A stretch of 64,000 nucleotides of DNA from a virus: positions 52,180 through 116,179 of the IMG/VR virus record IMGVR_UViG_3300025840_000015. One strand, written 5' to 3'. Position 1 is the first letter of the stretch, and every line of letters starts with the position of its first letter. Made by a program: the position numbers and the translations under genes. The notes beneath the pieces are model-generated. The model searched no databases. It was given only the letters and a program-made list of their open reading frames with translations, and had not been told where the DNA came from. Below, in pieces: positions 1 through 64,000 of the stretch.

Positions 1-221
1 ATAGGACTTTGAGGATTTTTGTGGGCACGAAAAATTTTTTGAATCGAGAAGCGTTTTATATTTACTTCGCGATCGTAACACTTTATAGATTAGGGTAGTT
101 AGGGGTTTTATATACGGGGGGGGCATGGATCGGATCATCGGCGCCCCGCCCGCGCGGGGCACTGTGTTTTACGAAGATTGGGGCGGCAGGGTATAAAGAA
201 CTGCCGCCCGCTAAGTGTAAC

Positions 222-641
222 TTAGAGTCCGAACTTTTCCCGACAGATAGGACCGATTCCTAACTCTATTGAAAGAGGGTTAGTTAGTTCACGAGCGCAA
301 CACGAGCAGGTGCCAGTATTCTGCCCGTAAAGTTTAGCGGCAGAGTAAGGATCAGCGGCGACGGATTGCACCCGTTTGATTAGATCAACCTCACCCAGAT
401 TAGTGGCGTTAGAAGTGATCCAACCCAGATAAATGTTGCTCATTGTGCCCCACTGATTAACCTCTTTATCGTGAGAAAAAACATACATTTTTCCCTGATA
501 TTTCGAGGGTTTAACTATAAAGTCTTGGAATCGCATTGTGATTCGCTTAAGACCGCGATTCTGTGCCTCTTCAATTGCATTAATGATCCCGCTAAAGTTA
601 TGGGCGGGAATGGCATTGTGGCGGATGATGGGATGGCGCAT
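222..641 (-). CDS. DUF6011-like Zn-finger protein (early region)
   Basis: C-terminal GxCxxCARELTNPxSIxxGIGPIC motif. Confidence 0.7.
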   Translation of the reverse strand: MRHPIIRHNAIPAHNFSGIINAIEEAQNRGLKRITMRFQDFIVKPSKYQGKMYVFSHDKEVNQWGTMSNIYLGWITSNATNLGEVDLIKRVQSVAADPYSAAKLYGQNTGTCSCCARELTNPLSIELGIGPICREKFGL

Positions 642-736
642 GATGCTTACCGGTGGTTTGGTTGGTGCGGGTTCTGCCCCGCGTGATCTAATGGTAAAGA
701 GTAAGGGGGGGAGAATGCCCCCCCGTTAACATTAGT

Positions 737-1036
737 TCACACTCCCAGGAACCGGGCGATCCGCTCACGCTTGCGAAGCGGCAGGAGGCGTTTGTAGGAA
801 ACAAAGGAGCGGCGCCCAATGCTGTATTCATAGCGGCGCACCATCCCTTGTGCCGCCATCTCCTTAAGAAGGATGGAAACGGTGGTGCGTGCCTCCTTGG
901 GCATCCCCAGCGCCCGGTTGATCTCAGAGGGTCCAAGACCGTGGCGGGTTTTGTCCCCATCCATCGGCAGAACCGACAGGATCGCCCATTGGTAGGTTGC
1001 GCCGAATGCCTTGCGATCGGTGATGGTGGTGAACAT
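737..1036 (-). CDS. putative winged-helix DNA-binding protein
   Basis: LGPSEINRALGMPKEARTTVSILLKEMAAQGMV HTH-like pattern followed by a basic beta-wing. Confidence 0.55.
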   Translation of the reverse strand: MFTTITDRKAFGATYQWAILSVLPMDGDKTRHGLGPSEINRALGMPKEARTTVSILLKEMAAQGMVRRYEYSIGRRSFVSYKRLLPLRKRERIARFLGV

Positions 1037-1094
1037 GGTTCAGTGGTGGTGAACGACCCCCATAAATTACCGGATCCACAGGAACCTGCCAACG

Positions 1095-1130
1095 TGGGGT
1101 TGTGACACCTTTAGGATTGGCACAACCCCA
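1095..1130. promoter_or_regulatory. early-promoter palindrome GTGACA-N10-TGGCAC inside a longer inverted repeat; ~12 related copies up to 18,388
   Basis: tggggttgtgaca...tggcacaacccca lies ~32 bp upstream of a minus-strand -10 box (TAATTT, 1064-1069). Confidence 0.7.
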
Positions 1131-1134
1131 GTTT

Positions 1135-1330
1135 GTATAAAGAATAAAACAAGGATTGCAAGATATAAAGAATAAGACAGGACTGAATGTAAAGAATAAA
1201 CCACACCACTGACCAATAGTTTACATTCAATCCTGTGTTATTCTTTATACTCAGAGAAAATATAAAGAATAAAGAACTGATTAGGATTCATTCTTTATTC
1301 TTTATACTCAGTGTTAAGTATAAAGATTAA
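1135..1330. repeat. cluster of TATAAAGAATAA repeats in both orientations with nested inverted repeats
   Basis: about 7 copies within 200 bp of non-coding DNA. Confidence 0.8.
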
Positions 1331-1333
1331 GAT

Positions 1334-1444
1334 TTATTTCTTTTTCCTCCTTTTGTTTGCTGATTGTTTCTTCGGTGTTAGAATGTTCTTAAACCTTTTA
1401 TCAGGACGTGATTTACCATCCCGATGAATCCATTTGTTTGCCAT
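1334..1444 (-). CDS. 36-aa highly basic peptide (MANKWIHRDGKSRPDKRFK...KRRKKK)
   Basis: manual translation; co-oriented with neighbours. Confidence 0.45.
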   Translation of the reverse strand: MANKWIHRDGKSRPDKRFKNILTPKKQSANKRRKKK

Positions 1445-1449
1445 GTTCT

Positions 1450-1614
1450 TTATACAAACTGTGCAGGTGAACCACAAGACTGATAGAATCTAATCATTCT
1501 CTCTGCCTCTTCCTTTGTAGTGAAAGATTGTGTTCGCCATTGGCATTCATTATATGGTGATATGTATTTAATTGTGAAACCAATTGAATTAATTTGTTTT
1601 TGATTGTTGTTCAT
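1450..1614 (-). CDS. 54-aa hypothetical protein
   Basis: manual translation MNNNQK...WRTQSFTTKEEAERMIRFYQSCGSPAQFV; TACAAT -10 box upstream. Confidence 0.55.
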   Translation of the reverse strand: MNNNQKQINSIGFTIKYISPYNECQWRTQSFTTKEEAERMIRFYQSCGSPAQFV

Positions 1615-1701
1615 TGTTTGGTGTTTGTTTTAATGTTGTTTTATTGTATTGTGCGCACACATCTCGTCGAGATTCTGTATGCGCACATCTCGTCGAGATT
1701 T

Positions 1702-1836
1702 CTATACTTCCTCAACCTCCAATCCAAGGAGTTGATCAACAGTAACCTCCAAAAGTGCTGCCAATTCTTCATCACTCATCCATGTGATGTCGATCGGCAT
1801 TTCTTCGATCTGTGCGGTGGTGGTGAAGTGATCCAT
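1702..1836 (-). CDS. 44-aa acidic hypothetical protein
   Basis: manual translation MDHFTTTAQIEEMPIDITWMSDEEL...; follows a hairpin leader. Confidence 0.5.
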   Translation of the reverse strand: MDHFTTTAQIEEMPIDITWMSDEELAALLEVTVDQLLGLEVEEV

Positions 1837-1922
1837 GGTTTCTGGTGGTGGTGCGGGTTCCTGTCCCGCTTGCTCTAATGGTAAAGGGTAATGGGGGCGT
1901 TGCCGCCCCCCTGGCAGACGGT

Positions 1923-2132
1923 TCAGCGATTGGCACGACGGCGGCGGATCTCATCGCCATAGGTGTGCGCCTCATCGTCGTAACGACCCTCAGCGATGGG
2001 GTTCCATCCCCGCATTGCCTCAGCGGCGCGGCGGGCATCCTGGGCGCTCCAGAGCAGCGCCTCATCGCTCATGCTCTTGGCACGTGCCTCCCAAGTGGCG
2101 AAATCAGCGGCGGTGGCGTAAGTGGCGATCAT
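1923..2132 (-). CDS. hypothetical early protein (start MIATYATAADF)
   Basis: ORF track 1923..2279, trimmed to the ATG downstream of the TACAAT -10 box. Confidence 0.6.
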   Translation of the reverse strand: MIATYATAADFATWEARAKSMSDEALLWSAQDARRAAEAMRGWNPIAEGRYDDEAHTYGDEIRRRRANR

Positions 2133-2271
2133 GGTCCGGTGGTGTGAACTGCGATAATTGTAGCAGATAATTGGGGGGGGAGAGAGGAGGAGATCGATCG
2201 AATCCCCATTGTGACGATTTATGAACAGTCCACCGATTGTCTGATTCTGGCGCCGGGCGCGTGTAGAATAA

Positions 2272-2332
2272 GGGGACAATCAGATGAGGGGTGGGGTAAC
2301 CCCGTTGATGAAATGGTCGCCACGCCCCCTGC
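2272..2332 (+). ncRNA. candidate small structured RNA, copy 1
   Basis: homologous to 4441-4503; preceded by TAGAAT and the palindromic early motif. Confidence 0.4.
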
Positions 2333-2459
2333 GCAATTTTATTTGCGAACAATTGTGAAATGTGTTGACCCGACCGGATCCCCTATGCTAGGATTGGGGT
2401 AGAACCTTTTGTATGTTACGGATTGTTAAAGAAAGGGGGCGTTGCCGCCCCGTTGTGGT

Positions 2460-2747
2460 TCAATGGAAAAAGTCGTAAGGCGTTTGCTCTGTCGGATCAT
2501 ATCCCTCCCAGAGCATTGCTACAGTGCTAGCAATGCTGCGCTCTGCCTTCCAGCAGTCTAGGATGACATCCAGTGCCCAACCGTCATCAAGGGTGGCAGG
2601 GGGGCATTCCTGCGCCTCCACAGCATCCCAGAACTCTCCAAAGGACTCATCCTGCCAGCAGGATTCGGAATCCAGCGCCATGCGCCGGTTGTATTCTTGG
2701 CGCTCTTGGCGCTCCATCTCTGCAAGGGTGCTGTTGTGAAAATCCAT
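2460..2747 (-). CDS. acidic hypothetical early protein
   Basis: ORF track, trimmed to MDFHNS. Confidence 0.6.
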   Translation of the reverse strand: MDFHNSTLAEMERQERQEYNRRMALDSESCWQDESFGEFWDAVEAQECPPATLDDGWALDVILDCWKAERSIASTVAMLWEGYDPTEQTPYDFFH

Positions 2748-3085
2748 GGTTCCGGTGTGGTGCGGTTTGCTTTGAAAGTATAGAGGCAAAGGGAGCAGGG
2801 GTCAACCTGCCCCCCGTAGGGATCAGACCGTCTGATCCTTAATGGCATCATGTACCTCTCCCAGCATGTCATACCAACGGGTTAGACCTTTTTGACCCAT
2901 TTCGTGCCCTTTGGCGGACAGGAGCGCGATTCGGATCGTATCCCAATCGCCTGCGGCAAGGGTGACGGTTTTGTTTTTGGTGGTGGTGGTGCTCATCAGT
3001 CTCGGGTGTGGTGCGGGTTCCTGTCCCGCTTGAGCATATCCTACATCAGAAGGGGGGATCCGTCATCCCCCCCAGTGGACGGTGG

Positions 3086-3748
3086 TCAGACCGTCACAAT
3101 CCTGTCTGCCTTTTTCTTTGCTGTTCCATGCGACGGAAAACATACAATAACGTTACGGTCGGAGTTAGCACAAATGCCGCAAGTTGCACATGTAACATTA
3201 TCATGAATCTTTGCAGGGCAGACTACACATTTGCGACCGTTGGTTGTTGTGAAGAACCGGCGCGATTCTGTGGAGGGAACAACAGCAACGGCAGGGATTC
3301 CGTGCTCTGTCATCACTTTATCAGCAACCTCTACAGACTCACAGGATGCAGAGATTGTGAAACCTTTGCTGTTTGCTTCCTTGATAATTTCAAGGTTCTC
3401 AGTGTTGAGAACGTGGTGAGTGTAAGTGTAACCTTTGCGCCCTTTGTTTGCTGCCACCAGATCAGCAACACTGGCGCGATCGATGTTCCCATCAACATGG
3501 GGCAGATCACCGGATACGTTGTGGCGCCAGATCTGACCGCGTGCAATCCGGCGAACCTTAGAGAGGAATTCCTCCCATACAATGCCGGTTTCGGATACCT
3601 TGCGCCATGCCGCGCCCTGGAAGTGGAATTTGGCGTAGCACGCTTCCGCCATGGGGCAGGTAGCGGGGCAGGATGCCTGTTCAGTGGTGCTGGCAGGGAT
3701 CCTGCCAAGTTGGGCGTTGCTGCTGGCGGGGTTGAAAGAGACGCGCAT
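3086..3748 (-). CDS. GP88-like Cys-rich protein (possible radical-SAM-like Fe-S protein)
   Basis: SCPATCPMAEACYA, RHNVSGDL, YTYTH, CPA...CATCGIC...HG motifs. Confidence 0.55.
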   Translation of the reverse strand: MRVSFNPASSNAQLGRIPASTTEQASCPATCPMAEACYAKFHFQGAAWRKVSETGIVWEEFLSKVRRIARGQIWRHNVSGDLPHVDGNIDRASVADLVAANKGRKGYTYTHHVLNTENLEIIKEANSKGFTISASCESVEVADKVMTEHGIPAVAVVPSTESRRFFTTTNGRKCVVCPAKIHDNVTCATCGICANSDRNVIVCFPSHGTAKKKADRIVTV

Positions 3749-3818
3749 TGGTGTGGTTGCGACTGATCAAACAATAACAGGGGGGAGAGCGCCTGCCAAC
3801 CCCCCTAGTGGACGGTTA

Positions 3819-4298
3819 TCAGATCGCCACACCATCCTGGCGAAGGCGATCCACAAGACGGGATGCCATGGCGCCACAATGGGGGCACTTTGTGGCGTAT
3901 TTGATCTCTGATTTAATTTTATGATCTTTCACCCGTGCGAACTTATAACGATAAACTTTGCTAAGTGTAAGCATTGCCTGCCTTTTTGTAATGTCGTTTT
4001 CATCAATCTCACGGTAGATTGTCACCAGATTGTGATAGGACAGGGTAGGATTACGGCGGATTTGATTCAATCGTGAAACTGCAAGTTTGGCGAATACTGC
4101 ATCACCAGTAGTTTCAGTGACTACATCAATCAGATAATCGTGAAAAGCAATAAGTTCTTCTTCTTTCTTTTGCTGCTGTTCTTTCTGTTCTTCCTCTTTC
4201 TTGATTGATTCGATCTGGGAGGTAATTTCCCGGAAAGATTCCACGAACTGCTTCTGCAGTTCGTTCAGGTTTGCGGTGAGAGTTTGGAGGTCGCTCAT
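3819..4298 (-). CDS. hypothetical coiled-coil protein with a C-terminal CPHC
   Basis: ORF track, trimmed to MSDLQ. Confidence 0.6.
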   Translation of the reverse strand: MSDLQTLTANLNELQKQFVESFREITSQIESIKKEEEQKEQQQKKEEELIAFHDYLIDVVTETTGDAVFAKLAVSRLNQIRRNPTLSYHNLVTIYREIDENDITKRQAMLTLSKVYRYKFARVKDHKIKSEIKYATKCPHCGAMASRLVDRLRQDGVAI

Positions 4299-4440
4299 TG
4301 TTCTGGGTTGGGGTGGAATCGGATCCGTTTGTCCGATGGGCACAGTATGCCCCGGCAAGACGGGGCAGATCAACCAACCCTGTGCCACTACCAGAACCGT
4401 CCACAAGGGCGTTGTAAGGTCTTAAAATGCTCTATTGTAT

Positions 4441-4503
4441 GGGGACAATCGAAAGAGGGGAGGGGTATCCCTGTAGACGACAATACATCGCCACCGCCCC
4501 TGC
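4441..4503 (+). ncRNA. candidate small structured RNA, copy 2
   Basis: homologous to 2272-2332; preceded by TATTGT and the palindromic early motif. Confidence 0.4.
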
Positions 4504-4703
4504 CATAAAATAATTGTTTCAATATGTTAAAAAAAAGGATCCCGCACCACCAGGATCCTCTAGACTCCAATCACCAGATACGCTATACCCATATTTTATC
4601 TTAACGTTCTCGCAGAGTGACTTTTTTTTTCTTTACAATGTGGGCAAACTCCTTCCCACACGGATAACTTTATTTTAGAGAGGCAAATCCCTTCCTCTTA
4701 AGA

Positions 4704-4898
4704 TTATTGTATCATCCAATGTGGGTCATTGTCAAGTGCAACCCAGAAAAAGTTACGATTGTTTGCACTTCTTAAGAATAGTTTGTTGTTCACGATTTGT
4801 TCAATAATGCATACAGAATCGCGTGCCATTAAATTGGCGAATCTGTTTTTTGCTTTTGATGAAATCGGTTTGACTTGAATGGTTTCCATGATGTCCAT
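4704..4898 (-). CDS. conserved cyanophage hypothetical protein
   Basis: VKPISSKAKNRFANLM...FFWV..DNDPHW. Confidence 0.65.
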   Translation of the reverse strand: MDIMETIQVKPISSKAKNRFANLMARDSVCIIEQIVNNKLFLRSANNRNFFWVALDNDPHWMIQ

Positions 4899-4992
4899 TG
4901 CAATGTGTTCATTATAATGGATGGTGATAATCTCGTCGAGATTGTGTGTGCCAATTGTTATGGTGTCACAATCTCGACGAGATCCTTTTAGA

Positions 4993-5214
4993 TCACTGCT
5001 TGACGAGAGTCAGTTGATTCTCACGCAGTGCATTGTTGAAAAACTTACCAACGCTACCATCAGAATTGATGGTTTCCGTCAGAGTCGAAATAAACTGTTC
5101 TGCATTAACCACACCGTAGGTATAGTCTCGACCACCAGTAAAGGTGACGGTCACTTGATCATCGACAACATCAGAGATAGATTCGATGGCGGAAGAAGTG
5201 AACTTAGGGAACAT
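4993..5214 (-). CDS. KTSC-like small protein
   Basis: SSAIESI...VTFTGGRDYTYGV...SVGKFFN. Confidence 0.6.
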   Translation of the reverse strand: MFPKFTSSAIESISDVVDDQVTVTFTGGRDYTYGVVNAEQFISTLTETINSDGSVGKFFNNALRENQLTLVKQ

Positions 5215-5285
5215 GATTTAGAATTGTGTAAAGGAACAGATGGAGTCTTTAGGGCGCTGCCGTTCCCTGTGTGATCAGTCTAGCA

Positions 5286-5468
5286 TCAGAACTCGATGGT
5301 GTCTAGTGTAGGACAAACAGTTTCGCCAGATTCACAAGTGTCACTCCCATCACAGAGAACATCAAGAATTCGAAGGATTTCTGATCCATTGGAACCTTTG
5401 CGGAGTGCGTGGATGTAAAGTTCTTTAGTCATTGTTGCCTTTGGTTGACTCTGTAATTCTAAGGGCAT
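5286..5468 (-). CDS. hypothetical protein (probable start MTKEL)
   Basis: ORF track. Confidence 0.5.
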   Translation of the reverse strand: MPLELQSQPKATMTKELYIHALRKGSNGSEILRILDVLCDGSDTCESGETVCPTLDTIEF

Positions 5469-5502
5469 GGCGGGGACATTGCTGCCCCCCTTGTGCCACT
5501 GC

Positions 5503-6009
5503 TCAGACTGTCATAAGGAGAGCAGGTTGTTCTGTAACGAAATCATACTCTTGGGTGTTAGTGTCACCCCAACCCAGTTTCCAACACTGCCATCCCAAAC
5601 CAGGAGTAAACAGATAGCACCATTCCTCTCCACAATCACCTGAGAGAAACTCATCGAAGTTGCTCATCCTAGGAGGAGCATCTTCACCTCGCTCACTATA
5701 ATACAGTGGAGCAGGTTTTGCTTTTACTGGAGAATAGACCCACTGTTCATTATCAGTGGTGATATATTCTACAGTTCTGTTACCCTCAGAATCATAGATC
5801 TCTTTTTTGAGAGGAACAGAATCCCAACGATGTGTGGTGTGCAACTGCCCCATATCACCACCGTTGATGAGTTCTTCTACCTGTTCTTTATACAGGTAGT
5901 TGTCAATAAGTTGGCGACCATTGTGTTGAATGTAACCATCATAATGACAGTAAACACTAATGATTTGATCGGGTCCGAGAGCAAGACCGATGCGAGAGCG
6001 AGTTCCCAT
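5503..6009 (-). CDS. conserved phage hypothetical protein (MGTRSRIG...YCHYDGY family)
   Basis: N-terminal motif typical of T4-like phage early proteins. Confidence 0.7.
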   Translation of the reverse strand: MGTRSRIGLALGPDQIISVYCHYDGYIQHNGRQLIDNYLYKEQVEELINGGDMGQLHTTHRWDSVPLKKEIYDSEGNRTVEYITTDNEQWVYSPVKAKPAPLYYSERGEDAPPRMSNFDEFLSGDCGEEWCYLFTPGLGWQCWKLGWGDTNTQEYDFVTEQPALLMTV

Positions 6010-6075
6010 GGTGTGTTGGGTGAACTGAGATCAGTGTAGCAGGTTTGGGGGATGCTGTCATCCCCCTGTCAGGAA

Positions 6076-6252
6076 TCAGTAACTCAGATCCTCCAGATAT
6101 TCTGTGAAGATTTCTGACACTTCATCCCATTGGGCGTCCGTCAGAAAACCGCACTGATCCTCCATCCAGTTGGAAACCATAGACCAGTCTGCATCCATCT
6201 CTTGGATGAACTGGGGCAGGGACTGGAGAGCACTGATGAAATTAGAAGTCAT
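6076..6252 (-). CDS. 58-aa acidic hypothetical protein
   Basis: manual translation MTSNFISALQSLPQFIQEMDADW... Confidence 0.55.
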   Translation of the reverse strand: MTSNFISALQSLPQFIQEMDADWSMVSNWMEDQCGFLTDAQWDEVSEIFTEYLEDLSY

Positions 6253-6365
6253 GGTCGGAGTTGAGTTCCTGTTGAAAGTCTAGCATGGATTCCTGCATTT
6301 CGGGGATGTCGAAGATCTCACCCGGAGAATCCATGATCTCATTCCAGAGATCAGTGTCGATCAGA

Positions 6366-6560
6366 TCAAATTCCATGAAGATTCTTAAGGTCTTGGATGG
6401 TGTGAGAGAGACCTGCCTTGCAGTATCCTACAGCATATGGGTAGGAACAGTCAAGATCACAGTCAGGTTTTGTTAGGTCTTGGGGACGTGCTGAGTATAG
6501 AACTTTTTGCATCCATTCCAGTTCCTGAATGATTTTTTCCAGTTTGGTTTTGTCGGTCAT
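6366..6560 (-). CDS. hypothetical protein
   Basis: ORF track; YPYAVGY motif. Confidence 0.6.
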   Translation of the reverse strand: MTDKTKLEKIIQELEWMQKVLYSARPQDLTKPDCDLDCSYPYAVGYCKAGLSHTIQDLKNLHGI

Positions 6561-7354
6561 TGGAGTTGGGTTCCGAACAAACGAATCATCTCACGGATTC
6601 CGGAGGGATGCAACGTGCCAGTGGACAGTCTATAAAGTGTCACCTGCGATAGGGAGAACTCCACCATTTGCGGTATGCAGTGTAAAGAATCACTGCAGTC
6701 GAAACGATACCGACCAGACCCAGAACTGTCACAGGGTCGCCGGAGAAATCATAAGTGTCTGGCATAATGAATCAAAAAAACGGATCAACTTCGCGAATTG
6801 TAACATCAACTTCCTCTCCACCTTCAAGACCTAAAAGGTCTCTCCAGTCGAGTTTGTCAATGTCCAGATCATCATAACATGCAATGTCAAGTGTGACTGT
6901 GACTAAACGCTTTTGTGCTAGCATGTGTCTTATGAGTATTGTTGATGTATTGTATCATGCATAATGCTTATATGCAAGATCCTGATAGTCATTGTCACAC
7001 CTATCATAATCCTCATCATTGTCGTCATAAGACTCAAGACGAGAATAATGTTCGTAGTATGAGTCTTCGTCAAGACAATGATCATTGATGGTGATGTAGT
7101 CGAGATCGTAGTCGTCGTACATAACTCGTCGAGATTCTACTGTTTACTTGTGTATTGTAGCATGATTCTCGTCGAGATACAACTAATTGCCTGATATATT
7201 CTCGTCGAGATCTCATACCATATATGTATAAAAACGTCAAGGAATTGTGTGGATTTGCAAATTTTTATGTCTGGATGTGAAGATTTTTGCCGGGCGCTTG
7301 ACATTTTCGGCGTCTTGTGATAGTGCGCACGCCAAACTCACAAGACCTGGGCAC

Positions 7355-7464
7355 ATTACCATAAGATATAAGAGTTATTACCATAAGATACCAGGCACAT
7401 TACCATAAGATATAAGAACCATTATCATAAGATATAAAAGTTATTATCATAAGATATAAGAGTT
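7355..7464. repeat. five direct repeats ATTAYCATAAGATA at exact 22-bp period (iteron-like)
   Basis: starts at 7355, 7377, 7399, 7421, 7443; followed by an AT-rich tract. Confidence 0.9.
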
Positions 7465-7595
7465 CAAAACCCTTTATTTATACAATTTAACTTCATTTTA
7501 ATCTCTTATATCCTGATTTCAACAAAAAATGCCCAAAAAAGCACTGTTACAATATAAATTACATACATACAATACAGTTAAACACTATTGCCCCA

Positions 7596-8300
7596 ATGTC
7601 AGGCGCCATTTACCTCATAATCAACAAACAAAATGGACACAAATACATAGGAAAAACCACAGATTCAATAGATTCTGCCTGGAAAGAGCATATTATCCTA
7701 TCAAATCGTATGGATAGGAATCCACTACATCTTGCTCTTCGTAAGTATAAACCTCACATGTTTTTACTTAAACCAATAGAGGATGTAGATAATAATTTAG
7801 ATGAAAGATATGATTATTGGTTAGATAGATATAATCCAGAATACAATTCTAACTCCTTTACTGATGAGAATACTGAAGTTAAAACAATTGAAGTAAAGAA
7901 AGAAATAGTTTCTACCCCCAAAAAGAAGTCTAAAAGACCAGAAAAAACCAAGGGATACACAATACAAGGTATGAATCTGGCAACTGGTGAGATTAGAACA
8001 TGGGAATCTGCCAGGGAGGCAGCACGTGATATTACTGGTGATGCAAAGAAGAATTCAAATATATTACGATGTGCTCGTAATGGATATAAGTATTATGATC
8101 ATGTATGGAAAATTATTGAAGACTTTAGATTCAGAAAAGTGAAGGCGGTAAATAGAAAAACATGGCAGGAATTTCACTTTGACAATATAGCAGATGTATT
8201 TAAAAAGACCGGTGTTAAAAGAGATCCACGTTTAAAGAAAGTATTAGAAAGTAATGGTAGATTAACATGGAAAGGATATATGTGGTTCTATACGGAGTAA
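7596..8300 (+). CDS. GIY-YIG homing endonuclease with NUMOD1-like C-terminal repeats
   Basis: GAIYLIINKQNGHKYIGKT...YN; C-terminal WESAREAA...ILRCA...WK modules. Confidence 0.8.
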   Translation: MSGAIYLIINKQNGHKYIGKTTDSIDSAWKEHIILSNRMDRNPLHLALRKYKPHMFLLKPIEDVDNNLDERYDYWLDRYNPEYNSNSFTDENTEVKTIEVKKEIVSTPKKKSKRPEKTKGYTIQGMNLATGEIRTWESAREAARDITGDAKKNSNILRCARNGYKYYDHVWKIIEDFRFRKVKAVNRKTWQEFHFDNIADVFKKTGVKRDPRLKKVLESNGRLTWKGYMWFYTE

Positions 8301-8304
8301 ACAA

Positions 8305-8475
8305 ATGAAACGCCCATTAAACACATGTTTTGATTGCGACTATACATGGTATCCACGTGGTCATTATATAAGTAAACACTGTCCCCATTGTGGTTCTAAT
8401 AACGTAGGCATACAATACATACAAATAATCCCACTACTGTTAATAGTGGGACTACTGTTGTTTATTTTAATTTAA
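8305..8475 (+). CDS. 56-aa zinc-ribbon protein with a C-terminal membrane anchor
   Basis: manual translation: CFDC...CPHCGS, then IIPLLLIVGLLLFILI. Confidence 0.55.
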   Translation: MKRPLNTCFDCDYTWYPRGHYISKHCPHCGSNNVGIQYIQIIPLLLIVGLLLFILI

Positions 8476-8477
8476 TT

Positions 8478-8705
8478 TCAATCCTCGAACCTTTCGTTCC
8501 ATTTACCATGAAACTTTTGCATAATACCCTCAATCATTTTGTGCCTTTTGGAAAGATATGATTCTGGGTCCATGTTATGCAGTTCGGTGATATTACCAAA
8601 TGAAAAGAACATAGAATCCAGTGTATGACACATGATCTCATTCATAATCTCATGTTCTTCAACAGTAAATGTGAGCGCAATGTCATGCTCTTTCATGGTC
8701 TTCAT
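8478..8705 (-). CDS. hypothetical protein
   Basis: ORF track. Confidence 0.55.
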   Translation of the reverse strand: MKTMKEHDIALTFTVEEHEIMNEIMCHTLDSMFFSFGNITELHNMDPESYLSKRHKMIEGIMQKFHGKWNERFED

Positions 8706-8916
8706 GTTTAGATTTCCTTGATTTTGTTTTAACTAATTGGTCAATTTGATTCCGATAACATAATACCAGAACATGATACTTTTGATGTATGGATGGATCC
8801 GGCATTGGCGTTGTTGAAACTTCTATCGTAATATATTCAGTTCCAACATGATAAACCCATCCCTCAATGTTTTGTTGTTCCCAGACAACATAATCATTTT
8901 CTTTTGGACTATACAT
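8683..8916 (-). CDS. conserved cyanophage hypothetical protein
   Basis: YxPxxNDYVVW...EGWVY...YITIEV. Confidence 0.65.
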   Translation of the reverse strand: MYSPKENDYVVWEQQNIEGWVYHVGTEYITIEVSTTPMPDPSIHQKYHVLVLCYRNQIDQLVKTKSRKSKHEDHERA

Positions 8917-9072
8917 CCCTCACTGCACGTAGATAATTAGGATTAATTCCACGTCCAACATATTCTGACAATAGTGCATCACATCGTTCCCGTGTTAATT
9001 GTCTTGCAGATGGATCAATTAGTTCCCATCCATTCGTATAAAGTTCTTCAATACGATAAAGAATTGTTTCAG

Positions 9073-9303
9073 TCATGTCGTAAACTCCGATACAATACCA
9101 GACTCATGATCACCATCCAAGGGATACACTAGAGCACTCTGAATACTTGGCATGATGTTATGCACATAGGTATCATCATAAGTATCTGACGACGAGAGAA
9201 TATCAAATACCTCCGAATCGTTCTCTCCAATTACGGCAACAATACCGCCATATTCAGAACTTGGAAATGGAACCCAATAATCCACCAGATAGATGTTTTT
9301 CAT
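9073..9303 (-). CDS. conserved cyanophage hypothetical protein
   Basis: YLVDYWVPFPSSEYGG. Confidence 0.7.
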   Translation of the reverse strand: MKNIYLVDYWVPFPSSEYGGIVAVIGENDSEVFDILSSSDTYDDTYVHNIMPSIQSALVYPLDGDHESGIVSEFTT

Positions 9304-9505
9304 TAGTTCAGTTAAATTACCATGTCAGTTTAGTTTAGTTTGTTTGATTTGTCAAATAATGAATTCGGACAAATAATAATCAACGGTGATCTCCAGTTTT
9401 TCCGCCTGGCGTTCATAGAACATCTTCATCTCTTGACGATCATGATAATCATCAATCTCCTGTTCGGCATGTTCCATGAAGTCCTGCCATGCACGAATGA
9501 ACATT

Positions 9506-9934
9506 TCAATTTCCTTTTGTTCCATCATTAAATTGTTTGTAAAGAACAGTTTCAAGTAGTGCCGCCTCTTTTTCATGTGGTTGATCCTCATATGAAAGAT
9601 CCTCCACACTGACCAGATTATAACACAATCTACCACGTCGGTAGGTCAGTTTACCATCAATCCATTGTGATACATGCACCATCTCATGTAACAATACCCG
9701 AACATAATCCTCGGCATCCAGATAGGTCTGAATCTCAATTAGAAAATCTCTGGGATTCTTGGATTTGGCATCAACCACATCACAATAACCCCAGACATGT
9801 TCACGCTTTAATCCACGGTGCAATACATTAATCGTCACAAAATAATCGGGATAATAAGTTTCCAAATACCATGCAATTACATTCTCACATAGTTTCTTGG
9901 AATAACCATATCCCTCATGTAAAATTAATGTCAT
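9506..9934 (-). CDS. zincin-type (HExxH) metallopeptidase-like protein
   Basis: LLHEMVHVSQW...YEDQPHEKEA. Confidence 0.7.
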   Translation of the reverse strand: MTLILHEGYGYSKKLCENVIAWYLETYYPDYFVTINVLHRGLKREHVWGYCDVVDAKSKNPRDFLIEIQTYLDAEDYVRVLLHEMVHVSQWIDGKLTYRRGRLCYNLVSVEDLSYEDQPHEKEAALLETVLYKQFNDGTKGN

Positions 9935-10025
9935 GTTAAAATGGCGAAAAACAATCGTGTCATCCAGTTCATGAAAATAAAGAAACTGGAAACAAACATA
10001 ATCTTTTCAAGTCGTGATAACATCA

Positions 10026-10280
10026 TTAGTAATAGTGCCTTCTACAGGGAACATTTTCATACCATGTTCTTACATAACCCGATCTCCATCTGTTACCGGG
10101 AATATATTCCTCCCGGCGGACTCTCTTGGTGCAATGAACATGACGATGATGATGACGATGACGTGATCTGTGATCACTATCCTCCTCTACAAATGGTTCC
10201 CAAAATTGTTGCCATGTGATGGCATTTGCCGGGGAACATAAAAGAATACCCGAAATTGCCAGGACTAATAGTTTTTCCAT
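10026..10280 (-). CDS. secreted/His-rich hypothetical protein
   Basis: signal peptide ending PANA; HRSRHRHHHRH tract. Confidence 0.6.
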   Translation of the reverse strand: MEKLLVLAISGILLCSPANAITWQQFWEPFVEEDSDHRSRHRHHHRHVHCTKRVRREEYIPGNRWRSGYVRTWYENVPCRRHYY

Positions 10281-10582
10281 TTATCATCCAAATGATCTAA
10301 ATGATTTAGTCTGGAACTGAACAGTGAAAAACATGCCCATGCAACTCCAAGTGAAATGATCAGAAAATAGATCATGCGGCATCATCCATGTGATCATCAA
10401 CCAGTGATGAATCAGGAAGATTGTTGATCCGAGACTTCATTCGATTCATCTTGGAAATCTCCCATCCGTTCATTTCTGCATCATGCACCACACCATCCAA
10501 TTGGCGGCGCTCGCTTTCCGTATGATAATGACGATAATCGTTCATGATTCATCTCCTCAGATAACATGTTCATTATAACACA

Positions 10583-11074
10583 TCATTTCTGATAAAGGTA
10601 TCCTCCAGACCAATCGGCATTTTCAAACAGATACTCACGATCTTCGATCAATCGCAAATCATAACGAACTCCCTTGGCAGGAGACTTCCATGATGCAGAC
10701 TTATAAACTTCACCGGTCTTACGATCCACAAAACAATGCACGGAACGTTGACCACCACCATCAATGAATACAATCTTGTGATATTTCTTACCGCTCACAA
10801 TCTCATAATCAATGTCACATCCACCATTCTTCAGTTCAACAATCTTATTAAGATGATACTGATACGTGGCAGAATTAGGATCCTGCTCCGGTGCGGCAGC
10901 ATTTAGAATAGAACGCTCGTGACCACGAATTGCATAATCACGATAGTTATCCTTCAGGGCATCAATCAGCATCAGAGACCACTTACGAACATTCAGTTCA
11001 ATGGTGTTCCTGGCATCCTGCTGGGATGCATATTCTGCGAAGGTTGGATTGGGAAGTGAGATCATGGTGATCAC
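10583..11074 (-). CDS. conserved cyanophage early protein
   Basis: SVHCFVDRKTGEVYKSASWKSPAKGVRY...ADWSGGYLY; own TATAAT promoter and early motif. Confidence 0.75.
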   Translation of the reverse strand: MITMISLPNPTFAEYASQQDARNTIELNVRKWSLMLIDALKDNYRDYAIRGHERSILNAAAPEQDPNSATYQYHLNKIVELKNGGCDIDYEIVSGKKYHKIVFIDGGGQRSVHCFVDRKTGEVYKSASWKSPAKGVRYDLRLIEDREYLFENADWSGGYLYQK

Positions 11075-11150
11075 CCTTGATTACCTCCATATTATAAGGA
11101 CTCACAAGGCGCTTCGGCAATGCCGTTGTGACAGTTCTTCATGTGGACAC

Positions 11151-11185
11151 TAAAAAGCGCCCTGAAGAGTCTCAGAGCGCTTTTT
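11151..11185. terminator. intrinsic terminator, potentially bidirectional
   Basis: aaaaagcgc...gcgcttttt inverted repeat. Confidence 0.6.
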
Positions 11186-12064
11186 GTGGAAGGATTAGCG
11201 AGCATATCTACATTTTGGATTCTCCATCTGTTCGGCACAAATAGAATCATATGCATCCAACATCTTCATATCTCTATTTGAGAGAAATGAATTATACATC
11301 AAAATACCAATTACGGCAAGAAAAATGTAAGAGGTTTTCATTTTCAATCAATGTCGGTGTAAAGAAACTTGTTATCTGGAAAAATACCCATTTCTTCGCA
11401 TCGCACTTCATAGGCAATTCGCTTTAGCAACTGCAAATCATAATTTTCAATGCTTTTAATCATGGTGCGACGAATCTGGGCAGTTTGAGTGTCGTCTTTC
11501 ATGGTTCAGAGAGATTCGATGATGGCGCGACGTGCTTGCATCGCGGTAAATTGATTGGGGAAAGTTGCGATCTTGGTGAAATCGTCTCTCCAGTATAGTG
11601 CCCATTTGGAGGTTCCCAGCATTGCTTGAACCTTGATGGGATTGTCGATTCCCAGTGGATAGGGTTTCATGGGGTTGCCTCCCTTGATTTCCTAATAATA
11701 CATGATCCATGCCATGCCACAACCACCAATGGACCAGTCCAAAAACTGGCACAAAAAAAGGAAGACTCTCGCCTTCCTCTGATAATGATTTCAGTAAAGA
11801 ATTACCGATTATGCAACTCTTTAAGAGACCGAACATAGAATTCCGTAAACCTTTCCATTCTTGTTGGACAAACAGTGCTTGGATCAAAATTGATGGCATT
11901 TTTAAGTGCCATCATCTCAATCATTTCATCATCCGTTAATTGACCTGCTTTTATAGGAAGAGACATGGTGGAATGCCCGATTGTGTTGAAATCATAACAT
12001 TAGTTATGCATAATGGACTGTTTCTTAATAATCATTTAATTATATTGTTACAGTCCTTAATAAT

Positions 12065-12331
12065 TTATACAACTACCCCTATTTTTGAATTGTAATACTT
12101 ATTGATCACTCTGGTTACAAACTCATAACACTTTATATCACAAAAACCATAATCATGGCAATTGTCTTCAAGATATGCATATATCTTCTCCTGTGCTCTT
12201 ACAGGAGAAGTAGTTGTATTGAATACTTCTAAAATATATTCGTTTATTTCTTTTATAGTTAAGTTAGAAACATCGCGTGAACACTGCCACTCCTCTCTGG
12301 CAATTAGAATCTTATTTTTGGAAATGATCAT
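12065..12331 (-). CDS. hypothetical protein
   Basis: ORF track. Confidence 0.6.
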   Translation of the reverse strand: MIISKNKILIAREEWQCSRDVSNLTIKEINEYILEVFNTTTSPVRAQEKIYAYLEDNCHDYGFCDIKCYEFVTRVINKYYNSKIGVVV

Positions 12332-12370
12332 GACTGTAATATATCTTTAAAATTATATATTTAATTGCAA

Positions 12371-12982
12371 TCAATTATTAAAAAGATTCATAAAAATACC
12401 ATCAGCACAATACATCCAACCTGTAGAAATATATTTTGTATTGGAAATTGGAGGAAGTCCTTGATGATGATATTCCCAAGTTGCCGGAAACAACAATATT
12501 TTTCCTTCTTTTGGTTTTACTGACTTTCCATTAATAAATTGAGTTTTTCCTCCTTCATAAACATCATTCAAATACCAAATATAGGTTAAAAATCTCCATC
12601 CCGGCGCTTCAGTAGCAGAATCATGATGTATTTTATAAAATTCATTAACTTTTGTTCTCTGTATCTGATATCCACTATCAGATTGCATTCCATAATCTGG
12701 AACTTTAAAATTGGGATTTAGTGATTTTACTTTATCTCTATACTCTCCAACAGCATCTAGTAAAGAATTATAAAAAATCTCATCTTCTTCTTCCCAACCA
12801 TCAAGATTAGTAATTAAAAGATCCCATGATCTTTTAATATCAAGATCTACTCCTTTACCTGTAAGTCCTTGAAATTTACGTTCATCCTTTTCAAATTTAT
12901 CAATTACATGTGAACAAAAATCAGAATCAAGTGAATTTTTTTTCGTAAAAATAAGTTCAGAGAAATAATCAATTTTACTCAT
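12371..12982 (-). CDS. 2OG-Fe(II) oxygenase (prolyl-4-hydroxylase-like)
   Basis: HHD...LTYIWYLNDVYEGGKT...FPATWEYHHQG...KYISTGW. Confidence 0.9.
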   Translation of the reverse strand: MSKIDYFSELIFTKKNSLDSDFCSHVIDKFEKDERKFQGLTGKGVDLDIKRSWDLLITNLDGWEEEDEIFYNSLLDAVGEYRDKVKSLNPNFKVPDYGMQSDSGYQIQRTKVNEFYKIHHDSATEAPGWRFLTYIWYLNDVYEGGKTQFINGKSVKPKEGKILLFPATWEYHHQGLPPISNTKYISTGWMYCADGIFMNLFNN

Positions 12983-13197
12983 AATTTACCATCAACTGTT
13001 CCACTATATGATGATGAATCTCCCCAACCATCTTGTTTTGCCTTAAGATAAAATCTTGTTGCTTTAACACAGTTTTCTTTCTTAAGAGATGTTAGTATTG
13101 GATTTCCTTCTTTATCGTATGAGTTCCACATTTTCCAACGTGATTCTTCCACGTAAAATGCACCATCATCAAAGTATTCTTTTAGATCATCCATCAT
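12979..13197 (-). CDS. conserved cyanophage hypothetical protein
   Basis: DDGAFYVE..RW...TRFYLK...YSGTVDGKL. Confidence 0.7.
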   Translation of the reverse strand: MMDDLKEYFDDGAFYVEESRWKMWNSYDKEGNPILTSLKKENCVKATRFYLKAKQDGWGDSSSYSGTVDGKL

Positions 13198-13658
13198 TTA
13201 TGCTCCCAAAAATCATCCCATTCTTTCTTGGTAGTGATATCTAATTTAGCACGTTGATTGTAGTATTCTGCTTCACGAAGATTATACTCTTGACACTGTT
13301 GTTTTTCCTGATCCGATGCTGCTTTATCGCACATTGCATTCAGTTCTTCTTCAGTATAATTAAAGTGCGTAATGTTACTATCAGAACATGTAATACCTCC
13401 AGTTAAATTATCAGAAGGTCCATTAATAAATGCCAAAACTGCTGCTGCTTTATCTTGTTTTTGCTTATGATAATCTTTCCATTCTTTTACAGCTTCATTT
13501 AGATCATAAACAAATGTCAAAAAAGAATAGTTATCATCATCAAGATACTCTCCAACTATATCAGCAAGACGATCCTTTATTTGTTGATGATGCAAATCAA
13601 TTTCCTTTTTCATTGAGTTTCTCCTCAAGTTCATCAATTCTAACATAAAGATCTTCAA
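13194..13658 (-). CDS. hypothetical protein
   Basis: ORF track; start uncertain. Confidence 0.55.
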   Translation of the reverse strand: MKIFMLELMNLRRNSMKKEIDLHHQQIKDRLADIVGEYLDDDNYSFLTFVYDLNEAVKEWKDYHKQKQDKAAAVLAFINGPSDNLTGGITCSDSNITHFNYTEEELNAMCDKAASDQEKQQCQEYNLREAEYYNQRAKLDITTKKEWDDFWEHK

Positions 13659-14049
13659 TTAGCGAAGTAAGGTTGTAGAAGTTGACTTTACCAACCTCAT
13701 AGTATCCATTATCTGCTGTAACTTCACTGAAGATTTGTCTCCATTGTGGTGTTCTTTCAGTCATTACAAGTGCCCATAGTTTTGTTGATAATAAAGAAAT
13801 CTTTGCATTGATGGTTTAACATTTAAACTTTCACAACATCTCAAATATGAAATGAATTCATACCAAGGTGCTGTAGGATCTGTGTCACTCATTATTTCAA
13901 CCTTTGAGATTCTAAACCTGTTACTTCTACTCCTCTGGAGATCATTTTCATCATTGCTTGTTGGGCAGTTTGTAATTCAAAATAAACTGCCCATTTTTGC
14001 TCATCCATGTATTTGTAACCTACTTTAGAAAATTCAACAGGAGATTTCA

Positions 14050-14277
14050 TCAATCGTCGTAAATTTTACATTCAAGTGCATTTGGATTTGCATCACAATA
14101 CAATTCTAGTGGAGTTGGATCATGAGTATCATCTGGATGATTCAACTTATATGCTTCAAGTTGTTCCAGTTCAGACTCAATGTGACGGCGACGTTGTGCA
14201 GAAATGTTAGGATTCTCCAGTTCATCCTTGTCCATTTCAATGTGTTTGTTGATATTTTCCATTGTTTGTATCGACAT
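14050..14277 (-). CDS. cp12: CP12 Calvin-cycle inhibitor (phage type)
   Basis: C-terminal DPTPLELYCDANPNALECKIYDD; N-terminus IxKHIExD...ISxQRRRHIE. Confidence 0.9.
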   Translation of the reverse strand: MSIQTMENINKHIEMDKDELENPNISAQRRRHIESELEQLEAYKLNHPDDTHDPTPLELYCDANPNALECKIYDD

Positions 14278-14282
14278 AATAC

Positions 14283-14507
14283 TTATTTATTAAAAAACAT
14301 ACCAAAATTGCCACTATCTCCCTTTTTTCTAGACTCAAGTTTATCTAGAATATCATCAGTTGATCTGAGAGTTTCAATTTCAAAAATTAGTTTTGATAGT
14401 GTTGTGCATATTATAGGACGTTCTTGTCTTGCTGCAAATGCAAGAGCATTTCTGAGAGATGCTTCTGCTTCTTTCAAAGAATCATCTACAGTTTTACTAA
14501 TTGCCAT
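14283..14507 (-). CDS. conserved cyanophage hypothetical protein
   Basis: SLKEAEASLRNALAFAARQERP. Confidence 0.7.
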   Translation of the reverse strand: MAISKTVDDSLKEAEASLRNALAFAARQERPIICTTLSKLIFEIETLRSTDDILDKLESRKKGDSGNFGMFFNK

Positions 14508-14629
14508 TTCAATTTCTCCAGTTTTTAATTTCTTCTTGAATGATGAGTTTCAGTTCTTCATCTGACATTTCATTCATCCATGACCACATTGGATCTTCTC
14601 GATCCCAATCAAAAGTAAATGATCCATCA

Positions 14630-14986
14630 TCATTCAATGTTATCTTTAGACTGTTTTTCACGCTTTCTGACTGATTTTAGTGATTTAAGTTCAATTTTGA
14701 TATTTTGATATGCTGTTTCAGCATCAATCTTACCACCAAGTTCCATGGCGCAAATCATATCGACTCTTGTCCCAAAATGTGCAAGTGCTCTTTCAAAATT
14801 GTCTAGATCTTCATACATACTGATTACAGGATTAACTTCATTATACAGAATATCTATACGTGAATCAAGTGAGTTTTCAAGACGATACAATTCATTGGTT
14901 GTTCCAACATTTTCCTCCTCAAGAATTTCTACTCTCCTTTCAAGTTGTGTTAATTTATTTCTCCAGAGAGATTTCCATTTTATCAT
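14630..14986 (-). CDS. conserved hypothetical protein
   Basis: LEEENVGTTNELY and FERALAHFGTRVDMICAMELGGKI..E.AY motifs. Confidence 0.65.
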   Translation of the reverse strand: MIKWKSLWRNKLTQLERRVEILEEENVGTTNELYRLENSLDSRIDILYNEVNPVISMYEDLDNFERALAHFGTRVDMICAMELGGKIDAETAYQNIKIELKSLKSVRKREKQSKDNIE

Positions 14987-15006
14987 AGCACTTTAAATCC
15001 AATAGG

Positions 15007-15192
15007 TCAAGTTGTTTTGTTTGATATCTTATACTGATTCTTCCTAAGTTTTAATGACTTAATATACTTTTGCCTGTGTTCCTCACATTGAAAGTAACAT
15101 GTCTTTTCATTTCCATGATCATTAAATACCAACTTCCATGTCATTGATGGATATGGAAACTTATCTTCTTTTGCTTTTCTAGTCATTTTCAA
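15007..15192 (-). CDS. hypothetical protein
   Basis: ORF track; CYFQCEEH motif. Confidence 0.6.
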   Translation of the reverse strand: MKMTRKAKEDKFPYPSMTWKLVFNDHGNEKTCYFQCEEHRQKYIKSLKLRKNQYKISNKTT

Positions 15193-15287
15193 GGTCCTTT
15201 AAATAATCAATCCACCATTGAGGATCTTTGGTTTTTTTCCAATTAGGAACTTCCATTCCTTTCTCAGAATAATATTCAAACAGAGCA

Positions 15288-15515
15288 CTATCTATAATCT
15301 GTGCGGTCTCCATATTCTTCTTCCTCCTCATCAACGTCAGCATATGGATTTTCCACATAGGGTCCTCTTCTTCGTAAAGGTTCTTTTCTGACATAGGACT
15401 GTTCTTGATTGACTGCAGCAATCCATACACTGAGTTTCATTATAATCCATATGATTGCTATTGGAAAAAAACAGGAAAGAAGAATTAATGTTTTCATCCG
15501 TCCAACTCCCAACAC
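15288..15515 (-). CDS. small membrane protein
   Basis: N-terminal hydrophobic helix with acidic tail. Confidence 0.6.
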   Translation of the reverse strand: MLGVGRMKTLILLSCFFPIAIIWIIMKLSVWIAAVNQEQSYVRKEPLRRRGPYVENPYADVDEEEEEYGDRTDYR

Positions 15516-15694
15516 TTGTTAAATCTATCTCTTAATTGATTTAGTTTAACTTTTTCTTGATATTCTAAAATGTAACCATTTATTAACTTTTCTTGTTCAG
15601 TAAGTGAAATACGATGTCTGAGTTTAATGTCAATCAAATGAACCATATCCATGTAGAATTCATTTCCTTTTGCAATAAACTCATCGTAGTTCAT
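15494..15694 (-). CDS. hypothetical protein
   Basis: ORF track. Confidence 0.6.
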   Translation of the reverse strand: MNYDEFIAKGNEFYMDMVHLIDIKLRHRISLTEQEKLINGYILEYQEKVKLNQLRDRFNKCWELDG

Positions 15695-15990
15695 ATGATC
15701 TCTCTATTTTGAAAATATTGAAGAGTTTCTTTTAGACTTCCAATATGCTCATGATTGATTGTAATCTGAGGATATTCTGCATCTTTACCAAACTCTGCAC
15801 GAAACTGACGATCACTAAAGTGAACACCAAGTTCATATTCAAGATATTCTCCACCTAAACTCTTGAGTAACATACGAATTCTCTCACATTCCTGACTACC
15901 GTCAGTATAAAGAATTGCACTAATCTTTTTATCAGTCACGTTGCCTCCAATCATCTGGTCTTTCTTGACTAAACCATTCAGCAATTTCAT
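15691..15990 (-). CDS. glutaredoxin-like protein (SQEC, single Cys)
   Basis: ILYTDGSQECER...FRAEFG..AEYPQI....HIGSL. Confidence 0.75.
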   Translation of the reverse strand: MKLLNGLVKKDQMIGGNVTDKKISAILYTDGSQECERIRMLLKSLGGEYLEYELGVHFSDRQFRAEFGKDAEYPQITINHEHIGSLKETLQYFQNREII

Positions 15991-16249
15991 CTGCAGATTT
16001 GAAACCAGTTTTATGGTTAGATGGATCTGGATCTCCCAGACCCATCTTATTCATAAAATCATCCAAATCTCCCTCAACCATATCAGGATTAGATGCAGTT
16101 CTCCTTGCTTTATTCAACCATTCTCTTGCAGTTGTATTTGACTTGGCAAGTTTTTCTGCCCAAATCATTTCATCTAGAGAAACTTCTTCTTGATTTACAA
16201 TTTTATTACAAATTGCTTCAAGTTGAAGTCTATATTTCGTGGATAACAT
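15932..16249 (-). CDS. conserved cyanophage hypothetical protein
   Basis: MLSTKYRL...DDFMNKMGLGDPDPSNH...DWRQRD. Confidence 0.75.
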   Translation of the reverse strand: MLSTKYRLQLEAICNKIVNQEEVSLDEMIWAEKLAKSNTTAREWLNKARRTASNPDMVEGDLDDFMNKMGLGDPDPSNHKTGFKSADEIAEWFSQERPDDWRQRD

Positions 16250-16268
16250 AATTCTTCTCTTGTTAAAT

Positions 16269-16544
16269 TTATTTATTTTGATATTCTTTCATAATTTCTT
16301 CTGCCATTTTAATTGATCTCCTCCAAATAATATATTTGACAATTGGATTCTTTGGATTGTTTAAAATCCACCAAATATGCTTTTTAAAGTAGAAACTAAT
16401 TATCTTACTGGTGTAAGTTACAAAAGATGCTACACTATTATCAGTAACAATTAAGTAAAGAAATATACTAAAAGTAAAATAACAAAAATAAATGTAATTG
16501 CTATTCATCTGTTCCCCCATATAATCCGACTTCTTCCTCATCAA
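16269..16544 (-). CDS. hypothetical membrane protein
   Basis: ORF track. Confidence 0.55.
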   Translation of the reverse strand: MMRKKSDYMGEQMNSNYIYFCYFTFSIFLYLIVTDNSVASFVTYTSKIISFYFKKHIWWILNNPKNPIVKYIIWRRSIKMAEEIMKEYQNK

Positions 16545-16710
16545 TATTGTAAAGATATTCCAATACTTCTTTTCTCAAATCCATCAATTCTTGAAAACAT
16601 CCTTGAGAGTATGCACATTGCCTAAGTTCAGAGTCTGGTTTTAACACGCTTTCAATGAAAAGTGCTCTTGCAAGAGATTTCTTTTGTTTTTTGTCCATGT
16701 TGGAAATCAT
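16501..16710 (-). CDS. conserved hypothetical protein
   Basis: LFIESVLKPDSELRQCA. Confidence 0.65.
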   Translation of the reverse strand: MISNMDKKQKKSLARALFIESVLKPDSELRQCAYSQGCFQELMDLRKEVLEYLYNIDEEEVGLYGGTDE

Positions 16711-16937
16711 CCTTTAGATTTGGATTTGAGTTGTTTTTTGATGTAAGAAACTGCCGATGGATAATTCTTAGCAGTATGCCACTGCTTACCATTATGTAGG
16801 ATAATGAACTTTTTTGATCCACCGATACTTAATGCAACCCATTCTCCATTTTTGGTAATGTATCCGTTAGGATACCCAGGAATAGGATCCAAAAGAGTTT
16901 CGTTTTGAACGTGCCAACCATCCATATCAATAAACAA
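16707..16937 (-). CDS. hypothetical protein
   Basis: ORF track. Confidence 0.6.
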   Translation of the reverse strand: MFIDMDGWHVQNETLLDPIPGYPNGYITKNGEWVALSIGGSKKFIILHNGKQWHTAKNYPSAVSYIKKQLKSKSKG

Positions 16938-17078
16938 TAGTAGAGGACATTACCCGTGCATTTGGGTATTGAGAAAGAGCAACGCGAATCGCTTCATCAC
17001 GATTTCGAGCATAACACTCCACGTAAAAGGTTTGACCGCTAACCATGCACATGACACGATGCCTCATGATTCAAATCC

Positions 17079-18305
17079 TCACTTGTTGATTGTAGAGATG
17101 ATGGGTTCGCCATGGACAAAGATGGTATCAGACACTGCCTGAACCCTCCTTGCTGTCCCGATCCCAGTGTTATTATACACCGGAACATGGACGAAACCAT
17201 AGGGTTTTACAAATTCTTCACTTTTGTCTGGAGTCAAGGAACCTTCTGAGAGGCGCCTAGAATCGTCTGGATGAAGGCGGATTACCCTACCAATGGTTTG
17301 TGCCATGGCAATGTAATCAAGGTTCCTCATGAGGATACAGGATGTCAATCCAGGGCAATCAATACCCTCTGAAAGAATACTGTAATGAAGAACAACAAAC
17401 TTCCTACCGTTTTCTTTGCCATAAGACTTCAATGTATCGAAGAATACATCACGATCTACTTTATTTCCATTGATAAATGCGCCATACTTTGCAGTAATCC
17501 AGAACAAATCATATCCAAAAGACTGAATCTCTTTCATGAAATCAGTCTCTGCAAGCATACGAATCAAAACCTTAGTATTTGGTGCTGCTACAAGAACCTT
17601 ATCCATATTGTCTTCATTGACAATTGTATCAAGAAGAGTCATACAATCACGTTCTGCACCGAACTCCTTGTCCCTAACAGAATTGATGGTATGAGTCTTA
17701 ATCTTTGGCGAAACAATATGTCCCTTAGAAACCATCTCTGGTGCAGATACATTCACAATAATCTGACCATAAACATCACTACGATTCATTCCTGGTTTAT
17801 TTGCCTTCAAAGAATACTTTGGTGTTGCAGTGTATGAATAGAAACGATCACAAGACTTGGAAAGTTGCTCAACTGCAGGAAAGAAATTCTTCTGGATAGA
17901 ATTATGTGCTTCATCAATATGTGCAGTATCTACCTTGATACCAGACTCAATAATACGATGAAGAGAATGATATGTGGTAAAGATCAGTTTATGACCTTCT
18001 GTTTTATCAAACCAGTTCTTGATTACTTTTGGATTTGTTGAAGACTTATGCTTAGTCTCTCCACTATGGCAATGAAATACCGAAGCATTGGTAATAAACT
18101 CCAAATACTCATTAGAAAGTTGATTTGCAAGCATCAACCTAGGAGCAACCACAACAACAGTTTGTGATTCTTCCTTCTTGAACTCACGAATAGTGTCATA
18201 AACACCAATAAGAGTCTTACCTGCACCAGTCACAGCGCAAATGATTCCCTTATGGTAGACAGTCATTTTATTGGTAGCATCAGTCTGATGATCACGGAGA
18301 ATCAT
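17079..18305 (-). CDS. SF2 (ResIII/DEAH-like) helicase
   Basis: LRDHQ Q-motif, TGAGKT, IDEAH, TATP, LSEGID, QTIGRVIR; start trimmed to MILRDHQ because a TGCTATAAT box overlaps the longer start. Confidence 0.9.
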   Translation of the reverse strand: MILRDHQTDATNKMTVYHKGIICAVTGAGKTLIGVYDTIREFKKEESQTVVVVAPRLMLANQLSNEYLEFITNASVFHCHSGETKHKSSTNPKVIKNWFDKTEGHKLIFTTYHSLHRIIESGIKVDTAHIDEAHNSIQKNFFPAVEQLSKSCDRFYSYTATPKYSLKANKPGMNRSDVYGQIIVNVSAPEMVSKGHIVSPKIKTHTINSVRDKEFGAERDCMTLLDTIVNEDNMDKVLVAAPNTKVLIRMLAETDFMKEIQSFGYDLFWITAKYGAFINGNKVDRDVFFDTLKSYGKENGRKFVVLHYSILSEGIDCPGLTSCILMRNLDYIAMAQTIGRVIRLHPDDSRRLSEGSLTPDKSEEFVKPYGFVHVPVYNNTGIGTARRVQAVSDTIFVHGEPIISTINK

Positions 18306-18341
18306 GGTGGTAATTGGATCAACTGAAGACATTATAGCAAT

Positions 18342-18417
18342 AAAAAAGGATACCGTGTGGTATCCTGTGACACTTATTAAACTGTCTTAAAGCTATTATT
18401 TCTCTTCAACCGGGACA
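18342..18417 (-). ncRNA. candidate ORF-free sRNA between a sigma70 promoter and a terminator
   Basis: TTGACA(18451-18446)-N17-TAGACT(18428-18423); AGGATACC/GGTATCCT hairpin + U-tract at 18366-18342. Confidence 0.4.
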
Positions 18418-18454
18418 AACCTAGTCTATAGAGGTTTTAACGATCTGTCAAGTC

Positions 18455-20476
18455 TTATGATAGTGGGATGATTGCACTACCAATTCCAGCAACATTTATG
18501 ATAAGATCAGTTCCATCTAGAATGAAATCAATCTGTGAAAAGACATTTGATGGATCTGGTGTTGCAATGTTAAAGGTAAGACCACCATCAGTGCTTTGGT
18601 CATAATATGAGAATGAAAGATTATTATCATTTCCATTATCAATTCCACTAGAATATAGTGAATAACCTGCAGTTACAAACGAATTAGCATTTACTGTTCC
18701 TCCAGTGCTAACAGTTCCAGGAGTTGAGAGAGTTATGCTGGTTCCAGTAATGTCTCCATAAGAATTAGCACTAACTTGATTGAAGTTTGCTGTTCCTGTT
18801 GATGCAGTTATTGATCCTCCAATCAAAGTAATATCTGTTCCTACAATTGATCCAAAAGAATTGCAATCAATGTTTGCAGCAGTTAAAGTTCCTTGAATAT
18901 CAGCATCATTTAATACTGTTAATTCAGTGGCAGAAATAGAATTGTTTACAGAAAGTGCATCTGCGAAAACACTTCCACCAAGTTCTAAACCTCCAGATGC
19001 TTTGATGTTCCCTAAGGAACTAATTCCAACACCATCTTGAGTTTGAGGATCATTACCAACTTGCAAATCATATGCAATTGGAATAGAATCACCAGAAACT
19101 GCTAATTTCTTCTTAATTATAGAATTATTATTTGTAGTTGAGTCTCCAGTGATTATTTCATTAAATGATGAAACTCCGAAGAAGTCTGCATTTCCATTTA
19201 CACTTAATAATGTATTTGGATTAGTGTCATTTAATCCCAAATATCCATTATTTGTTACCGTAAATATCTCAGAAAGTGCTGGATTGAAGATTTTAAGTGA
19301 TCCAGAACCTGCACCACCTGGATTTAAATAGAAATTAATATCGCCATTACTATAGTTGATTATATCTAGAGATGTATCATTACTATCTGGGAATGAACCA
19401 TCAGTGCTTCCATATCTCAATTGAGCATTATTAGATGTCTTATTTTCCAATCTACCAAAAGTAATAGTAGATTGATTTGTTCCGTCACTGGTTAATTGAA
19501 GTGAAGACTCTCCATTCTTTCTAATGTGAAGTTGTGAATTTGGAGTATCTGTTCCCAAACCAAACTGATTATCAACAATAAGAGTATCAGTTATTGTTGA
19601 TACTCCAGAAGTTGAATATTGACTATTGATAGAATTTACACTTACATCTGCTGTTGGTTCAATATCACTAGCTACAGATGCAGTTCCAGATAAATCTCCT
19701 ACAAAAGTTGTTGCTTTGAAAGAACTTGCGGTAACTATTCCTGTATAGTATCCATTTCCTTGAACATATAGTTTAGATGATGGTAAATTTGTTCCTATAC
19801 CAACGTTCTGTTCTTTAGATAATACAAGTAATGGTATTTCTGGGAAGTCTTGACTAAATTGCTCTCTTACATTAAAATTGAGATCACAGTTATCAATATC
19901 TAAAGTAGTGTTTATTAACGCCCCTAGGACACTTGTTCCATTATTTGCATATCTAACATCAAATCCTATTCCAGATCTTTTACTGTCTCCAGTAATATCA
20001 CTAGTATTTTCAATTCCATCAAAAGCATTGATAATGATGTGTCCATCATTCAACCTCAGTGTTGAACCTATTGCAACATCTCCATTGACTTCAAATTTAA
20101 AGTCTGATGTATCAGTTCCTATTCCAACACTAGATGTTGTTGATATAAATGAACCACCAGAAGTTACATGCCATCCATCAACTGCAATTGCAAATATATC
20201 AGTCAATCCAAGAGCACTTCCTTCAAATCTAGTTGCTGTAAGAACACCAACAACTGTTCCACCCTCAGTAGAATCAATGTATCTTGTAGTAATTTGATCA
20301 GATATTACTTCATTTGTTATTGTTGCTCCACTTACCTGAGCATTTCCATAAACATCTAATAATTGTGTTGGAATTGATGTTCCAATTCCAACCAATCCAT
20401 TGTTATTGATAACAAAATTATCATTATCTACCTGAACACCATTCCTAAAATTGAATGATTTGTTAAAATTTGCCAT
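18455..20476 (-). CDS. tail fibre-like virion protein
   Basis: MANFNKSFNFRNGVQVD N-terminus; repeated VGIGTxxP..LxVxG modules. Confidence 0.75.
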   Translation of the reverse strand: MANFNKSFNFRNGVQVDNDNFVINNNGLVGIGTSIPTQLLDVYGNAQVSGATITNEVISDQITTRYIDSTEGGTVVGVLTATRFEGSALGLTDIFAIAVDGWHVTSGGSFISTTSSVGIGTDTSDFKFEVNGDVAIGSTLRLNDGHIIINAFDGIENTSDITGDSKRSGIGFDVRYANNGTSVLGALINTTLDIDNCDLNFNVREQFSQDFPEIPLLVLSKEQNVGIGTNLPSSKLYVQGNGYYTGIVTASSFKATTFVGDLSGTASVASDIEPTADVSVNSINSQYSTSGVSTITDTLIVDNQFGLGTDTPNSQLHIRKNGESSLQLTSDGTNQSTITFGRLENKTSNNAQLRYGSTDGSFPDSNDTSLDIINYSNGDINFYLNPGGAGSGSLKIFNPALSEIFTVTNNGYLGLNDTNPNTLLSVNGNADFFGVSSFNEIITGDSTTNNNSIIKKKLAVSGDSIPIAYDLQVGNDPQTQDGVGISSLGNIKASGGLELGGSVFADALSVNNSISATELTVLNDADIQGTLTAANIDCNSFGSIVGTDITLIGGSITASTGTANFNQVSANSYGDITGTSITLSTPGTVSTGGTVNANSFVTAGYSLYSSGIDNGNDNNLSFSYYDQSTDGGLTFNIATPDPSNVFSQIDFILDGTDLIINVAGIGSAIIPLS

Positions 20477-20499
20477 TTTTTATGGTTTTTAGTTATTTA

Positions 20500-23400
20500 T
20501 TATGAAATTCTAATTAAGTAGATCATTCCCATGTATGGAGGTAAATTCTTACCAGTTCCATTTTGCCCTTCTTGAGAAGTGACATAACTGTGAGAATGAC
20601 TTGTGCTATTTTCTTGTGTAATGAATGGATGCTGGTGTTTAGTTGTGTTTGGACCAGTAGTGAATGGGTGTTGGTGTTTATTTGAAGCACCACCAGTTCC
20701 AAATGAATTTGGTCCTGAAGTATTGTTTAGATTTCCAAATCTATAATACCACCAATAATAATAACTATTTGCAGTGTATGGTATATCATGAGTATGATCT
20801 GGAGTATCATCATCTGTAGTTCCTTGGTGAATGTGGTCAACATTGTTGAATCCACTAACTCCTTGGTGAGTATGTTTTTCACTTTCTGCCGAAGTATTTC
20901 CATTATGACTGTGCTGAACAAGAACTGCATCTGCACTTCCTCCAGTTTGACCAATTGTATAATTGCTTCCAGTTCCAACAACAAATCTATTTGTCATGTT
21001 GGGTAGTCTAAATCTTGTTCCAACATTTGCACCATATGGGAAAGTGGTCCCATTATTGGTTAGAATGTTATAACAATCAGTATAATCTGCAATTTCTAAT
21101 AATGCTCCATTACATACTCTCCAGTTATCTGGGAAGTTTGATAATGAACCAGGCCACAATAATATTCCACCAATTGGATTGATGTTTGGTGCTACAAGAT
21201 AGTTTGCACTTATTCTACCTTCACTTTGACTTGACTTAGTTAAGTCTAAGTTTCCATATATGTCTACTCCAGTGGTTGTAGTCTCAAGTTTCTTAGAATT
21301 ATTATGATATACTTCAATGCCAGCATCTGGAATTGCTTTTAAGATTGGTTCATATGATGCAAGAGGACCTTTTCCAATCAAAATTCCATTTGGACCATTA
21401 GAAAGTATTCTAAGATCCCCAGAACCAGAATCTTCAATTATGGAATTGGATCCATTATGATATATCTTTAGATCACTGTCATTTCCAATAAAAATACCTT
21501 TATCATCATTAATGGTTAAATCTCCACCAATATTCAAATTACTACCAACAGATAATTCACCTCCAATAATACCACTACCAAAGACATCTAGTGCATTTGA
21601 ACTTGTATCTTTGATTCTGACATTTTTACTGAAAATAGAAGTATCTTTGAATCTAGTTTGTTTGTTGAATGTTACTGGACCATCAAATTGAGATAGAACC
21701 GTTCCAGACTCTCCACCTTCAACAACTAACCTTTCTTTTACTGTAAGTTCATCAAATAGAGCACTTGATTTGGATGGACTATCACCAGTAATAGTTGGTT
21801 TTGGAATATCATATGATGTAATTTGACCAGATGAAGATGATGTCTTAGTGTTTCCATTGAAGAAATCACCTTGATTATTCATTCCAGTATATACTACAAT
21901 TCCACCAGATCTTTCTTGAGACTGAACTAAGAAACTTTCTCTTTCAGAAAGTGACTTAAATTGAACTTGTGGAAGTGAAGTTGAATAATTTCCTGGACCA
22001 TAACCAAGATATTCAAATGTATGTCCAGAAGCACGAAGAATAGAAGGTCTACGGAATTCTACTGCAATTGGTTTTATCTTTTTAATCAATGAATCTGCAG
22101 GATGTGATTGTTTTCTTGTCCCTAAAGATCCACGAATTACAGTCAATTGAGTGGTGTTTGCAGATGAAACAACTCTCATAATTTCATCCCTAATTTGGAT
22201 ATATGTTCCAATTGGGAATCTATTGTTTACTCCACCACCAGTTGTAAGTTCGGATATTGAAAGTATATTTGAAGTTACTGAGTCGTTAATTGCAGAAGAT
22301 AATCTTAATGCATCATTTCCATATAGTGTAAAGTGTCTTGCTGCAATATTTTCCTCTCTAATATCAGATATTCCTTGGTTTGATGAGTAACCGTGCTTCA
22401 ATACATATCCATTAACCAGTGATAGATCTTGTGATACTACTGTAAATTGAGTTACACTAAGTCTATCTTTAACTAAGTAATCTCCAAGATTATTTGAAGA
22501 TGAATCAGTCAATCTAATTTTATTTCCAGAAACTAATCCATGTGGAGTAGATGTGGTAATCGTAATAAGATTATTAGAATATGACTTTGAAGAAATTTGA
22601 GAAGATGGTCCAACAACAAGAGCATATTGACCAACAACTGGTGTTGGATCACCAGCAGTTTTTGCAATGGAAACTTTTTGACTGCTAACAAGAGATGTTA
22701 TTCTATAATAACCATCTTCTTGATTTCCATCTCCTGTTATTTGAACAACGTCACCAATAAATCTAGATAAACCGTTTGAGGTTATAGTGTAAGTTCCGTT
22801 ATTTCCAGATCCAATTACAGAGGTATCAAAATAAAGAACATCCGATACTGAATAATCTGATCCGGAAGAAACTATATTTACGGAGGAAATATTGCCACCA
22901 GCAGCAACAGTAACATTTGCCGTAGCACCATTCCAAACAGTAAGTCCAGAATTTGAATATAATTTTACATCATAATATGTTCCTGGCGTAAATCCAGATG
23001 ATGAACCAATAGCACCCTCAACAACACCTGCAAATTCATGCTGTCTATCAAATTTTATATCTGCAGAGGATCCAGAATCAGTTACACTAATAATTTCTTT
23101 TCCTAATCCAAATGATTTAGTAAATTTATCAATACTTTCTCTTGTTGTGCTTCTCTTAAGATCATTTGTAACTACATCTCCAATTGGAGATCTTAGTGCA
23201 AATGTGGTTGATGCAGGTGGATTAGAGTCAAAATTATCTCTATCAAGTTGTGGATACAGATCAGTTGTGTTTTGAGAATATTTTAGACCTGTAAATTCTT
23301 CTGTTATTGTATTGCTAGCATTTAAAAGATATAAGTGGTATATTCCATCTTGTGATCCTTCGATGTAGTTTGAGATAACTTCATTTCTATAGATGTAAAG

Positions 23401-26211
23401 ATTTGATTGCAAATCACTTCTCTCATATCTTGGAAGAAGACCAATTTCAGATGGAGTTGATCTTAAATTTATGTCATTGGTGCTTTCTAATCCTACAACA
23501 TGAACATTTCCAAAGATATCTGTAGTTTTATATTCAAACTCATAATCTGATGATGATGTCACAAAGAATTTTCCATTATATCCAATATTAAAATCACCAT
23601 CAACATTAATCGAATCAGTAATATTTCTGATAACTACAATATCACCAACATTTAGATTATTTTTGGTGCAGGTTTCTACAGTAATTGTTTCGGCAGAATC
23701 AAAACTAGTTCTTCTTATGAATTTTTGATTTCTCTTATATTCATAATCAGTGCTATCAATAGTTGTTAATGTGAAATCTCCACTTCTAGCACCGGTAGAT
23801 CCAGATTCTTGCAATATAAATCCTTCTTCAGGATCTTTTGCTCCTGATAACTCTTTTGGTATTACAACTCTTAATTTGTATAACTTTTCATCCAAACTTC
23901 TATCATCAACTACTCTCTTTACATATGCTAAATCTGTAAAGATATCTAAAGTCGATTGATTTGCTACTAAGTATGGATATATTGTATTTGAGGAATCTAC
24001 ATTAATATACCAATTTTCATTGGCAGCATCATATTGAATTGGAGACCCAAGTTCACCAGAAATTCTGTCTGATACTCTACTATAAACAACTAATGAACTG
24101 CCACCAGAAATATCAAGACTTTCCTCATTCAAAGCATTGGTGAATGAAGTTGCCAATTTAATTTTGTTGGCATTTATTCTAATTGCATAATAAACAATAT
24201 GTGGAGTTACATTTTCAGGCAAATCTCCAATACTGCTGTTTATAATTATTTTTTCTCCAGTAGAAAGATTGTGAGCACCAATACTCAAAACAGAAGCACT
24301 GTTTACATTTCCTACAGTATAAACTTTAGATGATGAAGATCCATCATCCATGTAAATACTTGCATTAAGTTCAGAACCATTGAGTTTTACATATAGTTTA
24401 TCATCATTTCTTGCTCCAATCCTATATCCTTGAGAGATATGTGAAGGAACATCATCAACCAGAGTAAATCCATACAGATATAATCTAGTTGGATCGGCAA
24501 CACTTACAGTCTTTGTTACATCAATTGATAACCATTCAATATCTTCTTCTACATTGACATCAACTTCTCTTGGTGGAATTACTGAAGTGATGAAACCTTT
24601 ATCATCTTTATCAAATGCTTCAGATTTAAATCCTTCTGAACTTAATGAAATTTGACCGAAGTTTGAATTGGAGTTTGTTATTGAAGCATCGCCACCAGAT
24701 TGAATATCAAAATGCTTATTAAATCCAATAGCAAAAACAGATACTATTTGTATAAATGCATCATTTGAAACTTTAATATGACTGGTTTCCCAACCATTTC
24801 TATAAATTGCAGATTGATCTAAGTGATATATTTTTCCAGTATCAGTTTGTGATGCTTCTAATGGCAATGATGCGCCATAAACAGTTGTAAAGTTTACACC
24901 TTCATATGATCTAGAAACTGGATCATACTTTACAAATGCTCTATCATCTTTTTGAAGTGAAACAGCGGTAAACTGTGCCACAACCATTGAACGGAAACCA
25001 GATGCTTTGCTACCATCTGCGTGCATTCCATTCATACCCCAAACTGATCTCAATGAGCAGTTGAAAATATATGGAGATGCTCCAGATACAGTATCAGTTT
25101 CTACTGTTACTGTAGATCCAGAAGAACTTGGACTTGCATTTAAATTGATTGGATATGATGGTAGTAAATATGTAAATGTAAAGTCATCAATTACACTTTG
25201 AACACTTGTTGAAACATTATAATTCTGAACACCAACACCTCTAATCTTAATTGGAGTTCCTACATTTAAATCATGTGCAATTGAAGTTCTTACAGTAATT
25301 AGATTGGATGCAGTTATACCATTTCCAGAGAAAATACTCTCAATTGCTACTGGATCTGTTGCAAATGCACCAACAATTTGCCATTCTGGATCTCTCTTTG
25401 CAAAACTAGTTAGACTATTTGGAAACTTCTCTGATGAAGGAATTTCTCTAAATGTATTAAAAGCATTCGATAATTTGCTATAATACATATCCAGATCAGT
25501 GAGATTATACCTGGAATCAATGTTTACACCATCTGCATATTCAAAGCATGATAGTTTGTGGTGTGAAAATCTTGGAGTTGATTTGTATGCAGAACTAAAG
25601 AATGTTGGATGAGTATATACTAAATCGCTATCATCACCATCAAAGAATGAGAATTGCCAGAAGTAACAAGCACCAGTTACCCTGAATATTGATGATTTTT
25701 GTGCGAATGGATCTGTTGGGTTTGGAACATACTTTGGTCTTATCTTTGTCTTTCTTAGATCTAAACCAACAATAGAAGTTCCTCTTGGAATTATTACTCC
25801 ACCATTGATACTATTGAATTTGTAGAGTATATTATCTTCTTGAGATAGATCAAATACACTATCTAATTCCAAAGAAAGTGTAGAAAGTGCGGGAGAACCT
25901 ACTCCTCCCGATGGTGGAACAGAATATGCAATTCCATTGTTGTCATATATTGCATATCCAGGTCTATTATCTATAACGTGTTCTGCAGGAAATACTAGAA
26001 TTGTAGTTTTTTCTACTAGATCGTTTCCACTACCACTGATATATGAAAATCTTGCTGATTCTAATAATGCTCTTTGAATTGTCTTAAACGGTTGAGCAAG
26101 AGAATTACCTGTATTTGTAATTGAATCGCTAGAATCCAAATCATTTGGATTTACATATAAAATACGGCCATCAGTGTTCTTAATGAAGTTTTGTAACTTA
26201 TTCAGTGGCAT
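20500..26211 (-). CDS. large virion structural protein with a C-terminal tail-collar domain
   Basis: MPLNKLQNFIKNTDGRILYVNPND; beta-helix-like region; PIGGILLW..NWRVCNG..FRLPN collar; HxH repeats; NLPPY. Confidence 0.8.
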   Translation of the reverse strand: MPLNKLQNFIKNTDGRILYVNPNDLDSSDSITNTGNSLAQPFKTIQRALLESARFSYISGSGNDLVEKTTILVFPAEHVIDNRPGYAIYDNNGIAYSVPPSGGVGSPALSTLSLELDSVFDLSQEDNILYKFNSINGGVIIPRGTSIVGLDLRKTKIRPKYVPNPTDPFAQKSSIFRVTGACYFWQFSFFDGDDSDLVYTHPTFFSSAYKSTPRFSHHKLSCFEYADGVNIDSRYNLTDLDMYYSKLSNAFNTFREIPSSEKFPNSLTSFAKRDPEWQIVGAFATDPVAIESIFSGNGITASNLITVRTSIAHDLNVGTPIKIRGVGVQNYNVSTSVQSVIDDFTFTYLLPSYPINLNASPSSSGSTVTVETDTVSGASPYIFNCSLRSVWGMNGMHADGSKASGFRSMVVAQFTAVSLQKDDRAFVKYDPVSRSYEGVNFTTVYGASLPLEASQTDTGKIYHLDQSAIYRNGWETSHIKVSNDAFIQIVSVFAIGFNKHFDIQSGGDASITNSNSNFGQISLSSEGFKSEAFDKDDKGFITSVIPPREVDVNVEEDIEWLSIDVTKTVSVADPTRLYLYGFTLVDDVPSHISQGYRIGARNDDKLYVKLNGSELNASIYMDDGSSSSKVYTVGNVNSASVLSIGAHNLSTGEKIIINSSIGDLPENVTPHIVYYAIRINANKIKLATSFTNALNEESLDISGGSSLVVYSRVSDRISGELGSPIQYDAANENWYINVDSSNTIYPYLVANQSTLDIFTDLAYVKRVVDDRSLDEKLYKLRVVIPKELSGAKDPEEGFILQESGSTGARSGDFTLTTIDSTDYEYKRNQKFIRRTSFDSAETITVETCTKNNLNVGDIVVIRNITDSINVDGDFNIGYNGKFFVTSSSDYEFEYKTTDIFGNVHVVGLESTNDINLRSTPSEIGLLPRYERSDLQSNLYIYRNEVISNYIEGSQDGIYHLYLLNASNTITEEFTGLKYSQNTTDLYPQLDRDNFDSNPPASTTFALRSPIGDVVTNDLKRSTTRESIDKFTKSFGLGKEIISVTDSGSSADIKFDRQHEFAGVVEGAIGSSSGFTPGTYYDVKLYSNSGLTVWNGATANVTVAAGGNISSVNIVSSGSDYSVSDVLYFDTSVIGSGNNGTYTITSNGLSRFIGDVVQITGDGNQEDGYYRITSLVSSQKVSIAKTAGDPTPVVGQYALVVGPSSQISSKSYSNNLITITTSTPHGLVSGNKIRLTDSSSNNLGDYLVKDRLSVTQFTVVSQDLSLVNGYVLKHGYSSNQGISDIREENIAARHFTLYGNDALRLSSAINDSVTSNILSISELTTGGGVNNRFPIGTYIQIRDEIMRVVSSANTTQLTVIRGSLGTRKQSHPADSLIKKIKPIAVEFRRPSILRASGHTFEYLGYGPGNYSTSLPQVQFKSLSERESFLVQSQERSGGIVVYTGMNNQGDFFNGNTKTSSSSGQITSYDIPKPTITGDSPSKSSALFDELTVKERLVVEGGESGTVLSQFDGPVTFNKQTRFKDTSIFSKNVRIKDTSSNALDVFGSGIIGGELSVGSNLNIGGDLTINDDKGIFIGNDSDLKIYHNGSNSIIEDSGSGDLRILSNGPNGILIGKGPLASYEPILKAIPDAGIEVYHNNSKKLETTTTGVDIYGNLDLTKSSQSEGRISANYLVAPNINPIGGILLWPGSLSNFPDNWRVCNGALLEIADYTDCYNILTNNGTTFPYGANVGTRFRLPNMTNRFVVGTGSNYTIGQTGGSADAVLVQHSHNGNTSAESEKHTHQGVSGFNNVDHIHQGTTDDDTPDHTHDIPYTANSYYYWWYYRFGNLNNTSGPNSFGTGGASNKHQHPFTTGPNTTKHQHPFITQENSTSHSHSYVTSQEGQNGTGKNLPPYMGMIYLIRIS

Positions 26212-26246
26212 GGTATTAGAACATCTACTTTTTTTCTATGATTTAT

Positions 26247-26552
26247 TTATCCCATAAAATCTTCCTCATCATAATAATATGCTAAATCATCAGGCAAAAT
26301 ATCTGGATTCAATATCTCTATGGGATCAAAGTATGGATGGCAACTTTCCATAATTAAATAGTTTGATCCTTTATAAACATCATCAATTTGATATTTTCTA
26401 TTACTACTGGCAGATAAAACTAATTCTTTATCATAAAGATGTCCATCAGGATATTCATCAAAAGTAAAAGGAACATCATTTAAAAAATACATCTTTACGA
26501 TGATCCTTTCATTGTCATACCAACAATTCTTAGCGCATATGGTATAAGACAT
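26247..26552 (-). CDS. conserved cyanophage hypothetical protein
   Basis: IVKMYFLNDVPFTFDE...YLIMESCHP. Confidence 0.7.
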   Translation of the reverse strand: MSYTICAKNCWYDNERIIVKMYFLNDVPFTFDEYPDGHLYDKELVLSASSNRKYQIDDVYKGSNYLIMESCHPYFDPIEILNPDILPDDLAYYYDEEDFMG

Positions 26553-26586
26553 AACATTTTCTGTTTAGTCTTATTTATTTTAGTAA

Positions 26587-26670
26587 TGCGAGTAGGGAGA
26601 CTTGAACTCCCACGGGATTGCTCCCAACAGATTTTAAGTCTGGTGCGTCTACCGATTCCGCCACACTCGC
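26587..26670 (-). tRNA. trnL: tRNA-Leu(UAA), no encoded CCA
   Basis: cloverleaf GCGAGTG...CCAGA CTTAAAA TCTG, variable arm, GTTCAAG. Confidence 0.95.
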
Positions 26671-26675
26671 TTGAT

Positions 26676-26721
26676 GGTATTATGCTTTGAATGCTAATAA
26701 AAGCATTACAACCTGAATACC
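26676..26721 (-). repeat. 46-nt hairpin with an 8x8 internal loop (second copy at 57641-57686)
   Basis: GGTATT-CAGGTTGT-AATGCT-TTTATT-AGCATT-CAAAGCAT-AATACC. Confidence 0.7.
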
Positions 26722-26724
26722 AAG

Positions 26725-26808
26725 TAGGAACGGAGAGACTTGAACTCTCACGGGCAATTGCCCAACAGATTTTAAGTCTGGTGCGTCTACCGATTCCGCC
26801 ACGCTCCC
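26725..26808 (-). tRNA. trnL: tRNA-Leu(UAA), second copy
   Basis: same D and anticodon arms as copy 1; different acceptor, variable and T stems. Confidence 0.95.
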
Positions 26809-26815
26809 ATTTGTT

Positions 26816-26890
26816 TGGTAGGACTGGAGGGAATTGAACCCTCTTCACACCGTTATAAGCAGTGGGCCTTAACCAATAGGCGACAGTCCC
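26816..26890 (-). tRNA. trnI: tRNA-Ile(UAU) with CCA
   Basis: GGGACTG...CACTG CTTATAA CGGTG...GTTCAATT...CAGTCCT A CCA. Confidence 0.9.
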
Positions 26891-26893
26891 ATT

Positions 26894-26968
26894 TGGTAGG
26901 AATACTGGGAGTTGAACCCAGACTAACCCGTTATAAGCAGGCCGCTCTAACCATTAAGCTATATTCCC
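26894..26968 (-). tRNA. trnI: tRNA-Ile(UAU) with CCA, second divergent copy
   Basis: GGGAATA...GCCTG CTTATAA CGGGT...GTTCAACT...TATTCCT A CCA. Confidence 0.9.
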
Positions 26969-26985
26969 TTAAAAGTTACTCAACA

Positions 26986-27014
26986 ATCATAAGACATAAA
27001 CCTCAGATTGTCAA
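26986..27014 (-). promoter_or_regulatory. sigma70-type promoter of the tRNA operon
   Basis: TTGACA-N17-TATGAT. Confidence 0.75.
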
Positions 27015-27023
27015 GTGATTGTA

Positions 27024-27230
27024 TCAGACCTCGTAAGTTGGTGGATGATACTTGAGATACTCAAGGAAAGTCATTTTCATTTCCTTATGAGTCATTCCAC
27101 AGTGCCTTGCCGCTGTGGGTAGATTCATTGTAGCATAGAATAATGCCTTGTTTGCTTCTTCTACATTTTCTGGTGTGGTTTTCACACGATGTTCAATCAA
27201 AGAATTTTGATCAACTTTTTTGAAAATCAT
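27024..27230 (-). CDS. conserved small HTH-like hypothetical protein
   Basis: MNLPTAARHCGMTHKEMKMTF. Confidence 0.65.
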   Translation of the reverse strand: MIFKKVDQNSLIEHRVKTTPENVEEANKALFYATMNLPTAARHCGMTHKEMKMTFLEYLKYHPPTYEV

Positions 27231-27409
27231 AGTGGACTTGAATAGGAAATTGAGTTTTCATCCAATGTTTCTCGGACAAATTGTAGCACGTTCATGAACT
27301 GATCGACGGTTTCGCAGGACACTTCCTTTTCTGACCCTTCACTCGAATACAAATACACCTTTTTCCTAATAGGATCAAGGACGCATCGAGTCAGATACTC
27401 TTCAGTCAT
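27227..27409 (-). CDS. conserved hypothetical protein
   Basis: YLYSSEG...CETVDQFMNVL; promoter TTGACA-N17-TACCAT at 27463-27435. Confidence 0.7.
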   Translation of the reverse strand: MTEEYLTRCVLDPIRKKVYLYSSEGSEKEVSCETVDQFMNVLQFVRETLDENSISYSSPL

Positions 27410-27473
27410 TTGGTTGCCGATTGATTACCATGTAATGGTAGCACGCGCCACCTGGGTTGTCAAGCAAAAAAAA

Positions 27474-28202
27474 TCAATTTTCTGGAGACGTTGGCTTTTC
27501 TGCTGGTAGACTATTTAAATAATCTCTTAATTCATATGGATCAAGAGTTAAATTGTTCAATACATCTTCAATAGTATCATGTCGGATCATATTTTGAAGA
27601 ATCGCATCTTTAAAAGTAATATTAAAGAACTGATTGAATGCTGCATTAATATCAGCGTCACCATCACTAACTTCAAGATAAGATTTTACCGTTTCTTTAG
27701 AAATATTAAATCTACTTAATAAAGAATTTAAACTTCCATTATAAGAATCTTTTAATTTATCTGAAATTTTCTCTACAAAATCATTAGTATTCAAATTCAA
27801 TATTTTTCCAATTTTTTCCTCAAAACTCAGTTCTGCAAGAGATTTAATACCATCTTTTAATTTTTGTTCCCATTGAGTCCCATCCCAAATAATTTCATGA
27901 TTACTATCTATTGGATCATGCGGACATAAATTTGTATATCCATCCATATTGCAACATGGATTGTCATTATTTACGATATTTTTCGTATCTATACAGTAAT
28001 AACATCCTCTTTTATCTACAACAACTTCCCAATATTCTTCTAATGGATTAAATACTGCAATACATCCATCAGAAAATTTTGGAGGTTCTAATGTAGTAGA
28101 TCCTGGGGGCATAATATAATTTTGAGGATCATCAGGGTCTGCCTGGGCATAATCTTCCCCAAGGTAGAAATAATATTGCTGATCATATCTGTATATTTTC
28201 AT
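27474..28202 (-). CDS. tail fibre assembly chaperone (Tfa-like)
   Basis: IYRYD...YLG...P..STTLEPP...WEVVVDKRG; immediately downstream of the fibre gene. Confidence 0.7.
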   Translation of the reverse strand: MKIYRYDQQYYFYLGEDYAQADPDDPQNYIMPPGSTTLEPPKFSDGCIAVFNPLEEYWEVVVDKRGCYYCIDTKNIVNNDNPCCNMDGYTNLCPHDPIDSNHEIIWDGTQWEQKLKDGIKSLAELSFEEKIGKILNLNTNDFVEKISDKLKDSYNGSLNSLLSRFNISKETVKSYLEVSDGDADINAAFNQFFNITFKDAILQNMIRHDTIEDVLNNLTLDPYELRDYLNSLPAEKPTSPEN

Positions 28203-28238
28203 ATTTTTTAATTTATTCTAGAACATATTTATGAACTT

Positions 28239-31200
28239 TTATTCATACTTAATACAAGGAAGTAAAGCTAAATATGGTGGAATGTTGGGGTGTGCTTGAC
28301 TATTGCCTGCATTGCCAGTGTTTCCAGTAATGTTAATTGCCACGTTTGCATTTGAGGTTAGATTCAATGAGTGATTGTGTTCTCCAGTGCCTCCAGTAGT
28401 AAATCCGCCGGTCAAAAAAGCGTTCCAGCAAGCTCTATTATCACCTTGTTTATTTCCAGCAGTATTTGGTCTTGCATAATTATGAGAGTGCCCTCCTCCA
28501 GTTAGAGTATAATTTGCATTTGAAGTTATATTTGCATCACTAGTAATATTTACTAAGGGGTGTGCGTGTTGTGGAATCTGATTTACGGTAAGTGTTACAT
28601 TTTCAGATCCACCAGTATCTCCAACATCATATGTTCCACCAGGACCTTTACCTGCAATAAATCTTCTTTCTAAGTTAGGAAGTCTAAATTGAGATGCTGA
28701 TTCTCCCCCAGTATTAAATCTTGTAGAAATAACTGAGAATAGATTAGCATAAATTCCACCATTAGAGAATACTGAACCATTACAAACAAGATATCCACTT
28801 GGAGCTGCAATTCCAGCAAACCATATTACAGTTCCAATGGGAACTCCAAGACCACTAAGATCAATTGTTTCAGTAATAACTGAAGTTACTAGTCCCTTTT
28901 CATTTACGGTTATTTTAGGAACTGTAGTAGAACTTCCAAATGTTCCAGTGGTAGAATTGACAGTTGCTAATGTTCCTGCTGCAGATACATTAGCAGACCC
29001 ATCAAAATTGACATTCCAAGCCAAATCTCCAGTTATTGCAATATTTCTTGCATTTGTTAGTTTATCTGCTGATTGTGCGGCTCCGGTAACTGTTCCTATA
29101 AATGTATTTGCATAAACTTTATCCCATTTAAGACCTGTGGAACCAAGATCCATGGTCCCATTTTGATTTCCTGGGTATAATCCAGCTTGAGTTAGAGTTA
29201 AATATCTTTGCGTTGCATTATCAAGTGGAATAGCAGTTCCAGCTGCAACATTAGCAATCAAATAGAAAGACATTTGTGGATTTGATGTAGCATCCACGTT
29301 AACACTTATTCTTGCAGAATTTCCACTTCTATCTGGAGTCAATCTGGTATGATTAAAGCAAAGATTTGCATTTCCTCCACCATCATTTGTTGCCAATGAT
29401 GTTTCTCCACTACCTCTTCCGGACGCAATAATACCACTAGCATATAAATCATTTTTAGATGCATCCCAATTTAAACTACCATCTACAAGAATATCATCAT
29501 AATCTCCAGAAACTCCATTTTTAAGTAAGGCAGGTTGATAAATTGATCCGGCAGTATTTGATGCTCCCGAAACAAGTATTTTATCAGCTTTATCTGCAGT
29601 TCCACTAACTGCTCCATCAAAAGTAGTTGCATATATTGTTCTCCACTTCTTAGTTCCAGTTCCTATGTCGATTGCATTGGTAGTTTTTGGAACTATATTT
29701 CCTGTAAATGAGGATCTTATTATAATATCAGTATTAGAATTTGCTCCAAGTGTGGAACCACCATTTACAGTTAAATTAGCATTTACAAGAACCTCTTTTA
29801 TTGTCAATTTGCCCGCATTTGGATTGAATGAAATATCACCATCCGTAAATAATCCATTGTATTCTCCTACATTATTATTATCATCTACAAATGTGGGATA
29901 AAATGTGGCATTATCATTTTTAGTTATTGTTTTTATTAAATCTGCTTGAGATGCTGTTCCACTAAATGAACCATTAAATGTATTTGCAAATATGGTTCCA
30001 AATCTATTTCCTGCTGCACCAATATTAATGCTATCTGATCTTGGTAGTAGAGTAGTATTTGCTTTTGCATTGAAGTTTAAATTATCATCACCATTACTTC
30101 CAAGGAATATATTTCCATTTACTCTCAGAATATTGCCTATAGTTGCATTGCTAGTGGTTAAAAGATTTGTGCCAGGATTATATGATATTCCACCGTCAGT
30201 ATATACGATTCTAGCTGCTCTAGTGCTACTATTTGTATCTACAAAAGTTAAAAAGTAAGAAGCATTTGTGTTAATGGATGCAGTTTCAATTTCTTTTGCC
30301 TTATCTGCTGTTCCATTGAACGAACCATCAAAAGTAGTTGCATATACTGTTTTCCATCTTTTAGTAGATTCTCCAATATCGTAAGTATTATTTGCATCTG
30401 GAAGAACATTAGTGTCAATTGTTCCCGTAAGTGATAGGCTAGTAGATACATCTAGATTTGTGATTCCCGCATTTGTTACTGTTAATTTATTACCGTTTGG
30501 GTTATAGCTAATACTAGCATCGGTATAAAAACTATTTAAAGATGCAGTAGAGGCATTATCGTCTACAAAAGTTAAATAGAAAGAAGTATTTGACTGATTT
30601 CTAACAGTAAGTAATTTTTCTGCACCATCTGCTGTTCCAGTTACAGAACCATCAAAAGTATCAGCATAAACTGTTCCCCATCTTTGACTATTAGTTCCAA
30701 GATCAATTTTTGCCTCTGATGTTCTGGTAAATGTTGTAGAATTAAGACTAACACCAGAATCATAAGTAATAGGATTATCTTTTACATTTGAGATATTTTT
30801 ATTTCTAACCCTAACTGTAAATGCTCCATTTCCCCCATCAGATGTTAATTGAACTTTTGTTGCCCCTTGATTATCTACAGCATATTTTTCAGCACCATTG
30901 TAATAACATCCTGCTCTTATTGTTATATCTCCACCACCATCATTGAAAGAAATTCTCTTGGTTGCATCTTCTAGAAGAATAGCTCCACTAGCCCCAGATA
31001 ACCATAATGCACCCCTATCTAATTGTGTTGCACTAGGTGAAGATAGTCGTAAAACATTTAAATTTGGGTTATATTCAATACTGCCATCAGTATATAAATC
31101 CTCATCTGCACCTGGAGAATCATTATCACTATTTACAAATGTTAAGAACTGATATGCATTAGTTGAATTTTTCTGAGTCTTTATCTTATTTGCATTATCT

Positions 31201-34200
31201 GCTCTATTTACAGTAATATTTGCATCAGTTGCCCAATTTATTCCAGTTCCAGTAGAAACTAAAACCTGACCTGAAGAACCTGGATCACCATCAGTATCTA
31301 ATAATTTTTTACTTGGTTTAAAATCTCCATTTATTGTAACAGTTCCAGCTGCACCTGCCGGTGTATCATCTGGTTCTATTACAATTGATTGTTGTCCTAA
31401 TATTTTACCTTCATCTAAAGGTCCGGTTAGTTTAATTCCAGCACTATCTGTTTGAAGTCTTAAAAGATCATTAAAGTAAAAATCTACTGTAGAATTTCTG
31501 TTGAATACTGCAAATTTTTCATCACTAGTAGTTCCAAACTCCATTCCATAATCCTGTCCAGTTCCATTGAACTGGATATATCCCATATTCGTGGAATCAA
31601 TAGTCTTCTGAATTCTAGTATAAGCAGATTGCCAATTACTTCCGTTACTATCTCTCTGTTCTATTACATCTAAGTATGATGTATTATTATTATCTGCTAT
31701 AAATGAAGCTAATTTTTGATTATCTCCAGCATTTGATCCTAAAGAAACAGTTGGTTGAACTAATATACCTTCTCTTGGATTAACTTTAATTGATGTGCTA
31801 CTGTATAAATCCTCATAAGATGCCAGTGGAGGATCAACTGCTGGAGAATTATTTTCTTCAACGAAAGAAATATAATAATATTTATTATCATCTGCAGTTT
31901 CTGATAGTATCGTATCTGCAGTTGCCGCATTTCCTACGGTAATATCATCTGGATTTCCCCATTTAATTACGTCTCCGGTAGATAGTAATACTTGATTATT
32001 GAGTCCTTTACTGTCAAAACCATCATACAGAGCACCATCTACACCAAGACTACCTCTAATATCTAAATTATATCTTGGACTATTTGAAGAAATGCCAATA
32101 TTTCCATCAGTCTTTAAATATAACTGATCTGGATTATTTCTAGTTCCTCCATTAGCACTGACATCTGTTTCAATTGAAATATCCTTTGGAGTTCCAGAAG
32201 TAGCAGATGCAGTATCAAGTCTTACATAATCTGCAGTTGAAAAAATTCTAAAATTATCCCAAGAGTTTAGATTTGAATAATAGTCATTTGTAAAGAATTC
32301 AAATTGAGAATTTCCATTTCCATTTGGTATTACTCTTAATACCGTATGTTTATTAGTATTCAGATTTCTAAAAGTTGGACTTCCCTTCTGATTACCGTCT
32401 GCATCAGAAAATGCATAAAAATGAAGATCTCCAACTCTAATTCCAGCATCATCACCATACTTTCTTAAATCCAACTGTTTTGATACTACAGTTGTTCCTA
32501 TACCAACATCACCATCACCTTTAAGTGACAGTATAGGTGTAGATTGACCAACAGTTGCATTATGAACATCAAAGTTCATGTAATTTTCATCTATGACATT
32601 TGAATTGAATGTCTTGATGAAGAAAGGTCTATTTACATTATCTTCTCTGTTTATTTCTATCACACCCTCTCTTTCGAAGGTTGGCATCGTATCAAATATT
32701 ACGCCACCTTTTACATGAATAGCTTGTTGAGGTTCTGAAGTTCCTACTCCCAATCTCTCATCTACATATGCCTTTTGTTTAAAAGTTGCAATTCCAGTAA
32801 TTAATAAGTCTCTTGTTTTTACAAATTCACTAAATTCACCGGTTCTTGCTTGCAGTTCATCATAAAATACATCATCCTTTACATATAAATCGCCACCAAC
32901 ATAAAGATCTCCACCAGTTGTAACAATTCCAGAATTCGTTGCTAAACTAACTTCATCTCCAACAAATAACTTTTTAGCAATTCCTACGCCACCAGGAGTA
33001 TATAATGAACCATCATTGACACCGGTAGAATCACTATTATCATGAACAAAAACTTTATCTTTTATTTCTACTATACCCTCAGAATCTATTACTAAATTTC
33101 CTTGTCCTGTTAAAATTGATATAGTATTTGTGTCTAATTTGATATTGCCAATTGTTGTTATACCAGTGGCAGATATACTAGTAAAATCGGCAGGACCATC
33201 AAAATCTGCATAGTTAGATACTGATAGATCTTTTAATTGAGTATCTTGATATACTTCTAGTCTTCCTGTTGTTGTAAGTCCGGTTATTTTAACATCTTGT
33301 AAAAATGTTGCAATACCAGTTACATATAAATCATTAACATCTATACTTCCTTTAAATTTAGTAGCAGTTACAATTCCAGTAAATTCTGCAAATTTGCCTT
33401 CAATATTATCTAATGTTGAAGTATGATATACTGTCAGATCTCTAGATGTTGTTAGTCCAGATACTTTAAGATCTTTGGATGTAGTTACTCCAGTTACTTT
33501 TAAATTATCTATTGTCACTCCACCACTGAATTGAGATTCTCCCAAAACATCCAACAATTTATTTGGAGTTGTGCTACCAATACCAATTCTATCTACTACA
33601 TCATCATAAACGAAATTATCTGCTCCGTCTACAACACCTGCAGAATTTCTATACTGAACAGACTTATAGAATCCACCTGCAGCTGCTGGAAGTGTAGATG
33701 AGTCTACCCACAAAACTCCTTGAACACCAGCAATATCACCTCTAGTAAGAACTTGACCTACAGTTCCAGGTTCTTCTTCAATATCAATAATTGCTCCTCT
33801 GAGCCTGGTATTCCCATAGACATCTAGAGTATATGTTGGATCATTGGTTCCAATACCAACATAATATTGTTCATTAACAGAAAATACTGTTCCCCCGGCA
33901 CCAATATAAACTCTATCACCAGCAGTAAGTAAAGAATCTGCTACGTCATATGTTAACTTACTTGATGTTGAAAAATCATTAGAAGAATTAAACTGAATTT
34001 CTCCCTCGTTTCCGGGAGCAAATACAGTAATAGTTACTGCTGTTCCAGGATTTGTCATCCCGGTTCTATAACCTTCAGCAACTATAGCATTTCCCTTGAT
34101 GATTAAATCTGTAGTGCTATTGGGTCCACCAACTAGTATGGTTTCATCAAATACACTAATTGAACCAGGAATTACTCCACCACCCCTTGGAATCCAGTAT

Positions 34201-34385
34201 CTTTTTCCAGGAAAACCTTCAACAGAAATTATTTGAAACTGCGGTCCAGCAGGAATAATATCACCACTTCCCGATGGATCACCAAGGTTTGGTTCTGCAT
34301 CTCCAAGTGTTAGATAAGTAAATCTATCATCTCGTAATTGACTTTGAGGAGTTCTTCTTGTTCTTCCCGATAAGTATCTTGGCAT
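28239..34385 (-). CDS. long tail fibre protein with a C-terminal collar/tip domain
   Basis: VGIGT modules; repeated LTFVD..YTD..ISYNP and DIG....RWxTVYAxTFDG units; VPIGTVIWFAG collar. Confidence 0.85.
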   Translation of the reverse strand: MPRYLSGRTRRTPQSQLRDDRFTYLTLGDAEPNLGDPSGSGDIIPAGPQFQIISVEGFPGKRYWIPRGGGVIPGSISVFDETILVGGPNSTTDLIIKGNAIVAEGYRTGMTNPGTAVTITVFAPGNEGEIQFNSSNDFSTSSKLTYDVADSLLTAGDRVYIGAGGTVFSVNEQYYVGIGTNDPTYTLDVYGNTRLRGAIIDIEEEPGTVGQVLTRGDIAGVQGVLWVDSSTLPAAAGGFYKSVQYRNSAGVVDGADNFVYDDVVDRIGIGSTTPNKLLDVLGESQFSGGVTIDNLKVTGVTTSKDLKVSGLTTSRDLTVYHTSTLDNIEGKFAEFTGIVTATKFKGSIDVNDLYVTGIATFLQDVKITGLTTTGRLEVYQDTQLKDLSVSNYADFDGPADFTSISATGITTIGNIKLDTNTISILTGQGNLVIDSEGIVEIKDKVFVHDNSDSTGVNDGSLYTPGGVGIAKKLFVGDEVSLATNSGIVTTGGDLYVGGDLYVKDDVFYDELQARTGEFSEFVKTRDLLITGIATFKQKAYVDERLGVGTSEPQQAIHVKGGVIFDTMPTFEREGVIEINREDNVNRPFFIKTFNSNVIDENYMNFDVHNATVGQSTPILSLKGDGDVGIGTTVVSKQLDLRKYGDDAGIRVGDLHFYAFSDADGNQKGSPTFRNLNTNKHTVLRVIPNGNGNSQFEFFTNDYYSNLNSWDNFRIFSTADYVRLDTASATSGTPKDISIETDVSANGGTRNNPDQLYLKTDGNIGISSNSPRYNLDIRGSLGVDGALYDGFDSKGLNNQVLLSTGDVIKWGNPDDITVGNAATADTILSETADDNKYYYISFVEENNSPAVDPPLASYEDLYSSTSIKVNPREGILVQPTVSLGSNAGDNQKLASFIADNNNTSYLDVIEQRDSNGSNWQSAYTRIQKTIDSTNMGYIQFNGTGQDYGMEFGTTSDEKFAVFNRNSTVDFYFNDLLRLQTDSAGIKLTGPLDEGKILGQQSIVIEPDDTPAGAAGTVTINGDFKPSKKLLDTDGDPGSSGQVLVSTGTGINWATDANITVNRADNANKIKTQKNSTNAYQFLTFVNSDNDSPGADEDLYTDGSIEYNPNLNVLRLSSPSATQLDRGALWLSGASGAILLEDATKRISFNDGGGDITIRAGCYYNGAEKYAVDNQGATKVQLTSDGGNGAFTVRVRNKNISNVKDNPITYDSGVSLNSTTFTRTSEAKIDLGTNSQRWGTVYADTFDGSVTGTADGAEKLLTVRNQSNTSFYLTFVDDNASTASLNSFYTDASISYNPNGNKLTVTNAGITNLDVSTSLSLTGTIDTNVLPDANNTYDIGESTKRWKTVYATTFDGSFNGTADKAKEIETASINTNASYFLTFVDTNSSTRAARIVYTDGGISYNPGTNLLTTSNATIGNILRVNGNIFLGSNGDDNLNFNAKANTTLLPRSDSINIGAAGNRFGTIFANTFNGSFSGTASQADLIKTITKNDNATFYPTFVDDNNNVGEYNGLFTDGDISFNPNAGKLTIKEVLVNANLTVNGGSTLGANSNTDIIIRSSFTGNIVPKTTNAIDIGTGTKKWRTIYATTFDGAVSGTADKADKILVSGASNTAGSIYQPALLKNGVSGDYDDILVDGSLNWDASKNDLYASGIIASGRGSGETSLATNDGGGNANLCFNHTRLTPDRSGNSARISVNVDATSNPQMSFYLIANVAAGTAIPLDNATQRYLTLTQAGLYPGNQNGTMDLGSTGLKWDKVYANTFIGTVTGAAQSADKLTNARNIAITGDLAWNVNFDGSANVSAAGTLATVNSTTGTFGSSTTVPKITVNEKGLVTSVITETIDLSGLGVPIGTVIWFAGIAAPSGYLVCNGSVFSNGGIYANLFSVISTRFNTGGESASQFRLPNLERRFIAGKGPGGTYDVGDTGGSENVTLTVNQIPQHAHPLVNITSDANITSNANYTLTGGGHSHNYARPNTAGNKQGDNRACWNAFLTGGFTTGGTGEHNHSLNLTSNANVAINITGNTGNAGNSQAHPNIPPYLALLPCIKYE

Positions 34386-34390
34386 AATTA

Positions 34391-35065
34391 TTATGTTGTG
34401 CTATTTTCTAGGATACTGCAAATAAATTCCATTTGAAGTGGGGCAACTTTGCCACCAGTTGAATAATTGTGAATAATTCCAGAAACAGTTCCAGAATTAG
34501 TAACAAAAGTCTTTGATACACCAACACCATCAGTAATGATAGATTCTACAATAAATGATTGTTGTGGTGAAGGAAATATGCTAGTTGTAAGTCCATAATT
34601 TCCTGGAGGACATGTAAACTCTAGTCCACTCATTGTTACATAATCATCCACAGCAAAATTATGTGGTGTTGTAGTTGTTACTGTAGTAACACCTGTCACA
34701 TTATCATATTCGCAATTCTCTACATCAAGAATTCCATCTTGAAATCCTTCAATAACAATAGAGTCTGTTATAATTGCCGTTCTTTCTAATACCAATCTAC
34801 CATCAATGATTACCAAAGAATCATTTGGTGGAATTTCAATATCTTTTATCACTCTTACGTTTCTGGTGTTACCAGCTGTTCTGGCAGAAGTGCTCTTTCT
34901 TCTGTGCGTAAAAGTTAATGTTGGATAAGTGTTTACTCCAACGTTTGCAACTTGTGCATATAGAACAATAGCAGAAACTCCAGTAGGAGTTGTATATACT
35001 GTTTGTTCTCCAGGAGCAACTGGAACAGCAACTGTTAAAAATTTATTAAGTGGTGCAACTGCCAT
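34391..35065 (-). CDS. conserved virion structural protein
   Basis: MAVAPLNKFLTVAVPV...YTTPTGVSAIVLYAQVANVG...SILEN. Confidence 0.7.
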   Translation of the reverse strand: MAVAPLNKFLTVAVPVAPGEQTVYTTPTGVSAIVLYAQVANVGVNTYPTLTFTHRRKSTSARTAGNTRNVRVIKDIEIPPNDSLVIIDGRLVLERTAIITDSIVIEGFQDGILDVENCEYDNVTGVTTVTTTTPHNFAVDDYVTMSGLEFTCPPGNYGLTTSIFPSPQQSFIVESIITDGVGVSKTFVTNSGTVSGIIHNYSTGGKVAPLQMEFICSILENSTT

Positions 35066-35071
35066 ATTTTT

Positions 35072-38000
35072 TTACCTTAATGCTAGTATTAGAGGGGTAA
35101 CTTCAGCTTGTATTGCCTTACTAAAATCTCTTCCACGAATTGTTGATGTTGGTTGGTTAATTTGGAATCCCTCTCCAATATCAAAGTTTCCTTTTTGATC
35201 AGTGCTAGTAAATGGAACTTGTGCTCCATCTAAAGCAACAATCTCATTTTCCTTAATAGGAACAGCCCCTTGGAAAGGCGTTGAGTTATTTATATTAACA
35301 CCCGTTCCAATATATTCAAATGAATGTGAACTTGTTAGGATCCTACTTATCCTCTTGAAAGAAACTCTTTCATTTCCAAATAATTCATAAGGAATAAATT
35401 CATTAAATGTTACTGTTGTAATTCCAACGCTAGTTCCTGATGTTCTGGTAGGTAAAGTTCCCAAATCAATGGCATCAGTAACTATTGCAAATAATGTATC
35501 AATAGAACTTTGGACATCTGCACAAGATGCTGGATCTTGGTTTGATCCAGTAACAGGATCTGCAATGATGGATAGATCAATGACTTGTTCAAAAGTATTG
35601 ATAGTAGTATAAGATTGTTTAGTTACAACAACATTGTTTATAATTGACTTTGCAAGATCTCTAGCATTATTAAATGTCTCAATAGATTCTGCTTCTTCTC
35701 CAGCCAAATATGCATTATCGATATAAATTTTTCCAGCATCATATGCTTTATCATTTCCACCATATACTAAGTTATATGATATAGCATCTAAAACTAATTT
35801 CGTATCTTCAACACAACGATCATTTCCACCAGGAATAGTAAACGATGGATTATTAAATAGCATTCTATCAACTGCTTCAGTAGCAATAAAATCTATGTTT
35901 CTTCTTATTAAAGATATTGCATCAGCGTATCTACCTACTGCAGGAACTGGTTGTGTTGCAGAATCAACTGTATAATATATTGGTTGTGTTATTATTTCTG
36001 CCGAAGCTCCCACTGCAGCTCCACCATCAATAAAGACTTCAAGATTTTGAGATGGTAAATAATTTCTTCCACTATTTACAACATCTATTTCAACAATTGA
36101 TCCTGTAATCTCATCAATTGTTGGACTCAATTCTGCAATAATTCCTTGTGGACCTTTTGGATCTTGTGTTAAATCGTCAGCATCTCTAATTATAACTGTT
36201 GGTGGAGCAGCAGGACTAAAACCAGAACCACCATTGGTAACTACAATTTCTTGTATTTGGAGCATTGGTGTTGTTAATATAGAGGATGGCAATCCTGATA
36301 CATAAGACTGATTGACATCTCCATAATTTGTGAGATCTATTTCAAAGAAAATTGCTTGACCATCATATGGTCTTCTAACATTATTGTATATGTCAGAAAT
36401 ATTTTTGAAAGTGACAACATCACTGGCAGCATCAACTCCATCTGCAGTTCTTGATGGGGGATATCTTCCAACATTTGAAGTATATTCTGTTATACCTAAA
36501 CCTACAGCATATAAACCATAGTTACCAAAAGATGAGTTGGAGTTTGTAAGATCGCATGATCCACCAGTATCTGCATAAATTCCAATATCAGAGTTAATTG
36601 TAAAAATAGAAACTAACTGAGCATATCCATTATTTGTGATCGATACTCCAATACCATTCTCATTATATTGAGTAAATGAGTCACAAACCATACATTTCAA
36701 ATTATTTCCAATATTATTGATGGGATCAGTAACAGATGCATGATCACCATCAATTCTCATACCAATACTGCCACTCATAAAGTTTGTGCAGTTTCTTATA
36801 TATGGACTTCTCCACCTACCACTTGGACCTTCAAGTGTTGGTCCAACTTCTATAAAACCAGTATTAGCAACTTTACTTGGATCTATTGGTGGAAATGCTA
36901 TTGCTCCACATCCGGTATGATTTACAGTAATACTTGTTCCGGCAAAGTTTATATTTTCAATTAAACATCCTCTTCTAACATGGAAAACATCTAGATTTGG
37001 ATTTAATGGAGTTACAGTAACCAATCTTAAATCTTGTCCTGTTACAGTAACATCATACCTCAATCCAATCGGATTATTCTCTACATATACTCCTGGTCTA
37101 ATGACTATAGTATCCCCTGGTTCCGCAATCGCAGCAGCAGCACCTATAGTAGCTTTTGCATCTCCTTCCAGAAGTCCACTGTTAGCATCATCACCATCTT
37201 TGGTCACCCAGACAGTATTTTGAGTCTCTACTCCAGAAGGTCTCCACGAAACACCAGTTCCTACCGCAGATAATCTCCAATCTCTTTTAGTTTCTGCTCT
37301 AAAATCATTTATATCGACCAAATATGAATCTAATTCTAACTCTCCGACTATTCTTGCATTACCCCCAACATTCAAATTCTCTTCAATTCCAACACCACCC
37401 TCAGTTACTATAGAACCAGTGTCTTTATCTATAGAGGTAGCATTGCTATTTACAGTAAGAATTCCATCAATAGTGACATTTAGATCAAATTGAGCATCTC
37501 CTCCAACATTCAATGTGGATTGTAGTGTTGTTGCACCTAAAACATCTAATGTAGATTGTAGTGATGTTGCATCTATAACATTCAATGTGGATTGTAGATT
37601 TGTTGCACCTACAACATCTAATGTATCCTGAAGTGTTGTTGCTCCAAAAACATCTAGTGTATCCTGAAGTGTTGTTTCACCTACAACATCCAATGTGGAT
37701 TGTAGATTTGTTGCACCTACAACATCTAATGTATCTTGTAATTCAGTAGCACCACCTACGGTAAGAGTTAAGTCTAATTCAGTATCTCCTTGTACATTAA
37801 AATTTGATTCGACAAGTCCATCTGAGGAAACACGAAGATTTCCCTCTACATCAAGTTTATATGCAGGATCACTTAAACCAATACCAACCCTATCATTAAA
37901 TGCTACTGCTAAAGTTGGATTTGGGGATGCAAAAAGTGGATCAGCAGTATAAACTTCAAATGGATTTCCTGGAATAGAGCTATTAATTCCAACACTAGTA

Positions 38001-38215
38001 TTTCTATAAACTGCTCCTCTACTATCCCACCCCCACAAATCTTGAGTCTCAATATCAACTATCCATGATGGTGCATCTGGATTAGATAGGGGAGTTAAAG
38101 TATCTGTTCCTATGCCAAGACTATTTACATTTTTAAAATTAAGAGCGGCGTAAGCTTGTGCTAACTGAGTAGTTGGCACATATGTTCCCTGATCTAAAAT
38201 GTAAAAATATGCCAT
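35072..38215 (-). CDS. virion structural/tail protein with a beta-helix region and an inserted phycobiliprotein-like domain
   Basis: VWVTKDGDD..G...AKATI, SPYIRNCT, DSFTQYN, GYAQLVSIFT; insert at aa ~762-915 aligns by eye to beta-phycocyanin. Confidence 0.75.
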   Translation of the reverse strand: MAYFYILDQGTYVPTTQLAQAYAALNFKNVNSLGIGTDTLTPLSNPDAPSWIVDIETQDLWGWDSRGAVYRNTSVGINSSIPGNPFEVYTADPLFASPNPTLAVAFNDRVGIGLSDPAYKLDVEGNLRVSSDGLVESNFNVQGDTELDLTLTVGGATELQDTLDVVGATNLQSTLDVVGETTLQDTLDVFGATTLQDTLDVVGATNLQSTLNVIDATSLQSTLDVLGATTLQSTLNVGGDAQFDLNVTIDGILTVNSNATSIDKDTGSIVTEGGVGIEENLNVGGNARIVGELELDSYLVDINDFRAETKRDWRLSAVGTGVSWRPSGVETQNTVWVTKDGDDANSGLLEGDAKATIGAAAAIAEPGDTIVIRPGVYVENNPIGLRYDVTVTGQDLRLVTVTPLNPNLDVFHVRRGCLIENINFAGTSITVNHTGCGAIAFPPIDPSKVANTGFIEVGPTLEGPSGRWRSPYIRNCTNFMSGSIGMRIDGDHASVTDPINNIGNNLKCMVCDSFTQYNENGIGVSITNNGYAQLVSIFTINSDIGIYADTGGSCDLTNSNSSFGNYGLYAVGLGITEYTSNVGRYPPSRTADGVDAASDVVTFKNISDIYNNVRRPYDGQAIFFEIDLTNYGDVNQSYVSGLPSSILTTPMLQIQEIVVTNGGSGFSPAAPPTVIIRDADDLTQDPKGPQGIIAELSPTIDEITGSIVEIDVVNSGRNYLPSQNLEVFIDGGAAVGASAEIITQPIYYTVDSATQPVPAVGRYADAISLIRRNIDFIATEAVDRMLFNNPSFTIPGGNDRCVEDTKLVLDAISYNLVYGGNDKAYDAGKIYIDNAYLAGEEAESIETFNNARDLAKSIINNVVVTKQSYTTINTFEQVIDLSIIADPVTGSNQDPASCADVQSSIDTLFAIVTDAIDLGTLPTRTSGTSVGITTVTFNEFIPYELFGNERVSFKRISRILTSSHSFEYIGTGVNINNSTPFQGAVPIKENEIVALDGAQVPFTSTDQKGNFDIGEGFQINQPTSTIRGRDFSKAIQAEVTPLILALR
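37505..37760 (-). repeat. 36-bp coding tandem repeat (TxLQxTLxVxGA, ~7 units)
   Basis: visible in both DNA and protein. Confidence 0.85.
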
Positions 38216-38236
38216 TCTTTTATACTATTATATCCT

Positions 38237-38244
38237 TATTTATA
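38237..38244 (-). promoter_or_regulatory. T4-type late promoter TATAAATA
   Basis: exact consensus ~22 bp upstream of the 38215 start. Confidence 0.7.
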
Positions 38245-38262
38245 AATTGGATTTGAGATAAT

Positions 38263-38901
38263 TTATGGATTAAAAATTGGAACTCCTTCATCAAGAATAA
38301 ACATAAATGCAGTAGAAATTCCAGCTGGTCCATCTCCAGTAAAATCAGGTTCTCCTGGGGGTATATCACCAACTTGTGGAATCCATCTTATTCCACCAGC
38401 ATCTCTTGAGAGTATATATGTCAATTTTCCAGGAGAATTTGCAGAGTCATATATTTGAGCATCAATTTTAACACTTCCGGCAACATCAAGTCTTTGCTCT
38501 GGAATATAACTACCTATACCTATACTTTCAGTGGTTACTATAACTCCATTTACGTCTAAAGGTTGTTTTGGTTGAGTGCTGGCAATACCAACTCTACCAT
38601 CAGCAGTATCTATTCTGAATACTTCTCCACCGGTCTCCGGCCTACCAACATAAAATCTTTCAGTTACTGTTAATGTATCATAAAAATATGAAGGTCCAAA
38701 AAATCTTGAAGTTCCATAAACATCAAGATCATTTAAAGAAAGTTTATCATATTTGAAATAGTCAAATTTTAATTCACCATGAATTGTCACATTTTTATAG
38801 AAAATTACATCTCTATTAAAATGTGCCTCCTGACCATAAAATTCAGCATCAGAAGCTGGTGTTTTAAAATTTTGTGCGTCCCAAGTAGAGCTAACTATCA
38901 T
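38263..38901 (-). CDS. virion structural protein
   Basis: VGIAST.P...LDV.G modules; DSANSPG..ILS..AGGIRW. Confidence 0.7.
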   Translation of the reverse strand: MIVSSTWDAQNFKTPASDAEFYGQEAHFNRDVIFYKNVTIHGELKFDYFKYDKLSLNDLDVYGTSRFFGPSYFYDTLTVTERFYVGRPETGGEVFRIDTADGRVGIASTQPKQPLDVNGVIVTTESIGIGSYIPEQRLDVAGSVKIDAQIYDSANSPGKLTYILSRDAGGIRWIPQVGDIPPGEPDFTGDGPAGISTAFMFILDEGVPIFNP

Positions 38902-38915
38902 TTTTTTTTCTCCTA

Positions 38916-40019
38916 TTAACCTACAATATCCCCAAGAATATCACCAATTGTTCCACCAGTGCTTCCTCCAATCAACCCCCCAACATCACCCAAAACACCA
39001 CCAAAATCACCATCTAATACACCTTCAATAATATTTCCAGTGTCACTTCCCAACACTCCACTTACGGCATTAGTGACTGCACCTTGAATATCTCCGGATA
39101 AAACACCACCGGCAATATCCCCAACTACACCACCAAGTCCACCACCCAAAACACCACCTGCAATATCTCCGATAGCACCACCGATTCCACCTCCACCTAA
39201 TAATCCACCTGCAACATCGCCAATAGCACCACCGATTCCACCTCCACCTAATAATCCACCAGCAACATCTCCGATGGCACCACCGATTCCACCTCCACCT
39301 AATAATCCACCAGCAACATTACCAATAGCACCACCAATTCCGCCACCACCTAATAATCCACCAGCAACATTACCAACTACACTACCAAGTCCACCTCCAC
39401 CTAATAATCCACCAGCAACAGTGCCAAGAAGACCTCCACCAGGAATAACCTTATCAACTACATTATTGACAACATTGCTAACTATTCCTCCAGTAATGTT
39501 GTCAATGAAATCAATACCAATAAAACTTCCAGCAAATGCCAATTTCGTAAAATCTTTTCCGAGTTGAGATATTAAGTTTCCAGAACTTCCCTCAATGTCA
39601 ACTCTTCCACCATCAAGCATAATTCTACCACCACCGGTAACCAAATTTATATTTCTTCCCGCTTTAAAATGTATATCTTTTTCAGCATCTATAAGTATGT
39701 CGGTGGCATGAATTCTAACCATGCCTTGAGATGCAGTAATAGATATATTTCCACTATTACCTACAATAACAATATCCTCTCTTCCCTGACGATTTTTAGC
39801 ACCACCAGATATTTCGATAGTCCTGTCATTATAAATTGAGAATAATCCAGAACTACTCAAACTCATTGAATTTTGAGTATCTTTAGTGTTAGTTACTGCA
39901 TATATCTTATAGATATCAGTTCCTGATTCACCCATTAATGTGGAAGCAGTATCAATCCTAAAATTTGGATTAAAACTAACTAATTGTCTCTTAAAAATAT
40001 TTTTATTTCTTGCTGGCAT
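38916..40019 (-). CDS. gp5 C-terminal spike-like protein with a glycine-zipper repeat tail
   Basis: beta-solenoid-like IxIxA repeats; directly follows the gp5 N-terminal ORF; (GGIGGAIGxVAGGLLGG)n. Confidence 0.6.
   Translation of the reverse strand: MPARNKNIFKRQLVSFNPNFRIDTASTLMGESGTDIYKIYAVTNTKDTQNSMSLSSSGLFSIYNDRTIEISGGAKNRQGREDIVIVGNSGNISITASQGMVRIHATDILIDAEKDIHFKAGRNINLVTGGGRIMLDGGRVDIEGSSGNLISQLGKDFTKLAFAGSFIGIDFIDNITGGIVSNVVNNVVDKVIPGGGLLGTVAGGLLGGGGLGSVVGNVAGGLLGGGGIGGAIGNVAGGLLGGGGIGGAIGDVAGGLLGGGGIGGAIGDVAGGLLGGGGIGGAIGDIAGGVLGGGLGGVVGDIAGGVLSGDIQGAVTNAVSGVLGSDTGNIIEGVLDGDFGGVLGDVGGLIGGSTGGTIGDILGDIVG
39110..39440 (-). repeat. 51-bp coding tandem repeat (17-aa glycine zipper)
   Basis: ccacctccacctaataatccacc.gcaaca recurs every 51 bp. 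Confidence 0.85.
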
Positions 40020-40023
40020 AATT

Positions 40024-42120
40024 TTATGTTGGGCAATCTATAGATGTTACTGATTTTTGCTTGAAGAGATTAGAATCTGTAGATTCTATAGAATTATCTC
40101 CAGTAATGGTGCTTACCTGAGAACTATCAATAGTATTTACTGATAGTTGTCCATCATCATCTGTGGTTACTATAAGTTCTCTTACTGAACCCAATATTGG
40201 TCTAACAACGGCACCAGAACCAGTATCCGACAATACCTCAATAAGTGGAAGTCCATCCACATTAGTATTATTTATTGGGTCAATCTGTGTTATACTTCCA
40301 TCTTCATCTAAGACAAATGTATAATCATTACCTAGATCATCAAATATTTCAGTATTATCGTAAGTATATCCAGAACCACCATCTTCAATGTATACACCTG
40401 TGATGGAATAATCAAAAATACTTCCTACAGAATATCCCTCACCTTCAGAAACCATGTATATCTGATCAATTCTACCATCATCAGTAATAGTGCATCTTGC
40501 GACGGCACCATATCCTTGATCCATTTCATCACATATTTCAACAAATGGTGGATAATCATACCCAAATCCAGGATCTACAAGTTGAATTCCAATAATACTA
40601 GCTGTAATTTCGCCATCATTATCAGCAACAACATTTCCAAATATAGGAACTGCTTTACCACCTTCACCATCTCCACCTCCACCAAAAATGCAGATTTGTG
40701 GTGGTGGAGCTGGTTTTATATCATCAGTCTTACATTTTTTCTTCTTTCTCCTCCTTCTCCTTTTTTTCTTAATATCTTTAGTAATTTCTCTTATATTCTC
40801 AAAAGTTCCTTGCATACTCTTTTCAATAGTAGAAGTTGATCCAGAATATCCAACTCCAAGAATCCATTCATTCGCCATTCGCGAATAGGATTTGGCTGAT
40901 TGATTTGTAAAGAATCCAATTCCAAATTCAGACAGCATTCCAATCGAATCTCTAAGAGTATCTCCAAGATTGAAATTTGTAAAGAACTGTAATATTTTGA
41001 AAATTGCATCCAATGGTCCTTTCAAAAATCTTTCACATAATGAAATAATATCATTTAAGAAGCTTGCGGTAAATTGATCTGCTGCACATGAAACAAATCT
41101 CTTATAATTCTTAAGAGCATCTTTAAGAATTTTAGAAACTTTATTCTTAACTTTATCAACAATCAGACCAACTATTTGACTGAATGATTCTTCAAGAAGT
41201 TTTACTGGATATACCATTACTTCCTGAGCAGCAACTCCGGCAAGATGAGCTGCTACAGGATTTCCAGTTGCGGCAAGAACTTTAGCAAAAACTAATTTGT
41301 ATAGTAGATTTAATCCTTCTTTTATAAGTTTTATAAGACCACCAAATCCTGATTTATTTCCTTTAATTAAAAATCTGAATAAAGTTCCAACAATATCATT
41401 CGCCATGTTTGTAATTTTATCAATGGCTTGATTTATTGATTCCTTTACTTTTTTTCTATTACCTTTAAGTGTCTTTAATGTATCAATTAAATTCTGAACT
41501 ACAGATTTTATTCTATCAAATATAGTATTTTTTACTGGATTTGCAAGAGCAACTTTTTTACCAACTGAAGAACTTGAACTAAAAACTTTTTGTTGTGCTT
41601 TTTTAGATACTCTATCTAATTTTTTTGGTTTTAATGTTTGAGGAGTTCTATTACTATTCTCCTTTGGTTCATTAGATTCTGGAAATGGAGTTGTTAATGA
41701 AGATTGTGGTATTGCTTTTGAAAAACCAGTAAATGGGACAAATGGGGAATCATACTTTTCAGAACCAACAGCATCTGTTCTTCCAAATGTTGCCATAATT
41801 ACTGGAACTTGTGCATTATCTCCATCAAGGAAGAAACCAAACACCATATCTCCTGGTTGCAATTGCACACCAGTCATCACATTTGCTGCACCACTTCCTG
41901 CAGTTGTAGGAATTAAAACCTGTGCCCAAGGCAAATCTTCATTTGGGAGTTCATCTTCATTAAAGGGATGATATCCCATTATTCGAACTTTAAATCTGTT
42001 TCCCCATCCACCACCTTTAGTCTGCTTCTTCATGGATTCGAGTGGTGGAATTTGTCCTATCCACCAAACAAACCCATCTCTACCTACAAAATTATTTTGG
42101 ATCGTTGATTGGTCTAACAT
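40024..42120 (-). CDS. gp5: baseplate hub/spike gp5, N-terminal OB-fold part
   Basis: FVGRDGFVWWIG...RFKVRIMGYH...LPWAQV...VFGFFLDGDNAQVPVIM. Confidence 0.85.
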   Translation of the reverse strand: MLDQSTIQNNFVGRDGFVWWIGQIPPLESMKKQTKGGGWGNRFKVRIMGYHPFNEDELPNEDLPWAQVLIPTTAGSGAANVMTGVQLQPGDMVFGFFLDGDNAQVPVIMATFGRTDAVGSEKYDSPFVPFTGFSKAIPQSSLTTPFPESNEPKENSNRTPQTLKPKKLDRVSKKAQQKVFSSSSSVGKKVALANPVKNTIFDRIKSVVQNLIDTLKTLKGNRKKVKESINQAIDKITNMANDIVGTLFRFLIKGNKSGFGGLIKLIKEGLNLLYKLVFAKVLAATGNPVAAHLAGVAAQEVMVYPVKLLEESFSQIVGLIVDKVKNKVSKILKDALKNYKRFVSCAADQFTASFLNDIISLCERFLKGPLDAIFKILQFFTNFNLGDTLRDSIGMLSEFGIGFFTNQSAKSYSRMANEWILGVGYSGSTSTIEKSMQGTFENIREITKDIKKKRRRRRKKKKCKTDDIKPAPPPQICIFGGGGDGEGGKAVPIFGNVVADNDGEITASIIGIQLVDPGFGYDYPPFVEICDEMDQGYGAVARCTITDDGRIDQIYMVSEGEGYSVGSIFDYSITGVYIEDGGSGYTYDNTEIFDDLGNDYTFVLDEDGSITQIDPINNTNVDGLPLIEVLSDTGSGAVVRPILGSVRELIVTTDDDGQLSVNTIDSSQVSTITGDNSIESTDSNLFKQKSVTSIDCPT

Positions 42121-42134
42121 TTAATTAATCTTTG

Positions 42135-43433
42135 TTATCTTTTGATTTTACCGAATACATCTCTTATCAATTTTAAAGAAGTATATGAACTGTCACTATC
42201 AAAGTGATGACAAAGTTCTTTAATAATATATAGACCACTTTGCTCTCTATCATATTCTTTTTTGTCACCTGAAGTTAGCAATGGAAAATAGCATTCAATA
42301 CAATCACCTGCCTTCAAATTAGTATTAGAAGAAATCATTATATTCATATCTTGAGTGAAGATAGTATTATATCTCATTATTGATTGTGACTGATATTCAG
42401 TTGGATCATTATTTTCTTTTTTAGATACATTTCTATCGAAAGTTCCAATATCTTTTATAAAAGTCATATTTCTTGATGGTATATCACCAAGAGTTATATC
42501 TGAATTTTGAGATATAATTGGCAACTTTAATTTTTTGGAGAATGAAGTGTCAGAAACTTTAAATAGTTTTCTTTTTATTGAAAAATCAGTTGGATCGAAG
42601 AAAGTATGTTGACTTGCGTAACTACCTATTCTTAATTTTTCTATTAAATTTTGATTTCTATTGGTAAAATAATTCAATATTTTAAAATCATTATCTATCT
42701 TTCTTGCATTTTCATCAAAATTATCAGAAACATCCTTAACATAATATTTTGCAGATGGACTTTGAGAAAATAGTCCATCTAAAGATCTAAATTGAAATCC
42801 ATTCTTATCTTCATAAAAAACAAATCCTGCTTTTGCACTTCCGGAATTTTCTGGAATTGATTTAGATGCCAGTGAAGTTAGAATAGTAAAAGGTTTTCTC
42901 ATATTACCTATGAATCCATAAGTATTTTTTGTAGTATCAATTGTTCCTATTTTTTTAGTCTTTAGATAATCTTTGAGGATTATATTTACAGAATCACTTA
43001 TCCTTAAGGAAGGTTTAAACTTTATAGGAACTCTCGATGTCTCATTAGTAATTGCTTCCCTAGAAGTTAAGTGTAAGGTAAAACTTTCCCTATCCCCATC
43101 AATTATTACATCAGTAATAGAAGAAACATAAAAATATTTTTCTGCAATTTTGGAAAAATCTAACCCAGGATTTCTATTAGAATTTCCCGCAATTTTAACT
43201 ACAACTCTTTCACCTCCTCTTAATGGCAATCCATTATAAATTGATTGAATATCACCCCTTTGATCTTTTATTACATTTCCACCCGCAACTATTTTTAATT
43301 TTGCAGTTATAATTGGTGAAAATATATCTTCAAAATATTCAAATGCTATAGCGCCTCTCCTTAGATCAACTGTTCTAAGACCATCATTAGATTCTATTGT
43401 TAATACTTTATATACCGATTTTTTAGTTGACAT
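42135..43433 (-). CDS. baseplate hub protein (gp27-like)
   Basis: YFEDIFSP, LPLRGGE, GFVFYE..GFQFRS, LKAGD, SGLYIIKELCH; adjacent to gp5. Confidence 0.7.
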   Translation of the reverse strand: MSTKKSVYKVLTIESNDGLRTVDLRRGAIAFEYFEDIFSPIITAKLKIVAGGNVIKDQRGDIQSIYNGLPLRGGERVVVKIAGNSNRNPGLDFSKIAEKYFYVSSITDVIIDGDRESFTLHLTSREAITNETSRVPIKFKPSLRISDSVNIILKDYLKTKKIGTIDTTKNTYGFIGNMRKPFTILTSLASKSIPENSGSAKAGFVFYEDKNGFQFRSLDGLFSQSPSAKYYVKDVSDNFDENARKIDNDFKILNYFTNRNQNLIEKLRIGSYASQHTFFDPTDFSIKRKLFKVSDTSFSKKLKLPIISQNSDITLGDIPSRNMTFIKDIGTFDRNVSKKENNDPTEYQSQSIMRYNTIFTQDMNIMISSNTNLKAGDCIECYFPLLTSGDKKEYDREQSGLYIIKELCHHFDSDSSYTSLKLIRDVFGKIKR

Positions 43434-45364
43434 TATAGGAAAGATAAATCTGTTAAAAGTTTTTTCTTAATGAAGTTATTTAACATATTAAACTCAGAAA
43501 CTACTGGTCTATAACCAGCGCCACCACCACCAGAAGATGCTCCAGAAGATGGTGCTGATGGTTTTGTATCATCAATCATGATAATTTCAGATCCTTTTCT
43601 TTCCGGAGTGCTTATTCTTTGCGCATTTGGTGGTTTTGGAGAAATTGCAGCATCTTTCTCTTTGCGTTCAACAGATCCTCCAGATACATTTGATCCGGAT
43701 ACGAGTGTAGATATGTAATTTTGAATTACAGAGTCTGGTGCTTGAATATGAACATGAGTTCCTTCTGGTCCTGGTGGGACTGTTCTTCCACTGTGTCCTT
43801 GCAATCCTAAAATACTACCAACAGTAACTTTATCTCCTGTCTGAACATTAAGTGAATTGAAATGTCCAAGTTCAACTAATCCCTGTGGAGATTCTATTTC
43901 AACCCACTTACCACCATTTCCGGAATATCCTGCCCAATTTACTGTCCCATCAACTGGAGATGGGACTGGAATATTTAAAAATTCATTTCCTTTATATAAA
44001 GTAAAGTCAGTAATTAATCTACTACCAGCATATGATGTTCTTGTTTTACCTGAATGTGTTCCTAATTGTGATATTGAATTTATATTTTTACCACCACTAG
44101 TGACTCTATATCCATTCAATGTTGCTTTAGGTTGTCCTTGTATTACTGCATTTTTCTCTTTATCCAAACTTTGTTGATATACTTGCTTTAATTGAGTTTT
44201 TTGTTTGGTTGGTTGATTATAAGTATTTCCTGGAAAAGATGCCCATGTTGGAGATAGTTTTTTTATTACAGCATCACTTAATCCCTCTTTTCTTAAAACT
44301 TCTGGAGTTACTCCTGCTCTGGCAGCAAGTTTAAGTGCCAATTCATCTTGAAATTCTTTATCAAACTTTCTGTTGGTATCCATACCAACAGACTCTGCTA
44401 GACCTGTAATATTGATAAATTGATATGCACCTACAGCAGCAGATCTATCTAATTTTCCAGTTTTGTCCCTGAATTGAGATTGTGGATCTTTTAAGAATTT
44501 GTCAACTAATTGTTCAACTTCAGCAACACTTAATTTTGTCAAATCACCATATTTTGCTTCCCCATACTTATCTCCAAAAAACATACTATATCCAGTTGGT
44601 CCTGATGTTCCCTCTGCATATCTTATGGTTTGTAACAATGCTTGTTGATCAACACTACCAACACGAGAAACATCATCTGGTGCATTAGATCTAACTTCCC
44701 CAAGAACTGGTGCTTTTTCTCCAGTATCAATATCTTCATTCAATGGTGTTGTGAATATCTTAAAGCTTTCTACAATATCATCTCCAAGTATTGATATTGA
44801 ATCATTTAATTCATCAAATGATTTAGATATTTCGCCACTAGAAAATGCTTCAAAATCAAGATTAATGAGACTAGAATACAATCCCCCCATAGAAACTGTA
44901 AAATTATCTATTACAGTCTTAGTATTTGTAACAAATTTATCTAAGGATTCTTTTAATTTTTTAATTCTTTTTATAAATTGCGCTCCCACAAAAATCCAAG
45001 TTGGAAGATTATTCATTATCCAACCAGCGGTAATATATCCAAGTGCTTTCAATAATCTACTCAGAGGACCATCATTACTGGCAGTAATGACAGATAATGG
45101 AGATGCCTTTGATTGAGAAATTTTATTAATTTCAATTTCATCTTCTGAGATTTTTCTTCTATCAGATTCCAATCTTCGATATTCTAATAATCTCGATCTA
45201 GAATAAAAATCTCTTCTTATTTGATTATTAGAACTAATAACGTTAGAAATATTGTCAATAGAATTTCTAGCAGAAGAAACACTTCTTCTACTGCTTTCCA
45301 GAGACTCTGAGATTGCTCCCAAATTTATTGTCGATCTTCTTAAAGTATCTACTGCTGTTGCCAT
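43433..45364 (-). CDS. tail-associated peptidoglycan hydrolase: lambda-lysozyme-like + M23-like domains
   Basis: ALLQTIRYAEGT, SAAVGAYQF, FQDELA, WASFP; SPVDGTV, GNGGKWV, GHSGRT, THVH. Confidence 0.8.
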   Translation of the reverse strand: MATAVDTLRRSTINLGAISESLESSRRSVSSARNSIDNISNVISSNNQIRRDFYSRSRLLEYRRLESDRRKISEDEIEINKISQSKASPLSVITASNDGPLSRLLKALGYITAGWIMNNLPTWIFVGAQFIKRIKKLKESLDKFVTNTKTVIDNFTVSMGGLYSSLINLDFEAFSSGEISKSFDELNDSISILGDDIVESFKIFTTPLNEDIDTGEKAPVLGEVRSNAPDDVSRVGSVDQQALLQTIRYAEGTSGPTGYSMFFGDKYGEAKYGDLTKLSVAEVEQLVDKFLKDPQSQFRDKTGKLDRSAAVGAYQFINITGLAESVGMDTNRKFDKEFQDELALKLAARAGVTPEVLRKEGLSDAVIKKLSPTWASFPGNTYNQPTKQKTQLKQVYQQSLDKEKNAVIQGQPKATLNGYRVTSGGKNINSISQLGTHSGKTRTSYAGSRLITDFTLYKGNEFLNIPVPSPVDGTVNWAGYSGNGGKWVEIESPQGLVELGHFNSLNVQTGDKVTVGSILGLQGHSGRTVPPGPEGTHVHIQAPDSVIQNYISTLVSGSNVSGGSVERKEKDAAISPKPPNAQRISTPERKGSEIIMIDDTKPSAPSSGASSGGGGAGYRPVVSEFNMLNNFIKKKLLTDLSFL

Positions 45365-45365
45365 A

Positions 45366-47141
45366 TTATACTATTACATTGTAAGTTAATTGAGAATATA
45401 GCAAATAGAAGTTATCAGAATTTGATGAATTTATTAATGGAACTTCAGCAATTGGTTCACTAGAAACTACAGAACCTTCTTGCTGATTTTGTCCACTTGA
45501 TGTTTTAATCATTGTCAATGATGGCTTTGGTTCTGGTAACTGTCCCACTTTCTGTGGTTTTGGTGGAATTGTTGCTATTGATGCTGGAGTTATGCTCTCA
45601 GCATTAACTTTAGACTGTTGCTCCTTAACTGGTTCATCAATAATGACTGGAGAAACTTGTTTTGTTTCTTCAGATTCTATCTGATTTGATTGGGAACTAT
45701 TAACATTTTCTAAAGGTGATTGATCAGATGATGTAGTAGGTTGAATCATTGAAACTTCGGTTCCAGAAGAAGTTTCAATGTTAGTAGAATCCTCCATGGG
45801 AGGAATCATAGACTGATCAGTTACATTATCACCCATTATAGTTTCTTGGGGAGAAACTGTATCTTTAATATTTTTTTCCAGATCTTTCTTGAGAGAAGTG
45901 ATAGATTCTGGTTTTATAACAGGATCTATTGTTTGTTTAGATTCTTGAGAGTTTTGTGTCTCTTTATTTTCCGCAGATTTACTTTCTGGTATTTTACTTT
46001 CTAATGGTTTATTTGAAGGAGGTGGTGTCTCAGTTTTATTTTCAGTTTCCTTTAATTTATTTGCTTCTTCTACTACTTGATCTGCAACAACTTTATTATT
46101 TGGATTCTTTCCAAATATATTGCTCCCGAATATTTCTGCAATTTGATCTGCACCATATGCAAGTTTGGCGCTTGTTGTTACTAATCTAACCCAAACATTT
46201 GCTCCACCAAGTGTAGATATTGCACCTATCAATGCGTCAGCGTTTTCACCATTCTTAAGATTCATAAATGTAGTAAGCAATCTCATAGAATTATTAAATA
46301 GGTAATCTTTTCCTTTTGCAAGAGGATTTTTCGGTTTTGGTGGAGTTCTTGGTGTTGTTGGTGTTGTTGGTGTTGTTGGACTAGTTCTTGGAGAACTTCT
46401 CGGTCCCCTTTGTTGACGCCTGTTAAATCTATCAACTATCTTTTTAAGAGGGTTTAATTTTGAAGAAACATTAGATAAAATATTTTTTAATATACTAAAT
46501 CCTGCCCTTAATGTAAGTAAACTACCAACAACAATTCCAATATTTTTTAAAATATTCTTTTTTATTTGATCTAATCTTTGATTATTTCCATCCTCTGATG
46601 CTTGTATTGCTTCTGCAGTTTGATCAGTCAACCAACCAGCAAACAATAATCCTAAAGCAGTTCCAATTCTCCCAAAAATATCATTCATTTTGGGAGCTAA
46701 TGTATTAACTGGTTTTATTACAGCATTTGTAATCTTTGTTTCAATTTGATTTTCCTTACCAATTCTTACTTGTCTTTCTGCAAGTAATCTATTTCTACTT
46801 TCTTCATCTCTAAGTCTTTGTTGCTCTTCAAAAGAACCTCTACTAATTAAAGAAGCAATTCTATCTAGACCATCACTAATACCATCTATCTCTGATCTTA
46901 AACTTAAAATATTAGAATTTAATGATGAAAGTGTTTGCTCCTGTTGAGTTATTACATTACTAGTCTGAGTATCTACTATATTCCTTCTTTGTTCTACACC
47001 CAGAATATCACTTCTAATTGTGGATGCATTTATTATTGTTCTATTTACTATTAATTCGCGAACCTGAGGAGAAAGAATGGATCCAGTATATGGATCCATT
47101 CCTGTTCTAACTACATTTGATGCTACATCTTCTCTAGCCAT
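45366..47141 (-). CDS. tape-measure-like helical tail protein
   Basis: coiled-coil N-terminus, hydrophobic helices, low-complexity C-terminus; position after gp26/gp51-like genes. Confidence 0.55.
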   Translation of the reverse strand: MAREDVASNVVRTGMDPYTGSILSPQVRELIVNRTIINASTIRSDILGVEQRRNIVDTQTSNVITQQEQTLSSLNSNILSLRSEIDGISDGLDRIASLISRGSFEEQQRLRDEESRNRLLAERQVRIGKENQIETKITNAVIKPVNTLAPKMNDIFGRIGTALGLLFAGWLTDQTAEAIQASEDGNNQRLDQIKKNILKNIGIVVGSLLTLRAGFSILKNILSNVSSKLNPLKKIVDRFNRRQQRGPRSSPRTSPTTPTTPTTPRTPPKPKNPLAKGKDYLFNNSMRLLTTFMNLKNGENADALIGAISTLGGANVWVRLVTTSAKLAYGADQIAEIFGSNIFGKNPNNKVVADQVVEEANKLKETENKTETPPPSNKPLESKIPESKSAENKETQNSQESKQTIDPVIKPESITSLKKDLEKNIKDTVSPQETIMGDNVTDQSMIPPMEDSTNIETSSGTEVSMIQPTTSSDQSPLENVNSSQSNQIESEETKQVSPVIIDEPVKEQQSKVNAESITPASIATIPPKPQKVGQLPEPKPSLTMIKTSSGQNQQEGSVVSSEPIAEVPLINSSNSDNFYLLYSQLTYNVIV

Positions 47142-47304
47142 TGCTGTTCTTTAGATTTTCTTCCTCAATGTATTGTTGCAAGAGAGTTATGTAAACTTCT
47201 CTCTCCCAAGGAATCATATTTTCTATCTCTGTCAAAGAGTATTTATGATGCTGAACCAGAGAAAAGTTAGTCTTATAGTATGACTCAAGACTTTCATGGG
47301 CCAT
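47134..47304 (-). CDS. small baseplate/tail assembly protein (gp51-like), possible -1 frameshift extension of gp26
   Basis: manual translation MAHESLESYYKTNFSLVQHHKYSLTEIENMIPWEREVYITLL... Confidence 0.75.
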   Translation of the reverse strand: MAHESLESYYKTNFSLVQHHKYSLTEIENMIPWEREVYITLLQQYIEEENLKNSNG

Positions 47305-47306
47305 AC

Positions 47307-48023
47307 CTATGCTAAAAAACTAGTTAGTCCCTCTAGAACAACTTCACTGTCAACTCCAGTGTTTGGATTTTTTACTTTTATAGTATGTGATAGTTTTGGC
47401 ATGGTCTCAAAAAATTTCTCAACCGCTTTAAACTGGGATGATGTAAATCCTTCAATAAAATCAGATAATTCTTTTTTAGTGCAATCAGAAGCACTCCAAG
47501 ATTCTTCTTCAGTATAAACTTGCTCTATACAAGAACATATCATATCAAATGTTTCATCAACAGTAACTCCCTGAGATGTAAAATTCTTTTTAATGAATTC
47601 TTTCATTGAGGGATACTTCATTCTTAGAGTCAGATCATCAGACAACTTAATATCTCTAGAATGATTTTTCAATGTTTTAACATTAATCTCATCAAGATTA
47701 ATACTTTTTGGAACCTGGGTTTTTCCATCATCAGGACATGTGATTAAAACATCAACACTTTCACCTACAGATTTTCCTCGGATATTTAAAAATAAATATT
47801 CAATATCAAAAGTTGATAAATCTTCAACTTTGATTCCTGGAGTAGTAATACAGTTTTGAATTACTTGTTGAACTGCATCTCCGATCTGCTCCGGATCTTC
47901 ACTTTCAATTGCAATTATTAATATTTTCTCCTCCTTCACAAGAAAAGGTCTATATTTAATTTTCTTTTTTATAGAAGGAATTTCTAAAGAATAAGTTGGA
48001 AATGATACTGATGGTAATGGCAT
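47307..48023 (-). CDS. gp26: baseplate hub assembly protein gp26
   Basis: MPLP...YRPFLVKEEKIL...FDIEYLFLNIRGKSVGE...FFETMPKL. Confidence 0.85.
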   Translation of the reverse strand: MPLPSVSFPTYSLEIPSIKKKIKYRPFLVKEEKILIIAIESEDPEQIGDAVQQVIQNCITTPGIKVEDLSTFDIEYLFLNIRGKSVGESVDVLITCPDDGKTQVPKSINLDEINVKTLKNHSRDIKLSDDLTLRMKYPSMKEFIKKNFTSQGVTVDETFDMICSCIEQVYTEEESWSASDCTKKELSDFIEGFTSSQFKAVEKFFETMPKLSHTIKVKNPNTGVDSEVVLEGLTSFLA

Positions 48024-48056
48024 AATTTTTGCTACAAGATCATATCAATATTTATG

Positions 48057-48764
48057 TTAGAATAGAAAATCTCCTTGCAGAGGATCTCTATTATTAGAAT
48101 CTCTTTTAAAAATATCATAACTTGCAGATCTACCAATCACATACCTATCAATTTTAAATGATGCCTGCATTGTCAAAATATTTGATTGTGAATATGATAC
48201 TGGAATTGAAGCTATATTATAAGGATATAATCCTATAAATGTATACTCCAAAACATTCTTTTTATTTTTTCCATCATAATCCCTCTCAAATTTAAATATT
48301 TTTGTTTTATTTGATTTATAATATTCTGGATATTGCATTCTAATATAATAAGCATCATCAATGTTTTCTGAAATTGGACCTAATTCTCCTTCTAATGGAT
48401 TTGTTGAACCACTTGCAATAAATTCCATCCAATGCTCTAAGAATTTTAAAGATTTATAATTTTTATCAACATAAAATTCCATAGTTATATCTTGATATTG
48501 CCTCCTGTGAGCAATTGATTCTGTCATTCCAATATAGTTTCCATTTATATCTGCAGTGGCAAGTTGAGTTGTTGGCAATGCTGCATTATTGCAAAGAAGT
48601 CCAACATCCTCGGAAATAAATTGCCTATCTATACCTCTTTTATAGAGATAGTCTTTTAATTCCCTACCCAATCCACCAAACCTTACTTGATAGAATGATG
48701 ATTGCGATAAATTAGTAAAAAGTGGTGAGATTTCTGATATTTTTTTTACTTTTGGTCTTGCCAC
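48057..48764 (-). CDS. tail-tube/baseplate junction protein (gp54/gp19-like)
   Basis: LLCNNAALP...R.Y..ITMEFYVD...FLEHWMEFI...YP.NI...VSY. Confidence 0.7.
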   Translation of the reverse strand: MARPKVKKISEISPLFTNLSQSSFYQVRFGGLGRELKDYLYKRGIDRQFISEDVGLLCNNAALPTTQLATADINGNYIGMTESIAHRRQYQDITMEFYVDKNYKSLKFLEHWMEFIASGSTNPLEGELGPISENIDDAYYIRMQYPEYYKSNKTKIFKFERDYDGKNKKNVLEYTFIGLYPYNIASIPVSYSQSNILTMQASFKIDRYVIGRSASYDIFKRDSNNRDPLQGDFLF

Positions 48765-48805
48765 TCTAAATACCTACGTGTAAAACTTGGTGTATATTTA
48801 TTTAG

Positions 48806-49246
48806 ATGTCTTACAAGGGAAAATACAGTCCTTCATATCCCGAAAAATACAGTGGAAATCCTTCAAATATAATTTATAGATCTTTGTGGGAAAGAAAGTA
48901 TATGAAATACTTGGATTTGAATGAAAATATTATACAATGGTCCAGTGAAGAATTTTACATTTGGTATAAATCACCAGTTGATGGAAAACCACACAGATAT
49001 TTTCCAGATTTTATTGTAAAGGAAAAGACATCTTCCGGAAAAATACTAAACTATGTGGTAGAAATAAAACCAAAAAAGCAAACTAAGGCTCCAAAAGAAC
49101 CAAAAAGAAGAACTAAAGGTTATCTTTATGAGGTCATGGAGTATGCTAAGAATCAATCAAAATGGAAGGTTGCCAAAGAATGGTGTGAAGATAGAGGTTA
49201 TGAATTTAGAATACTTACTGAAGAAGATCTAAACATAAGATACTAA
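48806..49246 (+). CDS. gp4: head completion nuclease gp4
   Basis: YKGKY.P..P.KY.G....IIYRSLWE...WSSEE...HRYFPDF...EIKP...FRILTE. Confidence 0.9.
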   Translation: MSYKGKYSPSYPEKYSGNPSNIIYRSLWERKYMKYLDLNENIIQWSSEEFYIWYKSPVDGKPHRYFPDFIVKEKTSSGKILNYVVEIKPKKQTKAPKEPKRRTKGYLYEVMEYAKNQSKWKVAKEWCEDRGYEFRILTEEDLNIRY

Positions 49247-49247
49247 A

Positions 49248-49832
49248 ATGGCACTCACCGGATACGAAAAAGGATTAGATGAATATACTAAAAATGAATT
49301 AATTGAAATTGCAGAAAAATATACCATATACTACCAAACCAAAAGTGGACAAGGTAGAACTGGATCATATAATAGACTTACAAAACACCAACTAATTAGT
49401 CTAATAAAAAATGATCAAGATTATAAGGATCAAAATCCAAGTTATAGAAGAAGAAGACCAGATGGTAAATTAATAACTGATAGATTTAAAGAATTATTGA
49501 GATCAATATATGGAAATGAAACTCCAGAAGATCTCATGAATGAAATATTAAATAGAGCACAATCAACTATAAGGCAATTTCCAGAGCCAGGGAAACATTA
49601 TACATATATTTACTATGCAAAAACTCCAAATATATTTTATGATCGCCACCCATTAATAACATGTGGAGAAATACTTGAAAAGGGATTTTATGGATTCAAT
49701 TATCATTGGGGAAAGATAAGACAGTATAATACTGTTGATGGTGATAGATTACTTAGTGGTCTTTATGAAATAAGTTCCAAAGAACTCACCACACTAAGAA
49801 AAATTCCTTATGGTAAAAAAATAAGAACATAA
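49248..49832 (+). CDS. DNA end-protector gp2-like protein with a Rho_N-like N-terminal extension
   Basis: PGKHYTYIYYAKTP..YDRHPL...GFYGFNYHW; located between gp4 and gp48. Confidence 0.65.
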   Translation: MALTGYEKGLDEYTKNELIEIAEKYTIYYQTKSGQGRTGSYNRLTKHQLISLIKNDQDYKDQNPSYRRRRPDGKLITDRFKELLRSIYGNETPEDLMNEILNRAQSTIRQFPEPGKHYTYIYYAKTPNIFYDRHPLITCGEILEKGFYGFNYHWGKIRQYNTVDGDRLLSGLYEISSKELTTLRKIPYGKKIRT

Positions 49833-49851
49833 ATCATAAATAGTTAAAAAA

Positions 49852-50739
49852 ATGTCATTAAGGTATCCTATAAAAAATATTGGAGAACAAGACGATTATT
49901 TAATGATTCAAATTGTAGAGTATAAACCACCAGGATTAACAAGCCAAGGTGGGGGAAGAACATTTGCTCTGCAAACTTCTGCAGATTCTTTGGGAAATTC
50001 GAAAACTATAGAAACGATCATTCTCCCAATGCCACAAAATATTCAAGATAATAATGCCGCAGATTGGGTTAGTGGGACTATGAATCCATTACAAGCATCA
50101 TTGGCAAGTGGTGGTGCAGATGTAATACAAAGTAAGAATTATTTAAAGGGAATTTTTGATGCAGGAAAAGAATATTTTGATGCCATTGGTAACGAGTTAA
50201 CAACAGGATCTTCGCAAAGTGGAGTTGCTGCTGGATTTGTTGCTGCCGCAATTAATCAAATAGTTGGACAGACTGATTTAAACCAAGTAATTTCAAGGCA
50301 ATCTGGACAGGTATTTAATTCTAATGCAGAAGTTTTATTTAATGGAGTAGTTCTTCGCCCTGCATTTTCTTTCACTTTTGATTTGATTCCAAGATCAAAC
50401 ACAGAGTCTGTGAGAATTAAAGAAATTATTAGAGCATTTAAGTCTAATATGCTTGCTAAAAAAAATATTGAAGCAAGTAAAACAGGTCTTTTTGTTTCAG
50501 CACCAAATGTATTTAAATTGGCATATAAAAGTGGTGGTAAAAATCATCCATTTTTACACAAATTTAAACCTTGTGCATTGACTCAAATGAATGTCAACTA
50601 TAATGCATCTGGTCAGTATGCCACATATTCTGATGCAACTCCCGTTCATATGCAACTATCTCTTCAATTCCAAGAATTATCACCAATATATGCAGAAGAA
50701 CAAGAAGCAATCCCATTCAATGAAGGAGTAGGTTACTAA
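49852..50739 (+). CDS. gp48: baseplate tail-tube cap gp48
   Basis: LRYP, IILPMP.NIQD.N..W, N.N.EVLFNG, FSFTF.L.PRS..E, FKPCALT..NVNY, LQFQEL. Confidence 0.85.
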   Translation: MSLRYPIKNIGEQDDYLMIQIVEYKPPGLTSQGGGRTFALQTSADSLGNSKTIETIILPMPQNIQDNNAADWVSGTMNPLQASLASGGADVIQSKNYLKGIFDAGKEYFDAIGNELTTGSSQSGVAAGFVAAAINQIVGQTDLNQVISRQSGQVFNSNAEVLFNGVVLRPAFSFTFDLIPRSNTESVRIKEIIRAFKSNMLAKKNIEASKTGLFVSAPNVFKLAYKSGGKNHPFLHKFKPCALTQMNVNYNASGQYATYSDATPVHMQLSLQFQELSPIYAEEQEAIPFNEGVGY

Positions 50740-51437
50740 TGTCATATTTTAGATTAATACCAGAATTAGAATATCAGTCATTTTTACCAGGAACTTCATC
50801 TTCAAAAAACTATATTACTGTAAAAAATCTATTTAAAGTTGCAAGACTTAGAGATGATCTCCAAAATGTTTTTACAATATTCAACAAATATGAAATAAAG
50901 GAAGGATCAAGACCTGATCTAATAGCAGAAGAATTTTATGGAAGTGCTGAATATGATTGGGTTGTTTTAGTTTGTGCTGGAATTACAAATTATAGAGATC
51001 AGTGGCCATTGTCAGACAATGATTTCTATAAGTATTGCTTAAAAATATATGAAAATGAGCAGAATCTATATTCCCCACATCATTATGAAACTATAGAAAT
51101 AAGAGACTCTGAAGATAGATTGATTCTTCCTAAAGGAAAGATAGTTGATAAAGAGTTTACACTATCATATAAAGATGGTGATAGAATCTATAGCAATGAT
51201 CCTGAAGTAACAGGACCAAATGTATATCCAATAGGAAAAAGTATTGTAATAGAGATCAGTAATTATGATTATGAAATAAGAAAAAATGATGATAAAAGAA
51301 CAATTTACTTATTAAAACCAGAATATTTGATAGAAGTCTTGAATGATATAGAAGACATTATGACGTATGATGAATCATCAGAATTTGTAAATGATAGAAT
51401 AATAAAAACTGAAAATACTAAAGTAGTATTGAAATAA
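50739..51437 (+). CDS. gp53: baseplate wedge gp53
   Basis: YF..IP, VKNLF, Y.I.EG.RPD.IA..FYG...YDWVVL, WPLS, HHYET, N..KR.I.LLK. Confidence 0.9.
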   Translation: MSYFRLIPELEYQSFLPGTSSSKNYITVKNLFKVARLRDDLQNVFTIFNKYEIKEGSRPDLIAEEFYGSAEYDWVVLVCAGITNYRDQWPLSDNDFYKYCLKIYENEQNLYSPHHYETIEIRDSEDRLILPKGKIVDKEFTLSYKDGDRIYSNDPEVTGPNVYPIGKSIVIEISNYDYEIRKNDDKRTIYLLKPEYLIEVLNDIEDIMTYDESSEFVNDRIIKTENTKVVLK

Positions 51438-51463
51438 AAAAAGGAGGGTTTTAAACCCTCCTT
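51436..51463. terminator. terminator between convergent gp53 and gp32
   Basis: aaaaaaaggagggttttaaaccctcctt hairpin. Confidence 0.75.
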
Positions 51464-51470
51464 CAATCAA

Positions 51471-52397
51471 TCATTCATCTGCAAGTCGTGCAAAGTATGA
51501 AAGAGTTTCATCATCGTCATCATCATAACTAGAAGAAGAATTGCTACGAGATGGTTTGAGATCATTCAGTTCACTTCGCAAATCTTGTGTAATTTCGCGA
51601 GATGGACCACGGAAGTCTTCTTCATCTTGAACTTCTTCATCAATGTTGGGGCGTTGTTGCTTAACTCCAATAACATTATCAAAACGCTTTTTCAGTTCAT
51701 CATAAGTCTTGAACTGATCAGAGGCAACCAACTGCTCCAAAGAATATTGCTTTTTCCAGATTGCTTCCATTTCATCGTCATCATCAAGAAGTTGACCAGG
51801 ACGAGAAAACTCTGAAGAATCATAGTTGCGATAACCAGCAACATTCTTTGCTTTGAGTTTAAAATTAGCGCCTGTCCAGAAGTCAAAAGGATCAATTGCT
51901 TCCTCATCTTCAAATTCTGGTTGCATTGCTGCAGTCAGTTTATCAAAGATCTTTTTACCAAACTTATAAAGGAAAACTCGACCTTCATTATCAGGATTTG
52001 TTGGATCCTTGACAACATAAATGTTAGCAATGTAAGTCAATTTACGCTTTTGCTTACGTGCTTGTTCTTTTCCAGCATCAGTTCCATTATTCCAGAGCAT
52101 AGAGTTATATTCCGAAACTGGATCTTTTTGTCCCATGGTCGTCAAAGAGTTTTCAATATACCAACCACCAGGACCTTGGAAAGCGTGACTATAGAGTTTC
52201 ACAAAAGGAAGATCTTCATTTTCTGGTGCAGGGAGAAAACGAATTACTGCATAACCATTGCCACTTTTGTCAACTTCAAGTTTCCAGAAGCGTTCATCTG
52301 CAGATCCACTTGTATTATTCATTTTTTCAACTTCCTTGACAAGTTTTTGAGTCAAGGAACCAAGTTTGGATTGCTTTTTAAGATTTGCGAAAGACAT
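51471..52397 (-). CDS. gp32: single-stranded DNA-binding protein gp32
   Basis: DERFWK..VDKSGNGYAVIRFLPA, HAFQGPGGWYIEN, FGKKIFDK, GANFKLK, acidic tail YFARLA. Confidence 0.97.
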   Translation of the reverse strand: MSFANLKKQSKLGSLTQKLVKEVEKMNNTSGSADERFWKLEVDKSGNGYAVIRFLPAPENEDLPFVKLYSHAFQGPGGWYIENSLTTMGQKDPVSEYNSMLWNNGTDAGKEQARKQKRKLTYIANIYVVKDPTNPDNEGRVFLYKFGKKIFDKLTAAMQPEFEDEEAIDPFDFWTGANFKLKAKNVAGYRNYDSSEFSRPGQLLDDDDEMEAIWKKQYSLEQLVASDQFKTYDELKKRFDNVIGVKQQRPNIDEEVQDEEDFRGPSREITQDLRSELNDLKPSRSNSSSSYDDDDDETLSYFARLADE

Positions 52398-52448
52398 TTT
52401 AGATTCGGAGGATAAATTGGATTTGTCGGATTTGTTTTCGACCTCTTT

Positions 52449-52477
52449 ATTATAGAGTCACCATAATGGGATGTCAA
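52449..52477 (-). promoter_or_regulatory. sigma70-type promoter of gp32
   Basis: TTGACA-N17-TATAAT. Confidence 0.85.
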
Positions 52478-52492
52478 GCCCTGGTCTGAGGG

Positions 52493-52822
52493 TCAATCTA
52501 TAAAAAGTTTTAATTCTTCGATGGTGGCATCCATAGATTTAAATAATGTTTGCATATCAGTGCTTGGGGGATAACCCATCATGTTTACAGATTTTTCTAA
52601 GTTTCTCTTCATTTCTATGGCACTTTCATCATCTGAAAGAGATAACCTAGTATACATTATTCTTTGCTTTTGCAACAGTTCTTGCAACTTTTCAATATGA
52701 TTCATTTTTGAATCTCTATCCATCATATCAAAGGAAAAAATTGTCTCTGATATTTCCTGTTGAAGTCTATTAATTTCAGAAATTTCTTCCTGTATTATTT
52801 CGGAGTCAAAAAAATTATTCAT
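52493..52822 (-). CDS. DUF1825-like conserved protein
   Basis: FFDSEIIQEE...KQRIMYTRLSLSDD. Confidence 0.75.
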   Translation of the reverse strand: MNNFFDSEIIQEEISEINRLQQEISETIFSFDMMDRDSKMNHIEKLQELLQKQRIMYTRLSLSDDESAIEMKRNLEKSVNMMGYPPSTDMQTLFKSMDATIEELKLFID

Positions 52823-53405
52823 TTAAAATTTCTCGCAGTATCTTCTTATAATGAAATATATCAATATTTAGAAACTGATTATACTTGGAAATTTTTAAAT
52901 TGACACAACTCCAAATTGGATCATCCAAATTTTTATTAAAGTTTTTTGAAAAATTGAATATTTTTTCGTATATTACCAATGTTTCTATTGATAAATCCCC
53001 ACCTAGAAAAGATTTTAGTATCTGAGGATGTCCCTTGGAGCACTTGAAAACATCCTCTAATCCTCTCTCCGATAGTAATTGTGTTGATTGTTCTTTGAAA
53101 TAATACGTCAAACTCTGCTGTCGTTTTATCCATTCCAGATAAGTTCTTTCTCCAGAATTTATAATTTCTCCAATCCATAGGTTTTGTGGGTTATCGGAAG
53201 CAACAAAATTAGATACAAAAAAATCAACTATTTCTTTGTCAGAGTATTTTCTAGAACTCTTTTCAAAAAAATACTTATCCTTTCTTTTATTAAAAGATGT
53301 TATGGAAGCTTTTGTTTTTTTATGATATTTGAAATAATCGTATTTTGGGTTTGTAAAGTGATTTTTCAAACCCAAATACTGAGTATAACATTCAAAAGGT
53401 GACAT
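52815..53405 (-). CDS. gp59: helicase loader gp59
   Basis: Y..YLGLKNHFT..KYDYFKY...F.KRKDKYFFEK...ISIETL-like motif. Confidence 0.9.
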   Translation of the reverse strand: MSPFECYTQYLGLKNHFTNPKYDYFKYHKKTKASITSFNKRKDKYFFEKSSRKYSDKEIVDFFVSNFVASDNPQNLWIGEIINSGERTYLEWIKRQQSLTYYFKEQSTQLLSERGLEDVFKCSKGHPQILKSFLGGDLSIETLVIYEKIFNFSKNFNKNLDDPIWSCVNLKISKYNQFLNIDIFHYKKILREILNE

Positions 53406-53665
53406 TAGATAGGCAAACGTGCTCGGGATGTTTTTTTCATAAAGTTAAGGCGTGTTGCATCCCACTTTAATTTTTCTTTCAAAGGTTTTGATACAAGTTT
53501 AGTTACTGATTCAATCTCCAATTCATTCAATTCACAATAATGAATAATTGCATCGATGTAATTGAGTTTTTCATCAATAACAATTTTCTCTATCTCTAAA
53601 GAAAATTTTGATGGTGATAAAAACTTATTTTCTATCGCTTTTTTTAGTTCTTTATTGGGTTCCAT
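53405..53665 (-). CDS. gp33: late transcription coactivator gp33
   Basis: KFSLEIE.IV...NYIDAI.HYCE...KLVSKPLKEKLK.DA..LNF; start trimmed to MEPNK. Confidence 0.9.
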   Translation of the reverse strand: MEPNKELKKAIENKFLSPSKFSLEIEKIVIDEKLNYIDAIIHYCELNELEIESVTKLVSKPLKEKLKWDATRLNFMKKTSRARLPI

Positions 53666-54332
53666 AGAGTTCCAGTTTATCTCTAACAAACTTTCTAATA
53701 TATTCGGAGAGAAGTTTGATGTATTTTGATTTGTCATATTCTTCATAAATTACAGATTCTCCATTTTCACATGCCATGATGATTACAAGTTTTTTGACTG
53801 AAATTCCAGTCATTTCATATAGCATACAACCATATGCCATACACTGAACAAAATAATGTTCGATCCACTCTCGTGGTTTTGGTTTTTTAGATGTTTTAAA
53901 ATCTATTATTGCTAATTCTTTATTATATTCAGCAATACAGTCTACTGTTCCCGCAATACCTAATTGTTTACTATATAGGGAACTTTCAAGAGCGTATATG
54001 TTATTTATGCAATTTAAATCTTTCTTAACTATATTGAATAAAAATTCTGAAATAGGTTGGACTTTTGGAAGTTCTTTGTTCAACAGATGGCATTCAGTAA
54101 GAGTATGCATATCTGTCCCACGACTTGTAGCAGCTTTTGTTATTTGATTTGCTTTTTCTTCCCCAACTTTATTTCTCCATTTTACAAAAATTTCTTTATT
54201 AAAATGACTGGTTACCGATGTAATGGAAACCAGTCTAAGAAGTTCTTCTTCTGTTGGAACTCTGTAGTAACGAATTCCATCAAGAGTTTCCCTTTCTAAT
54301 TTGGGAAACTCAATATCAACATGATTAAACAT
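53652..54332 (-). CDS. PD-(D/E)xK exonuclease
   Basis: SITSV, RGT.MH, AGTVDCIAEY, IIDFKTS, Q..AY. Confidence 0.85.
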   Translation of the reverse strand: MFNHVDIEFPKLERETLDGIRYYRVPTEEELLRLVSITSVTSHFNKEIFVKWRNKVGEEKANQITKAATSRGTDMHTLTECHLLNKELPKVQPISEFLFNIVKKDLNCINNIYALESSLYSKQLGIAGTVDCIAEYNKELAIIDFKTSKKPKPREWIEHYFVQCMAYGCMLYEMTGISVKKLVIIMACENGESVIYEEYDKSKYIKLLSEYIRKFVRDKLELYGTQ

Positions 54333-55090
54333 TAAAAACCTGCATCAATTTTTGCAACAAGATACTCTTTTACAAGACCAGATCGAACAATGTCATCTAA
54401 TCCAAACTCTATTATATCAAAAGATGGCATTTTACGCAAGACCGACATAAAATCTACAATGCCATTTTTTTCATTTTGTTTTTGTAAATCAGATTGTCTA
54501 GTATCTCCACAAAAACAAATCTTAGTATTTTCACCAACACGTGTAATTATAGAATCTAATTCATGGAAATTCAAATTTTGAAACTCATCGACAATGATGA
54601 TTGAATTATCTAATGTGGTTCCTCTTAAGAAAGAAGTGGACCAAAATTTAATTGTTTCTTGTGATTTTAAATTACCATAAAGCATTTCAAAATCAGCATC
54701 ACTAGGCATCTGGAACATATACTTTACCATATTTTTATATGGAATTTGATATATGTCAGCTTTATCTTCATGGGAACCTGGAAGGAATCCAATCTCTCTG
54801 GTCGCTACAAGAGATCTGACAAGGTATATTCTTTCATATGGAGTATATTCATTCAAAACATCTTTCAATGCATTGTATAGGGTTATAAAGGTCTTTCCGG
54901 TTCCTGCGCAACCATATGCAACTAAATGTTTTTGCTCAGAATACGAATCAAACAAACGTTTTTGATTGTTTGTAAGAGGTTCAATATCTATTAGATATTC
55001 AGAGCTTAATGGTTTTTTCCTCTTCATTTGCTTTGCAGTCATACCAACACCAATTGGTTGGTCGAAAGATGATCTCTTTTTTCTTGCCAT
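54332..55090 (-). CDS. phoH: PhoH-like ATPase
   Basis: GCAGTGKT, IGFLPG, FLRGTT, VDEFQN, GD..QSDL, DIVRSGLV. Confidence 0.97.
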   Translation of the reverse strand: MARKKRSSFDQPIGVGMTAKQMKRKKPLSSEYLIDIEPLTNNQKRLFDSYSEQKHLVAYGCAGTGKTFITLYNALKDVLNEYTPYERIYLVRSLVATREIGFLPGSHEDKADIYQIPYKNMVKYMFQMPSDADFEMLYGNLKSQETIKFWSTSFLRGTTLDNSIIIVDEFQNLNFHELDSIITRVGENTKICFCGDTRQSDLQKQNEKNGIVDFMSVLRKMPSFDIIEFGLDDIVRSGLVKEYLVAKIDAGF

Positions 55091-55091
55091 A

Positions 55092-55340
55092 CTAGATTTT
55101 CTTTACTCTGGATCCTGGTGCTTTTGATGCTTTATCTAGAACTTCATTCCAACCGGGATTCTTGTTTACAAGTTTATCCCTCCACTCACCAACCTCTCCA
55201 GGTTGAGGGCATGTGGATGGATCAGACCAATCTCTGATCCATTCTGGATTATCTTGTTTCCATTGATCCCAGTCGTGAACGCTCATTTCAACTTCTTTTT
55301 GTTCACCACTAGTAACATGAATAACTGGATATGTTGCCAT
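55092..55340 (-). CDS. conserved hypothetical protein (FmdB-like, upstream of phoH)
   Basis: MATYPV...GEQKE...W...NPEW...GWNEVL...PGS; late promoter TATAAATA at 55372-55365. Confidence 0.7.
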   Translation of the reverse strand: MATYPVIHVTSGEQKEVEMSVHDWDQWKQDNPEWIRDWSDPSTCPQPGEVGEWRDKLVNKNPGWNEVLDKASKAPGSRVKKI

Positions 55341-55378
55341 TGTTATCAATTCAAAACATAAAGTTATTTATAGGTGGT

Positions 55379-56062
55379 TTAATACTTTGATATTACATTG
55401 AAAGAAACTGTAATCCTATCCTCATAAGAGTTATTATAATTTACATAATGCATTAACTCAGAAGGAAAAATAATTACATAACCCTCTTCCATTTTTTTTG
55501 TAGTTAAAATTTGAGAAGAATCTAAGGAAATACAATTTATTGATTTGGATTCGTTAGTAAAGCATGTAGTATTGGCGTATTCCAAATTCATAATGTATAT
55601 TCCAGAAAATGAAGGAACACTATAAGAAGTTGGAGATTCTGGAAAAATAGGTATTATTGAATGATTATGTATTTCTTGCCAATGACTTCCTTTATAATGA
55701 TTATACCATATTTTTGCAATATTAGAGGTTCTAGGAATTTTAACATTAAGAATAGGATTCATCTGTTCAATTAATTCATCAATAGGTTCCCATATTATTT
55801 TTTCAAAAAAATTTTGATCAAATATATTAAAATTATTTTTATCTGAATCATCAAAAAAACTACTAACTATATCACAATTCCAAGTATTCTTTTTATTATA
55901 CGTTCTCCCATTTTTTTTAATATCTTCCATTATCAATGGAAGATATGTATTTTTTATTTTTTTGTGAGATTTAATTTTTTTCCACCAAACAAAAGGAGTT
56001 TGAAATATAAAAAAATTACTTTCCTCAAGATCCAAATCTTTAGTATCTGACATTAATTCCAC
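55379..56062 (-). CDS. 2OG-Fe(II) oxygenase-like protein (TIGR02466-type)
   Basis: W.N.Y...QEIHNH...FSGIY...EG.VIIFPS.L.H.V...RITVSFN. Confidence 0.8.
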   Translation of the reverse strand: MELMSDTKDLDLEESNFFIFQTPFVWWKKIKSHKKIKNTYLPLIMEDIKKNGRTYNKKNTWNCDIVSSFFDDSDKNNFNIFDQNFFEKIIWEPIDELIEQMNPILNVKIPRTSNIAKIWYNHYKGSHWQEIHNHSIIPIFPESPTSYSVPSFSGIYIMNLEYANTTCFTNESKSINCISLDSSQILTTKKMEEGYVIIFPSELMHYVNYNNSYEDRITVSFNVISKY

Positions 56063-56691
56063 TCCAGAGATTCTGAAACAGTTGGAAACTGTTCCATAAA
56101 GATCTTCTTACAAGCATCAGCAATATCCATATGCTCCTTCTGTGTTCCATGACCAGAACGCAGAGAAATATAATGAATCCAAGAACGACATGATCCACTC
56201 ATATAAATTCGTGTTGGAGTTGCTAGAGGCAATACAAAACGAGCACATTCCTTTGCGATTCCCATATCAAGCATTGACTGATAGAGAACCATAGAGTCAT
56301 CAAAGTGCTTGCGAATCTTATTCTCAAACTCTTGCTTTACAGAATCATCAATATCATCAATAGAGTTCTGGCGGTTCTTAGTATCCTGACGACGCAAGTC
56401 AAAGAGAGGAATACTATCTCCCAGAAGAGAACTATCAGCATAGCGTTGAGAGAACTCTTGATAGGTGAAGGAACGGTGCCTCAGGATCTGTGCCGCAATT
56501 CCCCTACTAGTTTCAATCTCAAGAGTCATAAATGCCTGCTCAAATACGCTCCAGTGCTGGTGTTTGATACAATATCCCAACAACTTTGCATAATTAGGAT
56601 TTTCTTGATTATTTGGATTTGAGACCCTGGCAACATATGCCATTGTCTTTTCTGCATCTGGAGTAACACTGATGAATTTTACACTGTTCAT
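56053..56691 (-). CDS. thyX: flavin-dependent thymidylate synthase
   Basis: ARVSN, HWSVFE, QILRHRSFTYQEFSQRY, ECARFVLP, R....TQKEH. Confidence 0.97.
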   Translation of the reverse strand: MNSVKFISVTPDAEKTMAYVARVSNPNNQENPNYAKLLGYCIKHQHWSVFEQAFMTLEIETSRGIAAQILRHRSFTYQEFSQRYADSSLLGDSIPLFDLRRQDTKNRQNSIDDIDDSVKQEFENKIRKHFDDSMVLYQSMLDMGIAKECARFVLPLATPTRIYMSGSCRSWIHYISLRSGHGTQKEHMDIADACKKIFMEQFPTVSESLEWN

Positions 56692-56870
56692 TTTTTACCA
56701 AATCCTTTTGAATTAATTTGCTCTGCTTCTGCGATTTGTTCTTTTACCGCACGCAATTGATTTTTCATCTCTTGAATTCTTTCATCATTATAGAGATGAT
56801 CTTGCTTGATAAGTCTTTCAAGCAATTTTACAAGTTCTTTTGCTCTACTCATTTTTCTCTTTGCTACTGT

Positions 56871-57041
56871 TCAATCAGGATAACCATCATCATCTTCAAA
56901 GATTTCATAATAGTCATACTTTGGTAGATTTTCTTTTTTACTTCTCAAATAACTTTGAGAATCGGAATAAATTTCTGTTTTTAGAGAATCGACTAATATT
57001 TCAAGATTTCTTACAATAAGCTTTAGTCTTTCTTTGTCCAT
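56871..57041 (-). CDS. conserved small protein (MDKERLKLIVRNL...)
   Basis: ORF track, trimmed start; DDDGYPD C-terminus. Confidence 0.7.
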   Translation of the reverse strand: MDKERLKLIVRNLEILVDSLKTEIYSDSQSYLRSKKENLPKYDYYEIFEDDDGYPD

Positions 57042-57074
57042 GAAATCTGGGTTGTTACTGAACCAGTATACCAT

Positions 57075-57100
57075 AAAAAAAGAGGGTCAGCAACCCTCTC
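57075..57100 (-). terminator. intrinsic terminator of the riboswitch operon
   Basis: AGAGGG-TTGCTGA-CCCTCT followed by a U-run. Confidence 0.75.
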
Positions 57101-57105
57101 AAAAT

Positions 57106-57225
57106 TTATTTTGTTTTGCAAAATCCTGCCATGCAGAGTTGCGCTTCTTTTAGTTTTTTCTTTTTGACTTCTTGCAATTTAATTAAAGAAAGCCAATTTG
57201 ATTGAACTTTTTGTGGTTGTGTCAT
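57106..57225 (-). CDS. 39-aa basic peptide
   Basis: manual translation MTQPQKVQSNWLSLIK...EAQLCMAGFCKTK; ATGA overlap with the upstream ORF. Confidence 0.55.
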   Translation of the reverse strand: MTQPQKVQSNWLSLIKLQEVKKKKLKEAQLCMAGFCKTK

Positions 57226-57356
57226 GATACTACCTCAACCTTCTCTTCATGCTTTACTCCTCTGTAGGTTTCTACAAAAGTTTTTAATTCATGACTTTGT
57301 TGATTTGGTCTTTTGGCGGTATCATATTTTACGCCACGATAAACGACTTGTGCCAT
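57222..57356 (-). CDS. DUF4278-like small protein
   Basis: MAQVVYRGVKYD...TYRGVKH (two YRGV motifs); AGGAG RBS. Confidence 0.8.
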   Translation of the reverse strand: MAQVVYRGVKYDTAKRPNQQSHELKTFVETYRGVKHEEKVEVVS

Positions 57357-57396
57357 TATTGACTCCTAAAGAAATGAGAATATAATTCCCGTTCCT

Positions 57397-57597
57397 TCAG
57401 TCGTTTGCGTCTTTAGTTCCTAACCTAAAACATGCTGGTTCAGTTCCTCTAATAAAAATAGAGATAAACTCTAACTTTTCATTTCGATCTAACAAAGTAG
57501 ATTCAAAAACTCCCTGTGCCAACCAATCAAAGTCATTACATGACAATAATTTTGGGTCTGGTTCTGCTGTTGCCAACAGTAAAGGTAAAAGAAACAT
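57397..57597 (-). CDS. 66-aa ORF embedded within the riboswitch
   Basis: ORF track; hydrophobic N-terminus, two Cys; stop codon lies inside the aptamer 3' strand. Confidence 0.6.
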   Translation of the reverse strand: MFLLPLLLATAEPDPKLLSCNDFDWLAQGVFESTLLDRNEKLEFISIFIRGTEPACFRLGTKDAND

Positions 57598-57640
57598 AAG
57601 ATGAACGATCCCGTTCCGCGACTTACTTGCGATCCCATAA

Positions 57641-57686
57641 AGTATTACACCTTGAATACTAATGAAAGTATTATGCTTAGAATACT
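57641..57686 (-). repeat. 46-nt hairpin with an 8x8 internal loop inserted in aptamer P2
   Basis: AGTATT-CTAAGCAT-AATACT-TTCATT-AGTATT-CAAGGTGT-AATACT. Confidence 0.7.
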
Positions 57687-57710
57687 AATTAGGGATTGAA
57701 CGACAGGTCT

Positions 57711-57739
57711 ATTATAGACCATATAAAGTATATAGTCAA
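57711..57739 (-). promoter_or_regulatory. sigma70-type promoter of the riboswitch operon
   Basis: TTGACT-N17-TATAAT. Confidence 0.8.
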
Positions 57740-57744
57740 GTTAC

Positions 57745-57764
57745 TTTGTAACATTTGATACAAA
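57745..57764. promoter_or_regulatory. putative NtcA box
   Basis: tttGTA-acatttga-TACaaa (GTA-N8-TAC with palindromic flanks). Confidence 0.65.
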
Positions 57765-57818
57765 ATTAAACTATATGGACAAAAAAATATGGCGAATTTT
57801 TTTGCCATATTTTTGGAA

Positions 57819-58127
57819 TTATTTTTTCGATTTGTTTTTGGGTTTTGTAGTGTTGCCCCAGAGCTTTGGATTTATTCTACCATAACCAAAATCAATACTC
57901 TTTATACCACCTCTAAATTTATCATAATACATATCAAAAATTTTAGAAACTTTAGAGCTTCTGGTGAGATCATATCTAATCTCACCATTTACTTCATAAG
58001 TTACAATTCTAGCATCATTAGGAACATCTTTAGTTTTTACCTCCTGAAGAGTTCCATTTTCAATTAAAATTTCACATCCATATTTTGCTTTTGAATTTTC
58101 TTTTTCTTCAATAGTCCATTTATCCAT
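57819..58127 (-). CDS. conserved hypothetical protein
   Basis: IFDMYYDK...I..GYGRINPKLW. Confidence 0.7.
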   Translation of the reverse strand: MDKWTIEEKENSKAKYGCEILIENGTLQEVKTKDVPNDARIVTYEVNGEIRYDLTRSSKVSKIFDMYYDKFRGGIKSIDFGYGRINPKLWGNTTKPKNKSKK

Positions 58128-58148
58128 GTTTTTATTCTCTTATTTAAT

Positions 58149-58715
58149 CTATGATCTTCCACCCCAAACGATATCGGGATATGCTTCAGATACAATTTGC
58201 TTTGTGATTTTATACTTATCCTGAAGTTTCTTGTCCTTAATCAAACAAACAATTTGCGCTTCCAATGGATGAAGACCTTGAAGAACATTTATAAACATTG
58301 TTTCTCTTCGAAGAGATGATAAAGAATCATTACCACCTTTAATGAAATTAAAAAACTTATTATATTCTTTTCTAATTGAAGATTTTCCCTGGTCTTGTGA
58401 CCCAAGAGAACTTGTTTTCAATTCATCCATAGTTTTAACAGCACTATCAATCTTTTCAGTTAAAGTTCCTTTAAATGAATCCATTTCATCTACTGCTGCA
58501 TATGGAACATCTCCAGGGGGAAGAGCACTAACAATACTATCATCAAAATTCCAAATAAAGATTGCTTTGATGGAAGGATGTTCATACTTCTTCAAAATTT
58601 CAATCTTCTTAGCATTTGTCCTTTGCTTTGAAACAAGATTCAATATTTCAAATACAAAAGGATTTGCTGGAAGATCTGTATTTGTAGATGGTGATTTTTT
58701 CTTTGTCGCTGTCAT
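58149..58715 (-). CDS. conserved T4-like cyanophage protein (DUF6433-like)
   Basis: IWNFD.S..SALPPG.VPY...RRETMFI..L.GLHP.EA. Confidence 0.75.
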   Translation of the reverse strand: MTATKKKSPSTNTDLPANPFVFEILNLVSKQRTNAKKIEILKKYEHPSIKAIFIWNFDDSIVSALPPGDVPYAAVDEMDSFKGTLTEKIDSAVKTMDELKTSSLGSQDQGKSSIRKEYNKFFNFIKGGNDSLSSLRRETMFINVLQGLHPLEAQIVCLIKDKKLQDKYKITKQIVSEAYPDIVWGGRS

Positions 58716-58767
58716 TGTTATAAACTATAATGAATTATTATGAAATTATTTATGATGTGCAAATATA

Positions 58768-59043
58768 TCAGATTTCTTCTTCATCTTCGTCAAAGTCTTC
58801 AGAATCAAAAAAATCTTGACTGAATGTAACTGCAAAAATTTCATCTGGAATTACATTTCCATGCTCATCAAAAAACTCAGGATGAAGAGCAGGTCTATCC
58901 TGATATTTCAACATATATTCTCTTACTGACCATCCACCAATGAGTCCAACTATAAGAAATAGTATAGTCATTAAAAATCCAAAAACTAAACTTACTGCTA
59001 ACATTTTTTTTCTCCTAGAAATAACTATCTTTTTCTTATGCAA
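58768..59043 (-). CDS. small membrane protein
   Basis: TM helix followed by HPEFFDE.GN.IPDE. Confidence 0.65.
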   Translation of the reverse strand: MHKKKIVISRRKKMLAVSLVFGFLMTILFLIVGLIGGWSVREYMLKYQDRPALHPEFFDEHGNVIPDEIFAVTFSQDFFDSEDFDEDEEEI

Positions 59044-59252
59044 TTGAATGAAAACTCTAAGTGGATAGTTACTTCTCTTTTAAAAAAGCAAACTATCTTC
59101 TCAAAGATAAATTTAAATGTTTTGGTTTGCTTTTTCTTTCCTCCATTAAGAACAAGTTCAACACCACGATTGTAGCATGGCTTATCATTATTTATGTTCG
59201 ATTTCTTCTCTTTCATTTTTGATATATTGAATCGTCTCAATTGCACCTCCAA
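59025..59252 (-). CDS. hypothetical protein
   Basis: NRGVEL.L.GG motif; start uncertain. Confidence 0.5.
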   Translation of the reverse strand: MEVQLRRFNISKMKEKKSNINNDKPCYNRGVELVLNGGKKKQTKTFKFIFEKIVCFFKREVTIHLEFSFNCIRKR

Positions 59253-59442
59253 TCAATTTATCATTGTAAAATACCTGCGGAAAAGTTGCATTGTTTCCAA
59301 ATTTCAAAATAAAGTCTTCTTTACTAAAATCTTCATTTAAATTATATACAACAAAATTTTTTCCAGTAAGTTCCAAAACTTGTTTTACTTTATAACAGTA
59401 ATTGCAGTCATCTTTCGAATATACTTCAAATTTCATTTTCAA
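59188..59442 (-). CDS. nrdC: glutaredoxin
   Basis: YSKDDCNYC...TFPQV...IGGA. Confidence 0.85.
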   Translation of the reverse strand: MKMKFEVYSKDDCNYCYKVKQVLELTGKNFVVYNLNEDFSKEDFILKFGNNATFPQVFYNDKLIGGAIETIQYIKNEREEIEHK

Positions 59443-59810
59443 TAAACTTTTGTTTTTCTAGGATTATATATCTTAAGAAGAGATTTTTCTTTTGGTTCCA
59501 TCCATTTCATTATAGCATTCATCCTATCATGTGTAAAGAACTGCTGTTTCTTATACCATTCTTTCCAATCAGAATGTCCTTTACTTTTATTGCATTCTTT
59601 ACAACAACATAAACAATTAGATGAAAAATCAATTCCCCCTTTGCATTGAGGAATAATATGATCTATGGTTAATTGATCTTCAGATCCACAATATGCACAT
59701 TTAAAATCCCATTTTTCCTTAATGGTCTGTTTCCACATCCTTCTAGCTTCGCCAGAATTACATGTATGTAGATTATACATGTAGTCTTTAAAACTTGAAT
59801 ATAATGGCAT
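59439..59810 (-). CDS. HNH endonuclease
   Basis: CAYCG...TIDHIIP..KGG...N...CKECNKSKG. Confidence 0.9.
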   Translation of the reverse strand: MPLYSSFKDYMYNLHTCNSGEARRMWKQTIKEKWDFKCAYCGSEDQLTIDHIIPQCKGGIDFSSNCLCCCKECNKSKGHSDWKEWYKKQQFFTHDRMNAIMKWMEPKEKSLLKIYNPRKTKVY

Positions 59811-59813
59811 TAT

Positions 59814-60152
59814 TCAATTAACTTCCACTAAATCAAGCATATCGTAGTATGTTCCCTTTACATTTCGATCCAAAAATCTTGTAATAACTCCAAGCGGCAC
59901 ATCATTTTCATAAGTTTCATCTTTTTTTCTTTTTTTGTAAGCAAAATTCACAATTTCAACTACTCTATTGTGAACAGATTTCCTTGAAGGATTTACAAAT
60001 TTATACTTTTTACCAATTTCAATAGTGTTATATCTAACAACACCTGGGCGAACTTCAACTTTAAATGTAAACTTAGAAATAGGTTGATCTTGACTCCTTA
60101 AATCAAATAATTCAATTTTTTCTTCTTCCGATAAACTTGAATAATCGATCAT
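59814..60152 (-). CDS. hypothetical protein
   Basis: ORF track; late promoter TATAAATA at 60184-60177. Confidence 0.6.
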   Translation of the reverse strand: MIDYSSLSEEEKIELFDLRSQDQPISKFTFKVEVRPGVVRYNTIEIGKKYKFVNPSRKSVHNRVVEIVNFAYKKRKKDETYENDVPLGVITRFLDRNVKGTYYDMLDLVEVN

Positions 60153-60221
60153 TCTTTTAGATGAAATTGTTAAAAGTATTTATATTTTCACAAAAAAAAG
60201 GAGGATTTCTCCTCCCAATAA

Positions 60222-60608
60222 TTAAGTGGTATGTTTATCAAAAACTTCTATTAAGTTTTTTACAATATTAACCCCACCAATATGTTCTTCAATTTTTAAA
60301 CCATTTTTGTCAGTAACAACAAAAACTGGTGTTGCGGTAATTCCGTATAATCTTGCAAGATTTAAATTTTCTTCAGGAATTGGATCATCAGTAGCATCTT
60401 CTAAATCAATTTTTTCAATCATATTAATTCTTTGATCATCAAGACTATCAAAGTATTTTTCTACAAGTCTACAAGGACCGCATGATTCTTTAGAAAATAG
60501 TAAAAACTTTTTCATTGGTTTTTCTTTTAATGATTTTCTATATAAGTTTGGCCAAGTGTCTCTAATTATTTCAGAAACTTTATATGGAGTTTCGGAATTA
60601 ATCATCAT
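60222..60608 (-). CDS. thioredoxin-like protein
   Basis: SCGPC, YGITATP, GG; internal start MKKFLLF is possible. Confidence 0.8.
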   Translation of the reverse strand: MMINSETPYKVSEIIRDTWPNLYRKSLKEKPMKKFLLFSKESCGPCRLVEKYFDSLDDQRINMIEKIDLEDATDDPIPEENLNLARLYGITATPVFVVTDKNGLKIEEHIGGVNIVKNLIEVFDKHTT

Positions 60609-60797
60609 GGATTGTGATCTTTATTTCCTTTAATTTTGTTGTAACCCCAGACAACAAGAGCGCCAGCGCCGACGCCTACGATACAGCAGATAATCATATG
60701 TTCTAAGTGATGCATTAATTTTTGTTTTTATTTGACCAAGTTAATTCTAACGTAGTTGCCAATAAAATGGCAAACGCAAATATAAAAAGATGAGGCA

Positions 60798-61121
60798 TCA
60801 GTTTACAGTTACGTGTCCAATCATTCCAGCCCCTTTATGAGGATCGCACCAAAAGGTATACTCACCAGGAACATCAAAGGAAACGTCAAAGGATTCTCCA
60901 GGAGAAAATGCCAGACCTGTATGGCTGAGCTCGGGATGACCATCAACAATGACATTGTGAGGAGGTAACACGTTATTGACAAAGTGGATGCTATCACCAG
61001 CAGCAATTGTAACTTCTGAGGGTTCAAAGACTAGTCCTCCATTATAACCCATCTGAACATCAACTGCCCAGGCAGGAAGCGCAAAGAAAAGAGTTGCGAT
61101 AAGTGTGAAAAAGAACTTCAT
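60798..61121 (-). CDS. petE: plastocyanin
   Basis: signal peptide AWA; PHNV; YTFWCDPHKGAGM copper ligands. Confidence 0.97.
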   Translation of the reverse strand: MKFFFTLIATLFFALPAWAVDVQMGYNGGLVFEPSEVTIAAGDSIHFVNNVLPPHNVIVDGHPELSHTGLAFSPGESFDVSFDVPGEYTFWCDPHKGAGMIGHVTVN

Positions 61122-61127
61122 AAAAGT

Positions 61128-61343
61128 TTATGTAACTTTATTATGTATATGCCTTAGGTTTTTATACTTATCATTTGTCAGGTATTCCTGATGAATCATT
61201 TCAGAAAACTCATCTGCACATTTCATCCAAGTTTTTCTTGCTGTTGGTGCTAACTCGTCATTATTCATCATCATTTCATACCAGATATTCCATAATATCC
61301 TACACTCTTCAGACTTCTTCTGAAGATGTGGTTCCCTATACAT
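61128..61343 (-). CDS. hypothetical protein
   Basis: MYREPHLQKKSEEC..LW..W. Confidence 0.6.
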   Translation of the reverse strand: MYREPHLQKKSEECRILWNIWYEMMMNNDELAPTARKTWMKCADEFSEMIHQEYLTNDKYKNLRHIHNKVT

Positions 61344-61381
61344 TGGAACATTTTGGGATGTGTGCCCGTGACTGTAACTAT

Positions 61382-61855
61382 TTACACAGAATACAATCCA
61401 GTAATAGTATCAACATCTGCCGGTCTGAATGCTCTCACGGGAGAGATCCAGTTGTAAGACATCACTGTGTCGTTGGTGTCCGCATCATACCATATATCAC
61501 CGTCTCTGTCATCGTGTGGATGTTCAAGTCCTAGTGCGTGACCCCACTCATGCATATACACATACTTCCTATCATGAGAACGTTTCTTTACTAGGATGGT
61601 ATATCCTTTCTCTGTTGGTATACACAAACCGGCAGCATACCCATATGGTTCTGGGATGTTCTTTCGTTCATAAAATGCAACCTCAGCATGTTTTGGTTTC
61701 TTCAACAATTTAATGTCAAATGATACAATCTCATCTGTGGATGCTAGCATATTGCGAGTGAACCTCGTTGGACTATCAACATACACCTTGAGGATGTTGT
61801 CATCCAAGAATTGAGATGTGTGTTGATAGTTACGAGGATAGATTAGTTCTTCCAT
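61382..61855 (-). CDS. metzincin zinc metalloprotease
   Basis: HEWGHALGLEHPH plus TVMSY Met-turn. Confidence 0.85.
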   Translation of the reverse strand: MEELIYPRNYQHTSQFLDDNILKVYVDSPTRFTRNMLASTDEIVSFDIKLLKKPKHAEVAFYERKNIPEPYGYAAGLCIPTEKGYTILVKKRSHDRKYVYMHEWGHALGLEHPHDDRDGDIWYDADTNDTVMSYNWISPVRAFRPADVDTITGLYSV

Positions 61856-61856
61856 T

Positions 61857-62969
61857 TTACTTAATCCATGTAACTATAGAATATCTTACTCCTTCAGTTA
61901 CTGTAGTGATTTGATGTGGATAAAGAAAAGAAGATGGAAAAATTATTAAAGATCCCTTTTTACAGTTTACCTTATATTCGCCATCAAAAAAAAGAAGATC
62001 ACCTCCCTCATATCCGTCATTTAAAATGATTGAGCAAGATAATGTTCTTCTCATATCAGCTCCAGAATCAGTATGTTCTTTATAAAATTCTCCAGTATTA
62101 TATCTCAATAACTGATATCCAGAATCTCCATCAATTGCAGATGCATATTTAAATTTATCCACATACTTATTAATATGATCAGACAATATGTTAAAAATTG
62201 TATCATCAATTTTTTTTCTGACTTTATAATTTTTTTCAATCACCCTATCAGTTGAAATTTCTACCTCCTTACATGTCCTATAATAAGATATATCGATACT
62301 GGTTTTACATTCATTATATTCTTCTTCAGAATATTCTTTAATTATTTCATCACAAAGTTCATCAGAAAAAGAATTATCAAAAACAGCAATATAATTCTCT
62401 AAGCAGTTTTCATTTGCATTTTCTTTTTTATTGAAGTTTAATTTGTCAAAATAATACTCTTTATATTTTCCATTTAATTTAACATAGTGTAAGAAGCATT
62501 GTGCATACTTATTACCAAGAAATTTATCTCTACCGTGAAAAACTTCTTTTCCATAATATATTACTGCATCACCAGGATTCAAATTTATATATTCTTTTCT
62601 ACCAGAATTTTTCATGTAAATTGGCCATTCACAATCACCATCCAAATGAACTGTGATACTCACTTCACATGATTCTCTATCAATGTGCTCTTCTAATAAA
62701 CTATTATTTTTATAAACTCTAGCATACGAATAAGCAGGTAATACTGTTTCTCCAATGATCTTAGAAACTTTTTTGCATTTATTAGAAAGCAATCCTACAA
62801 AAGGGAGATAATTATAATATGCGGAGGAGTCTACAACTTGAGGATCTCCTTTAATATTATTTTCTAAACAAAAATTAATAAATTTTTCGCCAAGATCTTT
62901 TGCTTTTTCTGCAGATATAAAGTTTTTAATTACTTTGTATTTTTTACCGTTAAAATCATTCACAATCAC
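61857..62969 (-). CDS. two-domain 2OG-Fe(II) oxygenase
   Basis: domain 1: HIDRESCE...H.R; domain 2: HTD...YEGG...FPS.F.YPH...RYSIVTW. Confidence 0.85.
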   Translation of the reverse strand: MIVNDFNGKKYKVIKNFISAEKAKDLGEKFINFCLENNIKGDPQVVDSSAYYNYLPFVGLLSNKCKKVSKIIGETVLPAYSYARVYKNNSLLEEHIDRESCEVSITVHLDGDCEWPIYMKNSGRKEYINLNPGDAVIYYGKEVFHGRDKFLGNKYAQCFLHYVKLNGKYKEYYFDKLNFNKKENANENCLENYIAVFDNSFSDELCDEIIKEYSEEEYNECKTSIDISYYRTCKEVEISTDRVIEKNYKVRKKIDDTIFNILSDHINKYVDKFKYASAIDGDSGYQLLRYNTGEFYKEHTDSGADMRRTLSCSIILNDGYEGGDLLFFDGEYKVNCKKGSLIIFPSSFLYPHQITTVTEGVRYSIVTWIK

Positions 62970-63190
62970 TCACCTCTTACAATATGGTCCCATGCAACTT
63001 TATATTTATCATCCCAATTATCACAGTATGGAGGATAAAAAGCATTGAGAGCAGCAGTAGTATCAACGATGCGTTGTGTATCACCAGCATCTACTGCTTC
63101 TTGTAGTTTATCAAGAAGAAAACTAAATGACGTGATTTGATTGAATGCCTCTTGAAGGTCATTCATTACTTTCCAGGTTTTGTCTTTCAT
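62966..63190 (-). CDS. hypothetical protein (start MKDKTW)
   Basis: ORF track, trimmed. Confidence 0.55.
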   Translation of the reverse strand: MKDKTWKVMNDLQEAFNQITSFSFLLDKLQEAVDAGDTQRIVDTTAALNAFYPPYCDNWDDKYKVAWDHIVRGE

Positions 63191-63197
63191 TGTATTC

Positions 63198-63557
63198 TCA
63201 TCCAAGGTTTCCATCAGAATAAAGTTCCCAAGCATCGCGATCATCAGTTCCCAAAGCATCTTTGAGTGCTTCTGTTACATTCTCTTTGAAGTTCTTACGT
63301 GGGATGAAGATATCATCAACATCACGTTTGTAATCTGGGAACTTCTCTTCAAACTCCACCTCTACATCATACAATAGTGACCCTACAATGTTATTAATAG
63401 TTTCGATGGTTTGTCCTTGGAGTTGATCCCAGTTATATCCTGGGAACATATCATCTTTGACACGATCAAGCAATGCTTTCTTACAGTGCCATCGTGCATC
63501 AAACATACTGGTGAATGCTTCCCAATCATGTTGGGATTTGAAATTAGGGATTGTCAT
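63198..63557 (-). CDS. hypothetical protein (start MTIPNFKS)
   Basis: ORF track, trimmed. Confidence 0.55.
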   Translation of the reverse strand: MTIPNFKSQHDWEAFTSMFDARWHCKKALLDRVKDDMFPGYNWDQLQGQTIETINNIVGSLLYDVEVEFEEKFPDYKRDVDDIFIPRKNFKENVTEALKDALGTDDRDAWELYSDGNLG

Positions 63558-63867
63558 AGGTCGAAAAGAGAAATACTTTGATTGTTTGTCCATCATCTTG
63601 TAGTGACACTTGAACGTTAGAACATTCATAACGAACATACTCACGTCCTTCACTACCAATCACCTCTACACGGGTGACATCAGGATAGTTCTTGATGTGA
63701 TCACCATTTGGTGCTTCATAATCTAAATCACCTTCATTCCAAGGTTTTTGTCCAAAGGTTTCACGATCAATTCCAAGAGATTTCAATGCAAGTTCTTCAT
63801 TGAATCCATCATACGTTGTATCCAACCATGGAGCATCATCTTTGTCAGGTAGATTGTGTTCAGTCAT
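63544..63867 (-). CDS. hypothetical protein
   Basis: VTRVEVI...GREYV...SLQDDGQTIKVF. Confidence 0.65.
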   Translation of the reverse strand: MTEHNLPDKDDAPWLDTTYDGFNEELALKSLGIDRETFGQKPWNEGDLDYEAPNGDHIKNYPDVTRVEVIGSEGREYVRYECSNVQVSLQDDGQTIKVFLFSTYDNP

Positions 63868-64000
63868 CGTTTTTGCTCAGCATATTCGATAATGATCTTC
63901 TTATGCTCTTTATGCTTATCAGTTACAAGGACAGTATAAAGTTTACCACCAAGTTCTTCTGCAACCATTTCAAGCAATGTCAGTTGTTCGTCAGTCATGA

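Follow-up and report, generated by a model that had tools for sequence, protein, structure and literature searches.

The window, that is, the whole 64,000-nt stretch of DNA analyzed here (positions 52,180 to 116,179 of IMG/VR virus record IMGVR_UViG_3300025840_000015), originates from a freshwater metagenome and belongs to a lake cyanophage. Inspection of its sequence located, between 57702 and 57389 of the minus strand, a nested doublet of glutamine-riboswitch elements in the leader of an early mini-operon of three genes. The elements of the doublet and the neighboring features are given in Table 1, in which (1) and (2) refer to the two halves. The promoter matches the consensus at 11 of 12 positions, its -10 element lies inside the palindrome GGTCTATAATAGACC, and its end is 4-5 nt from the apparent RNA start (~57706). 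An equivalent promoter is found directly upstream of CGUUCA(1) in nearly all relatives. The first gene after the doublet encodes a DUF4278-like protein with two YRGV repeats, which scored 25.1 bits against Pfam PF14105 (cut-off 25.3; E 2.4e-5) and matched phrog_5049 (E 3e-14). Its stop overlaps the start of a third small open reading frame (ORF), which is followed by an intrinsic terminator.

Table 1. Predicted elements of the leader RNA and adjoining features in the window.
Feature	Positions	Strand	Details
Promoter	57711-57739	-	-35 TTGACT 57739-57734; spacer 17 nt; -10 TATAAT 57716-57711
Outer P1, 5′ strand CGUUC	57698-57702	-	pairs with 57390-57394; CGUUCA is 57702-57697
P2a	57632-57696	-	AUCCC 57696-57692 with GGGAU 57636-57632
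Linking strand CGC(1)	57629-57631	-	last base C57629, outer long-range 'linchpin' with G57389
E-loop, 5′ strand AAGUA	57624-57628	-	half 1 only; matches the Rfam consensus CGGAAGUA
Shared P3, 5′ strand AGUCG	57619-57623	-	followed by a single C before GGAACG(1)
Inner P1′ hairpin	57602-57617	-	GGAACG 57617-57612; linchpin G 57611; loop GAU; CGUUCA 57607-57602
P2b, 5′ strand UCUU	57598-57601	-	directly 5′ of AUG; pairs with AAGA 57413-57410
Embedded 66-codon ORF	57397-57597	-	AUG 57597; stop UGA 57399-57397
P2b, 3′ strand AAGA, and linking strand CGC(2)	57407-57413	-	AAGA 57413-57410; CGC(2) 57409-57407, then AAA
Shared P3, 3′ strand, and E-loop, 3′ strand	57396-57403	-	CGACU 57403-57399; GAA 57398-57396
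Outer P1, 3′ strand GGAACG, and linchpin G	57389-57395	-	GGAACG 57395-57390; G 57389
Tail hairpin GGGAAU-UAU-AUUCUC	57376-57390	-	competes for G57390 and G57389
Shine-Dalgarno (SD) sequence and DUF4278-like gene	57222-57367	-	SD AGGAG 57367-57363; 44 codons, 57356-57222
Third small ORF and intrinsic terminator	57080-57225	-	39-codon ORF 57225-57106; terminator 57100-57080 plus U run

Most of the window was contained in six metatranscriptome runs. RNA contigs from four runs covered 57094-57706, 57072-57707, 57126-57712, and 57111-57693, with a depth of nearly zero outside. These contigs give a hint of one RNA from the promoter to the terminator, bearing in mind that RNA contigs cannot prove 5′ ends and that DNA carry-over is possible in RNA libraries. 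Other RNA contigs from the same runs share only 57387-57409 and 57611-57631 with the window and have a different 173 nt between; they are relatives with another ORF cassette.

We compared the doublet with the structural elements of the glutamine-I aptamer. In the window, CGUUC(1) can pair with GAACG(2) as P1, the AUCCC/GGGAU hairpin stands as P2 directly after CGUUCA, C57629 and G57389 can form the long-range pair, and AGUA and GAA flank P3 as the E-loop, its two strands being supplied by different halves. The loop of P2a is a 55-nt insert (57691-57637), unusually long for a glutamine-I P2. A second copy of this insert is present in the window at 26727-26670. Half 1 lacks GAA as well as a local partner for AGUCG, and half 2 lacks AGUA, so that only the composite of the two has an E-loop. 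The claim of an earlier sequence-only reading that neither half has a P3 of its own held. A local P3 hairpin as in glutamine-I was looked for and rejected; P3 is instead the long-range helix AGUCG/CGACU, whose strands are 215 nt apart, in agreement with the complementarity across about 220 nt reported in the same reading. The inner, permuted P1 (GAACG-GGAU-CGUUC) and the 66-codon ORF ending within CGACUGA were likewise found as described there. The reading had placed the whole ORF inside one loop, which is correct but can be refined: the loop is that of the second P2 stem, which itself lies inside the shared P3. The last five codons of the ORF coincide with the P2b 3′ strand, CGC(2), and P3, and its stop UGA spans the junction of P3, which supplies the U, with the E-loop strand, which supplies GA. 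The helices in the window are weak (4-5 bp), and P2b has just 4 standard pairs adjoining the junction.

Searching phage records by blastn, we found the same layout with an ORF in S-RIM50, S-H25, and WH25-B, where the homologue of the embedded ORF is annotated as a CDS (hypothetical protein), and a short form with a plain hairpin in place of the ORF in S-PM2. Pattern scans of IMG/VR yielded 79 or at least 120 contigs each and, pooled, 283 distinct doublets among the matches listed; these sequences are related and come from pattern scans, so that the counts below are not numbers of independent events. An Rfam scan of the window gave no glutamine match at gathering scores or at E values up to 10, and the halves of the doublets in these phages gave sub-threshold matches to glutamine-I and glutamine-II. 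RF01739 (glutamine-I) scored 38.4-42.9 bits on short class-A relatives (gathering score 35) and aligned them as one aptamer of 86-97 nt, in which the equivalent outer strands form P1 and the P3 loop takes up the inner core as an insertion of 39-48 nt. RF01704 (glutamine-II) scored 24-36 bits on half 1 of relatives, mostly below its threshold of 33. With R1, a covariance model built for the nested doublet, the match in the window was confined to the central 88 nt (22.4 bits); loop inserts of 55 and 183 nt are beyond its span. Chance matches dominated when bacterial and archaeal genomes were scanned with a doublet pattern of 17 bases; one of the 120 listed loci was a real glutamine tandem, and it was of the classical type (locus L479, in a SAR86 metagenome-assembled genome [MAG]).

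The comparative evidence for the shared P3 came from several directions. In an alignment of 30 short forms, 95.8% of the cells of the nested structure were paired, compared with 85.4% in shuffles, and the covariation score was 0.271 versus 0.090, a value that none of 500 shuffles reached. In P3, four of eight pairs change on both sides in this alignment. A local mini-hairpin P3 in each half had no covariation and was no better than shuffles (282/500). We then examined the segments X (between AAGUA and GGAACG in half 1) and Y (between CGCAA and GAAGG in half 2). They occur in 32 combinations, and the matched duplexes had -3.98 kcal/mol versus -2.85 ± 0.26 kcal/mol with shuffled partners (0/500). 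The classes that keep the pairing are AGUCG/CGACU, AGUCA/UGACU, GGUCG/CGACU, and GGACGGC/ACCGCCC, together with AGCCGACUC/AAGCCGACU, AGCCGACAC/AUGCCGACU, GGACGACGC/ACGCCGCCC, and AGACAACUC/AAGUUGACU. Two of them, AGUCA/UGACU and AGACAACUC/AAGUUGACU, show that P3 also covaries within the ORF-bearing subset. Covariation of AGUCG with CGACU, one of the checks put forward with the sequence-only reading, was thus observed. A scan anchored on the outer elements only (AAGUA-AGUCG...CGACU-RAAGGAACGG) detected at least 120 contigs with 30-60 nt between the P3 strands and none with a loop of 1-29 nt. Among the matches listed, 48 of 51 distinct inserts had the form C-GGAACGG-link-CGUUCA-P2-CGCRNN, which is the inner module seen in the window.

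Next, the nested topology was compared with a side-by-side arrangement, that is, two aptamers with their own P1 each and AGUCG/CGACU as a 'kissing' helix, which would make a pseudoknotted tandem. The P1 strands are invariant in the relatives and give no covariation signal; because they never vary, P1 cannot decide the topology, and the identical strands allow either pairing. The evidence on topology comes instead from P3, from the Rfam connectivity, and from two long-range contacts of one base pair each. For the linchpin pairs, the scans had fixed at most one partner and left the other free. Among the matches listed, the final base of CGN(1) is a Watson-Crick partner of the base that follows GGAACG(2) in all 283 doublets (C-G 196, G-C 87); for the final base of CGN(2) and the base that follows GGAACG(1), this is so in 262 of 283 (C-G 226, G-C 36). 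The exchange of C-G for G-C in the inner core occurs in 36 distinct sequences and several P3 classes. Under the side-by-side assignment, the same positions are Watson-Crick partners in only 168 and 163 of the 283 listed doublets, and the rest have C.C or G.G; in the classes GGCC (69) and CCGG (31), neither side-by-side pair can form. P2a covaries as well, three of its four pairs changing on both sides in the short-form alignment.

Constrained folding of short forms favored the nested structure by 2-5 kcal/mol over the side-by-side fold without a pseudoknot. For the window, the unconstrained minimum free energy (MFE) structure of a 328-nt RNA contains P2a (5/5 pairs), all five pairs of P1′, and P2b closing across the ORF, and the full nested fold, when enforced, lies 4 kcal/mol above the MFE. 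It should be mentioned that unit 1 is made first during transcription and that classical tandems of complete units exist (for example L479 of the SAR86 MAG, and the 157 doublets in PMC9481103), both of which speak for a side-by-side arrangement. Over 100 of the 283 distinct sequences, however, would be mismatched at the long-range pair in such an arrangement, and on these comparative data the side-by-side topology is disfavored; we assign it hardly any likelihood. A classical independent tandem was also considered and rejected, since neither half is complete and the side-by-side pairs fail in these same sequences. The two halves are thus not independent, as had been proposed from the sequence of the window, and the interpretation as a two-fold nested aptamer with one shared P3, the inner permuted P1 having a short loop, is strongly supported by the relatives. 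The helices other than the invariant P1 and both crosswise long-range pairs have comparative support. We conclude that this RNA architecture is real and under selection.

The embedded ORF was analyzed in the doublets with a long second P2. Among the matches listed, 134 of 135 such distinct doublets have an in-frame ORF of 49-69 codons whose start lies 3-5 nt downstream of CGUUCA(2), and in 126 it stops at the U(G/A)A joining P3 to the E-loop strand. Differences among the relatives' ORFs fall on codon positions in the order 3 > 1 > 2. In class-A relatives, the P1′ loop GAG gives an SD-like GGAG 10 nt before the AUG, which is present in 50 of 56 ORF forms versus 1 of 57 short forms, a contrast that is no true probability given the relatedness of the sequences; the P1′ loop of the window has GGAU instead. 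The embedded ORF is coding and, judged by the codon-position pattern, the open frames, and the SD-like GGAG in relatives, looks translated.

The products of these ORFs have a hydrophobic N-terminus and two cysteines in common. The window product matched phrog_13397 (E 6e-10) and no Pfam family, and all of its PHROG matches are of unknown function. A word-based homology search with the embedded protein gave two close relatives, and a search of a protein atlas gave no usable match. AlphaFold predicted a confident two-helix core (pLDDT 79; residues 20-50 above 90) and a disordered C-terminal tail, KDAND. This tail is only read-through of aptamer sequence; family members that stop earlier or lie in the first P2 do not have it. 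A fold search with the two-helix model returned uncharacterized cyanophage proteins only and nothing in the PDB. According to the model, the embedded protein would be a small helical protein with a cysteine pair.

The stems that enclose ORFs are themselves conserved as pairs. They covary (UCCC/GGGA, UCCU/AGGA, CCCC/GGGG, UCUAUG/CAUAGA, and UCUUAUG/CAUAAGA) and often take in the AUG. The second P2 around ORFs has a mean of 5.78 contiguous pairs versus 4.61 ± 0.11 in shuffles, and the first P2, which also encloses an ORF in 28 loci among the matches listed, has 5.44 versus 3.86 ± 0.29; none of 1000 shuffles was as high in either case. Whereas the family of the window ORF occupies P2b here, its members at two other loci (L018 and L032) occupy P2a. 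Similar flanks (CGUUCAUCC and GGACGCAA) border both P2 loops.

One may ask whether, in the ORF-bearing forms, the aptamer pieces are just relics or recombination joints for small-gene cassettes and form no sensor across 200 nt. The occurrence of one ORF family in both P2 loops, the similar loop flanks, the relatives' RNA contigs that share only the flanks around a different 173-nt cassette, and the 4-5-bp helices of the window would all fit such a history. Within the ORF-bearing subset alone, however, the P2 stems and P3 covary, and the crosswise long-range pairs are kept in 135 of 135 and 128 of 135 doublets (side-by-side, 81 and 82) among the matches listed. The MFE structure of the window also contains P2a, P1′, and P2b without any constraint. 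Cassette exchange and sensor function are mutually compatible, and we regard the relic interpretation as very improbable.

As for the expression platform, equivalents of the tail hairpin (GGAU/AUCC, GGGG/CCYC, and GGG/CCC) appear and covary in the consensus fold of the tails of 104 distinct relatives. The tail hairpin probably belongs to the expression platform. A search of the leader for pairings that would mask the SD sequence of the DUF4278-like gene gave nothing convincing.

From these results, the leader is most probably a single, composite riboswitch of the glutamine-I type, in which one of two ligand-binding cores is nested in the other. The outer core would be a complete canonical aptamer consisting of P1 (CGUUC(1)/GAACG(2)), P2a, CGC(1), the E-loop (AGUA/GAA), and P3, in which P3 is not a hairpin but a 5-bp helix between distant strands. 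Inside the 'loop' of this P3 would lie the inner core, which is the same aptamer in circularly permuted form. It would consist of P1′ (GAACG(1)/CGUUC(2)) capped by the 4-nt GGAU, P2b, and CGC(2), the last of these reaching the first loop base of P1′ by a long-range pair. The inner core would use the shared P3 from the opposite end, without an E-loop, and P2b would enclose the 66-codon gene, whose start codon comes after the P2b 5′ strand. Both cores may bind glutamine, and folding of the inner core would bring the P3 strands together and thereby couple the two sites.

The geometry also implies that a ribosome on the embedded ORF would have to open the shared helix, as the sequence-only reading had supposed. 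A ribosome finishing the ORF would cover P2b, CGC(2), P3, the E-loop, and the outer P1 strand, so that both cores would be opened, and the folded sensor in turn would bury the start region of the ORF. Translation of the embedded gene and the folded sensor would then be mutually exclusive. In the cyanobacterial switches tested so far, glutamine binding turns DUF4278/IF17 genes on (PMC6212724), and by analogy the folded, glutamine-bound sensor probably turns on the downstream DUF4278 (IF17-like) gene.

Ligand binding by the inner core is uncertain, as it has no E-loop and its loop is only 3-7 nt. It is conceivable that only the outer core senses glutamine and that the inner module is a structured P3 insert, such as an initiation region or regulator of the embedded gene or a folding scaffold. 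The joining strands of the inner core are just C and AAA, its short P1′ cap may hinder the long-range pair, the loop carries the SD-like GGAG in class-A ORF forms, and Rfam treats the inner module as an insertion. On the other hand, CGUUC, CGC, and GGAACGG were unchanged in the 48 of 51 inserts that the outer-anchored scan found unasked, whereas a plain hairpin would be free to vary, and the module is also kept in short forms without an ORF. The glutamine site consists of the helix of CGUUC with GGAACG, the CGN strand lying in the groove of that helix, and the long-range pair. In the solved structures of glutamine-I and glutamine-II, this 'linchpin' pair is stacked beneath the ligand (PMC6698751). 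Its covariation is known (PMC12510878), and the inner pair that exchanges C-G for G-C across several P3 classes is the very pair that adjoins the bound ligand (PMC6698751). Moreover, the E-loop and P3 are dispensable in glutamine-II, which binds its ligand without them (PMC6698751). Judged by sequence, all binding-site nucleotides known from the solved structures of both classes are present twice in the doublet. We therefore consider sensing by the outer core alone unlikely, although clearly less so than either the side-by-side tandem or the relic interpretation.

Beyond the composite riboswitch itself, we tentatively suggest a wider picture, which we hold to be possible but somewhat more doubtful than probable. 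The sensor would be built around translated genes, the two sites coupled by the shared helix would give a steep response, and the flanks would serve as cassette joints. The outputs would be reciprocal, with the cysteine-pair protein made from the open sensor at low glutamine and the IF17-like DUF4278 protein from the closed sensor at high glutamine, because the embedded gene begins within the sensor and the sensor's 3′ half forms its end.

Riboswitch aptamers are generally taken as compact, contiguous, and non-coding, and tandem glutamine switches as independent units. The comparative record assembled here points to two ligand cores interlocked via one helix, with whole genes inside aptamer loops, in a layout that recurs in hundreds of cyanophage contigs and whose ORF-bearing forms are missed by standard riboswitch scans. 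The literature searched gave no account of a glutamine riboswitch that is nested, shares its P3, or bears an ORF inside the aptamer. A survey in 2017 listed only two cyanophage glutamine aptamers (PMC5473149), and the use of riboswitches by phages may be under-counted. The doublet may offer a natural system for cooperative sensing by a nested RNA, for competition between the ribosome and ligand-dependent folding, and for the coupling by phages of small-protein output to the nitrogen status of the host.

Among known systems, the closest is glutamine-I (glnA RNA motif, RF01739), represented by the Synechocystis gifB/IF17 leader (PMC6212724) and the Synechococcus aptamer (PMC6698751). The outer core has all consensus elements in the canonical order and stands, like these, in the leader of a DUF4278/IF17-like gene. 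The outer core shows every structural feature of glutamine-I except the local P3: in the window, P3 is an open helix with the permuted core at its far end, a translated gene fills one P2 loop, and the sequence also fails the Rfam score and thus escapes detection. In classical tandem glutamine riboswitches (Weinberg 2010, PMC2864571), two sets of glutamine-site elements likewise occupy one leader. Those tandems have been treated as independent, pseudo-cooperative units (PMC2864571, PMC9481103), and 157 doublets and 4 triplets have been listed as such (PMC9481103). Their units are complete and independent, as in the SAR86 tandem, whereas both halves of the present doublet are incomplete. They have P3 and the E-loop in common, are connected crosswise by the long-range pairs, and have a single expression platform.

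Glutamine-II (Downstream-peptide motif, RF01704) resembles the inner core in having CGUUC, CGC, and GGAACGG with no E-loop or P3 of its own, and it is likewise associated with DUF4278 genes, those of picocyanobacteria. Its site, however, is closed by pseudoknot formation with a 3′ hairpin loop, whereas the inner core is a short capped hairpin leaning on P3. A glutamine-II fold was considered for the doublet and rejected, as no 3′ hairpin encloses GGAACG. The tandem glycine riboswitch is alike in principle, with two coupled ligand sites and one output, but its fold and ligand are unrelated, and its aptamers lie side by side and are joined by tertiary contacts without a shared nesting helix. Finally, group I introns with homing-endonuclease ORFs also carry a protein gene in a terminal loop on a covarying stem and face competition between translation and folding. 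Those introns are ribozymes, whereas the RNA described here would be a ligand-sensing aptamer in an mRNA leader, with an ORF that reads into the functional core nucleotides.

The small-protein family to which the ORF at 57397-57597 of the window belongs was found in the first P2 loop of the riboswitch in some phages (contigs L018:1942-2124 and L032:4544-4720) and in the second P2 in others. The first and second P2 loops have like flanks, CGUUCAUCC and GGACGCAA. Because one family occupies either loop and the loop flanks are alike, these results suggested that small-gene cassettes are exchanged, with the aptamer cores as the sites of recombination. Of four metatranscriptome runs analysed, three also contained further RNA contigs with good coverage (depth up to 81), which matched the window only at 57387-57409 and 57611-57631, that is, at pieces of the aptamer, with 173 different letters in between. 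From these common pieces and differing interiors, we infer that several related phages with differing embedded cassettes are expressed in the same waters.

The loop of P2a, the stem in the outer core, is unusually long owing to a hairpin-forming insert. A second copy of this insert, with ~70% identity, lies at 26670-26727 (minus strand) of the window, within a tRNA cluster 31 kb off. Possibly, the insert is a small hairpin element, mobile or repeated, that resides in a tolerant loop.

Features near the riboswitch, with positions in the window
Feature	Position	Strand	Basis or remark
NtcA-type box GTA-N8-TAC	57748-57761	minus	sequence motif
Perfect palindrome GGTCTATAATAGACC holding the -10 TATAAT	57706-57720	minus	sequence
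P2a loop insert, 55 nt, hairpin-forming	57637-57691	minus	sequence
Near-consensus promoter TTGACT-16-TATAAT	57359-57386	plus	sequence; inside the DUF4278 leader
Third ORF, 39 codons	57106-57225	minus	ORF list; weak PHROG match only

Upstream of the riboswitch, the NtcA-type box of the window is located 8 nt 5' of the -35 hexamer, its centre being at about -48.5 relative to the apparent start, and the same type of box was also found in the promoters of many relatives. Nitrogen input at the level of transcription may therefore be layered over the riboswitch. The palindrome around the -10 element is likewise conserved in many relatives.

Downstream, some relatives (e.g. contigs L016, L024, L074 and L118) harbor an additional module that is conserved, GAAA(AA)ACGGAUC-hairpin-AGAAGGUUAA, just 3' of GGAACGG(2), the 3' strand of the outer P1 with the linchpin G, which places it between the aptamer and the Shine-Dalgarno sequence. 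The plus-strand TTGACT-16-TATAAT could be a chance match or an antisense promoter. The start codon of the third ORF overlaps the stop of the DUF4278 gene (ATGA), and the ORF itself runs almost up to the terminator.

T4-type phages have promoter-stem-loop cassettes, to which the -10 palindrome bears a resemblance. The nested phage form contrasts with the classical side-by-side glutamine-I tandem of a SAR86 MAG contig (L479, JADHNL010000011.1), in which both units are complete, since each possesses a P3 of its own as well as the two strands of the E-loop.
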